A stretch of 64,000 nt of DNA, from NCBI GenBank assembly GCA_020720625.1, contig DYOH01000001.1, positions 29,085 through 93,084 on the forward strand, given 5' to 3'. Shown here piece by piece: positions 1-64,000 of this stretch (position 1 is the first letter of the stretch; the number at the start of each line of letters is the position of its first letter). This DNA is from Acetofilamentum sp. GTDB taxonomy: Bacteria > Bacteroidota > Bacteroidia > Bacteroidales > DYOH01. The notes under the pieces were generated by a model that was given only the letters and a program-made list of their open reading frames with translations, was not told the DNA's origin and did no database searches. Both the position numbers and the translations under genes were made by a program.

Positions 1-123
1 AAATAACAATAATATGAGAGTGCAAACTAAAAAAAAAATACGAAAACCTAATAATCATTTACGAATATTGAAAAATATCTTTATTTTAGAGTTCAAATTC
101 TAACCCTTTAGAAAATATAACTG

Positions 124-1026
124 ATGACAAAAAATGCAATCGCAGTTTTTCTGCTAATGGCGCTGATAATCATAGGCTATAGCTGCAAAAATGATAATAA
201 AAATGCAGATAATAAGCAAGTTACCGACCTCGACGAAGAGTTTAAAACCAGCGGAGGTTTGATAAAGTTGAATGATCGATTATTCTCCATTCCGGCACCC
301 ATGCAAATAAGTAAAATGGTAAAAGAAGCGGGAATAGCTTACAATAGAAATTACCTAAATCCTACCGAATCGTTAAGTAAGTATAGCTCAACATTTAAGC
401 AAGCATTAAATTTGGGTGTTTACGGAGCCGATTTAGGATATTTGAATACTTACGATCAATTACCCGATGCAGCCATGTATTTTGGCGTTGTAAAAGTGCT
501 ATCCAAAGAATTGGGCATACTTGCATCTATCAACCAGGATATGATAAGCCGGTTTGAAGCTAACAAAGAAAATAGAGATTCGGTAATGAGCATAGTATCA
601 AGTATGTATAGAGATGCCGATTCATATTTAATGAATAATGAGCGCAATGAAATAGGCATCATTATTTTAGCAGGCGGATGGATAGAAAGTTTACATTTTC
701 TCACAAAAATAGCCTCCGAAAGCAAATCCGATTTAATAATCAACCGTATTGCCGAGCAAAAATATCCGCTCGACAATCTGATAGAACTAATGCGCCCTTA
801 TTACGGCAAACAATCTGATGAATTTGACGAGCTTTTGGCCGCTTTGGTAGATTTAGCTACAATTTTCGATGGAATTACCGTAAGTTACACCTACGAAGAA
901 CCGGTAACTTATGCGGAAAAGAAACTTACAGTAATAAACAGCACAACCAAAGCCATTATTCAGGATGTTCATTTAGATATGATTACCAAACAATTGCAAC
1001 TAATTAGAGATCTAACAATTAAATAA
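124..1026 (+). CDS. Uncharacterised lipoprotein, predicted helical
   Basis: 300-aa ORF with signal peptide and lipobox GYS-C; first gene of a tight three-gene operon. Confidence 0.8.
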   Translation: MTKNAIAVFLLMALIIIGYSCKNDNKNADNKQVTDLDEEFKTSGGLIKLNDRLFSIPAPMQISKMVKEAGIAYNRNYLNPTESLSKYSSTFKQALNLGVYGADLGYLNTYDQLPDAAMYFGVVKVLSKELGILASINQDMISRFEANKENRDSVMSIVSSMYRDADSYLMNNERNEIGIIILAGGWIESLHFLTKIASESKSDLIINRIAEQKYPLDNLIELMRPYYGKQSDEFDELLAALVDLATIFDGITVSYTYEEPVTYAEKKLTVINSTTKAIIQDVHLDMITKQLQLIRDLTIK

Positions 1027-1053
1027 TAAAAGCACTAGTAAAACTATAGCATA

Positions 1054-1479
1054 ATGATAAAGAAGTACATAAAAAATGGTTTTTTTCTACTAATTCTAAT
1101 TTTTGTGGCCAATCAAACCATTGCTCAGGAAGATGTAACGCTAAGTTTGTGCGATAAGCATCTTAGCATGCCATTTGTTTCGGATGGTCAGCAATATCGT
1201 GCCTTACTAAACGAAGAGGAAGTAGCTGAATTCAGAGTAACTTTTTACGGCGGTTCCACATATCGTATTGTTAGTTGCAGTGGTAAAAAAGACGGACAAC
1301 TTATTTTTACCCTTTACGATAAAGAAAGAAATGTGTTATTCTCAAATCGTGATTATAATAACTCACCATACTGGGATTTTCAGTTTAAAAGCACAGTTGA
1401 TTGTATAATAGAAGCACAATTAGCGCCCACGGCACCTGGTTCGGGGTTTGCTATTTTGCAAATTGGATTTGAAAAATAG
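1054..1479 (+). CDS. Small exported beta-rich hypothetical protein
   Basis: 141 aa, SPI-type signal peptide (TIA-Q), 3 Cys; 27 nt after the previous gene and 12 nt before the next. Confidence 0.75.
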   Translation: MIKKYIKNGFFLLILIFVANQTIAQEDVTLSLCDKHLSMPFVSDGQQYRALLNEEEVAEFRVTFYGGSTYRIVSCSGKKDGQLIFTLYDKERNVLFSNRDYNNSPYWDFQFKSTVDCIIEAQLAPTAPGSGFAILQIGFEK

Positions 1480-1491
1480 CCCATATTTTAA

Positions 1492-4400
1492 ATGAGCGAA
1501 AGGATACTAAAGGCCTTAATGCAATTATTTGCCATTGTTGCAGATCCGAACTCTAATGCAGAGGAAAGACGCGATGTGGTACGCTCATTTTTGATGCAAC
1601 AACTCAACTCTGAGTTGATTGAAGAATATTTGCGCTTATTCGACGATTTTTTTAACGAATACCAGCGAAAAAGAGAACGTTCCACCCGACAAAAACAGCA
1701 AATTTCGGCTAGTTCGGTAAAGGTTATCATGATAGCCACAGTTATTAATGAAGAACTTAGCCAAAAAGAAAAAATAATTGTACTTATTCGCTTACTCGAG
1801 TTTATTAAGAATGATGAAAAAATTTCGGAACAGGAGAGCGAATTTGTAACTACCATTTCCGATACCTTTAATATTCCGCGCTGGCAATACGACGAAATTA
1901 AATCATTTGTTGTTAATTCTTTTGCACAGTTGAGCGATTCAGAAAATATTCTGGTGGCCGATTCGAACACCCTTTTCCCTCAGGCTAAAATTCGTAAACT
2001 ACAAATAGATAATCTAAAGGGCCAAATTCGTGTGTTGAGAATAAGTTTGGCCAATCTCTATATTATGAGATTTATTAGTGAAAACGAAATTTACTTGAAC
2101 AGCCAATTGCTGCAACCCGGCAAAGTATATATTATTTCCACCGGAAACTCTATCAGAAGTTCACACATCAAACCAATCTATTATAGCGATATTGTAAGCA
2201 GTTTTGCACTAGATATTACCAAGCCAAAAGTAGTTTTGGAAGCGATTAATGTGCACTATAAGTTTAAAGGTGGAAAAGTTGGGCTTTATAATGTAAATTT
2301 TCTCGAAAAATCGGGAAATCTGATTGGCATTATGGGTGCTAGCGGCACAGGTAAATCAACCTTGCTAAACGTATTAAACGGAATGGAGGCCCCCACCAAA
2401 GGTGAAGTAGTTATTAATGGAATAAACATACACAAAGAAGCAGATAAAATAGAAGGCATAATAGGCTATGTTTCTCAAGACGATTTATTGATGGAAGACC
2501 TTACTGTATTTGAGAACCTCTACTTTAATGCGAAATTATGTTTTAGCGAACTTACTAATTTTCAGATAATACGTATAGTACTTAAAACACTAAAAAGTTT
2601 GGGCCTTTACGAAGCCAGAAAACTGAAAGTGGGCAGTCCATTGGATAAGAAAATAAGTGGTGGACAAAGAAAACGCTTAAATATAGCCTTAGAGCTAATA
2701 CGCGAACCAGCTGTTTTATTTTTAGACGAGCCCACATCAGGGCTTTCGTCGCGCGATTCGCAAAACATTCTGGATTTGCTCAAAGAACTGGCGCTTAAGG
2801 GAAAAATGGTTTTTGTAGTGATACATCAACCTTCGTCCGAAATTTTTAAAATGTTCGACCGACTTCTGATACTCGATCAGGGCGGTTATTTGATATATAA
2901 CGGAGATCCGGTAGATTCAATAGTATACTTTAAATCGCGCATACATCAGGCCAATTGGAACGAGAGCGAGTGTACAAGTTGCGGTAATGTAAATGTTGAA
3001 CAAATTTTTAATATCGTTGAATCTAATGTAATCGACGAATACGGAAGTTTTACGCAAACCCGTAAAATTTCGCCATCGGAATGGTATACTTTTTTTCGGG
3101 AATATAAGAGTAAGGAGCGTAAACGCTCTGTTTTAGTGCGCGATTTGCCCGAACTTTCGTTTAAAATTCCGAATTGGTTTAAACAGCTTAAAGTATTCAT
3201 ACAGAGAGATGTACTTTCGAAACTCGCCAACAGACAATACATGATAATTAATTTGGCAGAGGCACCTCTCTTGGCATTTCTTTTGGCATATATTATTAAG
3301 TACTATAGTGTTGATGTAGCCAATGTATACGGCTATACCATGGGCGATAACATGAATTTACCGGTTTATCTTTTTATGTCGGTAATTGTAGGTCTGTTTA
3401 TTGGGCTTACGGTAAGTGCACAAGAGATAATAAAAGATCAACGCATTTTGCGGCGCGAACGATTTCTAAATCTCAGCCGGTCTAGCTATCTGAGCTCCAA
3501 AATTTTTATACTTTTTGTCATATCGGCTTATCAATCACTTGTTTTTGTGTTGGTTGGAAACTCTATTATGGAAATTAACGATATGTATGCGGAGTATTGG
3601 TTAATGCTATTTTCCACTTGGGCCTTCGCAAATTTGCTTGGTTTAAATATTTCAGATAGTTTTACAACATCGGTAACCATTCATATTTTAATACCGTTTT
3701 TGCTCATTCCTCAGCTTATTCTAAGTGGTATAATTGTTAAGTACGATAATCTAAATCCACGGATAAGCGGGCCTAGTACCATTCCATGGTACGGAGAGCT
3801 TATTACAGCTCGTTGGGCCTACGAAGGTCTTGCTGTTTACCAGTTTACACACAACAAATACGAAAAGCTTTTTTACGATTTTAATAAGCAAATGAGCCAA
3901 GCTGAGTACAAGAAAAATTATTGGCTTAAAACTCTGGAAAATAAGCTTTTAGATATTAAGCGAAATTATCCATTGGTACAAGACAAAAGGTTGGTAGAAA
4001 AAGATTTAGAAGTATTGCGCAATGAAATAGCCAATGAACTTAAAGAGAATTATAGTAAAAAAATTAGGCCAGAAGATATTTATTACGATAATTATACGCC
4101 ACTATTAGAGGCTCAAATAAAGAGTTATTTTGAATTGCTCAAAAAGCATTACATCAATTTAAATAATGATGCTCGTAGGAAAAAGGATAATATTGTAAAT
4201 GCCAGGGAGGCTACACCGGAAAGCAGAGAAGAATTTGTGCTGCTTAAGAAACAAAATTTCAATAGTCGTTTGGCCGATTTCCTTACCAATAGCGACGATA
4301 TTCGTAATGTAATAGAATATAATGGTCATTTATATCAAAAAAGCGACCCAATATACCAAGATCCAACCCGAAAATTTATAAAGGCACATTTTTATACTCC

Positions 4401-4572
4401 CGAGAAAAGAATATTTACCTTGCGTGTACATACTTTCTGGATGAACATCATTGTAATTTGGATTTCAATCCTTACTCTTTATGTTGCACTGTATTACGGA
4501 TGGTTAAAAAGGATGATAAATATGGGTGGTTATCTGATTGCAAGAATAAAAGAAAAGTTTAACCTGAATTAA
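1492..4572 (+). CDS. ABCG/White-type fused ABC transporter (NBD before TMD) with N-terminal TerB-like and degenerate FHA-like regions
   Basis: Walker A GASGTGKS, signature ISGGQRKR, Walker B LFLDEPTSGL, H-loop VIHQP, then multiple TM helices; the N-terminal domain calls are by eye. Confidence 0.88.
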   Translation: MSERILKALMQLFAIVADPNSNAEERRDVVRSFLMQQLNSELIEEYLRLFDDFFNEYQRKRERSTRQKQQISASSVKVIMIATVINEELSQKEKIIVLIRLLEFIKNDEKISEQESEFVTTISDTFNIPRWQYDEIKSFVVNSFAQLSDSENILVADSNTLFPQAKIRKLQIDNLKGQIRVLRISLANLYIMRFISENEIYLNSQLLQPGKVYIISTGNSIRSSHIKPIYYSDIVSSFALDITKPKVVLEAINVHYKFKGGKVGLYNVNFLEKSGNLIGIMGASGTGKSTLLNVLNGMEAPTKGEVVINGINIHKEADKIEGIIGYVSQDDLLMEDLTVFENLYFNAKLCFSELTNFQIIRIVLKTLKSLGLYEARKLKVGSPLDKKISGGQRKRLNIALELIREPAVLFLDEPTSGLSSRDSQNILDLLKELALKGKMVFVVIHQPSSEIFKMFDRLLILDQGGYLIYNGDPVDSIVYFKSRIHQANWNESECTSCGNVNVEQIFNIVESNVIDEYGSFTQTRKISPSEWYTFFREYKSKERKRSVLVRDLPELSFKIPNWFKQLKVFIQRDVLSKLANRQYMIINLAEAPLLAFLLAYIIKYYSVDVANVYGYTMGDNMNLPVYLFMSVIVGLFIGLTVSAQEIIKDQRILRRERFLNLSRSSYLSSKIFILFVISAYQSLVFVLVGNSIMEINDMYAEYWLMLFSTWAFANLLGLNISDSFTTSVTIHILIPFLLIPQLILSGIIVKYDNLNPRISGPSTIPWYGELITARWAYEGLAVYQFTHNKYEKLFYDFNKQMSQAEYKKNYWLKTLENKLLDIKRNYPLVQDKRLVEKDLEVLRNEIANELKENYSKKIRPEDIYYDNYTPLLEAQIKSYFELLKKHYINLNNDARRKKDNIVNAREATPESREEFVLLKKQNFNSRLADFLTNSDDIRNVIEYNGHLYQKSDPIYQDPTRKFIKAHFYTPEKRIFTLRVHTFWMNIIVIWISILTLYVALYYGWLKRMINMGGYLIARIKEKFNLN

Positions 4573-4617
4573 ATCAGATTAAACTAATAAAGAAAATAAT
4601 TTATTTATTGAAAGAAT

Positions 4618-5001
4618 TTAATCGTTAATTTCAATCATTTTGAACGGAATGTGCAAAATCGACTGATAATCTTCGCCGGCTTCGAGCATGTCTTCATCAT
4701 CTTCTTCGTAATACCAGTTTATTGTAACCTGACTTTTTTCAGATTTGCTGATACTCTCTAGTTTTTTAAAAACATCAAGAATACACTTAGAAGAACTGGT
4801 ATTAAAGTACTCTAATTGAATATTTACTTCAGTTTTATCAGATGGACTCTTTCCATATTCTTCCAACCAATCAACCATCGGCTTATAAAACTCAATTGAG
4901 TTTTCCGGAATTGAGCGACCCTTAATTTCTAACTTGCCGGATTCGGCATTAAAAGTAATAGTCGGGGTTTTGGGTGTTCCTTCAATTAATATTGGCTCCA
5001 T
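4618..5001 (-). CDS. siaC: SiaC family regulatory phosphoprotein (DUF1987)
   Basis: TPxITF...GRSIPEN...LEYFNTSSSK...INWYYEEDDEDMLEAGEDY motifs, including the phospho-acceptor Thr in NTSS. Confidence 0.9.
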   Translation of the reverse strand: MEPILIEGTPKTPTITFNAESGKLEIKGRSIPENSIEFYKPMVDWLEEYGKSPSDKTEVNIQLEYFNTSSSKCILDVFKKLESISKSEKSQVTINWYYEEDDEDMLEAGEDYQSILHIPFKMIEIND

Positions 5002-5043
5002 TATTATTTATTTTAAAAAGCTTTACTTATAAATTTTACATAT

Positions 5044-5586
5044 TTAATCTGCAATCAAAACACTTAGACTAAAAAAAGAGTATTCCTGATTGTAATTAAT
5101 AAATTCGTATTCAAGTTTATTACCTGATTTACGCGCAATGTCTATCATTCCTAAACCACCACCACCTTTGGGCGAAAATTCCTCGTTATTAAGAATCATT
5201 TTATAGAGTGATTTTAGTTCTTCTTTGTTTAAGTAATTTATTTGGTCTAATCGGTCTTTAATCATTTTTACCCTGCTTCTTCTTACAAAGTTTCCGGTAT
5301 TTATTTTATAACCTTCACCATATCTTGAGACTACAAATATAGCAAAATTTTTATCCAAATTTATATCCGAGGGTGCTTCATCAATATGATGATAAAGATT
5401 TTGCAAGGATTCTACTAAAACATTATAAACCTTCTTTTTTACCTTACTATCTTCATTGGTTTGTTCTAGCCTGTCTTCCAGCGAAGAGAGAACGTTTGTA
5501 ATGAGCTCAGCAGTTATTTCTCCCTGATAAGTCATTATTACATTTCCTTTTGTAGCCTTAGTAAACCAAGTGTTTAAATCAAACAT
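5044..5586 (-). CDS. siaB: SiaB family protein kinase (GHKL-like)
   Basis: ESLQNLYHH N-box and GGGGLGMIDIARKSG G-box; directly upstream of siaC; start set at the ATG at 5586. Confidence 0.88.
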   Translation of the reverse strand: MFDLNTWFTKATKGNVIMTYQGEITAELITNVLSSLEDRLEQTNEDSKVKKKVYNVLVESLQNLYHHIDEAPSDINLDKNFAIFVVSRYGEGYKINTGNFVRRSRVKMIKDRLDQINYLNKEELKSLYKMILNNEEFSPKGGGGLGMIDIARKSGNKLEYEFINYNQEYSFFSLSVLIAD

Positions 5587-5655
5587 GATTGCTCTCTTCT
5601 TATTAAACAAATTTATACTAAAATTTTCAAAAATCAAACCATATTTACTAAAACC

Positions 5656-6786
5656 TTAATATAAATCGTAATTATTAAAACTACATTCAATAGATGCGTT
5701 TAATAAATTTATTTTACGAACCGGTTTAAGCGCAAAACTTTTAAATGATTTTGATTTTGGAGCTAATACCCAAGCATTAAATTGTTTAAAATTATTTTTC
5801 AGCACATCGCTCACTGTTTTGTAAAATTCTTCTGCCTCATTTATTTCCACCCTTATATCGTAAGGTAAATTCATTACAATTAATCCGGGTTCCGATGGTG
5901 TTTCAATTTTTTCAAATTTTTGCTTGCTAAGTGTAATAAAATCGCTTAAACCTGCGGCATAAATATTTGTTGAAGCTTCTGAAATGGCTACAGGCGATTG
6001 GTCTGATGCCCATATAGATTTTAAGGGTTTATGTCTTTTACTATTGGCTTTTTGTACTATTTCCTGCCACAATTTTTTGTCGAAATTTGGCCAATGGAAA
6101 AACCCAAAATCCTTGCGGAAAGCCCCTGGTGGTGTTTCGGTGGCAATAAGGCCGGCCTCGATGGCTAGTGTTCCTGAGCCACTCATAAAGTCGTAAAATG
6201 CTTGTTTGCCGGTATAGCCTGCCATTATGAGCATGGCGGCAGCAAGTGTTTCGTTTAGCGGGGCTATACCTTGTTTGTGTCTGTAATTTCTTTTATTTAA
6301 GGTTTCGCCCGAAGAATTTAGCGATAAGGTAACACTTTTATTTTTTATATGCACATTAAATTCAAAATCAGGTTTCTCCGTATTTACGTCGGGTCTTTTT
6401 CCGGTATTTTTCCTAATTCTATCCACAATAGCATCTTTCACTTTTAGGGCTGCATATTGCGAATGATTAAAATATACGCTATAGCTTGTGGCATGTACTG
6501 AAATGGTGTTGCTGGGCAGAATTAAATCCTCCCATGCGTATTCTAATATCTTATTATAGAGTGTGTTTACATTGTCTGCTTCGAACTCCAGTATAGGAAT
6601 AATGATACTTAGCGCTGTTCTTAACTCCAGATTTGCTTTATAGAGCAATGCCAAATCTGCTTCGAAACTTACGGCCCTTTTTAATATTTCGGTTTCTACC
6701 CCCAATGTTGTTTTCATCTCCGAGGAGAGCGTATTTTCTAAACCCTGAAGGGTTTTTACAATACATTTAAATTTCGATGCAAGCAC
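5656..6786 (-). CDS. THUMP-domain class I SAM-dependent RNA methyltransferase (RlmL/UPF0020-like)
   Basis: KVKDAIVD, LNKRNYR, APLNETLAAA, SAM motif DFMSGSGT, motif IV NLPY. Confidence 0.88.
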   Translation of the reverse strand: MLASKFKCIVKTLQGLENTLSSEMKTTLGVETEILKRAVSFEADLALLYKANLELRTALSIIIPILEFEADNVNTLYNKILEYAWEDLILPSNTISVHATSYSVYFNHSQYAALKVKDAIVDRIRKNTGKRPDVNTEKPDFEFNVHIKNKSVTLSLNSSGETLNKRNYRHKQGIAPLNETLAAAMLIMAGYTGKQAFYDFMSGSGTLAIEAGLIATETPPGAFRKDFGFFHWPNFDKKLWQEIVQKANSKRHKPLKSIWASDQSPVAISEASTNIYAAGLSDFITLSKQKFEKIETPSEPGLIVMNLPYDIRVEINEAEEFYKTVSDVLKNNFKQFNAWVLAPKSKSFKSFALKPVRKINLLNASIECSFNNYDLY

Positions 6787-6787
6787 T

Positions 6788-8713
6788 TTAGTCTAATTTT
6801 ATAAATTTTCGTCTATATTGTTTTTCTTTGCTTCTGATGTTTATGATATAGATACCAGTTTTCAGATTGCTAATATCGATATTTTGCTCGTTATTTACAA
6901 AATTAGCTTGATGTATTTGTGTTATCTTGCCACTTTGATTTATTATCTCGATACTTTCAACCATTATATTTTTATCTAATATATTTAAATACAATAATTT
7001 GTTTGTTGGGTTTGGGTATAAATTGAATTCATTGTAATACTGTTCCTTGTGCTGAAAGATGTTGTTTGACGTTATTGGAATATTGGTTTTTGTGGTGTTA
7101 TTTTGGCAAAATGGGTTTGACACCGTTAGCGACACTTCATAAGTACCATTGCTTGTATATTGATGGTTTGGATTTTTTTCAATAGAAAACATACCGTCGC
7201 CAAAACTCCATGAATAGCTATTTAGCATAAGCTCCGGAAAACTTTTGTTTTGAAAGTTTACTACGTTGGCATCGGTGGTATAACTAAAATCGGCGTAAAG
7301 ACTTTCTTTTAGCGAGATAATTAATGAATCGGAACTTGGACCGTTGCCACAGCTATTCACTGCTCTTACGGCAAGACGCACTGTGCCCATATAATCATCT
7401 GTCCAGTTTACTGTGGTAAAATAATTATCGCTAAGCACAAGGCCCGCATTGGCTGGTACCATTATCCATTGATAATAATTAGCATTTTGTACCTCAGCAC
7501 TTTCGTAATCGGTATTTATTGCATTTATACACATTTCGCTTACGCCGGCAGGCTGGGGCATTTTTTCTGGTTTGCGTATGTATAATACTTTTAGAGAATC
7601 GCTTAAAGGGCTTATGCCACAAATATTTGATGCAGAAACGTAAATGGATGAAAATCCTTGGTTTGCACTATTCCAATAGGCGTTTCCGCTTTTGCTTATG
7701 CCTTCCATTGTGGCTGCTGTATCGGGAGATATATACCATTGATAGCGGGTTGCTTCATCACTTTCTCCAACGGTATAAACCGAATAGTCTTTACCTTCGC
7801 AAATTACAGTATCGCCTATAATTTTTCCGGGTTTGGGTGGAATTATGTTTAGGTAGGCTTTCAAGGGTGATGATTTTTCGCTTATTCCGCATATATTTCC
7901 TGCTTGCACGAAAACTTCAAATTCTTTTCGAAAATCTTTTTTCCATTTGATTTTTAGGCTATCGTTATGATTTGTCAATATTCCTGCATCCAAGGGTTCG
8001 AGTGTCCAATTGTAATATGTTGCATTATAAGAACCTCCGGTAAAAAATGAATGCACAGAATCATTCAGGCAATAGTAGTCTTCTCCCGAAGGTATGGGGG
8101 GCGCGAATGGAATGTCAATCATTCTTAATACTTTAATTGGCGAACTGTTGCTCGAGCCACAGGTATTGGACGCAGTTACATTTATGGTGATATCACCGTC
8201 ATAGTCGGTATAAATGTGCAAAATGGCAGTGGTATCGCTGGCGCTAATATAAGATGAATTTACAGGACTGATGCTCCATTGGTAAGTTTCGGCATTTTCC
8301 TGGCTATTAATGTAAAAATTGGCTGTTGTTGCTCCAATGCATAACAGCGAATCGCCAATGGGCATAATAGGGGTATTTGGCAAACCTATTATGCTGATAA
8401 ACAGGGTGTCGGATGAATTGCTTGAACCAAAACTATTCGTTGCTGTAACGCTAAGTTTGGCTATTCCGCTGTATTCTTCGGAGAAATCGATGTAAACTGA
8501 AGTATCTTGTGCGCGTAAACTCCCCGCTTCTGATGGAATAAGGCTCCAGATATAAGATGTAGCATTCAAAACGCTTCTTGTTGTATAGCGCGTATCTGCA
8601 TTAATGTTGCATAAACTCGATTTACCGATTGGTTGACTTGGTTTTGCCGGAACCTGCGCTTTTATTTGTATTGTCCAAACTACCAATAATATACTCATAA
8701 AAAATTTTGTCAT
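6788..8713 (-). CDS. T9SS-secreted protein with five PKD-like repeats, one canonical PKD domain and a type A CTD
   Basis: Signal peptide; five ~90-aa repeats; WSFGDG...NPNHQY...GTYEVSLTV; C-terminal LYPNPT...GIYIINI...KFIK. Confidence 0.88.
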   Translation of the reverse strand: MTKFFMSILLVVWTIQIKAQVPAKPSQPIGKSSLCNINADTRYTTRSVLNATSYIWSLIPSEAGSLRAQDTSVYIDFSEEYSGIAKLSVTATNSFGSSNSSDTLFISIIGLPNTPIMPIGDSLLCIGATTANFYINSQENAETYQWSISPVNSSYISASDTTAILHIYTDYDGDITINVTASNTCGSSNSSPIKVLRMIDIPFAPPIPSGEDYYCLNDSVHSFFTGGSYNATYYNWTLEPLDAGILTNHNDSLKIKWKKDFRKEFEVFVQAGNICGISEKSSPLKAYLNIIPPKPGKIIGDTVICEGKDYSVYTVGESDEATRYQWYISPDTAATMEGISKSGNAYWNSANQGFSSIYVSASNICGISPLSDSLKVLYIRKPEKMPQPAGVSEMCINAINTDYESAEVQNANYYQWIMVPANAGLVLSDNYFTTVNWTDDYMGTVRLAVRAVNSCGNGPSSDSLIISLKESLYADFSYTTDANVVNFQNKSFPELMLNSYSWSFGDGMFSIEKNPNHQYTSNGTYEVSLTVSNPFCQNNTTKTNIPITSNNIFQHKEQYYNEFNLYPNPTNKLLYLNILDKNIMVESIEIINQSGKITQIHQANFVNNEQNIDISNLKTGIYIINIRSKEKQYRRKFIKLD

Positions 8714-8834
8714 CTGTTTGTCATTTTTTTTGATAAGCTAAATATATACTTTGCGATACTATTCTGAACTAACTATGATTTATTTTTTTTCAATTGGCTG
8801 ATTTTGTGTTTTTTCTATTTTTGCGGCTAGATAC

Positions 8835-9410
8835 CTAATGTTGGTTTAATATATATTTATTTATTACTGCGTAAGATACCGAAATATTTTGAAGAATGCT
8901 TTCAAATAAGCAAAAATGATTGATATGCACTTGCCCGAAAACTTCATTTTTATGATAATCCAAAGTTTTCTTTAAAGATAATGAATCTGGAGGTGAATAA
9001 AAGCGTGCTATGGTTAAATGTGCCTTAAAATCTGGCGGAAATGGAATATTTCCGGATATGGCCAAAACCTTATGAATATTTGTTGCTAATTCAGCTAAAG
9101 TTTCGCTAGCACTAATTCCAAGCCAAAGAACTTTGGCATTTCTGATATTTGGAAAAATGCCCAAGCCACTAATTATTAGGTCGAATTCGGCAATATGCAA
9201 ATGGCTTGTTTGAAGTAGCTCAGCAATTTTATTTACTTCATTTATGGGAGTTTCTCCAATAAATGAAATCGTTAGATGATAATTTGCTTGAGCTACCCAC
9301 TTTGCTTTAAAATGTGCTGTTTCTAGCTTGATTCGTTCAATATGCTCAAGCGTATTTTCATCAAGAATTAAAGGTATGCCAACAAATATTCTTTTAACTA
9401 TTTGATCCAT
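8835..9410 (-). CDS. thpR: RNA 2',3'-cyclic phosphodiesterase (2H phosphoesterase)
   Basis: Two HLT motifs (YHLTISFIG, AHLTIAR), RIFVGI, KVLWLG. Confidence 0.88.
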   Translation of the reverse strand: MDQIVKRIFVGIPLILDENTLEHIERIKLETAHFKAKWVAQANYHLTISFIGETPINEVNKIAELLQTSHLHIAEFDLIISGLGIFPNIRNAKVLWLGISASETLAELATNIHKVLAISGNIPFPPDFKAHLTIARFYSPPDSLSLKKTLDYHKNEVFGQVHINHFCLFESILQNISVSYAVINKYILNQH

Positions 9411-10335
9411 AGGTGTTATAAAATTTTCCCTGAAAAAGTCCTTGTCTAATCATTTCATTCTCAATTAAATGAACTATTTGATAGTTTTTCAATCTACCCC
9501 ATTTGGGGGCAATGAGCAAATTTCCTGGCGATTCTGATGTAAACCTTTCAATTACAATATCTTCTCTTAGAAATGAAACAAATCTGGCCACAAATTCCAC
9601 ATATTCTTCCATTCCGAATAATTGATATTCAGATTTGTTTAGCAGATAATCTTGCGCCATTTTAGTGCCCCTAATAATTTGTAATTGATGAATTTTTAAA
9701 AAATAAATAGGCAGTTGTGCAATTTTTTTAGCATGTTCGAGCATTTCGGCTCTCGATTCGCCGGGGAGACCGAGAATAATATGCCCGCCCGTTTTTATTC
9801 CGTATTTCTTTGCTAATTCAAAGGCTTCAATAGTTTCGGCAAAAGTTTGCGCTCTGTTTATTCGTTCTAAGGTTTTATCGGAAGTAGATTCAATACCAAA
9901 CTCAAGTACCAGATGGTTTTTTTGGCTAAGTTCGGCTAAGTATTCCATAATTTCAAGGCTCACACAATCGGGGCGAGTGCCAATAATTAATCCGCTTATT
10001 TTGGGGTGGGCAAGTGCTTCTCCGTATTTTTCCCGAAGAATATTCAAAGGTGCATAGGTATTTGAATATGCTTGAAAATAAGCTAGGTATTGCTGATTCG
10101 GATATTTTTGTTCGAAAAATGCGATACCTTCATTTAGTTGTTGAGTTATGCTTTTACTCGAGTTGCAATAAAAGGGATTAAACGAATTATTGTTGCAATA
10201 GGTGCAACCTCCGCGTGCTTTAAATCCATCTCTGTTAGGGCATGTAAATCCTGCATCGAGCGATATTTTCTGATATCTTTCAGCAAAATTGTTTTTAATA
10301 TAATTGGTATAAGAATTATAAATGACTTTTTGCAT
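9394..10335 (-). CDS. TIGR01212 (YhcC-like) radical SAM protein
   Basis: FTCPNRDG...GGCTYCNN, YFQAYSNTYA, GTRPDC, HIILGLPGE. Confidence 0.92.
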   Translation of the reverse strand: MQKVIYNSYTNYIKNNFAERYQKISLDAGFTCPNRDGFKARGGCTYCNNNSFNPFYCNSSKSITQQLNEGIAFFEQKYPNQQYLAYFQAYSNTYAPLNILREKYGEALAHPKISGLIIGTRPDCVSLEIMEYLAELSQKNHLVLEFGIESTSDKTLERINRAQTFAETIEAFELAKKYGIKTGGHIILGLPGESRAEMLEHAKKIAQLPIYFLKIHQLQIIRGTKMAQDYLLNKSEYQLFGMEEYVEFVARFVSFLREDIVIERFTSESPGNLLIAPKWGRLKNYQIVHLIENEMIRQGLFQGKFYNTYGSNS

Positions 10336-10474
10336 ACAAAAATTTTATGCAAAATTAGTTTAAATATCTTGTCTGAGAATAGCTGATGCTAATTTTTAGT
10401 GAATATAAAATTTATCCTTCATCAAATACTTATATTGGCATTGCTGTTAATGTAATATACTGAAAGCCAATGAT

Positions 10475-11056
10475 TTACTTCATTGATTTTACTATTTGTC
10501 TTACTCTGGCCAATATTTCTTTTTTTTCGCTGTTTTTGAGAAAGGGAATAGACCAAAAATACTCATGGCTTATTACTTCCATTCCACAAAATTCGAAAAT
10601 ACCGTAATCAACAATATGGTTAAAATTTTCGATGAGATACATGGTATCGTAAAAATCTTTATGCAGGCCGGCTGTGGAAAAAAGATACACTTTTTTGTTT
10701 TCCAATTTTCCGTTTACCAACTGACCTTCGAAATCGAAAGCAAAACCCTTGGTAAGGGTTCTGTCGAAATAGCCTTTTATAATTGCCGGCATGCTCATGT
10801 ACCAAATGGGATAAACCACCGAAATAATATCGGCTTTTGCAATAAATTCTTGTTCTACAATAATTTCTGGAGCTATATCTTTGTTTCTGATTCGTTTCAG
10901 ATCATCATAACCCAATACCGGATTGAAATTTATTTCGAGTAAGTCTCTTAAAACTACCTGATGACCAATATTTTGAGCCTCAGTAATTAGTTCTTCCAGA
11001 ATTTTTTTTACAAAACTCTCTTTATCTGGATGTGCATAAATAATCAGATGATTCAT
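10475..11056 (-). CDS. NAD(P)H-dependent quinone oxidoreductase (flavodoxin_2 family)
   Basis: LIIYAHP..SF, YPIWYMSMPAIIKGYFDR. Confidence 0.9.
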   Translation of the reverse strand: MNHLIIYAHPDKESFVKKILEELITEAQNIGHQVVLRDLLEINFNPVLGYDDLKRIRNKDIAPEIIVEQEFIAKADIISVVYPIWYMSMPAIIKGYFDRTLTKGFAFDFEGQLVNGKLENKKVYLFSTAGLHKDFYDTMYLIENFNHIVDYGIFEFCGMEVISHEYFWSIPFLKNSEKKEILARVRQIVKSMK

Positions 11057-11078
11057 AGCGCAAGCATTTTAATATTAA

Positions 11079-11336
11079 TTATTTTGGTTCGGCATTATTA
11101 TCGTCGAACATGCTATCAATTATATCCATTTGAAGTTCGTAAAAACCTCTGGCCAAATCTATTAATGCATCTGCATCATCTTTGATTGCGGGTTGCTTGT
11201 CGAGCCAATGTATTTGCTGTTGCATATCAAACCCTTCGGTATCGCATTCTACAATAAAACGCGGACGATGTGTGTGCACCACGTATGTTTTGTCTGGTTC
11301 TTCGATGGTATCGGCTAATAGAAATTTTGGAAGCAT
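11079..11336 (-). CDS. Small acidic hypothetical protein
   Basis: 85-aa ORF (MLPKFLLAD...VVHT..PRFI) that fills the gap and is co-oriented with the downstream gene. Confidence 0.7.
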   Translation of the reverse strand: MLPKFLLADTIEEPDKTYVVHTHRPRFIVECDTEGFDMQQQIHWLDKQPAIKDDADALIDLARGFYELQMDIIDSMFDDNNAEPK

Positions 11337-11475
11337 ACTAAATATTTTAATTTTTACTAAATATATATTTTTTTATTGGTTTGTGAAAAATTAGCGTGTA
11401 ATTTTACGAATAAATTATGTTATTTAGATTTGATATAAAATAGCAATTTTTTTTAAAGGTATAAATGATAAAACC

Positions 11476-12873
11476 ATGAATAGAAAAGTACTTTTGATAG
11501 TAATTAGTGTGATATTTCTTTTTCAGTCTAGAATTTTATTTGCGCAGGAAAAACCTGTTGTCTTTAAAATGGAGATGAAGGATATGGTTGGACCTGCCAT
11601 GTGGCGAAATACGCAATTAGCAATTGAAAAAGCAAGGCAGTTAAATGCCATTTTGTTTGTAGTAGATATGAATACTTATGGGGGTTTGGTAGAATCGGCC
11701 GATTCAATAAGAACAGCCTTATTGAACTTAGAAATACCGAGCGTTTGCTTTATCAATAATAATGCAGCCTCGGCTGGTGCGCTTATAGCCATTGCTTGCG
11801 ATAGCATTTATATGCGTCCGGGGGCAAGCTTTGGAGCTGCTACAGTAGTAAACGAAACCGGCCAGGCTATGCCCGACAAATATCAAAGTTATATGCGCTC
11901 TACGATGCGGGCCACAGCCGAAGCGCATGGCAAAAGTGCTCACCTAAAAGATGGCGACACCATTTGGGTATGGCACCGCGACCCCAAAATTGCAGAGGCC
12001 ATGGTAGATTCGCGTATTGTTGTAGAGGGTCTTATAGATTCTACAAAAGTGCTCAGTTTTACACCGGGCGAAGCTATCGACAATAATTATTGCGAAGGAA
12101 CAGTAGAGTCTTTGGATGAATTGCTCCTAATTTATGGTTTTCAGGATTATGACTTGCAAGATTATGAGCTTTCAAAATTAGATAAGCTTATTGCATGGCT
12201 AATGAATCCTTATTTGCAGAGTGTTTTAATTATGATAATGATTGGTGGTATATATTTCGAGCTACAAACTCCTGGAATTGGATTTCCTATTGCAGCATCT
12301 TTGGTATCTGCTTTACTGTATTTTGCCCCCTTGTATCTCGAAGGATTAGCATCTCATTGGGAAATATTAATTTTTATTATCGGATTAATTTTGCTTGCGA
12401 TTGAAGTTTTTGCTATTCCGGGCTTTGGTGTTACTGGTATTTCCGGAATTGTACTGCTTTTTACCGGTATGGCAATGGCCATGGTACAAAACGCCGATTT
12501 TGAGTTTTCGGTTGCCTATTTTACGCCTGTTTTTAGAGCCTTTACAATTGTTGTAGGTTCCGGATTGCTAGCCTTTTTGGTAATGCTTTTTACTGCCGAC
12601 CGCTTGTTTAATAGCCCTCTGCTAAAATTTATGACTTTGCAAACCAAAGAGGATAAAGAATTGGGATATATGAGCTTTGATAGCGCTTTGGGTGATTTGA
12701 TAGGCGAAAAAGCTGTCGCAGTTACAGTGTTAAGACCGTCGGGAAGAATCAGCATAAAAAATAAATTATATGATGCTGTTTCAGATTTTGGATTTATCGA
12801 AAAAGGCACAGCCGTTAAAGTAGTCCGTTTCGAACATGGTCAACTCTATGTAGTTGTGGACGAAAAAGTTTAG
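11476..12873 (+). CDS. nfeD: Long-form NfeD membrane-bound serine protease
   Basis: ClpP-like DMNTYGG and AASAGALIA, TM region ELQTPGIG/EVFAIPGFG, C-terminal OB fold LRPSG...YDAVS..GFI. Confidence 0.9.
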   Translation: MNRKVLLIVISVIFLFQSRILFAQEKPVVFKMEMKDMVGPAMWRNTQLAIEKARQLNAILFVVDMNTYGGLVESADSIRTALLNLEIPSVCFINNNAASAGALIAIACDSIYMRPGASFGAATVVNETGQAMPDKYQSYMRSTMRATAEAHGKSAHLKDGDTIWVWHRDPKIAEAMVDSRIVVEGLIDSTKVLSFTPGEAIDNNYCEGTVESLDELLLIYGFQDYDLQDYELSKLDKLIAWLMNPYLQSVLIMIMIGGIYFELQTPGIGFPIAASLVSALLYFAPLYLEGLASHWEILIFIIGLILLAIEVFAIPGFGVTGISGIVLLFTGMAMAMVQNADFEFSVAYFTPVFRAFTIVVGSGLLAFLVMLFTADRLFNSPLLKFMTLQTKEDKELGYMSFDSALGDLIGEKAVAVTVLRPSGRISIKNKLYDAVSDFGFIEKGTAVKVVRFEHGQLYVVVDEKV

Positions 12874-12908
12874 TCAGATAAATTTTATTAAAAAAATTAG
12901 GTTTTTCA

Positions 12909-12935
12909 TGCAGCAATATAAAAACTATATCGTCT
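12909..12935 (+). promoter_or_regulatory. Candidate ECF-sigma promoter, possibly autoregulatory
   Basis: TGCAGC-N16-CGTCT ending 19 nt before the ECF sigma start; resembles generic ECF -35/-10 elements. Confidence 0.4.
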
Positions 12936-12954
12936 CTATAATAAAAAGATAAAA

Positions 12955-13545
12955 GTGAAAGAAGTGTTATTGCATAATCAATTGATTGAAAAATGCAGAA
13001 AGGGCGATAAAAATGCACAATTTCGTATTTACGAATTGTATTATAAAGCCATTTACAATACTTGTTTCCGTTTTGTAAGAAATCATCAGTTATCTGAGGA
13101 AATCATGCAGGATACATTTCTTTCTGCTTTCGATAAAATTGATCAATTTATGGGCATTGTAGCTTTCGGAGCCTGGTTAAAAAAAATTGCCGTAAATAAA
13201 AGTCTGGATAGAATAAAAGGTCAAAAAATAATTTATAGCGATTTACAGTTAAACGAATATGCGCCTGCCGAATTTACCGACGATGATTTTGAACAGCAGT
13301 ATTCAATAGAAACTATGCAAATAGTAAGGCTGGCCATAGAAATAATGCCGGAAGGATATAGAATAATATTATCGCTTTATCTTATAGAAGGATACGATCA
13401 CGAGGAAATAGCCGAACTTTTGCAAATAAAGCCGGCAAGTTCGCGTTCACAGTTGGCAAGAGCCAAAAAATATCTGATTGAACAACTTCAGTTACAAAAT
13501 TACTTTTATAATCATGGAAAACTTAAAAAAACAAATTCAGAATAA
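12955..13545 (+). CDS. ECF RNA polymerase sigma factor
   Basis: Region 2 QDTFLSAF...FGAWLKKIAVN and region 4 EGYDHEEIAELL...SRSQLARAK. Confidence 0.93.
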   Translation: MKEVLLHNQLIEKCRKGDKNAQFRIYELYYKAIYNTCFRFVRNHQLSEEIMQDTFLSAFDKIDQFMGIVAFGAWLKKIAVNKSLDRIKGQKIIYSDLQLNEYAPAEFTDDDFEQQYSIETMQIVRLAIEIMPEGYRIILSLYLIEGYDHEEIAELLQIKPASSRSQLARAKKYLIEQLQLQNYFYNHGKLKKTNSE

Positions 13546-14014
13546 TACACATTTATTCGATATTTACGAACCCGAAGCTGGACATTTAGACCGCTTTAAG
13601 AGTAAGTTGCATAAACCAAAAAGCAAAAAATCTATCTATTGGATTATTTCGGCTGCAGCAATGGTATTGCTGTTTTTTTCATTGAGTTTTCTTTTTACCA
13701 ATAATCCGGAATGGCGAAATTTACCACAACTTAGCGATATTTCAAAAGAGTATAAAGAAGCAGAATATTTTTATCAGGTAGAAATAAACGATAAACTAAC
13801 TCAGCTGGAGACTTTAAATTGTACTCTTATTACAGCAGATAGCAGTATTTATAAGGAGCTTAACGTTTTAGACCAAGAATACATAAATCTTAGACGCGAT
13901 TTGGTTATCACAAACTACGACGAACGAATTGTTAGCGCAATGATTCATAATTATCAAATCAGAATATCATTACTTGAGTCGGTTATTAAAGGTGCCAGAG
14001 AGTTTTGCTACTAG
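13514..14014 (+). CDS. Putative single-TM anti-sigma factor
   Basis: Overlaps the sigma gene end; FD..EP..GH..RF motif, one TM helix, helical C-terminus; ATG at 13514 preferred. Confidence 0.75.
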   Translation: MENLKKQIQNNTHLFDIYEPEAGHLDRFKSKLHKPKSKKSIYWIISAAAMVLLFFSLSFLFTNNPEWRNLPQLSDISKEYKEAEYFYQVEINDKLTQLETLNCTLITADSSIYKELNVLDQEYINLRRDLVITNYDERIVSAMIHNYQIRISLLESVIKGAREFCY

Positions 14015-14176
14015 CTTTTTTTGGAAATACATAAAATATGTCTAATTTAATGCTGTGAAACGAATCGTTTTGTTATAAAGACTAATCTATTTGGCTATTG
14101 CCGGAGAAATTAGGCATATTGGAAAACATGAAGTTCCATTCGACCATAAAAAAATCAGACCAAATTTCTATTTTGA

Positions 14177-16867
14177 ATGGATATATCAGCGCAACTATTA
14201 CAATCATATTCAGTCAATTTCGACAAACTCATTTATCCTGTTATACTATTGGATGGAGAATATATTATCTATTCGAATAGAGAAGCAATTCGGCTGTTTA
14301 ATTGTGATTTACCAGAGCGCCAGAAAAATTCTTTAATCTATTATGTGGATGATTCTTATATGGATTTAATGAGAAATCGATTTGAGAATCTTAAAAATGG
14401 TTTGCAAGTACCTGCGCAATTTACATTGGGAATGAAAATTAGTAATAGCATATTAGTTTTTATAGCTATTTCGTTGGATATCAGTTTAGATGGAATCAAG
14501 TATACCCACTTGGTTTTTTATCCATCGCCCGAGAAGGAAGAGATGGAGCAAAGTACTTCAGAACCTAAAACAATTGGGGCAAACCTAAACTTTTTAAATA
14601 AACTTATAGATACAATTCCAAATCCAATTTATTATAAAAATCTTGATGGCGTATACATTGGATGTAATCAGGCTTTTGTTGAGTTTATGGGCGTTGGTAA
14701 AGAAAAACTTTTAGGAAAAAAACCGCACGACATGCCATCCATAATTTTAGCCAATATTTATCACGATGGCGATATGAATCTGATTACCAATAAAAAATCA
14801 GAAATATATGAAGGTAAGGCCAGAGATGCTAAAGGAGAAATAAGGGATGTAATGTATTATAAAACTGTTTTCCACGATTCTAAAGGAATTCTTGGCGGAA
14901 TGGTTTGCACCATGATAGATATTACTCGGCAGAAAGAAGCCAGAAGAGAATTAAAAGAAAGCGAGGTACGTGTAAAACTTGCACTCGAAGCATCTATGCT
15001 CGGTTTGTGGGATTTAAATTTATCGCGGCATACAATCTATTTAAGCCCGGAATATCATATTATTTTAGGATACAGTCCAAACGAATTTCAACCTAAATTA
15101 GAAGAATGGCTTTCTAGTTTTTATGATTATAATAACAACAAAATTGAACTATTAAGCGGTTCGTTGCATACCATTAGGGAGAAAATAGATGAAAAGCAAT
15201 ACAAAGTAAAAACCAAAGATGGAAGTTTTAAATGGGTTTTGCTAAAGGGGAAAATAATTGAACAAGCTTATTCTAAATACGAATATCGAATAACTGGCAC
15301 TATTCGCGATATTTCGGCACAAAAAGAAGCAGAATTAGCTGTTCAGGAGAGCGAGATGCGCTTTAGGTCGGTTTTGGAGGCATCTAACGATGCAATTGCC
15401 ATATTGCTCAATGATATTACCTTGGTTTACTGGAATAAAAAGGCCACAGCACTTTTTGGTTATGCACAAGACGAATTATTTAAAGTTGGAGGGTTTACCC
15501 AATTATTTGCTCCCGACGACTGGCATAAATTCTACCAGATTCTATCTGGCGCAATGCTCAACTCCGAACAAACAACCGTGGAAATCAGCATGAAAAATGC
15601 CAATAATATGATTATTCCAGCATTGGTTACCATTACACCAATTCTTATTAAACGCGAAGTAAATCTTGTTCTTACAATAAAAGACCTAAGCACCGAAATT
15701 AAAGCCATGGAGGAAAAAAAGAAACTCGAAGAACAATTACGCCATGCCCAAAAAATGGAAACTATTGGAACTTTGGCCGGTGGAATTGCGCACGATTTTA
15801 ATAATATACTTACTCCTATACTCGGATATACACAAATGGCCATGTCTGATTTGCCAGACCAAAGTCCATTGCTCGAAGATTTGCAGCATGTTTATAAAGC
15901 TGCCGGCAGAGCACGCGATTTGGTAAAACAAATCCTCACTTTTAGCCGTAGATTAGAAACAGAAAAGCTCGTAATTTTTGCACATTTAATTATTAATGAG
16001 GTTGTGGGATTAATTACCGCTACAATACCAACCAATATAAGAATTAATAAAAAGATACACGCCAAAAACGACCAGGTTTTTATTGCCCCTACACAGCTGC
16101 ATCAGGTAATTATGAATATTTGTACCAATGCCTACCAGGCAATGAAAGAGGATGGAGGCGTGCTTACCATTGAACTCGATGTATTAGACCAACTCTCCAT
16201 CGAAGAAACAAGTTCAACCGGTTTGGCAAGTGGCCAATACGTTAGAATGAAAATTGGAGATACCGGAAAGGGAATAGACCCATCCATTATGAGCAGAATA
16301 TTTGAACCATTTTTTACAACCAAATCAGTAGGAGAGGGCACAGGGCTTGGATTGTCTGTTGCTCACGGAATAATAAAAGACTCAAATGGTTCTATTCAAG
16401 TAAAAAGCACAATCAATTTTGGAACAGAATTTACTGTCTATTTGCCCAAAAGCAAAGAGGAAACAACCGAGATTAAGACTTCGAAATCTGGATTTGATGC
16501 AAAAAAATACAAGGCTATTTTAGTCGACGATGATAATGATGTATTATCGCTACTTAAGAAGGTGATGCTCTCCATGGGATTTTATGTGAGCGATTTCATC
16601 AAGTCCGAAAATGCACGTCAATTTATTCAGAAGGATATACACTCGTTTGATTTGCTTATAACCGATCAGATAATGCCCGATGTACAAGGAATTGACCTTG
16701 TAAAATTGGCTAAGGAGCTTAAACCCGGAATAAAAACAATACTTATCACCGGATACAGCGCCGGTTTAACCGACGAAAATGCAAAGAAAAGCGGAGTTGA
16801 CAAATTTTTATTAAAACCAATAATTATTGATAATTTTGCTGAAACCTTAGCGCAAATATTTAGTTAA
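14177..16867 (+). CDS. Cytoplasmic multi-PAS hybrid histidine kinase (PAS-HisKA-HATPase-REC)
   Basis: Three to four PAS/PAC units, H-box AGGIAHDFNN, IFEPFFTTK..GEGTGLGL, receiver DDD...TDQIMP...KP; no TM helix. Confidence 0.93.
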   Translation: MDISAQLLQSYSVNFDKLIYPVILLDGEYIIYSNREAIRLFNCDLPERQKNSLIYYVDDSYMDLMRNRFENLKNGLQVPAQFTLGMKISNSILVFIAISLDISLDGIKYTHLVFYPSPEKEEMEQSTSEPKTIGANLNFLNKLIDTIPNPIYYKNLDGVYIGCNQAFVEFMGVGKEKLLGKKPHDMPSIILANIYHDGDMNLITNKKSEIYEGKARDAKGEIRDVMYYKTVFHDSKGILGGMVCTMIDITRQKEARRELKESEVRVKLALEASMLGLWDLNLSRHTIYLSPEYHIILGYSPNEFQPKLEEWLSSFYDYNNNKIELLSGSLHTIREKIDEKQYKVKTKDGSFKWVLLKGKIIEQAYSKYEYRITGTIRDISAQKEAELAVQESEMRFRSVLEASNDAIAILLNDITLVYWNKKATALFGYAQDELFKVGGFTQLFAPDDWHKFYQILSGAMLNSEQTTVEISMKNANNMIIPALVTITPILIKREVNLVLTIKDLSTEIKAMEEKKKLEEQLRHAQKMETIGTLAGGIAHDFNNILTPILGYTQMAMSDLPDQSPLLEDLQHVYKAAGRARDLVKQILTFSRRLETEKLVIFAHLIINEVVGLITATIPTNIRINKKIHAKNDQVFIAPTQLHQVIMNICTNAYQAMKEDGGVLTIELDVLDQLSIEETSSTGLASGQYVRMKIGDTGKGIDPSIMSRIFEPFFTTKSVGEGTGLGLSVAHGIIKDSNGSIQVKSTINFGTEFTVYLPKSKEETTEIKTSKSGFDAKKYKAILVDDDNDVLSLLKKVMLSMGFYVSDFIKSENARQFIQKDIHSFDLLITDQIMPDVQGIDLVKLAKELKPGIKTILITGYSAGLTDENAKKSGVDKFLLKPIIIDNFAETLAQIFS

Positions 16868-16872
16868 ATATT

Positions 16873-17238
16873 ATGAGTAAAATATTAATCGTCGACGACG
16901 ACCTGGAGATTTCGGGCTTACTTTTGAAACTGCTTAGCAGGAAAAATTATGAGGTGTTTATTGCTTCATCGGGAGCCGATGCCATACAAATTTTTAACTC
17001 CAATCAAATTGATTTAATTGTAACAGACATTGTAATGCCCGAAATCGGTGGCCTGGAAGTAATTCGCATTGTAAGAGGAATAAATGAGTCGCTGCCCATA
17101 ATTGCAATGTCGGGGGGCGCACTAATAAATTCGGGAACTTATTTAACTATGGCAAAGCAATTAGGGGCAAAATATGCTTTTCAGAAACCCTTTGATTTGA
17201 ACGAGTTTTCGCTTGCAGTGCAAAGTTTGATAGGATAA
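16873..17238 (+). CDS. Single-domain response regulator
   Basis: ILIVDDD, TDIVMP, MSGG, QKPF. Confidence 0.93.
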   Translation: MSKILIVDDDLEISGLLLKLLSRKNYEVFIASSGADAIQIFNSNQIDLIVTDIVMPEIGGLEVIRIVRGINESLPIIAMSGGALINSGTYLTMAKQLGAKYAFQKPFDLNEFSLAVQSLIG

Positions 17239-17254
17239 GCTAAGTGGGCAAATA

Positions 17255-19543
17255 TTAACTAAGTAGCTCAATTTTATTTTCTAATTCTATAATTCCGGTA
17301 TTTACGGCAGCAATCAAATTACTCAGATATTCCGGATAGCTATCGGGTTCTTCTGATTCCTTTGCTTTTAACTCAAGGGTTTTCATTTCTGTGGCCATTT
17401 CGTTCATACCCACAATGGTAAGCGATGATTTTGTTTTATGTGCTATTTCGCTAAGCTGCTTATAATCTTTGTTTTGCAATGCAGTTTCCAATTCTTTTAT
17501 GTAGATAGGAATTTGCTCTTTAAAAAGAATTACCATTTCTTTTATAATTTTTATATTACCCCCCGACATGGTTTGCAGGTAGCTAAGATTGGTTATAGAG
17601 ACTTGGTTTTTTGTGCTATTTATCATATTACTATTATCATCACTTTTATAGTTTGAAAGGATTGCCGAAATAAGTTCCTCCTCGGAAAATGGTTTTGAAA
17701 CAAATTTATTCATTCCCACGGCAAAAGATTTATCGATTTCCGCTTTTGTTGCAGCGGCGGTTAAGGCAATAATTAATGTGTCTTTATTTTCCGGCGAATA
17801 TTCTCTAATGTGTTTGGCAACTTCAAATCCATCCTTCACGGGCATGTGCAAATCCAGCAGAATAGCGTTAAATTTTAGCGAATCGGAGGCCACAATTGCT
17901 TCGCCGCCATCGTTGGCGACTGTAAGCTTAACTTTATATTTTTTTAATATCTCTTTGGCCACTAGTTGGTTTAGTTTGTTGTCTTCGGCCAATAATATAT
18001 TCATTTGTTGCATTTGATTGAGCAAGCTTTCGGTTAATATAAATTCATTTTTTTCAATCACAGGTTCATCAGATAGCTCAAAAGGTAATTCAATGGTAAA
18101 AACCGATCCGGCATCAACTTTGCTTTTCAGGTATATTTTGCCTTTCTGCAATTCTACCAGTTGTTTCGATATAGATAAGCCTAGTCCGGTTCCACCATAT
18201 TTTCGGGTGGTTTCGGTACTTTCTTGCTGAAAACTTTCAAATATGGTTTGCTGTTTTTCGGGTTTAATACCTATACCGGTATCACTAATAATGAACTGAA
18301 GCAAGGTATAATCTGTTTCGGCATAGCTAGAAATTACATCTAAACTTACGCTTCCTTTTTCAGTAAATTTAATTCCATTTCCAATAATATTTAACAAAAT
18401 CTGATTCAAACGAATAGGATCTCCCAGCAAATGATTATTCACATTGTCATGTATCAGGTATTTTAGTTTAAGGCCTTTTTTATCGGCGCTGTATTTTAAA
18501 GTATTAAAAACCTGTTTCACAATTTTGTTTAGTTGGAAAGGAATATGCTCAATTTGAATATTCCCGCTTTGAATCTTCGAAAAATCGAGAATATCGTTTA
18601 TGATAACCAATAGATTTTCGGCAGATACTTTGATATTTTTCAAGTATTTTAATTGCTCAACTGTTAAGTTGCTATCCATTAGTATATTGGTCATTCCTAA
18701 AATCGCATTCATCGGAGTTCTTATTTCATGACTCATGTTGGCCACAAACTGTTCTTTAATTTTAACCAGCTCTAAGGCTTCTTCTTTGGCAGAAACCAAT
18801 TCGTTATTTTGTATTTCGATATGCTCGAGCAAATTATTTACATCTGTGGCTAATTTACCCACTTCGTCGTTAGTCTCAATTAATGCTCTTAATTTAAAAT
18901 TGTTGTCGTTTTTTACTTTACTAACAAGTGTTTGAAGGTTTAGCAATGGACTTGTTATAAATCCCTGAAGCTTAAGAGTTAATAAGAATGCAATTAACGA
19001 ACTGCTAAATATTACAATGAGAATAATTTTGATGTATTGCCAGAGTCTTATTTTTATTGGCAAATGCGATTGTATATAAATTGCTCCAATAATATCTTCA
19101 GAGAAATGATTAATATCGCGAAATTTAATCGATTGAAATACGTTTATTGTATTTCCGTCTACCCAACTGGTATCAATGTTTCTTACTGTGAAATCAAAAT
19201 TTTTGATATTGTTTTCTTCTATTGCATAATCGGCAAAGAACTTAAATTTATTGTATTCAGCGTTAATACTAAAAATGGTAACATTTTTTATTACAGGGCT
19301 ATTTTTTATAGAAGAGAGATAGGCTTGTGCATTAAAAATGTCTTCAAAAAATATGACCGCCGAGTTACTTTCTCCAAACACTTTTGCAAAAACGCTCAAT
19401 TCCGAAATCTGATTTTTTATAAAATTACGATAATCTATGGTGAGAAAAGCAAATGTGGCAGTGATAAGTGTGAAACCGCCAATAAAAGTAATTAGCAGAA
19501 TTATTTTTAGTCTGATGGATAAATCTTTAAAAAGCTTTTTCAT
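17255..19543 (-). CDS. Membrane hybrid histidine kinase (CHASE8-like sensor, HAMP, HisKA, HATPase, REC, Hpt)
   Basis: Two TM helices flanking a YfiN-type periplasmic domain; MSHEIRTPMN; YGGTGLGL; LLAEDN..NQ/DLHMP; Hpt AHKTKSS. Confidence 0.92.
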   Translation of the reverse strand: MKKLFKDLSIRLKIILLITFIGGFTLITATFAFLTIDYRNFIKNQISELSVFAKVFGESNSAVIFFEDIFNAQAYLSSIKNSPVIKNVTIFSINAEYNKFKFFADYAIEENNIKNFDFTVRNIDTSWVDGNTINVFQSIKFRDINHFSEDIIGAIYIQSHLPIKIRLWQYIKIILIVIFSSSLIAFLLTLKLQGFITSPLLNLQTLVSKVKNDNNFKLRALIETNDEVGKLATDVNNLLEHIEIQNNELVSAKEEALELVKIKEQFVANMSHEIRTPMNAILGMTNILMDSNLTVEQLKYLKNIKVSAENLLVIINDILDFSKIQSGNIQIEHIPFQLNKIVKQVFNTLKYSADKKGLKLKYLIHDNVNNHLLGDPIRLNQILLNIIGNGIKFTEKGSVSLDVISSYAETDYTLLQFIISDTGIGIKPEKQQTIFESFQQESTETTRKYGGTGLGLSISKQLVELQKGKIYLKSKVDAGSVFTIELPFELSDEPVIEKNEFILTESLLNQMQQMNILLAEDNKLNQLVAKEILKKYKVKLTVANDGGEAIVASDSLKFNAILLDLHMPVKDGFEVAKHIREYSPENKDTLIIALTAAATKAEIDKSFAVGMNKFVSKPFSEEELISAILSNYKSDDNSNMINSTKNQVSITNLSYLQTMSGGNIKIIKEMVILFKEQIPIYIKELETALQNKDYKQLSEIAHKTKSSLTIVGMNEMATEMKTLELKAKESEEPDSYPEYLSNLIAAVNTGIIELENKIELLS

Positions 19544-19664
19544 CCGTATATCATTTTTTGTTGAAGCAAATTTGAAATGCCATGCAATTATTTTTTTATA
19601 GTTATTCCCTTTTATTCAGGCACATATTTCTACTTTCTGAAATCATTTAATTTTCATCCTTTTC

Positions 19665-20207
19665 TTATTTATTTGTTGAAATAACTTTTGCTACCGATAG
19701 TAGTCTGCTATCAATGATTAAGCCATTTTCGCGAGCCTGCACATAGTTTATTTCAAATTTTTTATCTGTCGCATTCTCGTTAAAGTTAATAATTCCTCCA
19801 TTCTCGCAAAAATTTTTGATATTATTACCAATAGTAAGTATGGGGTGATTTTGGCTAATTTTTAAGACTTGAGCAATTATTTCAGCATCTAAGGTATTAA
19901 TAAAAACGATGTTGCAACTTAGAATTTCCTCAGGTTTTTTTATATTTGTGATTATCCAATTATTGGGAACTTTGCTTCGGGCTTCAAGCATTTGTTTTAG
20001 TACATCTCCAAAAATATCTTCTCCTATAATTCCCATCACAACATTTTGATTTTGTACTTGATTTGGCCATACTATAAATTTGGTGAAATTTATGATGTAA
20101 CCAGCTTTAACCTGCTCATTGGTAAAAGTTTGCGCTCTGGCATTTTCTGCCAAGGCGCAAAAAATGAAGATAAGAAATACCAAATATATTTTATTCAATT
20201 TTTTCAC
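19665..20207 (-). CDS. YfiR family periplasmic protein (DUF4154)
   Basis: EQVKAGYIINFTKFIVWP, GEDIFG, CNIVFI, GGIINF, FEIN...GLIIDSRLL. Confidence 0.9.
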   Translation of the reverse strand: MKKLNKIYLVFLIFIFCALAENARAQTFTNEQVKAGYIINFTKFIVWPNQVQNQNVVMGIIGEDIFGDVLKQMLEARSKVPNNWIITNIKKPEEILSCNIVFINTLDAEIIAQVLKISQNHPILTIGNNIKNFCENGGIINFNENATDKKFEINYVQARENGLIIDSRLLSVAKVISTNK

Positions 20208-22660
20208 TTTCTGATATCAAAAATCTTGATGATTATAAAATAATATTTATTGTTGTTTTCCGCTGTGAGCAAATCCGGCTTAAATGTGGTTTGCAGTATA
20301 GAATTTTGGCAATCGCAGCCGTTTTTTTGCAGAAATTCATGTACCATCATCGATTTTGATTTTAGGGCATTAATTTCCTTTATTCTATCTACTTCGGCAT
20401 TAAACGAAATTGCCTCAATGCTTATGTATAAATATGGGTTTTCGTTAATTAGCTGTATTACATCAAACAATAAATTAAAATATTCCGGTGAAACGCTTGT
20501 TTGATTTACATCAATTTTCATTTCGTATTGAAAAACAAGGGTATTTGTCGATTTAGTAGAATCTGCATCAATAAGCGATTGAATTTGATTTGCACCTGTA
20601 ATATCTGTAATTCTTTGTGCACTGATGTTTTTAAATGCTTTTAAAGGTGGTGCCGTGAAAATGGTGTCTCCTTCAATTACTATGAAATGTTTTTTTGTGG
20701 CAAGGGAAGAATGATAGCTGTGCGAGTAAATTTCGGTTTTCTCGCTTTTCTCAAATAATTGATTAATGGTAGCTGTATCTGTATTAATGATGCTGTTTTC
20801 GATTAATAATAATAAATCGTTCAATTGCGATTCTGCTCCAATAGTACCATTGCTCTCTTCTGTTTCTTGATTTAATGATTGTTTTACATAGCTGTTTATG
20901 GAATCTATTTTGCCACTTACGTCATAAAACAGATTTTGCATTTCGCTTAAGTATCCTGTGATGGAATCGTTGGCCAATTTTCCTAAATCGTAGAAATTGT
21001 TTTTTACCGTAATTTCGGCTGCTTCTAATTGAGTACTGTCTGTAAATGGTTGTAAGCTTATGCTTTGAAATATTTGATAGAAATATTCCTGTTTAGGAAC
21101 TTCAATGGTAATTTTTTGCGGTTTATATCCTTCGGCTTCAAAGAGTAAATCATATACCTTTCCGGGCTCAAATATGATAAAATATTTTCCAAGTGCTTTT
21201 TGCGATGTAAAACTGTATTTTATTTTCTCCTTTGTAGATGTTTCAATTACAGATAGCTTTAGGTTTACAGGTTTTGGCGGATTGCCTGCCTGAAAAGTGC
21301 CGTTGAGTAGCGTTAGTGGAATGCTCTCATTTAGTTTTACGCTATATAAATCGTGCAGACGAATATTTCTTTTCTGATTACTTGAGTAGAATGCCAGGTT
21401 ATTGGTGGTTGATGTTGTAAATGAGCGGTTGTTACCAACAGTATTTATTGCGAATCCTATGTTTTGTGCATTTCCGGTTTTGTTTTTTACCATCGGGCTC
21501 ATAAAAATATCGAATCCGCCCATACTTTGGTACGACGATGAGCTAAAATAAAGCATCATGTTTTTGCGGTTAAAAAATGGATCAATTTCGTCGAGGGCTG
21601 TATTTATTACTTCCAGATTTACAATAGAATCCCATGTTCCGTTATGTTTTTGGTCTATTTTATATATATCATACCCTCCTTTGCCGCCGGCTCTGGAGCT
21701 GCTGAAATATATTTCTTTATTGTTTTTTCCAAAAGAAATTCTTCCGTCGCCTTTTTGTAAAAAACTATAATTAAGTGGTTGTAGCTCAATTACTTTGTCT
21801 CCACTAATTTTGCATAGATATACAGAACTTTCATTGGGTGTGTCTTTATAAATGAGCAAATTTTCCTGCTCAAAATCCATTCCTGCAATTCTAATATTTT
21901 GTACATTTTGCATAAAACTATTCGGAAACTCCAGAATTTTAGATTTTGTCCAGATTCCAAATTCATTCCTGCTCAGCATTATTTGGTTTCGGTTTTTCTT
22001 TAGGGAATCTTTTTCGAAATATAGAATAGTGCCATCAAAATTTACTACAACATTAATTTCGTCGTGGGCTTCGTTATTTATATTGCCTCTTAGACCACTT
22101 ATTTCCGAGTATATTGTATCTTTTATTATTGACTGAGCATTTAAGGATGCATTTATCATCATTTTTGTATAGCCATAGAACTCGTCTTTGTTGCTAACCT
22201 TTTCAAGGTATTTATTAAAGTAATATATTGCTTTAGCAAATTGATAATCTAAATAATATAGCCTGCCTAAATCTTTATATATAATGGTAGGAGTATTGGA
22301 ATATCCCGACTCCAGAACGTATTCAATATAGGGTAGGGCGGTTTGCGGATCGCCATTTTTTTCGAGATGACATACAGCAATCAGATACTTTACATAAACT
22401 TGCTCTATATTAATAAATTGAGAATCAATAAAGAACTGAAAGTTTTCGGAATTTTTCAAAAATTGAGGGGCTTTTAAAGAATCGAGTTCATATAAAATAG
22501 CCAAAGCTTTATCATAGTTTTCTTCGTAAATATAGTCAAGGCTTCTGTAAAAGTTTTTTTCATAAAGCTTTTTGTCAACCTGTTGAGCGTTTAAAAGCGT
22601 TTGGGTAAACAAAAATAGTAATAAAGTAAGCAGCTGAAAAAGATTTTTATTTGGTCCCAT
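20204..22660 (-). CDS. Exported TPR + PD40 beta-propeller + beta-sandwich protein with degenerate OmpA-like C-terminus (PorE-like architecture)
   Basis: Signal peptide, TPR-like helices, IYFSSSRAGGKGGYDIY and LYFSS...GGFDIF PD40 repeats; C-terminal segment resembles OmpA but lacks GHTD/NRR. Confidence 0.75.
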   Translation of the reverse strand: MGPNKNLFQLLTLLLFLFTQTLLNAQQVDKKLYEKNFYRSLDYIYEENYDKALAILYELDSLKAPQFLKNSENFQFFIDSQFINIEQVYVKYLIAVCHLEKNGDPQTALPYIEYVLESGYSNTPTIIYKDLGRLYYLDYQFAKAIYYFNKYLEKVSNKDEFYGYTKMMINASLNAQSIIKDTIYSEISGLRGNINNEAHDEINVVVNFDGTILYFEKDSLKKNRNQIMLSRNEFGIWTKSKILEFPNSFMQNVQNIRIAGMDFEQENLLIYKDTPNESSVYLCKISGDKVIELQPLNYSFLQKGDGRISFGKNNKEIYFSSSRAGGKGGYDIYKIDQKHNGTWDSIVNLEVINTALDEIDPFFNRKNMMLYFSSSSYQSMGGFDIFMSPMVKNKTGNAQNIGFAINTVGNNRSFTTSTTNNLAFYSSNQKRNIRLHDLYSVKLNESIPLTLLNGTFQAGNPPKPVNLKLSVIETSTKEKIKYSFTSQKALGKYFIIFEPGKVYDLLFEAEGYKPQKITIEVPKQEYFYQIFQSISLQPFTDSTQLEAAEITVKNNFYDLGKLANDSITGYLSEMQNLFYDVSGKIDSINSYVKQSLNQETEESNGTIGAESQLNDLLLLIENSIINTDTATINQLFEKSEKTEIYSHSYHSSLATKKHFIVIEGDTIFTAPPLKAFKNISAQRITDITGANQIQSLIDADSTKSTNTLVFQYEMKIDVNQTSVSPEYFNLLFDVIQLINENPYLYISIEAISFNAEVDRIKEINALKSKSMMVHEFLQKNGCDCQNSILQTTFKPDLLTAENNNKYYFIIIKIFDIRK

Positions 22661-22662
22661 TT

Positions 22663-23745
22663 TTATTTTTTAGAATCTTCTTGTTTTAAGTTGGTTTTTA
22701 GAATTGTACTAATGATATTGTCGAAAAGTTTAAAAATAAACTCTACACTGTAACCTGCTAGAAATGCCACTGCCAGAGGCGATAAATTGGCGATAAAACT
22801 TTGGCTTAATTCAGAGCGATCACCCCAGAATAATCCTACCATTAATCCCAGTAGTGCTCCCAAATTAATTCGTAAAGTATAATTTATGCGTGATTCATGT
22901 GAGAATAGCATTTTTTCGATTTCGGTTGTAAGATTTCTGAGCACAAAAGCAAATCCGCCCAATAACCCATATAGCAAAGGTAGAATATAAATATTGAGAA
23001 TAAGGTTTGTATTGTTGGCCGATTGAAGCACATCCACCCGTTCCATATATGCTGGGTTTTGCCCAGGCATCATCATCATGTCGCCGGAGGCAATACCTCC
23101 TTGTTCTATTTGTGTTTCTGGAGTGTCTTTTCTAAATCTGAGAAATTCAAGATTATGCAAGGATTCCAATAATTTGATGCTACTATTTTTTTCGTTTTCG
23201 AGTTCTTCAAATTCGCTTTGCAGGATTCCAATTTGCAAACTTGTTCTTTTATTGGTCGATTTATCTATCAGGTTAAGATCGGAAACCTGAACCTCTATTT
23301 CCTTCATTCGAATGCTGGCTTTTTCAATGCTTTTGAGCAAAGTGGTGCCAATTACACTATAAATTTGCAAAATAAGCATTACAGCCATTGATAACAAGGC
23401 AAATGTTGTATAGAGTTTTACTGCGGAATGGGCAAGTGCAGGTTTAATTTTTTGTTTTATGAGTTTTTGCCATAGCGTAGGTGAGTTTATTGGTTGTTCG
23501 ATGGTTGCTAAAAGGCTGTTGATGGTAACTGGATGAATCAATTTTACCATTTTTTGATAAGTATGCCAGAATTTAGCTTCCTCTTCGGGAGTCCATTTGT
23601 TTTCGCTGTTCAATTGTTTGGCTTTGGTCAGGATATTAATCTGATCTTCACTAATATCAATACCATGTTCTGCAATGTAGGAGAGTAAAAGCTGGGAATG
23701 TTGCACTGCTTCGCTTAAAAGCTGATTATTCACTGTGTTTGCCAT
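22663..23745 (-). CDS. Uncharacterised membrane protein (TM, coiled coil, three TM helices)
   Basis: Hydrophobic segments YILPLLYGLLGG..FVLR, RINLGALLGL, LAVAFLAGYSVE; ATG at 23745 preferred over 23772. Confidence 0.8.
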   Translation of the reverse strand: MANTVNNQLLSEAVQHSQLLLSYIAEHGIDISEDQINILTKAKQLNSENKWTPEEEAKFWHTYQKMVKLIHPVTINSLLATIEQPINSPTLWQKLIKQKIKPALAHSAVKLYTTFALLSMAVMLILQIYSVIGTTLLKSIEKASIRMKEIEVQVSDLNLIDKSTNKRTSLQIGILQSEFEELENEKNSSIKLLESLHNLEFLRFRKDTPETQIEQGGIASGDMMMMPGQNPAYMERVDVLQSANNTNLILNIYILPLLYGLLGGFAFVLRNLTTEIEKMLFSHESRINYTLRINLGALLGLMVGLFWGDRSELSQSFIANLSPLAVAFLAGYSVEFIFKLFDNIISTILKTNLKQEDSKK

Positions 23746-23829
23746 CGGCCTTTGATTAAATAAAACAATCACTACCCAGATGCACTAAGTAGCGTTGATA
23801 AGATATAATTTTTTTTGCGAATTTAAGCA

Positions 23830-24282
23830 TTATTTTATGAGAATTTGAAATTTTTTCAGCTCATTAAATTCTACCAAGCCATTATCTTCGTATGATATTA
23901 CTTGTACTTCCCACCATCCGGGTTTTAAATCGCTAATTTTGGATTCTATAGAAACATAATATTTTCCATCCCTAATAGTTGATTTTGCAATCCCTTTTAT
24001 GCTTTGAACAAAAAATCTTTTGGTGCTGGCATACCTGTACCATTGAAACTCAAATTCGGGCAATTTATTTTGATTAAATTGACTAAAATCGTTTTTTTCA
24101 AAGAAAAGCACTAAGGCAAGGGTATCTGGTTTTGCAATACCATTTCTGAAGGCTGTTGGTAAAAATATGTTTTGATCGTCGGCTTTCCATACTACGTGCG
24201 CGGGTTTTAACAAACTGGATGGTTGCGCTGCCGTTACCAGATAGCATACTAAAATACTGAATACTAATATAATCTTTTTCAT
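23830..24282 (-). CDS. Exported hypothetical protein, Ig-like beta-rich
   Basis: 150 aa, signal peptide, PGWWEVQVI strand motif. Confidence 0.75.
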   Translation of the reverse strand: MKKIILVFSILVCYLVTAAQPSSLLKPAHVVWKADDQNIFLPTAFRNGIAKPDTLALVLFFEKNDFSQFNQNKLPEFEFQWYRYASTKRFFVQSIKGIAKSTIRDGKYYVSIESKISDLKPGWWEVQVISYEDNGLVEFNELKKFQILIK

Positions 24283-24449
24283 GTGGCAATTTTTTTTCGT
24301 TTAATGCAATAGTATCTTATAAATTAAGCCGTTTACAAAAAAATATTTTTTTTATAGAATACGCTGACCCGTTTTGTAAAAAGTACTCTTGCGGATAATT
24401 TTTTGGTTTATCTTTATATTTAAATTTGCAAAATTCGTACCATATCACA

Positions 24450-25976
24450 TTATTCCCATTCAATTGTAGCCGGAGGCTTTGAACTGATGTCGTAAACTAC
24501 TCTGTTTACACCTTTTACCCTATTTATAATTTGGTTCGAAATCCGGGCTAAAAACTCGTATGGTAAATGCGACCAATCTGCAGTCATTCCATCAGTAGAG
24601 TCCACGGCCCTGAGTGCCACAACTTTTTCGTAGGTTCTTTCATCGCCCATTACGCCAACAGATTGTATGGGGAGCAGAATAGCCCCAGCCTGCCATACTT
24701 TGTCGTACAAATTTTCGTCTTTTAGTCCTTGAATGTATATTGCATCAACTTCTTGTAGTAGTTGCACTTTTTCTGGGGTAATATCACCCAGTATTCTTAT
24801 GGCCAATCCGGGTCCCGGAAACGGATGTCTATTTATCAGATTTAGTGGTATTCCAAGTTTTGCCCCAACGCGGCGCACTTCGTCTTTAAACAAAAGGCGT
24901 AAAGGTTCAACAATTTTTAGTTTCATATACTCAGGTAATCCTCCCACATTGTGGTGCGATTTTATGGTTGCCGATGGCCCTTTTACCGAAACAGATTCAA
25001 TTACATCGGGGTAAATAGTACCCTGTGCGAGCCATTTGGCATTTTCAATTTTATGCGATTCGGTATCAAAAACATCTATGAATGTTTTGCCAATGGCTTT
25101 TCTTTTTTCTTCCGGATTGGTAATATTGGCAAGCGCATTGTAAAATAAATCCTTTGCATCAACTCCAATCACATTTAGCCCCATGCCTTTGTATGATTCC
25201 AAAACTTCGGGATATTCATTTTTTCGGAGCAATCCGTTGTCAACAAAAATACAGGTAAGATTTTCACCAATGGCTTTTTGCAGCAAAACTGCGGCCACCG
25301 AACTGTCTACACCGCCCGAAAGGCCAAGTATCACTTTTTCGTTTCCAATTTTGTTTTGAAGCTCGGCAATTGTAGATTCTATGAAAGAAGCAGGTGTCCA
25401 GTCGGGTTTGCATTGGCAAATATTGAGCACATAGTTCTCTAGCATTTTTTTTCCTTCGTTTGTATGATATACCTCAGGATGAAACTGAATGCCATAGGTA
25501 GATTCGCCTTTTATTTTGTAAGCACCAATTTTTACATCTTTTGTGCTTGCAATTATCTCATAGTTATCTGGTATTTTAGCTATTGTATCTCCATGCGACA
25601 TCCAAACCTGTGTGTTTAACTGAACCGAGTGAAACAATTCGTTCGACTGATCTACAAATTCAAGGTTTGCCCTTCCGTATTCGCGATGCGCCGAAGGTAG
25701 CACTTCGCCACCAAAATGATGCGCCAAATGTTGTGCACCATAACAAATACCCAAAAGTGGTTTCACTTTTTTGATATTTGATAAATCGGGCATTGGGGCT
25801 TCTTTATCGCGCACCGAGAAAGGACTCCCCGATAATATTACGCCTTTTGTAAATTCATCAACCTGAAAATGATTATAGGGTTGTATTTCACAGTAAACAT
25901 TTAGTTCTCTGATTTTTCGAGCAATAAGTTGCGTATATTGCGAACCAAAGTCGAGAATTAGAATTTTATCGTGCAT
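24450..25976 (-). CDS. guaA: GMP synthase (glutamine-hydrolysing)
   Basis: [39 protein letters not shown]. Confidence 0.99.
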
Positions 25977-25977
25977 T

Positions 25978-26589
25978 TTATTTTATATCAATTTTTAAAC
26001 ATTCCATTCCTTCTATCTTAGCAAGCAGGCCATCTCCAATGGCAATGGGACCAACACCGGCAGGTGTTCCTGTAAAGATTAAATCACCAATTTTTAGAGT
26101 GTAAAATTTTGATAAATAGCTGATTAAATAGTCAATATCAAAAATCATATCGCCTGTGTTTCCTTTCTGAACATTTTTGCCATTAATATCAAGACTAAAA
26201 TGAATATTTTTTATATCAGGAAATTTATTTTTTGGAAAAAAATCGCCGATAGGTGCCGAATAATCAAAAGCTTTGGCTATTTCCCAAGGCAAACCTTTCT
26301 TTTTTGCTTCGTTTTGCAAATCTCTGGCGGTAAAATCTATACCAATACCTATTTCGTTGTAATATCTGTGGGCAAACTGCGGTTCAATATTTTTTCCAAT
26401 CCGATTAATTTTTATTACAATCTCGGTTTCGTAATGTATATCTTTCGAAAAATCGGGGTAAAAGAAAGTTGCACCATTTCTCAAAATTGCATTTTCGGCT
26501 TTAGCAAAAAACACGGGAGCTTCCGGAACGGGATTATTTAATTCTTTGGCATGATCTATATAATTTCGGCCAATACATAAAATTTTCAT
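25978..26589 (-). CDS. Fumarylacetoacetate hydrolase family protein
   Basis: [31 protein letters not shown]. Confidence 0.95.
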
Positions 26590-26596
26590 ATAATTA

Positions 26597-27373
26597 TTAT
26601 TTTACATTTCCAAAACCTGATCTTAATTTAATGGCGGTAAGCACTTTTTTTGTGTAAAGTGGAAAATCGCTATTCATCATCCATGCATAATAGCCTGGTT
26701 CCTGATTAAATACGTCTGTAACTTTTTTACCCTTGTGTTTTCCAAAATTAAATAATTCTTCGTCGTCGTTGCCATAAATAATTCGTCCGGCAAAATCAAC
26801 ATATTTCGATTGTGTGGTAAAAGTGGCCAATTTATCTACTTTTGTGGGTAAATCCTCGTACATATCTAATTGAGATTGAAGAATTTCCCAGGTAGCACGT
26901 ATATCGGCTTCTGCTGAGTGCGCATTTTCAAGTGGTTTTTTGCAATAAAACTCATAAGCAGCTGCAAGTGTTCTCTGTTCTTTCTTAAAAAAGATTACCT
27001 GCACATCTATGAATTTGCTTTTTTTAATATCATAATCTGTTTCTGCTCTAAGTAACTCTTCTGCGAGTAGCGGTATATCAAACTTATTCGAATTGTATCC
27101 GCCAATATCTGATGCTTTAAAAATATCTACAATTTCGGTGGCAATTTCCTTAAATGTGGGTTTATTGGCCACATCTTTATCTGTAAAGCCGTGTATTTTG
27201 GAAGCTTGCGGGTTAATTGGCATTTCCGGATTTATTACCCATGTTTTGGTAAATTCTTTTCCATCGGGAAAAATTTTTAAAATCGAAATTTCAACTATTC
27301 TGTCTTTGGCAACATCTAATCCTGTGGTTTCTAAATCGAAGAAGACAATTGGTTTTGTAAGTTCAAGCTTCAT
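26597..27373 (-). CDS. DEDDh 3'-5' exonuclease (DnaQ-like, Bacteroidota type)
   Basis: FFDLETTG, GYNSNKFD, AHSAEAD, C-terminal FNFGKHKG. Confidence 0.93.
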   Translation of the reverse strand: MKLELTKPIVFFDLETTGLDVAKDRIVEISILKIFPDGKEFTKTWVINPEMPINPQASKIHGFTDKDVANKPTFKEIATEIVDIFKASDIGGYNSNKFDIPLLAEELLRAETDYDIKKSKFIDVQVIFFKKEQRTLAAAYEFYCKKPLENAHSAEADIRATWEILQSQLDMYEDLPTKVDKLATFTTQSKYVDFAGRIIYGNDDEELFNFGKHKGKKVTDVFNQEPGYYAWMMNSDFPLYTKKVLTAIKLRSGFGNVK

Positions 27374-27404
27374 TTATGTTTATTTTTTGATATTGATATG
27401 GATG

Positions 27405-27412
27405 CAAAGTTA
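27405..27412 (-). promoter_or_regulatory. Bacteroidota housekeeping -7 promoter element
   Basis: TAACTTTG on the minus strand, about 30 nt upstream of the exonuclease-FAH-guaA run. Confidence 0.55.
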
Positions 27413-27452
27413 TCTTTTTTTTTAGAATTTTTTAGCTTGAGATGGATTTGGC

Positions 27453-27488
27453 AAAAAAAAAGAGAAACAAATTCTTGTTTCTCTTTTT
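27453..27488 (-). terminator. Intrinsic terminator after the head-GIN gene
   Basis: AAAAAGAGAAACAA-attc-TTGTTTCTCTTTTT hairpin with a 9-T run on the minus strand. Confidence 0.75.
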
Positions 27489-27517
27489 GTAAACTGTTTC
27501 CTTTTCTGATGTTTGTT

Positions 27518-28207
27518 CTATTCTCCGTTTTCTAAAACACCCAATAAGGATATATCAGAATGAATATTTGTAGGATTTCCGTAGTAGGTTACAATTCCAA
27601 TGCCGCTAATATTGGCCGACAAACTCTCGTTAGCGTATACTTTTGCATTTCCGGCACCTGATAAATCGATTTCAAACTTTTTGGTAATAAAGTCTTTCGC
27701 ATCTAATGCACCAGCTCCTGAGATTGATACACTTGCTTTTTGTGCATTTCCGCTCAAATCTACTTTGCTGGCTCCGCTTAAATCCATTGTAAAATCCTGA
27801 CAGTTTACATCCCACTCCATACTCGATGCTCCATTTACTTCTATGTTTATTGCTGATAGATTCCAGGTGTTTTCGCACTCCAAATCCACGGCTCCGTTTA
27901 TTTCTATTTCTTCTAATACTGGACTTGAAATCCAGATTTCAATTTCGTTGTTGATGCTAATATGTTCATTTTCTTTGAATTTGATAATAAGCTTATTCCC
28001 ATTTTTGCTTACCTCTATAAATTCAAAATCTTCTTCATCTGCTTCAATTTTAAGAGCATAGTTGGCTCCCTGGGTGAGCTTTACCGAGTAAGCACCATTT
28101 ATCTCAAGGTTTGTAAACGCTGAAACAGTGTAATTTTTCGTCTTTTGTGCAAATAATATTGGCGCTCCGGCAAACATTATTACTAATAGAATAAAATATT
28201 TTCTCAT
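27518..28207 (-). CDS. Head GIN domain (DUF2807) exported beta-helix protein
   Basis: Signal peptide, repeated NGA/SGA turns, SGIGIVTYYGNP. Confidence 0.9.
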   Translation of the reverse strand: MRKYFILLVIMFAGAPILFAQKTKNYTVSAFTNLEINGAYSVKLTQGANYALKIEADEEDFEFIEVSKNGNKLIIKFKENEHISINNEIEIWISSPVLEEIEINGAVDLECENTWNLSAINIEVNGASSMEWDVNCQDFTMDLSGASKVDLSGNAQKASVSISGAGALDAKDFITKKFEIDLSGAGNAKVYANESLSANISGIGIVTYYGNPTNIHSDISLLGVLENGE

Positions 28208-28231
28208 GGCTTTGTAATTTTATCTTAATAT

Positions 28232-28247
28232 ATCATTTTTTGTGCCA
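28232..28247 (-). promoter_or_regulatory. Sigma-54 (-24/-12) promoter of the head-GIN gene
   Basis: TGGCACAAAAAATGAT on the minus strand: GG and GA at canonical spacing, 24 nt before the ATG, divergent from a sigma-54 activator. Confidence 0.65.
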
Positions 28248-28324
28248 ATACATTTAAGTAATTGTTTTATAATTATTTAAATAATTATTTAAACGAGGTT
28301 TTTTGACCAAAAAATGAACAAAAG

Positions 28325-28340
28325 TGTTCAAAAGTGGACA
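28325..28340. promoter_or_regulatory. Candidate enhancer (UAS) for the sigma-54 activator
   Basis: Palindrome TGTTCA-AAAG-TGGACA with a weaker neighbour (TGACCA-N5-TGAACA, 28304-28320), about 60-90 bp upstream of the -24 element. Confidence 0.55.
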
Positions 28341-28395
28341 TAATAGGATGAAAAGTCAGAAAAGTTTACTATTTTTAAAACAAAATTATTACACT

Positions 28396-29775
28396 ATGCC
28401 TAAGAAGAAAATTGGTAAAATTTTGGCTGTCGATGATAATACCGATATTTTGTTTGCATTAAAATTGTTGCTCAAAACAGAAGTCGAACTTATAGATACA
28501 CTCGACGATCCTAATCGATTGGTTTCTAAACTTCAGGAAGATGAATATGACGTAATACTCCTGGATATGAATTTTACAAAGGATGCTTCGAGTGGACAAG
28601 AAGGCTTTTATTGGTTAAATAAAATATTAGAGTTTGATCCGGCGGCAATTGTAATTTTTATTACTGCATATTCTGATGTAAATAATGCAGTTAAGGCTAT
28701 AAAAGATGGTGCATCCGATTTTATTATCAAACCGTGGCAAAACGAAAAACTTATTGCTACTATTATGTCGGGTATTAAACTTCGACGTTCGCGCATCGAA
28801 ATAAATTCGCTAAAGCAAAAGCAGTCGAGTTTAAATACAATAATAAATCAGCCATTTGAAGATTTTTTGGGTGTATCTCCTTCAATGCAAAAAGTTTTTG
28901 AAACAATTAAAAAAGTAGCAAAAACAGATGCCTCAGTTCTAATTCTTGGAGAAAATGGTACAGGTAAGGAGCTTGTTGCTAGGGCATTGCATACAGAATC
29001 TATTCGTTACAACGAAATTTTTGTGAATGTGGATTTAGGTGCCATTACCGAAACTTTGTTCGAAAGCGAACTATTCGGACATATTAAGGGCGCATTTACC
29101 GATGCCCGTAATGAGCGCATCGGACGTTTTGAATTGGCATCCGGCGGTACAATTTTTTTAGATGAGATCGCCAATATTAGTTTACCTGCTCAGGCTAAGT
29201 TACTTACAGTATTAGAGCGTAGAGAAATTGTTCGAGTTGGCTCAAACAAACCGGTTCCTATTGATATTAGGCTAATTAGTGCTACTAACGGAAATTTGCC
29301 TGAAATGATTTCTTCGCAGGCTTTTAGAGAAGATTTATTGTATAGATTAAACACTGTAGAAATTCATTTGCCTCCGCTTAGAGAGCGAATGGACGATATT
29401 GCATTGTTGGCAAACCATTATTTATCCAAATTTGCCAAAAAATATAATAAGCGCATAAGAGAACTTAGTGCTCCAACAATCAAACATTTGCAATCTTATA
29501 GCTGGCCAGGAAATGTGCGCGAATTGAGACACACCATTGAGAGGGCAGTTATTTTGGCTGAATCGTCGGTGTTGCAACCATCAGATTTTCAGTTAAACTA
29601 TGAGAAAAAGGCGGTAGACGAACTTGAATTGGAAAACTACGATTTAGATCATGTGGAAAAAACCATCATCGAAAAAGTGCTCAAAAAGCATGGCGGAAAT
29701 ATTTCCTTGGCAGCTAAAGAATTAGGTCTTACACGTACATCTCTTTACCGTAGACTAGAAAAGCATGGCCTTTAA
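28396..29775 (+). CDS. Sigma-54-dependent response regulator (REC-AAA+-Fis HTH)
   Basis: LLDMNF receiver, GENGTGKE, ESELFGH..GAFTDA, WPGNVREL, C-terminal HTH; ATG at 28396 preferred. Confidence 0.96.
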   Translation: MPKKKIGKILAVDDNTDILFALKLLLKTEVELIDTLDDPNRLVSKLQEDEYDVILLDMNFTKDASSGQEGFYWLNKILEFDPAAIVIFITAYSDVNNAVKAIKDGASDFIIKPWQNEKLIATIMSGIKLRRSRIEINSLKQKQSSLNTIINQPFEDFLGVSPSMQKVFETIKKVAKTDASVLILGENGTGKELVARALHTESIRYNEIFVNVDLGAITETLFESELFGHIKGAFTDARNERIGRFELASGGTIFLDEIANISLPAQAKLLTVLERREIVRVGSNKPVPIDIRLISATNGNLPEMISSQAFREDLLYRLNTVEIHLPPLRERMDDIALLANHYLSKFAKKYNKRIRELSAPTIKHLQSYSWPGNVRELRHTIERAVILAESSVLQPSDFQLNYEKKAVDELELENYDLDHVEKTIIEKVLKKHGGNISLAAKELGLTRTSLYRRLEKHGL

Positions 29776-31120
29776 AAATTATCAGTGGGAAACCATTCTG
29801 CTTAGTCTGTTTATTGGATTACTTGCCATTTTGGGAGCTTATGCTCTCATTGCAAAATGGTGGATTAGTACCATCTTTTTTTACACTTTGGTGATTATTT
29901 TGATATTTAGATTAGTCAGCATTTCTCAAAAACTCGTAACCAAATTGGAGCATTTCTTTAATAGTCTCAAATTTGAAGACTATACAGTAAGTGTAAGCGA
30001 AGATTTTCAGACAAAGGAATTTATGCAATTGAACAAATCGCTCTCGCAAATTGCAGATAATTTTAGAGAAATGAATTTTCAAAAGGAACGAAACTTGTTC
30101 TATTTACAACATATTATCGAGCATATAGATATAGGTATACTCGCCTTTAATCTCGAAGGAAAAATTGTTTTAATTAATAAAGCATTAAAAACCAGTTTAG
30201 GAATAAAGTCTATCGACGATGTATTTGCTTTTCAGGTAATTAATGCCGATTTGTTTCAAGCAATCGAAAAAATTACTCCTTTCGAACGTTTGCTAATTCA
30301 CTTTGTATATAACGAAAATACCTACAAATTGGCTCTTTATGCTACTAGTTTTAGCTTTGATAATGAGATAGTTAAATTGGTATCGTTTAAAAATATTCGT
30401 TCTGAACTCGAAAGGCAGGAATTAGATTCCTGGCAGAAATTAATTAGTGTGCTTACACACGAAATAATGAATTCAATTGCACCCATATCATCTTTATCGC
30501 AAACACTCGATATGATGCTTTCTCAAGTTGACATTAGGACAGATAATGACGAAATTTCGATGGATAAAGAAATATATCTGGACACAAAAGAGGCTCTTAA
30601 AACGATACATAAACGCAGCGACGGATTAATTCATTTTGTTCAAACGTATAGAAATATTACCAAAATTCCGATGCCTGTTTATAAACTTTTCGCTATAGAA
30701 GAGCTTTTTCAAAATGTTACTGGCATATTTAAAACTCAAACTGAAAAACAAAGCATAAATATTGAGTCATCTATTCAACCTCTTGATTTAGAGATATCAG
30801 CAGATATCAGTCTGATTGAACAGGTATTGATAAACTTACTTAAAAATGCCATTCAGGCAACTAGAAGTATTGAAAATCCGCAGATTAAACTTAGTGCTTT
30901 AATAAATACAACTGGCAATATAGAGATACAAGTAGAAGACAACGGGCCCGGAATTTTGCCCGAAGTTCTGGATAAAATATTTATTCCATTTTTTACAACA
31001 AAAACAGATGGTTCTGGTATTGGTTTAAGTTTGTCGCGTCAGATTGTAAATTATCATGGTGGTTCGCTTACCGTTTTTTCAGAGCCTAATGTAAAAACTA
31101 TATTTAAAATAATCATTTAA
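29765..31120 (+). CDS. Sensor histidine kinase (NtrY-like), cognate of the upstream regulator
   Basis: Two N-terminal TM helices, LTHEIMNSIAPI, NLLKNA, DNGPG, FFTTK..GSGIGL. Confidence 0.94.
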   Translation: MAFKNYQWETILLSLFIGLLAILGAYALIAKWWISTIFFYTLVIILIFRLVSISQKLVTKLEHFFNSLKFEDYTVSVSEDFQTKEFMQLNKSLSQIADNFREMNFQKERNLFYLQHIIEHIDIGILAFNLEGKIVLINKALKTSLGIKSIDDVFAFQVINADLFQAIEKITPFERLLIHFVYNENTYKLALYATSFSFDNEIVKLVSFKNIRSELERQELDSWQKLISVLTHEIMNSIAPISSLSQTLDMMLSQVDIRTDNDEISMDKEIYLDTKEALKTIHKRSDGLIHFVQTYRNITKIPMPVYKLFAIEELFQNVTGIFKTQTEKQSINIESSIQPLDLEISADISLIEQVLINLLKNAIQATRSIENPQIKLSALINTTGNIEIQVEDNGPGILPEVLDKIFIPFFTTKTDGSGIGLSLSRQIVNYHGGSLTVFSEPNVKTIFKIII

Positions 31121-31132
31121 TCAAATACTATT

Positions 31133-31510
31133 ATGAAGAATATTATTCACACAGAATTGGCTCCCAAAGCATTAGGGCCATATAGCCAAGGAGTAGAAAT
31201 CAATGGAATGCTTTTTGTTTCCGGTCAAGTAGCAATAAACCCCGAAACAGGTAAACTAGTGGAAGGCGGCATACAAGAACAAACAAAGCAAGTACTCCAA
31301 AATATTGCAGCAATTCTTGATGCAGCAGGTTATCAATTTTCTGATGTTGTAAAATCAACTGTTTTATTAAACGATATGTCGGATTTTGCAGCCATGAACG
31401 AAATTTATGCGCAGTTTTATACCGAAAATCAGCCTGCCAGAGCGGCATACTCCGTAAAAGGGTTACCAATTAATGCCTTGGTAGAAATTGAGACCATTGC
31501 AGTTAAATGA
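31133..31510 (+). CDS. ridA: RidA/YjgF family deaminase
   Basis: APKALGPYSQ, SGQV, MNEIY..F....PAR, VEIE. Confidence 0.93.
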   Translation: MKNIIHTELAPKALGPYSQGVEINGMLFVSGQVAINPETGKLVEGGIQEQTKQVLQNIAAILDAAGYQFSDVVKSTVLLNDMSDFAAMNEIYAQFYTENQPARAAYSVKGLPINALVEIETIAVK

Positions 31511-31730
31511 TAAAAAATCTATAAATCGGACAATTTGGCTTTTTAAAATCAACTTTTATTCTTAAATTTACAGAATGAATAAAAATATATCATCGTAAGG
31601 TATTTTTTTGAATATCATCAAGAATAAAAAAATAGATAGCGTATACTTGTATTTTTTCTGATTCTTATTGAAATATTTTACTGATGAAATGAGCATGAAT
31701 CGATTAAGTAATTGAAATTTGATTTTTTTT

Positions 31731-31746
31731 TGGCCAGTTTCATGCA
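31731..31746 (+). promoter_or_regulatory. Candidate sigma-54 promoter
   Basis: TGGCCAGTTTCATGCA: GG and GC at exact -24/-12 spacing, 23 nt before the ATG at 31770. Confidence 0.45.
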
Positions 31747-31769
31747 ACTTTAATATAAATTATGTACGG

Positions 31770-32309
31770 ATGAAAATAGAGTTTATTTTAGATGCCAAAT
31801 TGTCTAACGACTTAAAAACAAAACTGTATAATCACCTGAAATCTAAAAAACTAAATGGTGTTGAAAGTATTGATTGGGTTACTAGCCCTGCAAAACCTGG
31901 CGAAATGGGAAATGGAGCCGGTATACAGGCTATTGGCTCATTAATTAGTAATTCGCAAACCGGTATAGTTGAGCTTTTTAAAACCTTACAGACCTGGATA
32001 AACCTATATAAGCAAGAAATTACCATCAAGAGCGATAGTGGATTAACTTTCGCAATTACCACTAGGCAGTTAGATGATAGTACTTTAAAGGATTTGGTGG
32101 AGAAGTTTTTAGCCACAACTCAGGTTGTTGACAAAAAAAAGCCAAAATCCTTGCCAGCTAAAACTGAGAAGCCCAAGAAGGAACTTCCTCCTGAAAGCAA
32201 TGCAAAAGAAGTAAAAGAAGAAAAAGACAAAAAATCTAATGTCGAAATAACTCCACTACCAAATACGGAAATAGTTGAAGATAAAAAGAATAAAACACGC
32301 AAAAACTAA
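31770..32309 (+). CDS. EACC1-like protein with K/E/P-rich low-complexity tail
   Basis: PGEMG, amphipathic segment IVELFKTLQTWI and EITIK..SG hairpin pattern recognised by eye; the CDS is more certain than the family. Confidence 0.6.
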   Translation: MKIEFILDAKLSNDLKTKLYNHLKSKKLNGVESIDWVTSPAKPGEMGNGAGIQAIGSLISNSQTGIVELFKTLQTWINLYKQEITIKSDSGLTFAITTRQLDDSTLKDLVEKFLATTQVVDKKKPKSLPAKTEKPKKELPPESNAKEVKEEKDKKSNVEITPLPNTEIVEDKKNKTRKN

Positions 32310-33577
32310 ACATATTTTTTCCACCACATTTTTAAGCGCTCCAAAATTTTAGCTTCATGGGCATTTTTCCCCGGATTATAAAAGATTTTGTCTTTTAACT
32401 TATCTGGTAAATAGTTTTGCATTACAAAGTTACTATCATAGTTGTGCGGATAGAGATATTCCACCCCATAATTCAAACTTTTCATCAGTGGGGTAGGCGC
32501 ATTGCGCAATTGCAAGGGCACACTCAAATTCTCTGATGTTTTTATAAAATTTATTGCTTCGTCGATAGCTAGATAGGCCGAATTGCTTTTGGGCGATGTA
32601 GCTAAATAGATGCATATTTCGGATAGTATAATTCTGGCTTCCGGATATCCGATTACATGTACTGCATCGAATGCACTCTGAGCAAGCATTAAAGCGTTTG
32701 GGTTTGCTAGTCCGATATCTTCGGCCGCAAGTATTAGCAATCTTCGGGCTATAAATTTTAAGTCTTCTCCTGCTTCAAGCATTCTTGCCAACCAATATAT
32801 TGCGGCATTTGGGTCGCTTCCCCTAATGGATTTAATAAAGGCAGAAATAATATCGTAATGCATTTCACCATCTTTGTCGTAAGCAGCCATATTTTGCTGT
32901 AAACTGTTCTTTACTAATTCATTTGTAATTACTAATTTATTCCCATCCGAAAGATTTTTAAGTAAATCTAAAATATTCAATGCTTTACGGGCATCACCGC
33001 CGGAATAATTTAAAAGTGCATCGGTCTCCAGAAAATCAACTTCGAGCATTTTTAATTCACTGTCTTTGGCAATCGCCGATTTTAATAAATCCAAAATCTC
33101 GCTATTTGATAAATACTCAAGCACATAAACCTGGCATCGTGAGAGCAAGGGCTTTATTACTTCGAAAGATGGATTCTCGGTTGTAGCCCCAATAAGTGTT
33201 ACAATACCTTGTTCTACTGCTCCCAATAAACTATCTTGCTGTGATTTACTGAACCGGTGAATCTCATCAATGAACAATATAGCACCTTTCTGAAAATATT
33301 GTTGCTTTTTTGCCAGTTCTATTGTTTCTCTTACATCTTTTACTCCACTGTTTATGGCGCTTAAAGTATAAAAAGGCAAATCGGTAAGATTAGAAATAAT
33401 TTTGGCCAGAGTGGTTTTTCCTGTTCCTGGAGGCCCCCAAAGTATCATGGAAGGCACTTTCCCATTTTCTACAGCTTTTCTTATGGGCCCATTTTCTCCA
33501 ATTAAATGTTTTTGACCAAAGTAGTTGTTAAAGTCTTTGGGTCTCAGGCGTTCAGCTAGCGGAATATTTGTGCTCAT
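32306..33577 (-). CDS. rarA: Replication-associated recombination protein A (RarA/MgsA)
   Basis: PLAERLRP, WGPPGTGKTT, DEIHRF, GATTENPSF, SAFIKSIRGSD, PKSN; ATG at 33577. Confidence 0.97.
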   Translation of the reverse strand: MSTNIPLAERLRPKDFNNYFGQKHLIGENGPIRKAVENGKVPSMILWGPPGTGKTTLAKIISNLTDLPFYTLSAINSGVKDVRETIELAKKQQYFQKGAILFIDEIHRFSKSQQDSLLGAVEQGIVTLIGATTENPSFEVIKPLLSRCQVYVLEYLSNSEILDLLKSAIAKDSELKMLEVDFLETDALLNYSGGDARKALNILDLLKNLSDGNKLVITNELVKNSLQQNMAAYDKDGEMHYDIISAFIKSIRGSDPNAAIYWLARMLEAGEDLKFIARRLLILAAEDIGLANPNALMLAQSAFDAVHVIGYPEARIILSEICIYLATSPKSNSAYLAIDEAINFIKTSENLSVPLQLRNAPTPLMKSLNYGVEYLYPHNYDSNFVMQNYLPDKLKDKIFYNPGKNAHEAKILERLKMWWKKYV

Positions 33578-33658
33578 GGCAGAAAAAAATTTATTATGGT
33601 ATAACAATTGTACTTTCAAAAGTAAAAATTTTATAGCAATTTTATAGAAAATTCTAAG

Positions 33659-34999
33659 ATGAACCACTTATTCCTATACAACTTAATTTTCTTAAGTTTT
33701 TTAGTTCCAACATTGCATGCACAACATTCGAATTTAATCCCGAATTATAGTTTTGAAACTTTTTCGGTTTGTCCGCAGGATTACACTCATTGGAACTCCA
33801 CTTACCGCACCTTAACCGACGATTGGGTATATCCGACCAAAGGAACTCCAGATTATTTTAATCGTTGTAGTCATGGAATTGCTGGAGTACCAACTAATTT
33901 TGCCGGAATAACAGAACCTTTCGAAGGGAATGCTTATGCCGGAGTAATTGCGAGAGGGAGCAGAGCAAATTATCGCGAATACATTGCCACTAAATTAAAC
34001 GAACCATTGGTTAAGGGGGTAAAATATTGCCTCAAGTTTAAATTTAAACTTTCGAATTATTCGCGCTATGCTGTGCAGGATATGGGGGCATATATTTCTA
34101 AAACCACCTTGCGAACCGAAGATGACGGTAGCTTTGGCATTAAGCCACAAATAACTAATCCGGAGAATAATTGGCTCGACAATAAAATTGACTGGGGAAC
34201 ATTTTGTGGTACATTTGTAGCCGAAGGTGGTGAAATACAGCTTATTCTTGGTAATTTTAATTTAGATGATTCTACACAAGTGGTTGAAACAGATATCTCT
34301 GATGTTCATCCCAAAAGAGTAAAGGATTATGCATATTATTATATTGATAATGTGGAATTAGTTGCCATTCGCGATTGCTATGTTTGTAGTTGCAGTTTTG
34401 ATAATTTTGTAGACGCAACAATAGATGCCAAACCTGTGTCTGTTTTTGGTACAAACGATGGCGCCGCTGATTTAAATGTTCAAGTTGGAACGCCTCCTTT
34501 TAAATATTCCTGGTCGAATGGGGAAAATTCGGAGGATATTTCGGAGCTATATGCAGGCTACTATTTTGTGGAAGTGGCCGATGCTAATAATTGTAAATAC
34601 TCTTTTGATATTACAATAGAGCAGCCAGATACGGTATTTGCAGATATAGAAATGGGAATACCCAAAATTCTTAAGAGTATTTTTTTTGAATTTGACCAGG
34701 ATGTTTTTATTACATCGTCGTATAAGCAGCTCAACGATTTGGTAAATTATATGAAATACAACTCCAGTATTGAGATACAGATTTCGGGACATACCGATGA
34801 AAAAGGTAAAACAGGATATAATCAGGAACTTTCTGAAAAAAGAGCATTGGCGGTAGTCGATTATTTGGTACACAAGGGAATAGATGAAGAACGATTAAAA
34901 TATAAAGGTTACGGCGAAAACCGACCAATTGCAGAAAATACCACAGAAACTGGTCGACAGCTAAATAGGAGAGTCGAATTTGAAATTATTAAAAAATAA
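33659..34999 (+). CDS. OmpA-family protein (N-terminal beta-sandwich, SprB repeat, OmpA C-terminal domain)
   Basis: NLIPNYSFE...GTPDYF; DGAADL.V..GTPPFKYSWSNG...AGYY.V.V.DANNC; ISGHTD...LSEKRA...GYGE..P...NRRVEF. Confidence 0.9.
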   Translation: MNHLFLYNLIFLSFLVPTLHAQHSNLIPNYSFETFSVCPQDYTHWNSTYRTLTDDWVYPTKGTPDYFNRCSHGIAGVPTNFAGITEPFEGNAYAGVIARGSRANYREYIATKLNEPLVKGVKYCLKFKFKLSNYSRYAVQDMGAYISKTTLRTEDDGSFGIKPQITNPENNWLDNKIDWGTFCGTFVAEGGEIQLILGNFNLDDSTQVVETDISDVHPKRVKDYAYYYIDNVELVAIRDCYVCSCSFDNFVDATIDAKPVSVFGTNDGAADLNVQVGTPPFKYSWSNGENSEDISELYAGYYFVEVADANNCKYSFDITIEQPDTVFADIEMGIPKILKSIFFEFDQDVFITSSYKQLNDLVNYMKYNSSIEIQISGHTDEKGKTGYNQELSEKRALAVVDYLVHKGIDEERLKYKGYGENRPIAENTTETGRQLNRRVEFEIIKK

Positions 35000-36230
35000 G
35001 TTCGGTATTTGGAAAATCTGATTTAATTTTACCTCTTTTTATCGAGGGGATATTTGTATTTCTTAGATCTATCGAATATAATTGTTTGCACTTCATTAAA
35101 ACTCCAAGTGCTTGCTCGTAATTAAGGTTTGGATTAGAATTTAAATTTACAATGAGTAAATTATCGCAATTCGCCATTTCGGATGGTAAGGTTTTTATAT
35201 TGTTTCCATGTAAATCGATTTCCTCTAGTTGTTTCAGATTTCCAATTGCTGCGCTTATTTCGGATATCTGACAGGCATAAAAGTTTAGCTTTTTTAAGTT
35301 TTCTAATTGCCCTATTTCAGAAGAGATTTTGGTTAATTTGGAATTAAAACTTAAATCTAGTTCGCTAAGTTTTTTGCATTCGTATACTGCCATCGGTATT
35401 TCTGCGAAAGAGTTAATGCCTAGTTTTAATACTTTCAGAAACTGTAAATCTTTAATCTCCGGTGGCAGTGTTGTTAGAGCATTGGAGCGTAAATTTAGAT
35501 TCTGTAGTAATTCTAATTCCTTGATTAATGGTAATATATGCGATATTTTGTTTTCGCTTAAGTCTAATGCCTGAATATTTTTTAAGGTGAAAACTGTTTC
35601 CGGAACCGAAATCAATTTTTTTCTGGATAGCCTGAGTATAAATACATCATGTGGCATCAGAACTGCCTTTTCGAGTTCGGTAAACACAGGAGCCAGAATT
35701 AATTCTTCATCTGTTAGTAATGGATGTGATGGTTCAATTAAATCATTCTCACTAAAACTTATTCTACAATCGGGCAAACTAAATCTTAGCATATCTTGCT
35801 GGCTTTTACTTAGTTTATTGCTTCGCAGATTAAGTTTCCGCAGCGATTCCATCTGTACAATATTTTCGGGGAGCGTATCTAGTTCGTTGTATGGAATATT
35901 GAGCACTTGAAGGTTTTTTAAATGTGCAAATTCGTTTGGCAAACGAGTGATAAAATTATCTTCTAAGTGCAGTTCGCGAAGTTTTGCCAATTCTCCTATT
36001 TCTTTTGGAAGTGTACTTAATTCGTTACCTGCCAAATAGATGACTTCCAAATTTGTCAGATTTTTTATTTCTGAAGGCAATTCGGAGATACCGGAATATC
36101 TTAAATTCAATACTTTAACGTCTTTTGGATTAAGCAAAGCACTGTCTAAACTATAATAAACGCCATTTTGCCCAAATAAGGAATTAGTAGCCAACAAAAA
36201 AATCAGCAACGCCAAATTTTTCTTAATCAT
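34989..36230 (-). CDS. Exported leucine-rich repeat protein made of two capped LRR modules
   Basis: Signal peptide from the ATG at 36230; 23-aa LxxLxLxxNxLxxLPxEI repeats. Confidence 0.92.
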   Translation of the reverse strand: MIKKNLALLIFLLATNSLFGQNGVYYSLDSALLNPKDVKVLNLRYSGISELPSEIKNLTNLEVIYLAGNELSTLPKEIGELAKLRELHLEDNFITRLPNEFAHLKNLQVLNIPYNELDTLPENIVQMESLRKLNLRSNKLSKSQQDMLRFSLPDCRISFSENDLIEPSHPLLTDEELILAPVFTELEKAVLMPHDVFILRLSRKKLISVPETVFTLKNIQALDLSENKISHILPLIKELELLQNLNLRSNALTTLPPEIKDLQFLKVLKLGINSFAEIPMAVYECKKLSELDLSFNSKLTKISSEIGQLENLKKLNFYACQISEISAAIGNLKQLEEIDLHGNNIKTLPSEMANCDNLLIVNLNSNPNLNYEQALGVLMKCKQLYSIDLRNTNIPSIKRGKIKSDFPNTELIF

Positions 36231-36612
36231 AAATAGTACCGTTTTAGATAAGCTAATATACAAAATATTCCAGCAAAAATTGTGCAAATAGCAAAATAGA
36301 TTTTTTTGCTTGGTGAGCACATTTCAATTCGAATTTTTGCAAAAGGGGAGACTAAATAATCGCAATTATTTTTTGTATTCAAGGTAAAAATAGCCATGAG
36401 TTATGGTTTGCAGGCTACTGAAAAGCGGCTATAACCAAAAGTTATCAGAGCAAAAATAGCTTGATATACGTATTTATCTGATAAAAATGATACTTAAATA
36501 ACAGATAAAGCTTGCAAATAAGGTGAATTTTGTATATCAATTTTACGTCGATTTGTTAATTATGCCAGAAGCGCCTGTACTTAACCGATGCCAATGTAGT
36601 ATAAAGCGCGTG

Positions 36613-36640
36613 CGTTCTACAAGTGTATATTATGTTAAGT
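36613..36640 (+). other. dif-like XerC/XerD recombination site
   Basis: CGTTCTACAAG-TGTATA-TTATGTTAAGT; the last 17 nt match E. coli dif (TGTATA-TTATGTTAAAT) at 16 of 17; XerC arm divergent; intergenic. Confidence 0.75.
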
Positions 36641-37030
36641 GGAATGAGTAGTAGTATATGTAAAGTCCTGTATTCTAGTTATTTATATTGCTGTTTATAC
36701 TCTCTAATTGCATAAGGAATTTTCACAAAAAAAATGATGTTGTAACGTGGATGCAATGGGGAAGTATATGGTGTTTTGGATAAATATTATCTTTATATTA
36801 CTGATTAACAGATATTTAGGCATATTGCTGTTATTCCAAATAAAAAAAGTAACAAAAAAATTTTATAAGGTTTGTTTACATTGGCTGTATTTCATTTTTT
36901 TTTAATAGAAAATTTATCTGTTTCACAAGCTTTACTTTTTTAGTAAAGTTACATATTGTATTTTATAAAAACAGACGAAATTTCTTTTGCGATACAATCT
37001 AATTGAAAAAAAATGCACAAAAAAATCACA

Positions 37031-37146
37031 GTTTACAATTGTTATTTACAATATTATATACAATTGTATACAAAAAACAGGTCGAAATTATACTGATGTA
37101 TACAATTTTGACTAAAAACTTTTTTGTATCGTGATGTATATTTGTA
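37031..37146. repeat. Palindromic motif cluster A (WWACAWWTGT / TGTATACA)
   Basis: TTACAATTGT 37033, ATACAATTGT 37058 (within perfect palindrome TATACAATTGTATA 37057-37070), TGTATACA 37065 and 37097. Confidence 0.75.
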
Positions 37147-37684
37147 AAATTAGCGGATAGCGTATTTCTCATATAATGAGCGTATTATATTACTTTAAGT
37201 TTATCTTTACATTAGATAATGCAAAATACAACAATACTTGTGTAATGCTAATCTGAAAATCGAGGACGGAATATATAAATAATAGTTTTTAAGTGTATTA
37301 AATAGCATAATGCATATTTTATACCAAAGTAGTAGATATTCTAACGTAATTAGCTTTATAAATCTAGTAATATCAAGCTTAATTATTCTATTATGTTGAA
37401 TTATAGTTAAATAAATGTGAAAGAATATGCGGCTTTTTAATTAGTTTTCATAAGATTGATGGCAACTATATAGAAATAGATGGAATAAACTGCTCCATTA
37501 TTCTAAAAATTCAGTCAATATTTACTACAATTATTAAATGGGATAGGATTGTACAAATTTTTGCCTTAAAATCGCTCTATAGACGTGCTGCAAACAGTAT
37601 ATCGCTATATAATTATACCCTACTTAGGAAATAACAGTTCGAAATTTTTTATAGCCATTTTAGAATTTATCAGAAAATTACTTA

Positions 37685-37810
37685 TGTATACAAAATTAAA
37701 CTCCGACCTGTTACAATTGTATACAAATGTAAACACCTAGGTTAAACAAAATTTGTAAAAAAAAATTACATTCGGATACAATTGTAAACAAAATATTCAT
37801 TACATTTGTG
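37685..37810. repeat. Palindromic motif cluster B, overlapping the HTH-gene promoter
   Basis: TGTATACA 37685; TTACAATTGT-ATACAAATGT-AAACA 37711-37735 (10-bp period); ATACAATTGT-AAACA 37776-37790; TTACATTTGT 37800-37809 contains a TAnnTTTG -7 element. Confidence 0.8.
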
Positions 37811-37813
37811 AAT

Positions 37814-38338
37814 ATGATTCAGGATGTAAACAAGCGGGTTGTCGAAATTCAGGACAGATATCAGCTTACCAGTGCGCAATTCGCTGCCAGGCTTGGTATT
37901 CAGCGTGCTCGACTTTCGCATTTATCTAACGCCCGTAACAATGTTAGTTTGGATTTCCTGCTCACTGTACTTACTAAATTTCCTGATGTAAATGCCGAAT
38001 GGCTCATGCGTGGAAAAGGGTCTATGATTAGAGATACCAACGAAGGTAAATTTGAAAAAACCGCACCAAAAATCCAGGAGCCTGATCGTAAACCTGAAAA
38101 ATCGGAGCCTGTAGAAAAGACCCTAATTAATGAAGATAAAAACCCCCAAGTTAATAAACTTGATCAGAGTATAAACCAAAATAACCGCAATCAAAACCCT
38201 GAGCATAGCGAAGCATCCAATGTAATAAATTCGCAGATGGTTAATAATTTTTTTACTCCCCAAACTAATGGAAAACGAATAATTAACGTTGTATTAGTAT
38301 TTTCGGATAATACTTTTAGACCATTAAATCTCGAATAA
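37814..38338 (+). CDS. XRE/Cro-CI-type helix-turn-helix protein with disordered linker and short C-terminal beta motif
   Basis: SAQFAARLGIQRARLSHL..ARNNVSLD...FPDVNAEWLMRGKGSM; C-terminal RIINVVLVFSDNTF; start at 37814 (ATG) or 37808 (GTG). Confidence 0.88.
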   Translation: MIQDVNKRVVEIQDRYQLTSAQFAARLGIQRARLSHLSNARNNVSLDFLLTVLTKFPDVNAEWLMRGKGSMIRDTNEGKFEKTAPKIQEPDRKPEKSEPVEKTLINEDKNPQVNKLDQSINQNNRNQNPEHSEASNVINSQMVNNFFTPQTNGKRIINVVLVFSDNTFRPLNLE

Positions 38339-38342
38339 TTTC

Positions 38343-38350
38343 TATATTTG
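38343..38350 (+). promoter_or_regulatory. Bacteroidota -7 promoter element for pyrD
   Basis: TATATTTG, 21 nt before the ATG at 38372. Confidence 0.5.
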
Positions 38351-38371
38351 CTGTTTCTCAAAAATAGCCTT

Positions 38372-39412
38372 ATGTATAGATATTTTATCAGACCTATTTT
38401 ATTCAAATTTCATCCTGAGTTTATTCATGATGTTGTAATTTTCGGATTTCGGTATTTATCGAATTTTCGCTTTATACTTACCATTCTTCGTCGATTTAAT
38501 AAATTTGATAATAGATTATCCAAAGACATTTGGAATATTCGCTTTCAACATCCGGTGGGATTGGCAGCCGGACTTGACAAGAATGCAGAAGCCTTTGAGA
38601 TGTTTGGCGCATTAGGCTTTAGTTTTGTTGAGATAGGCACCATCACGCCTAAATCTCAACCCGGCAATCCTAAACCTCGTCTTTTTAGGCTTCCCAAGGA
38701 TAAGGCCCTTATAAACAGGATGGGATTTAACAATCTGGGTGTTGATTTTGCAATAGCAAAACTTAAAAAGCGCTCGAAAAATGTAATTATTGGTGGAAAT
38801 ATCGGTAAAAACAAGCTCACTCCTAATTCCGATGCTGTAAACGATTACTTGCTTGCTTTTAGAAAGCTGGCACCTTATGTAGATTATGTGGCAATAAATA
38901 TATCGTCGCCAAATACCCCCGGATTACGTGATTTACAGCATAAAGACGAGCTGTATGAACTTTTATCTGCAATTAGTAAAGAGAAGGAGCTTCAATCGCT
39001 AAGTGTTCCTCTACTGGTAAAATTGGCCCCCGATTTGTCAATCGTTCAACTCGATGATGCACTTGATATAATCCAGAAATGTAAGATGGATGGAGTGATA
39101 ATTAGCAACACTACAATTTCGCGCGAAAACATTCCGCATTATGATATGGAGACTGTTAACCAAATTGGTGCAGGCGGTTTAAGCGGTGAGCCAGTTCGCG
39201 AAAAATCGACCATTATGATACGACAGGTATATGAAAAAACCAATGGTAGATTGCCCATTATAGGTGTAGGCGGAATTATGAATCCCCACGATGCTGTAGA
39301 GAAATTAGAAGCAGGCGCTAGTCTTGTGCAACTATATACCGGTTTCATATACGAAGGCCCACAACTAATTAAAGCTATTAATCGATTATTATTATCTCGC
39401 TTTTCAAAATGA
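38372..39412 (+). CDS. pyrD: Quinone-dependent dihydroorotate dehydrogenase (class 2)
   Basis: GLAAGLDKNA, GNPKPRLFRL, INRMGFNN, NISSPNTPGLR, GGLSG, QLYTG. Confidence 0.98.
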   Translation: MYRYFIRPILFKFHPEFIHDVVIFGFRYLSNFRFILTILRRFNKFDNRLSKDIWNIRFQHPVGLAAGLDKNAEAFEMFGALGFSFVEIGTITPKSQPGNPKPRLFRLPKDKALINRMGFNNLGVDFAIAKLKKRSKNVIIGGNIGKNKLTPNSDAVNDYLLAFRKLAPYVDYVAINISSPNTPGLRDLQHKDELYELLSAISKEKELQSLSVPLLVKLAPDLSIVQLDDALDIIQKCKMDGVIISNTTISRENIPHYDMETVNQIGAGGLSGEPVREKSTIMIRQVYEKTNGRLPIIGVGGIMNPHDAVEKLEAGASLVQLYTGFIYEGPQLIKAINRLLLSRFSK

Positions 39413-40680
39413 AAAAATCTTTTGTTATGCTTATGATTATTGTAGTAACCTTATTGGTATTGATTATAGATATATCGTTGTATTTTAAATATTTGCAGTT
39501 GTTCGAGAAATTTAAAGCTTTAAATGCAGGATTTTTTCGTTACCTGTATTGGATTGTTCCTGCAGGCTTTCTTATTTTTATGTATATTATGTTAAGCAAT
39601 CCGGATATTTTAAAACAAGCAAATAGTAAAATATATTGGATAAGTGGTAGTTTTATTATTTTGTATGTTCCAAAGATAATTGCATTGTTTATTGTTTTGC
39701 CCGAATACATTTTAAACCTGATAGGCTATTTTATGCGCGAAAATTCCACAAAGCCGGCAGTAGTAAGTGTAGGTAATACACTTAATCGTATGCAATTTTT
39801 ATCACAGCTCGGATTTCTATCTGCAGGCATACTTTTTGGTTCCTTACTTTGGGGTGCTCTGGTGGGTAAAACCAGTTATACTATAAACAGGATAAAGCTA
39901 AAATACCGCAATTTGCCTAAAAAGTTTAATGGGTTTAAGATTGTTCAAATAAGTGATTTTCATCTGGGAAGTTGGTTGCATACCCAAAATTCGATCGATT
40001 TTTTTACCGGGGTTGTGGCCGAAATTAATGCTTTAAAGCCTGATATTATTGTATTTACAGGCGATTTAGTTAATAATAGAGCAGATGAAGCCACCGTTTG
40101 GGTAGATTATTTAAATAAGCTTGAAGCTAAGGATGGCAAATATTCGGTATTAGGCAATCACGATTATGGAAAGTATGCCCGATGGAATACCGAGGAAGAA
40201 TACAATGCTAATATGCAATTAATGTATGATACCCACAAGAAATTGGGATTCAAGCTTTTAAATAACGCTAATGAAAGCATTACCAAAGATAATGAAACGA
40301 TACACATCATAGGTGTGGAGAATTGGGGAAACCCGCCATTTCCGCAATATGGCGACTATTATAAAGCCATTTCAGCCATTTCGGCCAACGAATTTCATAT
40401 TTTGTTATCTCACGATCCATCGCACTGGGATTCCGAAATCAGGCATTTGAACAGTGCTGCCATGCTTACGCTTAGCGGTCATACCCACGGAATGCAGTTT
40501 GCTCTAAATTTTAATGGAAAAAGCTGGAGCCCGGTTCAGTGGAAGTATAAATTTTGGAGAGGTTTATATTCCGAATCTGAGAAAAATTTGTACGTTAATA
40601 TTGGTTTAGGCAACATTGCTTACCCTGGTAGAGTGGGAGCGCCACCTGAAATTACTTATATTGAATTGGAAACTATGTAA
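39409..40680 (+). CDS. Membrane-anchored metallophosphoesterase (YkuE-like)
   Basis: Four N-terminal TM helices; SDFHLG, TGDLVN, GNHD, SHDP, SGHTHG. Confidence 0.93.
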   Translation: MKKSFVMLMIIVVTLLVLIIDISLYFKYLQLFEKFKALNAGFFRYLYWIVPAGFLIFMYIMLSNPDILKQANSKIYWISGSFIILYVPKIIALFIVLPEYILNLIGYFMRENSTKPAVVSVGNTLNRMQFLSQLGFLSAGILFGSLLWGALVGKTSYTINRIKLKYRNLPKKFNGFKIVQISDFHLGSWLHTQNSIDFFTGVVAEINALKPDIIVFTGDLVNNRADEATVWVDYLNKLEAKDGKYSVLGNHDYGKYARWNTEEEYNANMQLMYDTHKKLGFKLLNNANESITKDNETIHIIGVENWGNPPFPQYGDYYKAISAISANEFHILLSHDPSHWDSEIRHLNSAAMLTLSGHTHGMQFALNFNGKSWSPVQWKYKFWRGLYSESEKNLYVNIGLGNIAYPGRVGAPPEITYIELETM

Positions 40681-40687
40681 GAAAATT

Positions 40688-42826
40688 TTATTCAGACTTT
40701 GATTCGGGTTTTAGTGCAAGAAACAATATTTTGCTAATTTTATTTTCCTGATTGAAAACTGGCTGAACTGTAGCAATAAGGTAGTGTCGCTCTTTTTGAT
40801 GTCTAAAATATCCTTCAAGCGAAAAACCAGTTTTTAATTTTAGGAGATTTCTCCATTTAATAGCCATCATCTCTTCTAATTCCCTGCTTAAATATGAACT
40901 TAATTCCGAATCAGTTATATCTATAAAACTAATACTAAAAGTTTTCAGAAATAGAGGGTTGGCGTAAATAATTCGTCCTCTGGTATCTATTTCCAAACGC
41001 ATGGCTCCATTATTTATGGCCATATCAAGCATTTTCATTTGCGATTCTTTTCTCGAAATTTCTTCTTGCGTAGCACTAAGTTCCTCGAGGTTCTGTCGAA
41101 GCTCTTCTTCTTGGGTTGCAAGCGTTTCGTGCTGCATTTTGGATCTCTCAAGCAAATTCTTCATTTCGAGTTGATTTCGGTGTGTTGATAGCACCGAAGC
41201 CAAATTCTCTGCAATTCTTTTCAGATAGGTTTGATGGTGCTCCTCAAATGGATAAAAAGAAGCTAATTCAATGGCACCCTCAATTCTCGAACCTAATAGC
41301 AGCGGTTGTATATAGAGATATTTAGGCGTGGTTTCTCCAATACCTGAGGTAATAAGCAAATAATTTTCGGGGATATTGTTTATGTAAACCGGATTTTTTT
41401 CATGGATTACATTTCCTAATACCCCTGTTCCTGCTTTAATAATTTTTGCAGTTTGGCGTTCAATATTGTAGGCATAAGAAGCTCCTAATTCCAGATACTG
41501 GCCTTGGTGGTCTTCTTTTATCACAAACAAGCCGCCCTGATTGGCATTAAGCGAATGTATTAATTGTTTTAATACTTCCATGTACAGATTTTTTTCTCCA
41601 CCAACGTCAGATTTTCGAAGTATTTCGTTGAATTCGGCTAGGCTTTCATTTACCCAATTAACTTTTTGTTCCTGCGTTTTTCGAATTTCTGTCTCCTTCA
41701 ATAGGTTTTGTAAGTTATCTTGCATCAATAAAAGTGCTTGCGAAAATTTGTCGTTTTTTCCTTTATATTCAAAATTAAGCTTGCTTTGACCAATATTTTT
41801 TACAAATTCAAGTAAATCATTTTGTTGCGCGTTTATTTCTACGATATATTGCTGTATTGCGCTAATTTCTTTAACTACCGAATTTTCTTTAAAATTAAAC
41901 TCTTTATTGTTTTTTAATGATTTAAGATAATTCAAAGTGATAGTTATTCCCTCGCGGATATGGCGGGTACCAATAAACATAAACATCAGTATCCAAATGA
42001 CTAATATGATAAAAAATGCGATGAACAAGAAGGTGTAAGTTTTAATTTTGCTTTCGAATTCTTCTGATTTGCTCAAATAATATGAATCTAATTTCAATTT
42101 AATTTCAAAAAGCTTGTCGTAGAGTTTAAATTTTTGTTCCTTAAGTTTTGGTTCGAATAACTCTGCCAATGCGCCGCTTTCTAATGCATTAAAGAAATGA
42201 TTCTGTATAATTGTTTGCTGAATATAAGTGGTATCGTAATAAACAGAGTCATTGAGCACCATAGTATCAATTTTTAGAGAATCAATGCTAAACCGAAATG
42301 TAACGGCTTTGTCGACAATGCTATCTAAAATTGATTCCTGCTCAAATAAAATGATATTATTCTCAGCATTAATTTGTTCTTTAAGCAGATAATAAGCATC
42401 AAAATAAAGAGATAACAAAGCAGAAGGAAGTTCTACCAACTCTATTTCGTCTTTCATTTTTTTTGGCAATAACCGGGTATAGGGCATCTGATGCTCTATT
42501 AAAAAATAGTTTACATAGTAATTGTCCCAGTGAAAGGCATAATTTTTTTGAAATGAGCTTGTTAGTTCGTAATAATAGTTTAGTACCCTATCTTCTTTAA
42601 ATAATAAATAATTGGCGCTTATATTGGTAAAATTATGCGACAAAATATTTAGGTCGTAAACTAACTCGTTGGCTTTAAGAATATTATTATTAAGTTTTGT
42701 GTAACTTTTATTGTATGAGTTAATTTTGATTACAGAAAAAATCAAAATAAGTACAAAGAGAAAAACACTAATGGCCGATGCATAAGATAGTTTTATGATT
42801 GATATTTTATAAGAAGGAAATTTCAT
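40688..42826 (-). CDS. Membrane sensor with coiled coil, GAF and C-terminal PAS; no catalytic output domain seen
   Basis: Two TM helices, GAF (ANQGGLF...SYAY...G.GVLG...GAIELAS), EEELRQNLEELSATQEE coiled coil, PAS-like end. Confidence 0.82.
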   Translation of the reverse strand: MKFPSYKISIIKLSYASAISVFLFVLILIFSVIKINSYNKSYTKLNNNILKANELVYDLNILSHNFTNISANYLLFKEDRVLNYYYELTSSFQKNYAFHWDNYYVNYFLIEHQMPYTRLLPKKMKDEIELVELPSALLSLYFDAYYLLKEQINAENNIILFEQESILDSIVDKAVTFRFSIDSLKIDTMVLNDSVYYDTTYIQQTIIQNHFFNALESGALAELFEPKLKEQKFKLYDKLFEIKLKLDSYYLSKSEEFESKIKTYTFLFIAFFIILVIWILMFMFIGTRHIREGITITLNYLKSLKNNKEFNFKENSVVKEISAIQQYIVEINAQQNDLLEFVKNIGQSKLNFEYKGKNDKFSQALLLMQDNLQNLLKETEIRKTQEQKVNWVNESLAEFNEILRKSDVGGEKNLYMEVLKQLIHSLNANQGGLFVIKEDHQGQYLELGASYAYNIERQTAKIIKAGTGVLGNVIHEKNPVYINNIPENYLLITSGIGETTPKYLYIQPLLLGSRIEGAIELASFYPFEEHHQTYLKRIAENLASVLSTHRNQLEMKNLLERSKMQHETLATQEEELRQNLEELSATQEEISRKESQMKMLDMAINNGAMRLEIDTRGRIIYANPLFLKTFSISFIDITDSELSSYLSRELEEMMAIKWRNLLKLKTGFSLEGYFRHQKERHYLIATVQPVFNQENKISKILFLALKPESKSE

Positions 42827-42836
42827 ACAATAGTAA

Positions 42837-44879
42837 TTATTTTAGTTCAAGATTTTCTAATCTTCTGTTCAAATTATCAATAGTCATCTGCTTTTTAACA
42901 ATCTGCGTTTTGTATTGAAACTCAGCATCTGTATATTCGCGTATGAGTTTACTAAATTTATTTGTCAGGCTCAATAGTTCCTGTTCAAGTTTATTTTTTT
43001 CTTTTTCGAGATATTCAATTTTTTCCTGGCTTTCTTCGAGCATAATGCTTGTTTGGGTGTTTAATCTGGTAATTGTAATGGTAGATGCAATTGCTTCCGA
43101 AATTGACTCAATATAATTAATTTCGGGCAATGTAAACTCATGAAAAGAAGCTAATTCAACAACTCCAAGTATTCTGTTATCTGCTACAATAGGAGATAAC
43201 AGAAGGTATTCGGGCGATTTTCCGCCTAAGCCGGATTCAATTCTGATATAATCATCGGGAACACCCTTAATATGCATGGTATACTGCTCTTGGGCACAAG
43301 CACCTATTAATCCATCACCAATAAGAATTCTTTTTTCTATAAACTTTTTGCGGTCGTAAGCGTAGGCTGATAGTAAATCGAGATACTTCTTTTTGTCTTT
43401 TCCTTCGTTTACTATAAAAATTCCGCCTAATGGTATTTTTAGAAAATTGATAATTTCCTTTATTAATTCGTCTCCCAAACCAATAATATTGCTTGAGTGT
43501 TCGCGCAGAATGTCAGATATTCTTGATTTTCCTTCGTTAAACCATTTTAACTTTTCATCCTGTTCTTTGTTTGTGTTTATGGCAATATTCGTTTTTTTGA
43601 GTTCCTGCTTTAGTTCAAGTAATTCATTACCAATGATATCTTCTTTGCTTAATACTTTGTAATCTACCAGAAGGTTTCCACTTTTTAGCTGATTAATAAA
43701 CTCTGATTTTTCTTTATTTCCTTCATTTATAATGCCCAGATAATTATTCAATTTCTCAACTTCTTTATTCGATGATTTAGCGCTAATTTCCACAAATTTG
43801 CCCAGAGCAACGTCTTCTAATTGCTTTGTTAGGGTTTTAATATCTTTAATAAAGGCACTATTGGCCAGATTTATACCAAGAAAAAGAAGTATAATGGCTA
43901 AAAAAGTGGCTAAAAACATAAGTAATCTGAAATTATTCAGATTTGCGTAAATTACTTTTAGGGGAATTTCCAGCGCAAGGTAATGTTCAATCGAAGGTAT
44001 TTGTATGATGAAAATGTTGCTTTTGTCAAAACTTCCTTTTTGATTTCTAATGGTATTCATTTCGAATGAATTAAGACCAAGTTTACTTGGGTTAACAGGA
44101 AATTCTGTTCTAAGTTCATTTGTGGAAAATACTAGTTTATCGTTTTTATTAATTAAATTGAGCGTTGCGCCCGGAGTAATCATAAAATTGTGAATAATTT
44201 GCTTAATTTCTGCAAGCTGAAATACTGGTAGTGCTGCAAGAGCAAATCCTTGAGCATTTCCTGAAATAAAATATGGGCGTGCAGCTGCAAAATGTGGTAC
44301 TCCATCTAAGGTAATAATTCCTTGATATCTTTCGCCTTTATCTATAATTTTGGATAGCGCATGCGAGTTTGGGAAAAATACACCAATGGCTTTGTCGGCG
44401 CGGCGATTTAGAATTGTAGTGCTTATTTGCACATAGCCACCTTTGGTTTCCTGAAATATTCCAATTTCTGCTCCGGTGAATAGTTTAAGGTTATCTACTG
44501 CCGATGTATTGGTGTGTAATCTAACCCCTTCGTTCATCCATACTTTTACTTCAATGGAAAAACTTTCGCGGGTAATTTCGTTTTTTGCGTCAATTGTTAT
44601 GGTTTCATTAATTTCTTTTACCAGTGAATTCTCCTGAAAAGTATAGGAGGTTAGAGCCATTGCCTTTTGTATATGCTCTTTTTTCTGTTGATTTAAGGTG
44701 GCAATATTATTATTTATTGCTTTCAACTGAAATTCGGCACTGCTTGCATAGTTTTCTTCGACTTTTGTTTTTTGCAGTTCGAGCACAACATATACAAATA
44801 GAATAAATACAACAAGTAGCAAAATTGCACTTATTATACTGTTTTTTGTTTGTATGTCGAAATTTCTAAGTAATCTCAT
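42837..44879 (-). CDS. Membrane sensor with Cache-type periplasmic domain, HAMP-like region, GAF and terminal coiled coil
   Basis: VDNL...TGA...IFQ...GYVQISTT Cache motif, second TM helix, GAF (AYAYDRKK...GDGLIG...GVVELAS). Confidence 0.82.
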   Translation of the reverse strand: MRLLRNFDIQTKNSIISAILLLVVFILFVYVVLELQKTKVEENYASSAEFQLKAINNNIATLNQQKKEHIQKAMALTSYTFQENSLVKEINETITIDAKNEITRESFSIEVKVWMNEGVRLHTNTSAVDNLKLFTGAEIGIFQETKGGYVQISTTILNRRADKAIGVFFPNSHALSKIIDKGERYQGIITLDGVPHFAAARPYFISGNAQGFALAALPVFQLAEIKQIIHNFMITPGATLNLINKNDKLVFSTNELRTEFPVNPSKLGLNSFEMNTIRNQKGSFDKSNIFIIQIPSIEHYLALEIPLKVIYANLNNFRLLMFLATFLAIILLFLGINLANSAFIKDIKTLTKQLEDVALGKFVEISAKSSNKEVEKLNNYLGIINEGNKEKSEFINQLKSGNLLVDYKVLSKEDIIGNELLELKQELKKTNIAINTNKEQDEKLKWFNEGKSRISDILREHSSNIIGLGDELIKEIINFLKIPLGGIFIVNEGKDKKKYLDLLSAYAYDRKKFIEKRILIGDGLIGACAQEQYTMHIKGVPDDYIRIESGLGGKSPEYLLLSPIVADNRILGVVELASFHEFTLPEINYIESISEAIASTITITRLNTQTSIMLEESQEKIEYLEKEKNKLEQELLSLTNKFSKLIREYTDAEFQYKTQIVKKQMTIDNLNRRLENLELK

Positions 44880-45131
44880 GAAAATTATTTTTTAGACCAA
44901 ATATTGCTTGAAATTTACATTATTTATGCCATTTTGAAAAACCACACTAATTGCAAGCTAAAATATAAAAAAGTTTTGTTCTTTTCAGGTTTCGCAAATT
45001 CTTTTTTTCCTTGCTGAAATTTTTTTGCCTTAGACAAATACTAAATACTTGTAAAGAAGCTTATTTCGGTTAAAAAAAGTTAAAGACAATTATAAACTTT
45101 AAAATACATTGCCAGGCAGAAAAACACATTA

Positions 45132-45139
45132 TACATTTG
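45132..45139 (+). promoter_or_regulatory. Bacteroidota -7 promoter element for the moxR-bat operon
   Basis: TACATTTG 17 nt before the ATG; ATTG 20 nt further upstream. Confidence 0.55.
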
Positions 45140-45156
45140 TGCTAAAATAAATAAAT

Positions 45157-46152
45157 ATGAATACAGCAATTGACATTAAAGAAATCAACGAAAAAATTGA
45201 ACGCGAAAGTGCTTTTATAGATTTATTAAGCTTTGAAATGGGCAAGGTGATTGTCGGGCAGAAACATTTAGTGGATAGTTTGATTGTTGGTCTTTTGGCC
45301 GATGGACACGTTCTGCTTGAAGGTGTGCCAGGCCTTGCAAAAACCTTGGCAATTAGTACATTGGCTAAAATTGTAGATGCAAAATTCAATCGTATTCAGT
45401 TTACGCCCGATTTATTGCCTGCTGATTTGCTGGGCACACTGATTTATAGCCAAAAGAAAGAGGAGTTTGTGGTGAAACAAGGACCCATTTTTGCCAATTT
45501 TATTTTGGCCGATGAAATTAACCGCGCTCCGGCAAAAGTGCAGAGTGCATTGCTCGAGGCCATGCAAGAGCGACAGGTTACCTTAGGCGACGTAACCTAC
45601 ACCTTACCAAAGCCATTTCTTGTTTTGGCTACTCAAAACCCTATAGAACAGGAAGGTACTTATCCGCTACCCGAGGCACAAGTAGACCGTTTTATGCTTA
45701 AAGTAGTTATTAATTATCCGAATAGAGCAGAGGAGCAGCTTATTCTTAAAGAAAATATTGCACAAGAGTTTCCAAAGCCAAATAAAGTACTCACCCCCGA
45801 CGACATTATTCGCGCCCGCCAAGTTGTGAAGGATGTTTATATGGATGAAAAAATTGAAAAATATATTGTAGATTTGGTATTTGCCACTCGTTTTCCGGCA
45901 GAATTTGGTTTAGATAATTTAGTTCCGCTTATCAATTATGGAGCTTCGCCACGTGCAACAATCAGTTTGGCAATGGCTTCTAAAGCGCTTGCGTTTATTC
46001 GCAGAAGGGGATTTGTTACCCCCGAAGATGTGCGGGCTTTAGCCAAAGATATTCTGCGTCATAGAATTGGGCTTAGCTACGAAGCCGAAGCCGAAAATTT
46101 GAATACCGACCAAATTATTAATACTATTTTAAACGCTGTTCAAGTTCCTTAA
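45157..46152 (+). CDS. moxR: MoxR family AAA+ ATPase
   Basis: LEGVPGLAKT, RIQFTPDLLPAD, DEINRAPAKVQSALLEAM, ATQNPIEQEGTYPLPEAQ. Confidence 0.97.
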   Translation: MNTAIDIKEINEKIERESAFIDLLSFEMGKVIVGQKHLVDSLIVGLLADGHVLLEGVPGLAKTLAISTLAKIVDAKFNRIQFTPDLLPADLLGTLIYSQKKEEFVVKQGPIFANFILADEINRAPAKVQSALLEAMQERQVTLGDVTYTLPKPFLVLATQNPIEQEGTYPLPEAQVDRFMLKVVINYPNRAEEQLILKENIAQEFPKPNKVLTPDDIIRARQVVKDVYMDEKIEKYIVDLVFATRFPAEFGLDNLVPLINYGASPRATISLAMASKALAFIRRRGFVTPEDVRALAKDILRHRIGLSYEAEAENLNTDQIINTILNAVQVP

Positions 46153-46155
46153 ATT

Positions 46156-47019
46156 ATGGATACTTCCGAAATATTAAAAAAGGTTAGACGAATTGAAATA
46201 AAAACCAAAGGCTTATCTAAGAATATTTTTGCAGGTGAATATCATAGTGCTTTTAAAGGGCGTGGTATGGCTTTTAGCGAAGTGAGAGAATATCAGTATG
46301 GCGACGACGTGCGCTCAATAGATTGGAATGTAACTGCTAGGTTTAACCATCCTTATGTAAAAATATTCGAAGAAGAAAGGGAGCTTACCATCATGCTTTT
46401 AATTGATGTTAGTGCCTCCGGAAATTTTGGTACAATTAAGTCGCTGAAAAAGGAACTTGCCACTGAAATTGCCGCTGTTCTCGCATTTAGTACTATACAA
46501 AATAATGATAAGGTGGGAGCTATTTTTTTTAGCGACAAAATAGAAATGTTTATTCCGCCCCAAAAAGGTAGAAAGCACACCTTGCGGATTATTCGCGAAA
46601 CACTCGATTTTAAGCCCCAAAGTAAAGGTACGGATCTGAATCTGGCATTGAAATATCTAAATAATATAATAAAGAAAAGGTGTACAGCTTTTATATTATC
46701 CGATTTTTTAGACAATGGATTTTCCGATGCTATTAAATTAGCAAATAAAAAGCACGATATCATTGCCTTACAACTGTACGATCAACACGACGAGTTTTTA
46801 CCTGCCGTTGGCGATTTGATGGTAAAAAATGCCGAAACAGGAAGCGAAATGTGGATAGATACTAGCTCCGCCAGATATCAGAAGGCCTATATAAAATGGT
46901 GGATTGAGCATAATAAATTCATCGATGATGTTTTTATGCGAAGCGGTGTGGATTTCGTTAAGCTTCGCACTGATTTGGATTACGTTAAACCATTGCTACA
47001 GTTATTTAAACGAAGATAA
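46156..47019 (+). CDS. DUF58 vWA-like protein
   Basis: GRGMAFSEVREYQYGDDVRSIDWNVTAR. Confidence 0.95.
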   Translation: MDTSEILKKVRRIEIKTKGLSKNIFAGEYHSAFKGRGMAFSEVREYQYGDDVRSIDWNVTARFNHPYVKIFEEERELTIMLLIDVSASGNFGTIKSLKKELATEIAAVLAFSTIQNNDKVGAIFFSDKIEMFIPPQKGRKHTLRIIRETLDFKPQSKGTDLNLALKYLNNIIKKRCTAFILSDFLDNGFSDAIKLANKKHDIIALQLYDQHDEFLPAVGDLMVKNAETGSEMWIDTSSARYQKAYIKWWIEHNKFIDDVFMRSGVDFVKLRTDLDYVKPLLQLFKRR

Positions 47020-47020
47020 A

Positions 47021-48022
47021 ATGCCCACAAAGAGAATAGCTTTTATTTCATTTTTTTTGCTCTTTTTTTATTCACTTTCGGCGCAACAGCTAAATGCTGA
47101 GCTAAGCAAAAACCGCATTATTGTTGGTGATACGCTTACACTTTTACTTTCGGTAGAAGTTGCTGCAAATAATCAGGTAATTTTTCCTGTTTTAGTTGAT
47201 ACCGTTGCAAGCGGTGTCGAAATTGTTAGAAGCCCATTGCTTGATTCTATAAAGCAAAATGGAAGAATTTTGTATACCCAAAGTTTGATTATTTCCGCCT
47301 ACGATTCGGCGATGTTTCGAATTGGCCCATTAAAAGCAATTGTAGTAAATGGAATAAACATAGACACCATTTATTCTAATATTCTTAATTTTTTTGCTGA
47401 TTATCAGGTATTAAACCAAAATCTTGAAGCTAAGCTGGATACTTCGATTAACGAGCAAATTGTTCGAAACAAAGCGAATGTAGAGGCTCCTTTTACTTTC
47501 AAGGAATTGTGGTATAGAATCAAAAGTTTTTTCAAGGATTATTGGTTTGTGGTTTTAGCTGCAATTATTCTTTTGGTTTTTGGATTATACTATTATTATA
47601 AAATCCGAAATAAAGCCAAGGTAATAATGGATGCTCCAGAAGTTAGGTTAAAACCCGAAATAGAAGCCCTGCAATTGCTCGATTCATTAGCAGATAAGAA
47701 ACTTTGGCAACAAGGAAAACTGAAAGATTATTATTCAGAATTGTCCGTTATTTTAAGGCATTATGTTGAACGACAATGGCATATTATTGCGTTAGAGGCA
47801 ACAACTGATTTAATAAGAAAGCAAATTAAATTTCGAAATTTATTAGAAGCAGAGCAAGAGAAAGAGCTAAATGAAATGCTAACCCTTGCCGATTATGTAA
47901 AATTTGCTAAATATCAGACTTTGCCTGCTGAAAATGATAAAACACTTAAACGAGCTTACGCATTTGTAGAAGCTACAAAACCAAAAATTGTTTCTCAACC
48001 AGAAAATGAAATAGAAAAATGA
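47021..48022 (+). CDS. Bat-operon membrane protein with a BatD-like N-terminus
   Basis: Signal peptide, Ig-like domain, TM helix, ALEATT...LADYVKFAK; typical position between DUF58 and batA; ATG at 47021. Confidence 0.85.
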   Translation: MPTKRIAFISFFLLFFYSLSAQQLNAELSKNRIIVGDTLTLLLSVEVAANNQVIFPVLVDTVASGVEIVRSPLLDSIKQNGRILYTQSLIISAYDSAMFRIGPLKAIVVNGINIDTIYSNILNFFADYQVLNQNLEAKLDTSINEQIVRNKANVEAPFTFKELWYRIKSFFKDYWFVVLAAIILLVFGLYYYYKIRNKAKVIMDAPEVRLKPEIEALQLLDSLADKKLWQQGKLKDYYSELSVILRHYVERQWHIIALEATTDLIRKQIKFRNLLEAEQEKELNEMLTLADYVKFAKYQTLPAENDKTLKRAYAFVEATKPKIVSQPENEIEK

Positions 48023-49011
48023 TGGGAATAAAATTTGCTCATCCGGAGTTTTTATATTTGCTGATATTACTGTTTCCGCTAATATTTTGGTATATTTTTA
48101 AATATAGCAAGAGTTATCCCACTATCAGCCTAAGTACAACAAAGGCTTTTTTGAAGCTAAAACCCGGACTAAGATGGTATTTACGCCACCTCATGTTTGT
48201 TTTTAGAATTTTGGCATTGGCTCTAATTATTTTGGTTTTGGCGCGTCCGCAGGCGCATTATGCAAAGCGCGATGTAATTACCGAAGGAATTGATATTGTT
48301 TTGGCCATAGACGTTTCCAGAAGCATGCTTGCTCGTGATTTTAAGCCAGATAGGATGGAAGCTGCTAAAGAAGTGGCTATAAAATTTGTGAGCGGACGAA
48401 TGAACGACAGGATTGGTTTGATTGTTTTTAGTGGAGAAAGTTTTACTCAATGTCCGCTAACAACAGATAAGGCAGTGTTGGTAAATCTTATAAATGAGCT
48501 TGAATGCGGTATGATTGAAGATGGAACAGCCATTGGATTAGGTTTAGCCAATTCTATTACCCGACTCAAAGAAAGTACAGCCAAAAGCAAGGTTATTATT
48601 TTAATTACCGATGGCATGAACAACGCCGGCGAAATTGCACCATTAACGGCTGCTGAGTTGGCTAAGGATTTGGGTGTTAGGGTATATACTATTGGCATTG
48701 GCACAGTTGGTACTGCTCCATATCCGGTACAAACCATGTTCGGAATCGAATATCAGCAGATGGAAGTAGAAATTGATGAAAAAATGCTTACCGAAATTGC
48801 TGAAGCTACAGAAGGAAAGTACTTTAGAGCTAAATCGAAAATGGAACTTGAGAATGTTTATGAACAAATTGACCAACTTGAAAAAACCAAAATTCAGGTG
48901 CATCAGTATAGCCAAAAAGAAGAAAAATTTTTCTGGTTTGGCATTGTGGCAATGATATTGGTTGCAATTGAGATATTGCTTAGGTATACCATTTTACGAA
49001 ATTTACCTTAA
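48019..49011 (+). CDS. batA: Aerotolerance protein BatA (vWA)
   Basis: FAHPEFL...LARPQ, MIDAS DVSRSM, PLTTD, GTAIG, ITDG. Confidence 0.95.
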   Translation: MMGIKFAHPEFLYLLILLFPLIFWYIFKYSKSYPTISLSTTKAFLKLKPGLRWYLRHLMFVFRILALALIILVLARPQAHYAKRDVITEGIDIVLAIDVSRSMLARDFKPDRMEAAKEVAIKFVSGRMNDRIGLIVFSGESFTQCPLTTDKAVLVNLINELECGMIEDGTAIGLGLANSITRLKESTAKSKVIILITDGMNNAGEIAPLTAAELAKDLGVRVYTIGIGTVGTAPYPVQTMFGIEYQQMEVEIDEKMLTEIAEATEGKYFRAKSKMELENVYEQIDQLEKTKIQVHQYSQKEEKFFWFGIVAMILVAIEILLRYTILRNLP

Positions 49012-49021
49012 TAGGAATAGT

Positions 49022-50095
49022 ATGGAAGCAGATAGATTTATTTTTGCAGAAAAAAATATATTGATTTACGGTTCTATTGTATTGATATTCTTTATATTGT
49101 TGTTTTGGTTCTCGGTGATTATTCAAAGAAGAAAGCGCAAGAAATTAGGCGATTCGGCTATTATTGCCAAAATTATTTCTGGGAAATCTAATTTTCGTCT
49201 AATGAGCTCTTTTGTATTTGTTATTTTAGGTTTTGCTTTTATTGTATTGGGTCAATCAAGACCACAATTCGGAGCAAAATTAACGGAGAGCAAACTCGAG
49301 GGGTCTGACATTATGATTGCCCTTGATGTTTCCAATAGTATGAATGCCGAAGATATTAAACCCAACAGGATAGAAAGAGCTAAAATGGCGCTTTTGAAAC
49401 TGGCCGATAAGCTAAACGGTGATCGTATCGGAATTATTATTTTTGCCGGCGATGCTTTTGTGCAATTGCCTCTTACAAACGATTACGGTGCTGCACGCAT
49501 GTTTATTTCAAATGTTTCTACAAATATGATTGAAAAACAAGGAACTGCTGTTTCGGCTGCCCTCGATTTGGCCATGAAATCTTTTCAATCAGAATCCAAA
49601 GCCGGTAAATCGATTTTAATTATTAGCGATGGTGAGAATCACGAGGAAGGTGCCTTAGAACTTGCATCAGAAGCTGCAAAACAAGGTTTTGTAATCCATT
49701 CCATTGGTATGGGGCAGCCACAAGGAGCGCCAATTCCTGTGTATAATCAATTTGGACAAAGAGATTACTGGAAGGATAAAGATGGAAATACCGTTATAAG
49801 CAAGTTGAATGAAAACATGCTCATGCAATTGGCTAAGGCGGGAAACGGAATCTATGTGCGGGCCAGCACAAGTTCGGCAGGGCTAAATGCACTTTACGAC
49901 GAGATTCAGAAAATGGAGAAGCAAAAGCATGAATCTAAGCAGTATGCGGAATACAACGAGCAGTTTCAGTATTTTTTTGGAATAGCTCTTTTGTTTTTAT
50001 TTTTGGAGTTGTTTATCCTGCAACGCAAACCTAAGAGATTCGAAAATTTTAGTTTATTTAAGTCTGATATTATTTCAGCAGTTAAATCGAAATAA
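49022..50095 (+). CDS. batB: Aerotolerance protein BatB (vWA)
   Basis: RPQFG, DVSNSM, PLTNDY, SDGENHE; follows batA; ATG at 49022. Confidence 0.93.
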   Translation: MEADRFIFAEKNILIYGSIVLIFFILLFWFSVIIQRRKRKKLGDSAIIAKIISGKSNFRLMSSFVFVILGFAFIVLGQSRPQFGAKLTESKLEGSDIMIALDVSNSMNAEDIKPNRIERAKMALLKLADKLNGDRIGIIIFAGDAFVQLPLTNDYGAARMFISNVSTNMIEKQGTAVSAALDLAMKSFQSESKAGKSILIISDGENHEEGALELASEAAKQGFVIHSIGMGQPQGAPIPVYNQFGQRDYWKDKDGNTVISKLNENMLMQLAKAGNGIYVRASTSSAGLNALYDEIQKMEKQKHESKQYAEYNEQFQYFFGIALLFLFLELFILQRKPKRFENFSLFKSDIISAVKSK

Positions 50096-50107
50096 ATCTT
50101 ATTATCC

Positions 50108-50827
50108 ATGAGTAGATTAGTGTTATTTATTATTCTGATGAATCTTGGTATTGTAAAAGTTCTGGCACAAGCAGAGAATGCCCAGATTAGAAAAGGAAAC
50201 AAAGAATTTAAGAAAGCAAATTTTAGCAATGCACAAGTGAAGTATACCGGTGCGTTGGAAAAAAATCCGCTAAGTTTTGGTGCAAATTATAATTTGGGAA
50301 ATACAGCATTTGTACAAAAAAATTACGAAGAAGCCACCAAGCATTTTGCAGAGATAAGCCAATTGAACGAAAACGCTTCTAACTTAGCGCTTGCCAATTT
50401 TAACTTAGGAAATAGCTACATGGCACAGCAAAAATATCAGGAAGCAGTGCAGGCCTATAAAACCGCACTAAAACATAATCCTGACGATTATGAGGCAAAA
50501 TACAATTTATCTTATGCTCAAAAAAAATTGAAAGAGAGTCAGCAAAATCAGCAGAATCAGAATAAAGAAAATCAGCAAGACGAAAATAAGAACGAAAATC
50601 AGCAGAATAAGGAGAATAATGAGGAGCAGAATCAGGAGAAACAAGAAAACCAAAATCAGCAAAATAACGAAAATCAGAATCAAAATCAGCCACAAAAGCA
50701 AAAAATTAGTCCGCAGGATGCCCAGCGATTATTAAAAGCAATTGATGAAGCTGATAAAAAAGTGCAACAAAAATTAGCCAAAGAAAAAGCCAAGGCTAGT
50801 AAAACCAAGTTGGAAAAAGATTGGTAG
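50108..50827 (+). CDS. batC: Aerotolerance protein BatC (TPR)
   Basis: YNLGN TPR repeats, Q/N/E-rich linker, terminal EKDW. Confidence 0.92.
   Translation: MSRLVLFIILMNLGIVKVLAQAENAQIRKGNKEFKKANFSNAQVKYTGALEKNPLSFGANYNLGNTAFVQKNYEEATKHFAEISQLNENASNLALANFNLGNSYMAQQKYQEAVQAYKTALKHNPDDYEAKYNLSYAQKKLKESQQNQQNQNKENQQDENKNENQQNKENNEEQNQEKQENQNQQNNENQNQNQPQKQKISPQDAQRLLKAIDEADKKVQQKLAKEKAKASKTKLEKDW
50538..50700 (+). repeat. Low-complexity coding repeat (Gln/Asn/Glu)
   Basis: Recurrent AATCAG/CAGAAT/CAAAAT units encoding QQNQQNQNKENQQ... Confidence 0.8.
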
Positions 50828-50856
50828 TTTGACGCATGTAGGCTGAAAAACGAAAA

Positions 50857-50898
50857 AAGGGTGAAACGGACTTAGACTTTTATACCGTATTCACCCTT
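50857..50898. terminator. Hairpin between convergent genes, probable terminator
   Basis: AAGGGTGAA-ACGG ... CCGT-A-TTCACCCTT; the A-run on the left gives a T-tail on the minus strand. Confidence 0.6.
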
Positions 50899-50912
50899 AA
50901 ATATTTTAAGGA

Positions 50913-52346
50913 TTACTGTTTTCTTCCGAAGCAATATAAATAACCATCACGGGAGGCAAGGTATAAGAATCCGTCTACCGCAATAGGAGTGGCATCAATT
51001 TCCATATTATCGAGCCTAGCAATAAGTTCCACGCTTGCATTCTTATTTATCCTATACAAAAGCAATCCATTGTCTAAGGCCACAATAAGCTTATTTTTTA
51101 TAAAAATAGGCGTTGAAATAGTGCCTCCAATATACGATTTATACAATAGCTCAGGCATTGGAATCAGTGTTTTTCCATCTGTTCCGATGCCAAACATTCC
51201 TGAAATTTGATCGTGTTGCACAATATGCAAAAAACCGTCTACTCCAACAAAGGCTGCCAAGTGCAAAGAATCTGTTGTTGCATCGTTTACTGCTACAGAG
51301 CCAATGATGCCACCACGCCAATGAAACCATTTGCGGTTAGCCGTTGGATAGTACCAAACAACTGAATTTTCGGGTTTTTCTGAAGGATTCAACTTGTATA
51401 CTCCACCGTTTCCGGGAATATAATCCTTTTCTACCGGAATGAGTAGATTGTTGTCGTAAGTAACCGTTGGAGTGCCATTTAAATCTGAACCTATATTGAA
51501 AACCCATGTAGTATCGCGGGCATGTGTATTATATCCATAAACCCTGCCGCTGCCGGCAGTTGTGTATACAAAATTATTTAGGAATACCGGCGCCGATTCT
51601 GTTTCGAGATTAGTGCCATGTGTTAAAGTATCACTTAAATTAAAGTATAATATCTCTTTGTAAATAAGCGGTTCTTTATATTTACCCACTTTGTGTGCTT
51701 TGGCCGGATCCGGGGAAAAAATAGTAAAAATTCCATTCTCAAGTGGAATGTAAGCTGTATCGTTTATTACTAAAACTGTTGCATCAACATCGCGACTATA
51801 GCTAATGGTTTGTTCCACGTTCATGCGCCATAGTTCTTTGCCGCTAAAATAGCTAATTGCCCTGAAACTATAGGCTTTATCGGCATCTAACGGATTGTCG
51901 GCACCACGGCGGCTTCCTTGCATAATCACATATTTTTCGTTACTATTTTTGGCATTTTGGTTTTCCCATATTGCGGGCGAACCTTTTAATATATCGTCGA
52001 ATTTGTATTCCCAAACGATTTTTTGAGTTTCGATATCAATCTTTTTTAAGCCATAGTCAAAAGAAGGTTGAATGAGATAGTTTTTGTCGTTTTCTCTAAT
52101 AAAAAGAGCTTGTCCTGTCCAACCAGCCCCTTTCCACATTCGGTTTGGGTCTCCATAAGCCGGACTTCGACCTTCGCCAAGCCACAATTTCCAAACGAGT
52201 GCTAAAGTGTCCGGAGCTTCATTTCCATAATAATTTCTCTTTTCGGAACCCAGATAGCTGCTTACAATAGGTTCAATATTTTGAGAATAAGTGCGGTGAG
52301 ATAGAAGAAAAACAAGAATTGAGCTAATAATACTATATTTTATCAT
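50913..52346 (-). CDS. Exported PQQ-like beta-propeller protein
   Basis: Signal peptide from the ATG at 52346; WKGAGWTGQ, repeated W-x-F/Y...SP/TP blade motifs, terminal LYLASRDGYLYCFG. Confidence 0.82.
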   Translation of the reverse strand: MIKYSIISSILVFLLSHRTYSQNIEPIVSSYLGSEKRNYYGNEAPDTLALVWKLWLGEGRSPAYGDPNRMWKGAGWTGQALFIRENDKNYLIQPSFDYGLKKIDIETQKIVWEYKFDDILKGSPAIWENQNAKNSNEKYVIMQGSRRGADNPLDADKAYSFRAISYFSGKELWRMNVEQTISYSRDVDATVLVINDTAYIPLENGIFTIFSPDPAKAHKVGKYKEPLIYKEILYFNLSDTLTHGTNLETESAPVFLNNFVYTTAGSGRVYGYNTHARDTTWVFNIGSDLNGTPTVTYDNNLLIPVEKDYIPGNGGVYKLNPSEKPENSVVWYYPTANRKWFHWRGGIIGSVAVNDATTDSLHLAAFVGVDGFLHIVQHDQISGMFGIGTDGKTLIPMPELLYKSYIGGTISTPIFIKNKLIVALDNGLLLYRINKNASVELIARLDNMEIDATPIAVDGFLYLASRDGYLYCFGRKQ

Positions 52347-52534
52347 AATTTTTTGTTTTGGCTGCAAAATAGCATTAATTTAAATTTTTTGCATTGTAGC
52401 AACAAATTAATTATTGAATTATCACCAAAGGATGTTGTGCCATCTTATATTTCTGTGCGTAATACTCAAATTGAAAATAATATTTGCACATGAACCGATA
52501 AAATAAGAATTTTGCACTCTAAAATTATCATATA

Positions 52535-53695
52535 ATGAAACGTGTTGTTGTAGGCCTGTCGGGAGGTGTTGATTCAAGTGTAGCTGCTTATTTGCTTAAA
52601 GAACAGGGATATGAAGTAATTGGCATATATATGCAAAATTGGCACGATACCACCGGCCTGCTATATGGCGATTGTGCCTGGACAGATGATGTGAACTTTG
52701 CCACTTTGGTTGCCAAAAGGCTAGAAATACCATTCTATAAGGTAGATTTAAGCCTTGAATATAAAAAACGAGTGGTTGACTATATGTTTGCTGAATATGA
52801 AAAAGGCAGAACACCAAATCCGGATGTTTTATGCAACAGAGAAGTTAAGTTTGATTTGTTTGTAGAAGTTGCTCAAAAATATGCGGCCGATTATGTGGCA
52901 ACGGGGCATTATGCCAGAATTGAAGCATGCGAAGGAAGTGGAATTTTTCGTTTGCTTGCAGGAGTAGACAGAAACAAAGACCAGAGTTACTTTTTATGTC
53001 AGCTCAATCAGAAACAATTATCTGGTGCGCTCTTCCCGATTGGTCATTTGCAAAAGTACGAAGTTCGTGAAATTGCCACCAAATTGGGTTTGGCGACAGC
53101 ACAACGAAAAGATTCTCAAGGTATTTGTTTTGTAGGTCAAGTAGATTTGCCATCTTTTCTGATGCAGCAGCTAAAACCTCGCGAAGGCGAAATAATAGAG
53201 ATACCTTTAGATTTTCCACCTTATAGTATTGCATCCAATGGATTAGACGAATTATCGAAAGCCATTGTTTACAAGAAATCAGATGGCAAACTGGTTGGAA
53301 AGCACAGAGGAGCGCATTATTTTACCATTGGACAACGAAAAGGCCTTAATGTTGGTGGAAAAGCCGAACCCTTATTTGTGATTGCAACGGATGTGAATGA
53401 AAATATTATCTATACCGGTCAAGGTCAAAACCATCCGGGATTGTTTCGAAAGGCTTTATTTATTGAAAAAAAGGATGAACATTGGGTACGACCCGATTTA
53501 AAACTTCGGCCAGAGCAAAGTATGATGGTATTATGCCGCATCAGATACCGACAGCCTTTGCAAAAGGCTCAAATTCTTTCAGGCGAAAATGGACTATATA
53601 TTTTATTTGATGAGCCGCAGCGCGGAATAACATCCGGTCAATTCGCCGCCTGGTATATTGACGACGAATTAATCGGTTCGGGCGTTATTCAGTGA
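52535..53695 (+). CDS. mnmA: tRNA 2-thiouridine(34) synthase
   Basis: [43 protein letters not shown]. Confidence 0.98.
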
Positions 53696-54095
53696 AATAG
53701 GGTTGGAGCGCATCAATTAGTTCATGCGGTGGACGAATAGGGCGACGGCTTTTACCATCGATAAAAATTAAGGTAGCGTGCCCTTGGTTTATAAGTTCTC
53801 CCTCCTGATTAAACAAATTATAGTGAAACATCATTCTAACGCCGGGTAATTCTCTTACAGTTGTTTTTATAGTTATTTCGTCGTCGTAATAAGCAGGCTT
53901 AATGTACCTTGAATGAATTTCGAGTACCGGCATAAATATGCCCTGTTTTTCTAATTCGCCATAAGGTAAGCCTAATCTGCGAATAAGTTCAGTGCGTCCA
54001 ATTTCGTAGAATTCGGCATATTTTCCGTGATAAACATAGCCCATTTGATCGGTTTCGCTATATCTTATTCTTACTTTGGTTTCTCCAGAAATCAT
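53685..54095 (-). CDS. Acyl-CoA thioesterase (YbgC/4HBT family)
   Basis: [20 protein letters not shown]. Confidence 0.93.
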
Positions 54096-54097
54096 AA

Positions 54098-55054
54098 TTA
54101 AAATGGTATTTTTGTTAAATCAATATTTCCACCCGAAAGAATTAAACCAATCTTTCGATTTTCAAATATACGTTTATTTTTTAAAACTACGGCAAAAACT
54201 ACAGCGCTTGATGGCTCAATAATAATTTTCATTCTTTCCCAAATAAGTTTCATGGCATGAATAATTTCGGCATCGCTTACAGTAAATATATCTGTAACAT
54301 ATTGCATAATAATGGGATATGTTTTGTCGCCCAGAGAAGTAAGTAAACCATCGGCAATTGTATAAGGATTTTCGGAAGCTATAAATTTATGTTCTTTAAA
54401 ACTATTGAATGCATCATTTGCTCCTTCGGGCTCAGCTGCAAATACCAATGTTTTTGGCGAAAAATAGTGTGCTGCAAGCAAGGTTCCGCTTAATAAACCG
54501 CCGCCCCCAACTGGGCATACGATGGCATCCAGATTCGGAAAATCATCTATAAGTTCTTTGGCGGCTGTAGCTTGTGCTTCAATAATATCGTACATATTGT
54601 ACGGGTGAATAACATGAGCACCGGTAAGTTTTACCACCTCATTTAGTTTTTCTTCTCTGGCAGCAAGCGTAGGTTTGCATAGGTATATTTTTCCGCCATA
54701 GTCTTTTACGGCATTTTGCTTTACCAGAGGAGCATTTTCGGGCATTACTATATGAGCATCAAAACCATGTACTTTGGCTGCCAGTGCAAGAGCCTGTGCA
54801 TGATTTCCGGAACTATGGGTTGCCACAGCTTTTATGCCAGCATTTTTTTCAAGCAATTTTAAAATTGCATTGCTCGCTCCACGATATTTAAAAGCACCTA
54901 CTTTTTGGAAATTTTCGCACTTAAAAAAGAGCTCGGCATGGGCCAATTTATTTAGTAATTGCGAGCTTAATACTGGAGTTCGATGTATAAATGGTCTAAT
55001 TCTTTCGTGAGCTTGAAAAATATTTTCTTGAGAAGGAATTAATATTTCTTTCAT
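54098..55054 (-). CDS. PLP-dependent serine/threonine dehydratase or serine racemase family enzyme
   Basis: KCENFQKVGAFKYRGA, HSSGNHAQ, GGGGLLSG, SGGN; no regulatory ACT domain. Confidence 0.93.
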   Translation of the reverse strand: MKEILIPSQENIFQAHERIRPFIHRTPVLSSQLLNKLAHAELFFKCENFQKVGAFKYRGASNAILKLLEKNAGIKAVATHSSGNHAQALALAAKVHGFDAHIVMPENAPLVKQNAVKDYGGKIYLCKPTLAAREEKLNEVVKLTGAHVIHPYNMYDIIEAQATAAKELIDDFPNLDAIVCPVGGGGLLSGTLLAAHYFSPKTLVFAAEPEGANDAFNSFKEHKFIASENPYTIADGLLTSLGDKTYPIIMQYVTDIFTVSDAEIIHAMKLIWERMKIIIEPSSAVVFAVVLKNKRIFENRKIGLILSGGNIDLTKIPF

Positions 55055-55131
55055 TTTTAGATAATTAAATTGATAAATAAATGAATCAGTAAAATTAATC
55101 GGAATTTTCTTAAAAAAAAATGCAACTCAGG

Positions 55132-55162
55132 TTTGGAGATTAAAATAAAGAATCTATCTTTG
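55132..55162 (+). promoter_or_regulatory. Bacteroidota -33/-7 promoter of the tRNA operon
   Basis: TTTG (55132-55135), 19-nt spacer, TATCTTTG (55155-55162). Confidence 0.75.
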
Positions 55163-55189
55163 CAACGCTTTTCGAAAAAAATACGAAAT

Positions 55190-55262
55190 GACTCGCTAGC
55201 TCAGTAGGTAGAGCACATGCCTTTTAAGCATGGGGTCCTGGGTTCGAATCCCAGGCGGGTCA
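55190..55262 (+). tRNA. tRNA-Lys(TTT)
   Basis: Full cloverleaf: GACTCGC/GCGGGTC acceptor, CATGC-CTTTTAA-GCATG anticodon arm, GGTTCGAATCC T-arm; CCA not encoded. Confidence 0.98.
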
Positions 55263-55280
55263 CATTTGTCGAAAAGCATC

Positions 55281-55353
55281 GACTCGCTAGCTCAGTAGGT
55301 AGAGCACATGCCTTTTAAGCATGGGGTCCTGGGTTCGAATCCCAGGCGGGTCA
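55281..55353 (+). tRNA. tRNA-Lys(TTT), identical second copy
   Basis: Exact 73-nt duplicate after an 18-nt spacer. Confidence 0.98.
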
Positions 55354-55354
55354 C

Positions 55355-55385
55355 AAGTCGATAAGTTTCTTATCGGCTTTTTTTT
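55355..55385 (+). terminator. Intrinsic terminator of the tRNA operon
   Basis: AAGTCGATAAG-ttt-CTTATCGGCTT followed by a T-run. Confidence 0.85.
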
Positions 55386-55456
55386 ATTTCTATTTGAAAA
55401 AGCAACTTCTTTTCTTACTTTTACATCATCAAAGCAACACTTAATAATTACCAAAA

Positions 55457-57844
55457 ATGATGAAAAGATTTCTTATCCTCGTTTTCGCGACATTTTTGTC
55501 GGGCTACGCTGTATCACAAAATTATACGATTAGTGGTTTTATTTCGGATGCCGGAACCGGCGAACGATTGGTGAGTGCCACAGTTTACGACGCGAATACT
55601 CTAAAGGGCAGTATATCAAATAACTACGGCTTTTTTAGTCTTACCCTTCCTGCCGGAAAAGTGAAATTTGTAGTTTCATACGTGGGATATTCTGCTTATT
55701 CTCAGGAAATTGAATTAAAAGCCAATGTGCAATTAAATGTAGCCATCGAAATGTCTACAGAGCTCGAAGAAGTGGTGGTTACCGAAAACAAGATTGAAAA
55801 ACATGTAGAAAGCACCGAAATGAGCGTAGTAGAGCTGCAAATAAAATCAATTAATACACTTCCTGTGTTGCTAGGCGAAGTTGATGTGATGAAAACAATA
55901 CAGCTATTGCCGGGTGTGCAGTCGGGAAACGAGGGAACAAGCGGAATTTATGTGCGTGGGGGTGGGCCCGACCAAAATCTTATTTTACTCGATGGAGTTC
56001 CTGTTTATAATGCAAATCATTTGTTTGGTTTTTTTAGTGTTTTTAATGCTGATGCCATTTCAAATATTAAGTTGATAAAGGGTGGATTTCCTGCTCGCTA
56101 TGGCGGTAGGCTGTCGTCGGTAATTGATATTAAGATGAAGGAAGGAAATCAGAAAGAAATTGCCGGGGATGCCACAGTGGGATTAATTGCCACTAAGTTG
56201 ACTCTCGAAGGTCCAATCATTAAAGATAAAACATCTTTTATTATCTCTGCAAGAAGAACTTATATCGATTTGCTAATTCAGCCATTTATTGCTGCGGCAG
56301 CGCTCACAGAGGGGGTTATTGTTAATGCCGGATACTTTTTTCAGGATTTTAATTTTAAAGTAAATCATAAGTTTTCTGAACGTAATCGTTTATACTTGAG
56401 TGCTTATACCGGAAAAGACCGCTTATATGCCAAGACCACAGAGTTGTGGGATGGCTCTGTTTATAAATACAATTTTGGTATTCAATGGGGAAATATTACA
56501 TCTACCTTACGCTGGAATTATGTATTTAGCAATAAATTATTTTCTAATACTACCTTGACTTACAGTAATTATACCTTCGAAACCCCACTGGAATATTATT
56601 TCAAAGAAAAAATTAACGATGTATTTCAAACGGAGTCTTTTATTTTGAATTTTGCATCAGGCATACGGGATTACGCAATAAATGTTGATTTTGATTATAT
56701 TCCATCCCCAAACCACTATATCAGGTTTGGTGCAAGCAATATCTACCATATTTTTAAGCCAGGGGTAAATATTATTAAACAAACTTCGGCATATACCGAA
56801 GCCGACTTGGATACAACATTCGGAAATGCCGATATATTTGCTAACGAATATGGATTTTATTTTGAAGACGAATTTTCTTTGTTCTCGAATGCCTTAAAAG
56901 TTAATGCAGGATTAAGAATGAATGGTTTTTATGTGAAAGGCAAAGATTATCAGTCGTTTGAACCAAGAATTTCGGCTCGTCAAAGAATCACCAGAAATTT
57001 ATCTGTAAAAGCTGCCTATAGCCGGATGAGCCAATATTTACATTTGCTAACATCCAGTACCATTGGCCTGCCAACGGATTTGTGGGTTCCGGTTACAGAT
57101 TCTATTCCTCCACAATTTTCGCAGCAATATGCATTAGGAATTTTTTATAATTTTCTCGACAAATACGCTGTGAGTGTAGAAGGATTTTACAAAAGCATGC
57201 ACAATTTGATTGAATATAAGGACGGTGCCGATTATTTTAGTCAGAATACAAATTGGGAAAAGAAAATTGAAATTGGAGACGGGGAAGCCTATGGAATGGA
57301 ATTTTTTGTAGAGAAAAAACTAGGTAAAACTACCGGATGGATTGGCTATACACTATCATGGAGCACCCGACAATTCGAAAATGTGAATTTTGGAAAAGAA
57401 TTTCCATACAAGTACGACCGCAGACATGATGTAAGTTTTGTACTTACCCATAAATTTAGCGAGCGAATAGATTTTGGTCTTACATGGATTTATGGTTCAG
57501 GTAATACAACCACACTTTCGCTGGAAAAATATATGGCCGGCGGATATTCCAATTACGATTACTATATCAACCAAAGCTACTTTGAACCCATTGTGGTCGA
57601 CTATTACGAGTCGCGAAACAGTTATCGGATGCCGGCATACCACCGTTTGGATTTGAACGTAAATTTCTCTAAAAAAGTAAAATATGGTACACAGATTATC
57701 AGTATAGGTGCCTATAATGTGTATAACCGTAAAAATCCTATGTTTTTAAATCTGGAGTACAGTAATGCGAGCAAGCAATTCAATTTGGTTCAGTATAGTT
57801 TTTTCCCCATAATTCCGTCTATTAGTTATAGAATAACTTTTTAA
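55457..57844 (+). CDS. TonB-dependent receptor with N-terminal carboxypeptidase-regulatory-like domain
   Basis: ISGFISD..TGE.L, plug LPGVQ...YVRGG.PDQNLILLDG, YGGRLSSV, terminal aromatic residue. Confidence 0.93.
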   Translation: MMKRFLILVFATFLSGYAVSQNYTISGFISDAGTGERLVSATVYDANTLKGSISNNYGFFSLTLPAGKVKFVVSYVGYSAYSQEIELKANVQLNVAIEMSTELEEVVVTENKIEKHVESTEMSVVELQIKSINTLPVLLGEVDVMKTIQLLPGVQSGNEGTSGIYVRGGGPDQNLILLDGVPVYNANHLFGFFSVFNADAISNIKLIKGGFPARYGGRLSSVIDIKMKEGNQKEIAGDATVGLIATKLTLEGPIIKDKTSFIISARRTYIDLLIQPFIAAAALTEGVIVNAGYFFQDFNFKVNHKFSERNRLYLSAYTGKDRLYAKTTELWDGSVYKYNFGIQWGNITSTLRWNYVFSNKLFSNTTLTYSNYTFETPLEYYFKEKINDVFQTESFILNFASGIRDYAINVDFDYIPSPNHYIRFGASNIYHIFKPGVNIIKQTSAYTEADLDTTFGNADIFANEYGFYFEDEFSLFSNALKVNAGLRMNGFYVKGKDYQSFEPRISARQRITRNLSVKAAYSRMSQYLHLLTSSTIGLPTDLWVPVTDSIPPQFSQQYALGIFYNFLDKYAVSVEGFYKSMHNLIEYKDGADYFSQNTNWEKKIEIGDGEAYGMEFFVEKKLGKTTGWIGYTLSWSTRQFENVNFGKEFPYKYDRRHDVSFVLTHKFSERIDFGLTWIYGSGNTTTLSLEKYMAGGYSNYDYYINQSYFEPIVVDYYESRNSYRMPAYHRLDLNVNFSKKVKYGTQIISIGAYNVYNRKNPMFLNLEYSNASKQFNLVQYSFFPIIPSISYRITF

Positions 57845-57854
57845 AAATCAGGCA

Positions 57855-58832
57855 ATGAAAACAACATTAAGAATTATATATCTGGCTATTTTACTCTCTG
57901 CAATGACAAATCAGGCATGTAGAAAAATAATTCCCACAGACATAGAGACAAAAGATAAAAAAATTGTAATGAACGGACTTATTTCACCTTCGGGAATAGA
58001 AGTGCGTGCAAGTCTTAGTTTAGGATTAAATGATATAAGCAACGCAATAGAATATATCAACGATGCCGAAATGGTACTTTATAAAAATGATGAAGCTTTG
58101 GCGGTAATGGTGCGAAATAAATTCGATGATAAAGGTTTATATTATGTGCCTTATTTTACGCCGGAAATAGGCGTAGAGTACACTGTAAAAATTGAAAAAT
58201 CGCCATATCAGAGTATTTCTGCCTCCAGCTATATTCCCGAAACAGTAAAGATAGATACAATTACTTATTTTAAAGAAACTGTTGCAGAAATTGGCTATAC
58301 TTTTCTGGTATATTCGTTTTACCTTACCATAGACGATCCCAAAGAAACCGAGAATTATTATTTTATTGCTGACACTTCTGTGGTATATGATTATTATTAT
58401 GATACATACTTGGAGAAAGACACCATGGTTCAAACTCAACAGGCAATTTACTTGCAATCTACAGATCCGGTTTTTGAAGGTGAAACAGAATATGCAGAAT
58501 ATTTATTATTTTCGGATGAAACCTTTAATGGCCAGAAACGCTCCTTGAAGGTGAGTATTGATGAGTGGGCATTCTCTGGAGATACTATTGATATGAAGTT
58601 TTATCTCTATTCCATTACCAAGGAGTATTATTTATTTCTAAAAAGCAGAGCCTTACAGTTGCAGCAAGACGAAATTTCCAGATTACTGGGGGCTACTCCA
58701 GTACAAATTTTTTCGAATGTTGAAAATGGCTTCGGGTATTTTGGTGGACAAAATTATAGTACGAAATCTATTGAGTTAGATGGAATGGAGAATAACTCTA
58801 AATATAAAAATATAGCAAAAAGGAAAGAATAA
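57855..58832 (+). CDS. DUF4249 family lipoprotein
   Basis: Lipobox QA-C, FSDETFNG, SITKEYY, SNVENGFGYFGG; directly follows a TonB receptor. Confidence 0.85.
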   Translation: MKTTLRIIYLAILLSAMTNQACRKIIPTDIETKDKKIVMNGLISPSGIEVRASLSLGLNDISNAIEYINDAEMVLYKNDEALAVMVRNKFDDKGLYYVPYFTPEIGVEYTVKIEKSPYQSISASSYIPETVKIDTITYFKETVAEIGYTFLVYSFYLTIDDPKETENYYFIADTSVVYDYYYDTYLEKDTMVQTQQAIYLQSTDPVFEGETEYAEYLLFSDETFNGQKRSLKVSIDEWAFSGDTIDMKFYLYSITKEYYLFLKSRALQLQQDEISRLLGATPVQIFSNVENGFGYFGGQNYSTKSIELDGMENNSKYKNIAKRKE

Positions 58833-59025
58833 ACACGCCTCTTGTGCGTTATGAAGATAATCTATAAGAACTTAATATTTTACATTATATTCTATATTAA
58901 GTTTTTATGAATTATTGCTTACAGCACCTAATGTAAGGGATAATGCAAAATAAGATATTTTAATTACATTAGCCTCTGCAAAAAATAGAGCAGAATATAG
59001 TTTAGAACATAAAACAGCAAAAAAT

Positions 59026-60138
59026 ATGAAAAATGGCTTGAGAAAAACAGGTGTACTTATCTTTACAATGATACTTGCATCGATATACGTGTTTGCGCAG
59101 AAGGAAAATGTAAAAATAGAGGCATATTTTAAGAATAATATCAGCAACGAAATTTCCCAGTATACTTTAGAAGATATAATCAGTCAGCAGGCATTATCAG
59201 CCGGAAATATTGCCAATAACTCAATGACTATTGCTTTAGAACTGGATGAGCCGGGTTTTTACAGATTGGCATTTTCGCAAAATCTGTATTTGTTATTAGC
59301 TATTCATCCCGGGTTAGAAATGAAAATTGTGGTTGATATGGAAAATTTTCTTGAGCCTGTGATTACCGGAAGTAAAGAAAATGCCGATTTTTACAAGGAA
59401 ATAGCTGCCATTAGCGTGGTTTCTGTCATTGAGGATAGTATCGAATTTGTTTTTAACTCAAATTATGGAGTAAACGATACTTTAGCAGCTCAGGCAGTAA
59501 TGCAATACCAATTACTGGAGATGCAGAAAAGATTAAGTATGCAGAATTTTATTAAGAATAATCCCGGATATTTGGTTTCATTGTATTTTATTGAGCAGTT
59601 GTCGATTGAAGAAGATTACGATATTTTTAAACTTTTGGCAGATTCATTGACACAAAAATATCCAAACAATGAATTTGTTATCAATCTAAAAACCAGAGTC
59701 GAGAAAGAGTCGCGATTGGCAGTAGGAAGTATTGCCCCCGATATTAAACTGCTAAACCCCGATGGAAAAGAAGTGGCACTATCTTCGTTGCGTGGAAAAT
59801 ATGTATTAATAGACTTCTGGGCAGCTTGGTGCGGGCCTTGTCGCCGCGAAAGCCCTAATTTGGTAAGTCTTTATGAAAAATATAATCAAAGAGGCTTCGA
59901 AATATTTAGTGTTTCGCTTGATCAGAGTCGCGAAGCCTGGCTTAAGGCCATAGAAGACGATAACCTGAGTAAATGGACACATGTTAGTGATTTAAAATAC
60001 TGGCAATCGGAAGCGGCCAAAGATTATGGCGTTGAAGGTATTCCTTTTACAGTTTTGCTCGACAAAGAAGGACGCATTATTGCCAAAAGACTTAGAGGGC
60101 AGGATTTATTGGATAAAATGTCGGAACTACTTGATTAG
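59026..60138 (+). CDS. TlpA/AhpC-TSA family thiol-disulfide oxidoreductase
   Basis: APDI.L..PDG...LSSLRGKYVLIDFWAAWCGPCR. Confidence 0.93.
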   Translation: MKNGLRKTGVLIFTMILASIYVFAQKENVKIEAYFKNNISNEISQYTLEDIISQQALSAGNIANNSMTIALELDEPGFYRLAFSQNLYLLLAIHPGLEMKIVVDMENFLEPVITGSKENADFYKEIAAISVVSVIEDSIEFVFNSNYGVNDTLAAQAVMQYQLLEMQKRLSMQNFIKNNPGYLVSLYFIEQLSIEEDYDIFKLLADSLTQKYPNNEFVINLKTRVEKESRLAVGSIAPDIKLLNPDGKEVALSSLRGKYVLIDFWAAWCGPCRRESPNLVSLYEKYNQRGFEIFSVSLDQSREAWLKAIEDDNLSKWTHVSDLKYWQSEAAKDYGVEGIPFTVLLDKEGRIIAKRLRGQDLLDKMSELLD

Positions 60139-60143
60139 TTAAA

Positions 60144-62564
60144 ATGAAGAGCCTAGTGCTGATTATCAGTTTTTTTCTTGCTTTTTCTTCCATATCAGCT
60201 CAGAATATAATTGTTAAAGGGATTGTTACTGACCAAGGTAAGCAATCCCTTCCGTTTGTGAATGTTTACATCAGAAACACAGCCATTGGTACAATCACGG
60301 ACCAAAAAGGACGCTTTGCAATATCCGTCCCCGCAGAAAAATTTCCGCTGACGCTTCAATTTTCGCGTATTTCGTATCAATCAGAAACAATTCAAATATC
60401 ATCTATTACTGAAAATTCTGATTTAGAAGTATCATTATTGCTTATTTCGAGCGAATTAGAAGAAGTAAATGTTTCAAGTTTACATTTTAGAGCAAGAACT
60501 ATACAGAGCATTACCCCAAAACTTGGCACAGTTCAAACATCAGCATCATCCGGAGAGATTGAGAATTTGATTAAAACTTTGCCTGGTGTGTTTAGCGGAA
60601 ACAGCATGAGCTATCAGTATTCCGTTAGAGGCGGTAATTACGACGAAAATCTTGTGTATATAAATGGAATTGAAATGATGCGCCCACAATTGGTGCAAAA
60701 CAGTCAGAACGAAGGAATTAGCTTTATAAACGCTAATCTGGTTGGGGCTATTTTTTTTTCTGCCGGTGGCTTCGATGCCGAATATGGAGATAAACTATCA
60801 TCGGTGCTTGATATTCGCTATGAAAAGCCACGAGCCCTAAACTACTCATTTCAGGCCGGACTTTTGGGGGGTACATATTGGTATAAGCAACGTGTTTCCG
60901 ATAGATTGGCTTTAATGAGCGCATTAAGATACAGAAATACAAAATATTTAAGTAAATTTTTGCCTGAAAAAGGCGATTACTTTCCCCAATCTTTTGATTT
61001 TCAGAATTTAATATATTGGAATTTTTCCAGGAATTGGCTTTTAGAGTTTTTCAATTACACTTCATCGAACAGTTATCTGTTTCAGCCAAAAGAAAGAAAA
61101 TCCGATTTTGGAACTATACAAGAAGCTTACAATATCAATATATATTTTGACGGAAGCGAGCAGAATAAATATCTAAATCTGATGAATGCCATTACATTTC
61201 GCCACCAAAAGAACGCACTAAAGCTTGATTTTGCTTTTATTTCCAATAACCTTAAGGAATCATTAAATCAAGACATTATGGCGCAATATTGGCTCAACGA
61301 ATTAGATAAGGAACTTGGGAGCGAAACATTGGGCGATAGTTTGTTGAATTTGGGAGTTGGAACAAGTCTTAATCATTTGCGAAATAGTTTATTTGCCAAT
61401 TTATATACTTTTCAGTCTAATACAGCCTTTATTAAAGACAATTTGATTTTAAAAGCCGGCGTTACGTTCCGAAAAGAATATTTTATTTCCGATTATAATA
61501 CTTGGGAAATGATAGACTCAGCGGGCTACAGCTTGCCCGATATGTCAGACCAATTGGCGCTATCCTACAGTAATAGCTATAGTGTTGATATTGAGCAATT
61601 TCGTGTGCAAGGATATTTGCATAGTGAATATGCTGAAAATATTTCGTGGGGTAGATTAATTTTGGCAGCCGGCCTGCGTTACCACCAGTTAAAATGGCAT
61701 TCAAAGCCCATTATAAGCCCACGCCTGCGATTGGCCATAAATCCTGAAGCTTGGCCGCAAGCAGTTTTCCGTGTGTCGGCAGGCTTATATTATCAACCGG
61801 CATTTTATAGAGAAATAATAAATCTCAATGGAGAGTTGAATAATAAGCTCCGCGCACAACAATCAATACACCTTGTTTTTGGAAGCGATATAAAACTTAA
61901 TATTTGGAGTAGGCCATTTTTACTTACAAGCGAATTGTATTATAAAATAATGCCTTATGTGTATATTTATGAAGTAAATAATTTAAAAATAGACTATTAT
62001 CCCAATCAAGAGGCCGGCGCTTATGCTTACGGAGCAGATATAAAATTAAGTGGAGAATTTGTTCCGGGCATGGAGTCGTGGTTTAGTATCTCGTATTTAA
62101 AAACTGCCGAAAACATACTGAATGATGGTCATGGGAATATTTATAGGCCAATGGATCAACGTATTACGGCGCATATTTTTTTTCAGGATTATTTACCTGG
62201 AAATGAGAGTTATAAAGTAAATCTGAATTTTAATTTTGGAAGCGGCTTACCTTATGGACCACCACATTTTCCGAGATTTATGTCAACCGGACGTATGCCA
62301 TTTTACGAACAACTTGATTTGGGAATCAGTAAAAAAATAGAGCGAAACAAATATTCGAAAACCCGTTCACATTTTTTGTATAAAAATATTTGGTTAAGTG
62401 CAGAAGTATATAATTTATTCGATGCCAATAACGTAATTGGTTATTATTGGGTAAATGTGGCGCCTAACCAAGCCTTGCTATATAATTCTATCAGCCAGTT
62501 GTATCCGGTACCAAATTATGCTGTGGGAAGAATGTTTAATGTAAAAATGCAAATTGAATTTTAA
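60144..62564 (+). CDS. TonB-dependent receptor-like outer membrane protein
   Basis: N-terminal regulatory-like domain, LPGV...YSVRGGNYDENLVYINGIE, YGDKLSSVLDI, terminal F. Confidence 0.9.
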   Translation: MKSLVLIISFFLAFSSISAQNIIVKGIVTDQGKQSLPFVNVYIRNTAIGTITDQKGRFAISVPAEKFPLTLQFSRISYQSETIQISSITENSDLEVSLLLISSELEEVNVSSLHFRARTIQSITPKLGTVQTSASSGEIENLIKTLPGVFSGNSMSYQYSVRGGNYDENLVYINGIEMMRPQLVQNSQNEGISFINANLVGAIFFSAGGFDAEYGDKLSSVLDIRYEKPRALNYSFQAGLLGGTYWYKQRVSDRLALMSALRYRNTKYLSKFLPEKGDYFPQSFDFQNLIYWNFSRNWLLEFFNYTSSNSYLFQPKERKSDFGTIQEAYNINIYFDGSEQNKYLNLMNAITFRHQKNALKLDFAFISNNLKESLNQDIMAQYWLNELDKELGSETLGDSLLNLGVGTSLNHLRNSLFANLYTFQSNTAFIKDNLILKAGVTFRKEYFISDYNTWEMIDSAGYSLPDMSDQLALSYSNSYSVDIEQFRVQGYLHSEYAENISWGRLILAAGLRYHQLKWHSKPIISPRLRLAINPEAWPQAVFRVSAGLYYQPAFYREIINLNGELNNKLRAQQSIHLVFGSDIKLNIWSRPFLLTSELYYKIMPYVYIYEVNNLKIDYYPNQEAGAYAYGADIKLSGEFVPGMESWFSISYLKTAENILNDGHGNIYRPMDQRITAHIFFQDYLPGNESYKVNLNFNFGSGLPYGPPHFPRFMSTGRMPFYEQLDLGISKKIERNKYSKTRSHFLYKNIWLSAEVYNLFDANNVIGYYWVNVAPNQALLYNSISQLYPVPNYAVGRMFNVKMQIEF

Positions 62565-62606
62565 ATAAAAGCCAAATTTTTATTATATTTGACAAAAACC
62601 AGATAC

Positions 62607-63191
62607 ATGAAATACTTAGGTGTAAAGAAAGAGAGTAATAAACAGATTTTTAAACTGATAAAGCCATATTTTAACCAAAAACTAGGTGAATATACTCATC
62701 AGAGAATCACCCAGGATTGGCATTTTCACGGTTTAGGTTTTGTAAGAGGCGATATGACTTATGTATTTGGTATCAATATTGGTTTCTTCCGTCTTGAACC
62801 CGGTGAGCATTTTAGTCATTTGGGAATGAATATTCTTGTTAGAACCAACGGAGTAAATCAGGAATTACGGAGCAAGTACCGTGCTTTTTTTGCTCAACAC
62901 CTACAAGGATGGAGCCAACAATCGGAAACAAGCTATTCCAGCGACAGGGGTGGAGTAGGTTCGCAGTTTCCAAAATACGAAGCAATTAATAGTTTTAGTA
63001 GTCAGGAAGATATATTAACGTTTCTTCAAAGCTCCATAGACTTTGTATACAATAATGTTTACCCTGCGATTTGGGAGAATGAAGGCAATTTGTTCGATGG
63101 AGTTGATGTGGCTAGTCCACCATGGGAGACTTCCTTCCTTGAGCTTACAGATTTGCAATTAGGTCGTTCCAAGTATTCTGCGCGTCAATAA
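62607..63191 (+). CDS. Hypothetical cytoplasmic protein
   Basis: 194-aa ORF from the ATG at 62607, preceded by TATATTTG (62584-62591); stop overlaps the next start. Confidence 0.7.
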   Translation: MKYLGVKKESNKQIFKLIKPYFNQKLGEYTHQRITQDWHFHGLGFVRGDMTYVFGINIGFFRLEPGEHFSHLGMNILVRTNGVNQELRSKYRAFFAQHLQGWSQQSETSYSSDRGGVGSQFPKYEAINSFSSQEDILTFLQSSIDFVYNNVYPAIWENEGNLFDGVDVASPPWETSFLELTDLQLGRSKYSARQ

Positions 63192-64000
63192 TGAGTTTTT
63201 TATATCCGGGTTTTTTGTGGGCACTTTTTGCACTTGCAGTGCCGATTATTATTCATATAATCAATTTACGCTCATACGTAACTGTATATTTCAGTAATGT
63301 AGATTTTCTTACGGATATAGAAAAAGAAGCAAAATCCAAAGTTCTGCTAAAAAAATGGCTTTTATTGCTTATCCGATTATTGGCCTTAGCAGCCATGATA
63401 ATTGCATTTGCTGTTCCCGTTAAACGAGTGGGTGGGCTTGTTTCATCAACAATAAATCAGAAATATATTTTTTGTTTGGATAATTCTATGAGCCTTACGG
63501 CAAATAGAAATGCCGTTAGATTACTGGATTTTGCCAAAAACAATGCCAATCAGCTGGCAAGTTCATTAAACAGGAGTTCTCAATTCTACTTTATCACACA
63601 CCAAAATACATCTTTTAGTCCGGAACTTACCAAAGACCAATTGCTAAGCGAAATTAAAAAATTGGAGACAGCGCCAAAATCGGGTATGATAAGTGATTTA
63701 CTTAATCGAGCGCAATTAATTGTTCAGCAAGATACAACATCACAATACCAAATATTTTTATTTTCCGATTATCAGCAATCAAATACAGATTTTCAGGAGT
63801 TTAAAATGGCACGGAATGCTTTTGTAAATATTGTAAATCTTGAACCGGATAAGATTAATAATGTTGCCATTGATTGCGTTTGGACAGACAATCCGAACCA
63901 TTTGTTTATGCAAAGCGAAATTCTGCATATCCAATTACGCAATTACAGTCAGCAACTAATGGAAAATCTGCAAATAAATCTTTTTATTAATGATAGCAGC
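63191..64000 (+). CDS. BatA-type N-terminal double-TM domain protein with vWA-like region (partial, runs off the window)
   Basis: Not in the ORF track; translates as MSFLYPGFLWALFALAVPIIIHIINLR...YFSNVDFL...LIRLLALAAMIIAFAVP...LDNSMS...FSDYQ. Confidence 0.85.
   Translation, partial: MSFLYPGFLWALFALAVPIIIHIINLRSYVTVYFSNVDFLTDIEKEAKSKVLLKKWLLLLIRLLALAAMIIAFAVPVKRVGGLVSSTINQKYIFCLDNSMSLTANRNAVRLLDFAKNNANQLASSLNRSSQFYFITHQNTSFSPELTKDQLLSEIKKLETAPKSGMISDLLNRAQLIVQQDTTSQYQIFLFSDYQQSNTDFQEFKMARNAFVNIVNLEPDKINNVAIDCVWTDNPNHLFMQSEILHIQLRNYSQQLMENLQINLFINDSS

Follow-up and report, generated by a model that had tools for sequence, protein, structure and literature searches.

We analysed a 64,000-nucleotide stretch of DNA (the window) from the 3.8-Mb genome G000, in which a gene for a small helix-turn-helix (HTH) protein follows two sets of palindromic operators and a half dif-like site. 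The features of the locus are:

36330 to 37800, no strand assigned: AT-rich spacer of about 1.5 kb without a convincing open reading frame (ORF), between a gene for an LRR protein (minus strand) and the HTH gene (plus strand)
36613 to 36640, plus strand: half dif-like site, with a degenerate left arm (36613-36623), the spacer TGTATA (36624-36629) and a perfect XerD-type arm, TTATGTTAAGT (36630-36640)
37033 to 37112, no strand assigned: distal operator set, with TTACAATTGTTA (37033-37044), ATACAATTGTAT (37058-37069) and the weaker TATACAATTTTG (37099-37110)
37685 to 37811, no strand assigned: proximal operator array, with sites at 37711-37722, 37721-37732, 37776-37787 and 37800-37811
37801 to 37808, plus strand: candidate -7 promoter box, TACATTTG, within the last operator (37800-37811) and 6 nt ahead of the ATG
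37814 to 38338, plus strand: gene for a 174-residue XRE-type HTH protein (HTH at residues 1-70, a disordered linker and a C-terminal beta hairpin at residues 159-171)
38372 to 39412, plus strand: pyrD, encoding dihydroorotate dehydrogenase (Pfam DHO_dh, 6.5e-90), 33 nt downstream of the HTH gene

ATG-initiated ORFs in the intergenic spacer (36330-37800) are all short (26-56 aa), no Rfam family reached its gathering score there (two snoRNA matches, at E 0.4, are at chance level), and a search for phage or mobile DNA found no match among 50,697 phage records. No small ORF is conserved between the operator sets in 19 loci. Alignment of the spacer with that of the relative G001 is confined to its last 126 bp, and across 21 genomes (G000 and 20 relatives) meaningful alignment is found only in this promoter-proximal 126 bp and in a 26-nt half site. 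The flanking genes are no more constant: pyrD neighbours the HTH gene in 11 of 20 loci of the home order and not in other orders, and depending on the lineage the neighbours are pyrD or pyrK-pyrD, genes for ndk, a DHH phosphoesterase and FKBP, genes for an M14 peptidase and AsnC, or a DUF6580 gene. No target gene is conserved across orders.

The initial annotation had described two clusters of one palindromic motif at this locus, the second running over the -7 element of the HTH gene. The clusters are well supported: WWACAWWTGT occurs 14 times in the window versus 6.35 ± 3.28 expected (14 was reached in 3 of 100 shuffles), and 11 of the 14 sites fall within 37033-37809. Proximal sites 37711-37722 and 37721-37732 overlap, 10 bp apart, and the 22-nt double sites at 37711-37732 and 37766-37787 form an inverted pair (repeat I2, 91% complementary). 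As for the promoter, the last palindrome does contain TACATTTG just ahead of the ATG, and the identity of this element as a -7 box is that of a candidate. The -7 consensus of Bacteroidota is TAnnTTTG, and by this consensus we take TACATTTG to be the box; given its distance of 6 nt from the ATG, the mRNA would be leaderless or near-leaderless. The full promoter pattern TTTG-N17-23-TAnnTTTG has no match at the HTH gene, and its nine matches across the window, versus 6.8 expected, are at chance level. The layout of operator followed by ATG recurs in many homologues.

An XRE-type HTH protein with a disordered linker and a short C-terminal beta motif had also been proposed, and the AlphaFold2 model agrees. 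Residues 1-70 are modelled with pLDDT above 90 in most blocks and the linker with 52-64, and strands 159-162 and 168-171 reach 78-93, so that the hairpin is confidently modelled. The top Foldseek matches are all XRE-type repressors (P2 C, P22 c2, 434 repressor, SinR, DdrO and ImmR), with a TM score on the target of 0.7-0.8 for the best PDB matches and an rmsd of 1.7-2.0 over 64-68 columns against P2 C, P22 c2, 434 and SinR. Pfam assigns HTH_37 alone to the window protein, weakly (22 bits versus a cut-off of 27), and the best 120 homologues listed carry PF01381, most of them PF12844 too. The protein thus has the five-helix fold of XRE / Cro-CI HTH repressors and, judging by its sequence context, a putative palindromic operator at its own promoter. 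Its homologues combine the HTH with a low-complexity linker of variable length, in most cases bearing a conserved (S/D/N)LF motif, and a C-terminal motif, I.RIVIFYsD.TF.EY.P, present in 20 of 20 aligned proteins; in some lineages a helical tail replaces the hairpin at the C-terminal end. No sensor domain is present. Prediction of a homodimer (two copies, alignment A1) scored 0.28 versus a mark of 0.42. A toxin-antitoxin reading was rejected, as NCBIfam HigA, HipB and PezA score only 15-18 bits, far under their cut-offs, and no toxin-like neighbour is conserved.

The gene is present in 32 of 40 relatives and listed once in 24 of those 32, making it mostly single-copy, and its family spans several orders with a divergence that follows kinship. 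Class-wide sampling recovered the family in 28 of 91 genomes at E ≤ 1e-12, a patchy distribution that is odd for a core chromosome function.

Homologues across the class Bacteroidia carry several TTACA-N2-TGTAA palindromes (TTAACA-N2-TGTTAA in one subgroup), one set over their own promoter and start codon and a second set 0.35-0.85 kb upstream; such distal sets, between -350 and -840, are seen in G031, G027, G033, G003, G014, G020, G017, G006, G004 and G034. Allowing at most one mismatch, we counted 55 palindromes within 2.5 kb on either side of the start codon at 19 loci of the home order (95 kb) versus 8 in the other 266 kb, a 19-fold enrichment, and 46 in 70 kb versus 15 in 202 kb at 14 loci of other orders. 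A multi-site cluster of the motif is found only at the HTH gene, both in the whole of G000, where the sole place with at least three of the 277 occurrences of ACAWWTGT within 200 bp is 37713-37802 of the window, and among the exact sites of ten relatives. Exact sites lie at the locus in 3 of 3 cases in G031 (complete, 4.9 Mb), 3 of 4 in G180 and 4 of 10 in G010, and at other positions in G027, G009 and G005 (3, 1 and 1 sites). Under the pattern used, the loci of G005 and G171 hold no site and those of G034, G035 and G022 one each. This co-conservation leads us to infer that the HTH protein binds the palindromes; the core TACAnnTGTA is also reported as the operator of CopY/BlaI-type repressors.

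It had further been proposed to scan genomes for terminus-enriched, polar arrays of the motif, and the scans do not support such a set. The array is found at the HTH gene alone; copies elsewhere are scattered singles at control level, with neither a dispersed set of the Ter or matS kind nor opposed polar sites among them, and in the complete genome G094 the other exact sites lie at 0.96 and 2.42 Mb and are not grouped around dif at 2.18 Mb. The locus holds four of the 16 strict WTACAWWTGTAW sites of G000. The other 12 were considered as a possible regulon and yielded no coherent set: eight lie within ORFs and four before genes whose translations, read by eye, resemble a glycosidase or beta-lactamase, a CheA-like kinase, a membrane protein and an ATPase.

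The dif-like site named in the initial annotation is a half dif site and is not the dif of the chromosome. It reads CGTTCTACAAG, TGTATA, TTATGTTAAGT and is exact over the right 17 nt, which comprise the spacer and the XerD-type arm; the canonical dif sites on contig C21 of G000 and in G004, G009 and G033 have exactly this right arm. The left arm, CGTTCTACAAG, is un-dif-like, departing from the XerC-arm consensus TTGTyATAyAA, and the spacer departs from the lineage-type TTwmTA. The XerD arm is perfect, the XerC arm is poor, and the site scores less than 14 bits on a dif weight matrix that we built from six 28-bp dif sites of relatives (training sites, 29.7-39.5 bits; floor, 14 bits). Over the whole of G000, this matrix gives one strong match, at C21:485-512 (34.8 bits), and a second and last site above the floor at C21:12459 (16.7 bits). 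The pattern AYAAWWWMTATTATGTTAART has its sole zero-mismatch match in G000 at C21:492-512. The 28-bp dif consensus of the class finds at least one match in 22 of 22 genomes, a single match in 20 of them. The canonical dif on C21 adjoins a Clp-ATPase gene, as it does in G033 and G035. GC skew also counts against the window site: most of the 40 largest contigs keep one skew sign, so that skew is informative in G000, and the 125-kb contig of the window is positive in 88% of its 5-kb bins, with no switch and positive values on both sides of 36613-36640. In the complete genomes G031 and G094, the canonical dif coincides with the skew-defined terminus.

The 17-mer of spacer and XerD arm is not unique in G000. 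A second exact copy lies at C40:11840-11856, a copy with one mismatch at 39581-39597 of the window, within an ORF, and there are five copies with two mismatches. G001 and G003, which belong to the same family, retain a 15-mer, TATATTATGTTAAGT, at 0.9-1.2 kb upstream of their HTH genes, and a 26-nt copy of the half site (96% identity) lies 260 bp from the canonical dif of G001; further XerD-arm copies adjoin the canonical dif on C21 (136, 260 and 501) and in G001. Among 34 loci scanned, an extra half site near the HTH gene is found in family f1 and G066 only, and the idea that a XerD half site stands beside the gene whenever the true dif is far is not general, the exact arm being absent from the loci of G034, G020, G017, G154, G090, G051, G180 and G182. 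The site at 36613-36640 may be a XerD-only binding site or else a remnant, left by an earlier dif position or by a Xer-mediated event in the family. The terminus of Bacillus subtilis has such XerD-only sites (XDS), according to a review (PMC11894783), and 36613-36640, which keeps the XerD half without the XerC half and is one of several such half sites in G000, resembles them in sequence make-up.

Genome coordinates support a linkage of the HTH gene to the terminus in many Bacteroidia, as the initial annotation had anticipated for its homologues. We located both the gene and the canonical dif in 59 genomes, and in 27 of these the two share a contig; in the remaining 32 they are on separate contigs, so the linkage rests on the 27 placed genomes. 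The distances range from 0 to 105 kb with a median of about 18 kb: 0, 2.9, 3.1, 4.4, 5.0, 5.3, 7.2, 8.4, 9.2, 13.3, 16.3, 16.8, 16.9, 17.9, 18.6, 21.2, 25.7, 38, 46, 52, 52, 59, 60, 68, 80, 102 and 105 kb. No orthologue-level match on a dif contig lies beyond 105 kb. In the two complete genomes, the gene is 21 kb (G031) and 7 kb (G094) from dif, at the skew-defined terminus; the dif of G000 is at a distance of at least 58 kb, on a contig other than that of the gene. Orientation is not fixed: by a tally of the coordinates, 18 of the 27 placed genomes have dif downstream of the HTH gene and 9 have it upstream.

We compared the HTH gene with control genes in other orders, using five genomes for each set (G094, G066, G090 and G051 in both, with G154 added for rarA and pyrD and G031 for gyrA). 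The HTH gene lies 7-80 kb from dif in all five genomes of both sets, and the controls lose the linkage: rarA is 663 and 876 kb away in two genomes and on other contigs in three, pyrD is 170 kb away in one and on other contigs in four, and gyrA is at 1.4, 20, 158 and 442 kb, with one case on another contig. Within the home order, 6 of 31 genomes likewise have rarA, a neighbour, on the contig that carries dif (21-171 kb), and gyrA, clpC-like and TPR genes are repeatedly found close to dif, so that some of the linkage simply reflects conserved gene order.

The initial annotation had likened this protein to Tus, RTP and MatP, and here the comparison fails at the level of the protein, which has a 434/P22-c2-type HTH and no Tus, RTP or MatP relative by Pfam or Foldseek. 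In B. subtilis, rtp encodes a small dimeric DNA-binding protein and lies beside its own sites, TerI and TerII, near the terminus; RTP is a winged-helix protein, and additional Ter sites flank the terminus on either side. The locus is similar in having a small DNA-binding protein encoded beside its own presumed sites near the terminus, with presumed autoregulation and paired overlapping sites that would suit dimers, and differs in its five-helix 434-type HTH, its single array and its symmetric sites. In Escherichia coli, TerB overlaps the tus promoter in the terminus region, and Ter sites are asymmetric, polar and dispersed; a site over its own promoter in the terminus region is what the present gene shares, whereas its sites are palindromic and local and its only Pfam match is the sub-cut-off HTH_37. 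MatP has a ribbon-helix-helix fold and 23 matS sites that are dispersed, unlike the one clustered array and the different fold found here. ParB/parS, which is origin-proximal and has a different fold, CTP-dependent spreading and a ParA partner, is similar in idea only: a few sites clustered at or beside their own gene, a fixed chromosomal landmark and a complex that is the functional unit. MatP/matS of enterobacteria and ZapT of Caulobacter (PMC7188993 and PMC7858052) are described as small sequence-specific proteins tied to the terminus region, and their design, a DNA-binding domain with a tail for protein contacts, appears to be of the kind seen here. Phage repressors of the 434, P22 c2 and lambda CI kind share the fold and offer counterparts for the palindromic operators with an ACA..TGT core, the putative autoregulation and a distant second set suited to looping. 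Unlike theirs, the HTH gene is chromosomal and mostly single-copy in many Bacteroidia and has no phage in its surroundings, and in place of the CI-type C-terminal domain its product has a disordered linker and a 20-residue hairpin.

Three alternatives to a terminus-marking role have to be weighed. The protein could be an ordinary autoregulated local transcription factor that represses itself and adjacent genes (here pyrD; elsewhere pyrK-pyrD, or ndk and the DHH phosphoesterase gene), its proximity to dif being a matter of inherited gene order or gene dosage with no role in cis. We regard this as a serious possibility. An operator over the promoter is the classical repressor layout, phage and cellular repressors have the same fold, nucleotide-metabolism genes often adjoin the HTH gene, and palindromes also lie ahead of neighbours, namely before pyrK and pyrD in G031, before pyrD in G010 and beside ndk in G014. 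The patchy class distribution and the terminus-proximal location of rarA, gyrA and clpC-like genes in part of the order fit it too. It accounts less well for a protein that has no sensor domain and has instead a long disordered linker and a conserved short C-terminal motif, which are unusual for a plain regulator, for the lack of a target gene conserved across orders, and for the scatter of the 12 off-locus strict sites of G000 over ORFs and unrelated genes. Moreover, the proximity to dif has held where pyrD, rarA and gyrA have moved off.

A strict replication fork trap of the Tus/RTP type, in which bound arrays stop forks near the terminus, is highly improbable. The layout does recall rtp with TerI and TerII, the location is terminus-proximal, and the overlapping double site at 37711-37732 recalls paired dimer sites. 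However, with palindromic sites in an array that is itself dyad-symmetric overall, no polarity is evident; there is a single array per genome, on one side of dif and up to 105 kb away, rather than opposed polar sites flanking the terminus; its orientation relative to dif varies; and the protein is unrelated to Tus or RTP. The locus could also descend from a mobile element that used Xer recombination to enter dif and of which half a dif, an AT-rich spacer without ORFs and a phage-type repressor remain. Integration at dif-like sites without an integrase has been proposed for Bacteroidales microviruses in PMC3091885, a perfect XerD arm joined to a foreign-looking left arm is what a hybrid att site would look like, and the extra XerD-arm copies beside the canonical dif on C21 and in G001 as well as the repressor fold point the same way. 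We consider this origin improbable, given a mostly single-copy gene that occurs in most relatives and in several orders with a divergence that tracks kinship, a spacer with neither element genes nor a phage match, and the confinement of extra half sites to family f1 and G066.

The best reading, which we put forward tentatively, is that of a DNA-protein complex confined to one locus, regulating itself and marking the terminus region; an ordinary local regulator has almost the same probability. A dimer of the HTH protein would bind each palindrome. Occupancy of the site over the candidate -7 box would repress the HTH gene, and the operators over the promoters of homologues likewise point to autorepression; the distal and proximal sets would cooperate, probably by looping. 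The least certain step is that the complex itself may be the functional unit, a cis-acting landmark of the terminus region at a single locus, as proposed because no target other than the locus is conserved and because the locus keeps its place on the chromosome with changing neighbours. The flexible linker and the conserved C-terminal hairpin, or the helical tail of some lineages, could then recruit or bridge a partner. More specifically, and rather doubtfully, the locus may represent a so far undescribed terminus-marking system of Bacteroidia, in which a 434-type HTH protein sits on one palindrome array around its own gene, always near dif, and in which the linker with its (S/D/N)LF motif and the hairpin or tail tie the terminus to the divisome or FtsK, the replisome clamp, or SMC.

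If true, this system would be the counterpart in role of MatP, ZapT or RTP, with another fold and a single locus. The literature reached by our searches describes no Bacteroidota protein with a role in marking, organising or closing the replication terminus, and the known systems (Tus, RTP, MatP, ZapT and XerD sites) are each confined to other lineages. A gene that has itself as its sole conserved DNA target, and that stays beside dif despite changing neighbours, is a concrete and testable terminus candidate, with relatives in genetically tractable groups of the class. Even if the HTH protein is a plain regulator, the 28-bp dif consensus of the class Bacteroidia and the operator TTACA-N2-TGTAA are useful for annotation.

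The main interest of this locus lies in a conserved dif-proximal module, whose HTH protein is putatively directed at its own upstream DNA, more than in the dif-like site through which it came to notice. The elements are arranged as follows.

Features of the locus (window positions)
34989-36230/36320, minus strand: LRR-protein gene, left flank of the spacer
36613-36640, plus strand: dif-like site, CGTTCTACAAG / TGTATA / TTATGTTAAGT
37033-37069, weaker copy near 37100: distal palindrome set, 0.65-0.78 kb farther upstream than the proximal array
37711-37732: proximal array, overlapping double site (two sites 10 bp apart)
37766-37787: proximal array, mirrored pair
37800-37811: proximal array, last site, containing TACATTTG, 6 nt before the HTH gene ATG
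37814-38338, plus strand: HTH gene, the small gene right of the spacer
33 nt 3' of the HTH gene, same strand: pyrD (Pfam DHO_dh, 6.5e-90)

The LRR-protein and HTH genes are separated by ~1.5 kb of AT-rich DNA in which an ORF scan found no convincing ORF and no Rfam family reached gathering score, a permissive scan giving two chance-level matches only. Downstream, TATATTTG at 38343-38350 fits what we take to be the -7 consensus, 22 nt 5' of the pyrD ATG, so pyrD may have a promoter of its own rather than be co-transcribed with the HTH gene. Elsewhere in the window, tandem tRNA genes (55190-55262 and 55281-55353) are spaced by 19 nt and have identical Rfam scores (71.6 bits).

AlphaFold2, run on a 20-homologue alignment, confidently models a five-helix HTH over residues 1-70 and a C-terminal beta hairpin over residues 159-171, with disorder in between. 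The same plan, with a linker of widely differing length and a C-terminal I.RIVIFYsD.TF.EY.P motif, is found in 20/20 aligned homologues, and model and homologues together support the initial annotation's description of an HTH with a disordered linker and a short C-terminal beta motif. By Foldseek, this domain falls among repressors, namely P2 C, P22 c2, 434, SinR, DdrO and ImmR; Tus, RTP and MatP matched neither in Pfam nor by fold, and membership of each was rejected. A profile search returned >6,000 relatives, which, where named, are called only "helix-turn-helix domain-containing protein" or "helix-turn-helix transcriptional regulator" (Ancylomarina, Carboxylicivirga, Marinilabiliaceae, Saprospiraceae and unnamed Bacteroidales). 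Four genomes, G165 (L076), G204 (L080), G182 (L087) and G218 (L079), have the palindrome form TTAACAWWTGTTAA; in our reading of their protein sequences, a helical tail with heptad-like repeats (115-150 aa in total) probably stands in place of linker and hairpin, and their HTH genes also lie 9-52 kb from dif. Soon after the HTH, most homologues (alignment A1; loci L002-L020, L074-L087) have an (S/D/N)-L-F motif (QPSLF, QASLF, QGNLF, PDLF, NDLF), its L and F at least 90% conserved in A1, where the window protein reads GKF; the motif resembles the beta-clamp-binding pentapeptide QL[SD]LF.

The palindromes are concentrated at this gene. The window has 14 copies of WWACAWWTGT where 6.35 would be expected, 11 of them inside 37033-37809, and throughout G000, the window's own 3.8-Mb draft genome, at least three ACAWWTGT cores within 200 bp are found only at 37713-37802. 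The HTH gene is present in 32/40 relatives of the home order, that of G000, with a single match listed in 24 of the 32. Across 19 loci, the 2.5 kb on either side of the start codon hold 55 palindromes with up to one mismatch to TTACAWWTGTAA vs 8 in the remaining 266 kb, the usual layout being a near pair (-14 to -120) and a far pair (-350 to -840). Since proximal and distal pairs recur, the two clusters initially described are not only real in the window but a conserved feature. In other orders of the class (14 loci) the counts are 46 palindromes in 70 kb vs 15 in 202 kb. Exceptions under the pattern used are the G005 and G171 loci, with no site, and the G034, G035 and G022 loci, with one each. 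The HTH protein and the palindromes thus appear to belong together.

Genome-wide, the share of exact palindromes at the HTH locus varies (at locus/all: G031, complete, 3/3; G180, 3/4; G010, 4/10; G094, 2/4; G090, 2/7; G066, 1/7; G027, 0/3; G009, 0/1; G005, 0/1), and the exact palindrome is absent throughout G034. Off-locus exact sites are isolated, lie on other contigs or at a distance from dif, and are about as numerous as in a reversed-pattern control. No dispersed palindrome set was found in G000 or the relatives' genomes scanned, and the 12 strict off-locus sites of G000 form no coherent regulon. On the scan for WWACAWWTGT arrays proposed in the initial annotation, the array is at the HTH locus only and the remainder are scattered singletons.

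Linkage of the gene itself to dif, a test proposed in the initial annotation, was supported. The dif consensus is highly specific, with a match in 22/22 genomes, a single one in 20/22, and controls near zero. In 59 genomes both the HTH gene and dif could be placed (28 home-order genomes, 9 from a phylum-wide and 22 from a class-wide sample); they share a contig in 27, 0-105 kb apart (median near 18 kb), and are on different contigs in 32. No orthologue-level match sharing the dif contig is farther than 105 kb, weak paralogue-level matches in G028 (335 kb) and G029 (93 kb) being left out. In the same-contig genomes dif is downstream of the gene in 18 and upstream in 9. Both complete genomes place the gene near the terminus estimated by sampled skew: G031 (terminus 0.2-0.5 Mb, origin ~2.65 Mb) has dif at 162,782 and the HTH gene at ~184,000, and G094 (terminus 2.1-2.17 Mb, origin ~0.9 Mb) has them at 2,176,353 and 2,183,533. 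These distances support a constant dif-proximal place for the module within the class. G031 also has dnaA (C1:145256-146659) in its skew-defined terminus region, 16 kb from dif and ~2.4 Mb from the skew-defined origin.

Control genes gauge the share of conserved gene order in this linkage. In the home order, rarA (4 kb from the HTH gene in G000) shares a contig with dif in 6/31 genomes (21-171 kb), so some of the neighbourhood stays near the terminus as a unit. Elsewhere in the class, with five genomes of other orders per gene, rarA lies 663 and 876 kb from dif (three on other contigs), pyrD 170 kb (four on other contigs) and gyrA 1.4, 20, 158 and 442 kb (one on another contig), whereas the HTH gene is 7-80 kb from dif in 5/5 for both control sets; the control genes' linkage falls away outside the home order. 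The HTH gene's neighbours vary by lineage, from pyrD or pyrK-pyrD to ndk with DHH phosphoesterase and FKBP, M14 peptidase with an AsnC regulator, or DUF6580. In several families, gyrA and genes for a Clp-type ATPase and a TPR protein are again found beside dif or the HTH gene (G033, G035, G031, G220, G154, G070); the three may be a small core set kept close to the terminus in the class.

The dif-like site fared differently. Its right 17 nt resemble the dif spacer and XerD arm; its left arm is unlike a XerC arm. A weight matrix was trained on the six sites, from six genomes in six families, behind the lineage pattern TTGTyATAyAA-TTwmTA-TTATGTTAArT (training scores 29.7-39.5 bits; floor 14 bits). 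G000 has one strong match, C21:485-512 (TTGTCCGATAATTAATATTATGTTAAGT, 34.8 bits), and a sole other site above the floor (16.7 bits); the window site stays below 14 bits. The C21 dif adjoins a Clp-ATPase gene and a candidate thiol-peroxidase-like gene; in G033 and G035, too, dif has Clp-ATPase, gyrA and TPR genes at its flanks. Since most of the 40 largest contigs of G000 keep one sign, GC skew can serve as a guide there; on the window's 125-kb contig, 88% of 5-kb bins are positive and the sign does not change at 36613-36640. Failing the matrix and lacking a skew switch, the site is neither the chromosome's dif nor located at the terminus, and dif membership was rejected; the palindrome clusters and HTH gene of the original observation stand.

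Sequence comparison nonetheless argues that the site is not chance. The 15-mer TATATTATGTTAAGT lies 0.9-1.2 kb 5' of the HTH gene, in the same orientation, in G001 and G003, the two other genomes of the family having the gene, and the surrounding DNA is otherwise unalignable. G001 has a 26-nt copy of the window site (96% identity) ~260 bp from its canonical dif, and G000 has further copies: an exact one on C40, two extra XerD arms <500 bp from the real dif on C21, and a pair on C34. We read the window site as a putative half site: the scar of an older dif position or Xer-mediated event in the family, or a XerD-only site, a type known from the B. subtilis terminus according to a review (PMC11894783).

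Several related sequences were seen. On C21 (136-512), two extra XerD arms, at ~141 and ~260, precede the canonical dif in the same orientation, all <500 bp from the contig end, and G001 likewise has a pair (C455:3098 and 3361). An exact second copy of the window 17-mer TGTATATTATGTTAAGT is at C40:11840-11856 of G000, where 42 bp separate two ORFs on the plus strand, with a left flank similar to the window's (GCGCTTCATAGTG vs GCGTTCTACAAG). A 16/17 copy at window 39581-39597, in direct orientation 3 kb downstream of the half site, is inside a metallophosphoesterase ORF (reading M-Y-I-M-L-S) and probably reflects chance in AT-rich coding DNA.

From these patterns, the HTH protein is very probably an autorepressor that binds the palindromes as a dimer at its own promoter, the distal operators probably cooperating by looping. 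The TACAnnTGTA core is known as the CopY/BlaI operator in Firmicutes, a caution that the HTH protein is the presumed binder. Because the module has no conserved target but itself and stays in place while its neighbours change, the bound array may be the working part, a single-locus landmark of the terminus region, and the flexible tail would recruit some partner; we hold this reading, as a whole, tentatively and at somewhat under even confidence. Nearly as likely, the protein simply regulates the genes around it, which often serve nucleotide metabolism: palindromes lie ahead of pyrK and pyrD in G031 and of pyrD in G010, others adjoin ndk in G014, and the family was found in just 28/91 sampled genomes of the class.

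A strict replication fork trap, one of the two roles initially proposed, is very unlikely because the sites are symmetric, the single array is on one side of dif, and that side varies. The initial interpretation as a whole is partly supported, by the dif/terminus linkage. A mobile-element relic would account for the half site but leaves a widely inherited, mostly single-copy gene unexplained, and we give it little credence. Among known systems, ParB/parS, as a single-locus landmark, is nearest in idea, and rtp with TerI/TerII in layout (a gene beside its own sites near the terminus), while fold and kind of operator come closest to those of the 434, P22 and lambda repressors. The literature searched describes no terminus protein for Bacteroidota and no TTACA-N2-TGTAA-type operator of the HTH family. 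At one locus of the window's family (L035, G003:C194:2316-3274), 2-3 tandem HTH gene copies lie ahead of pyrD, with a half dif-like site 0.9 kb upstream.
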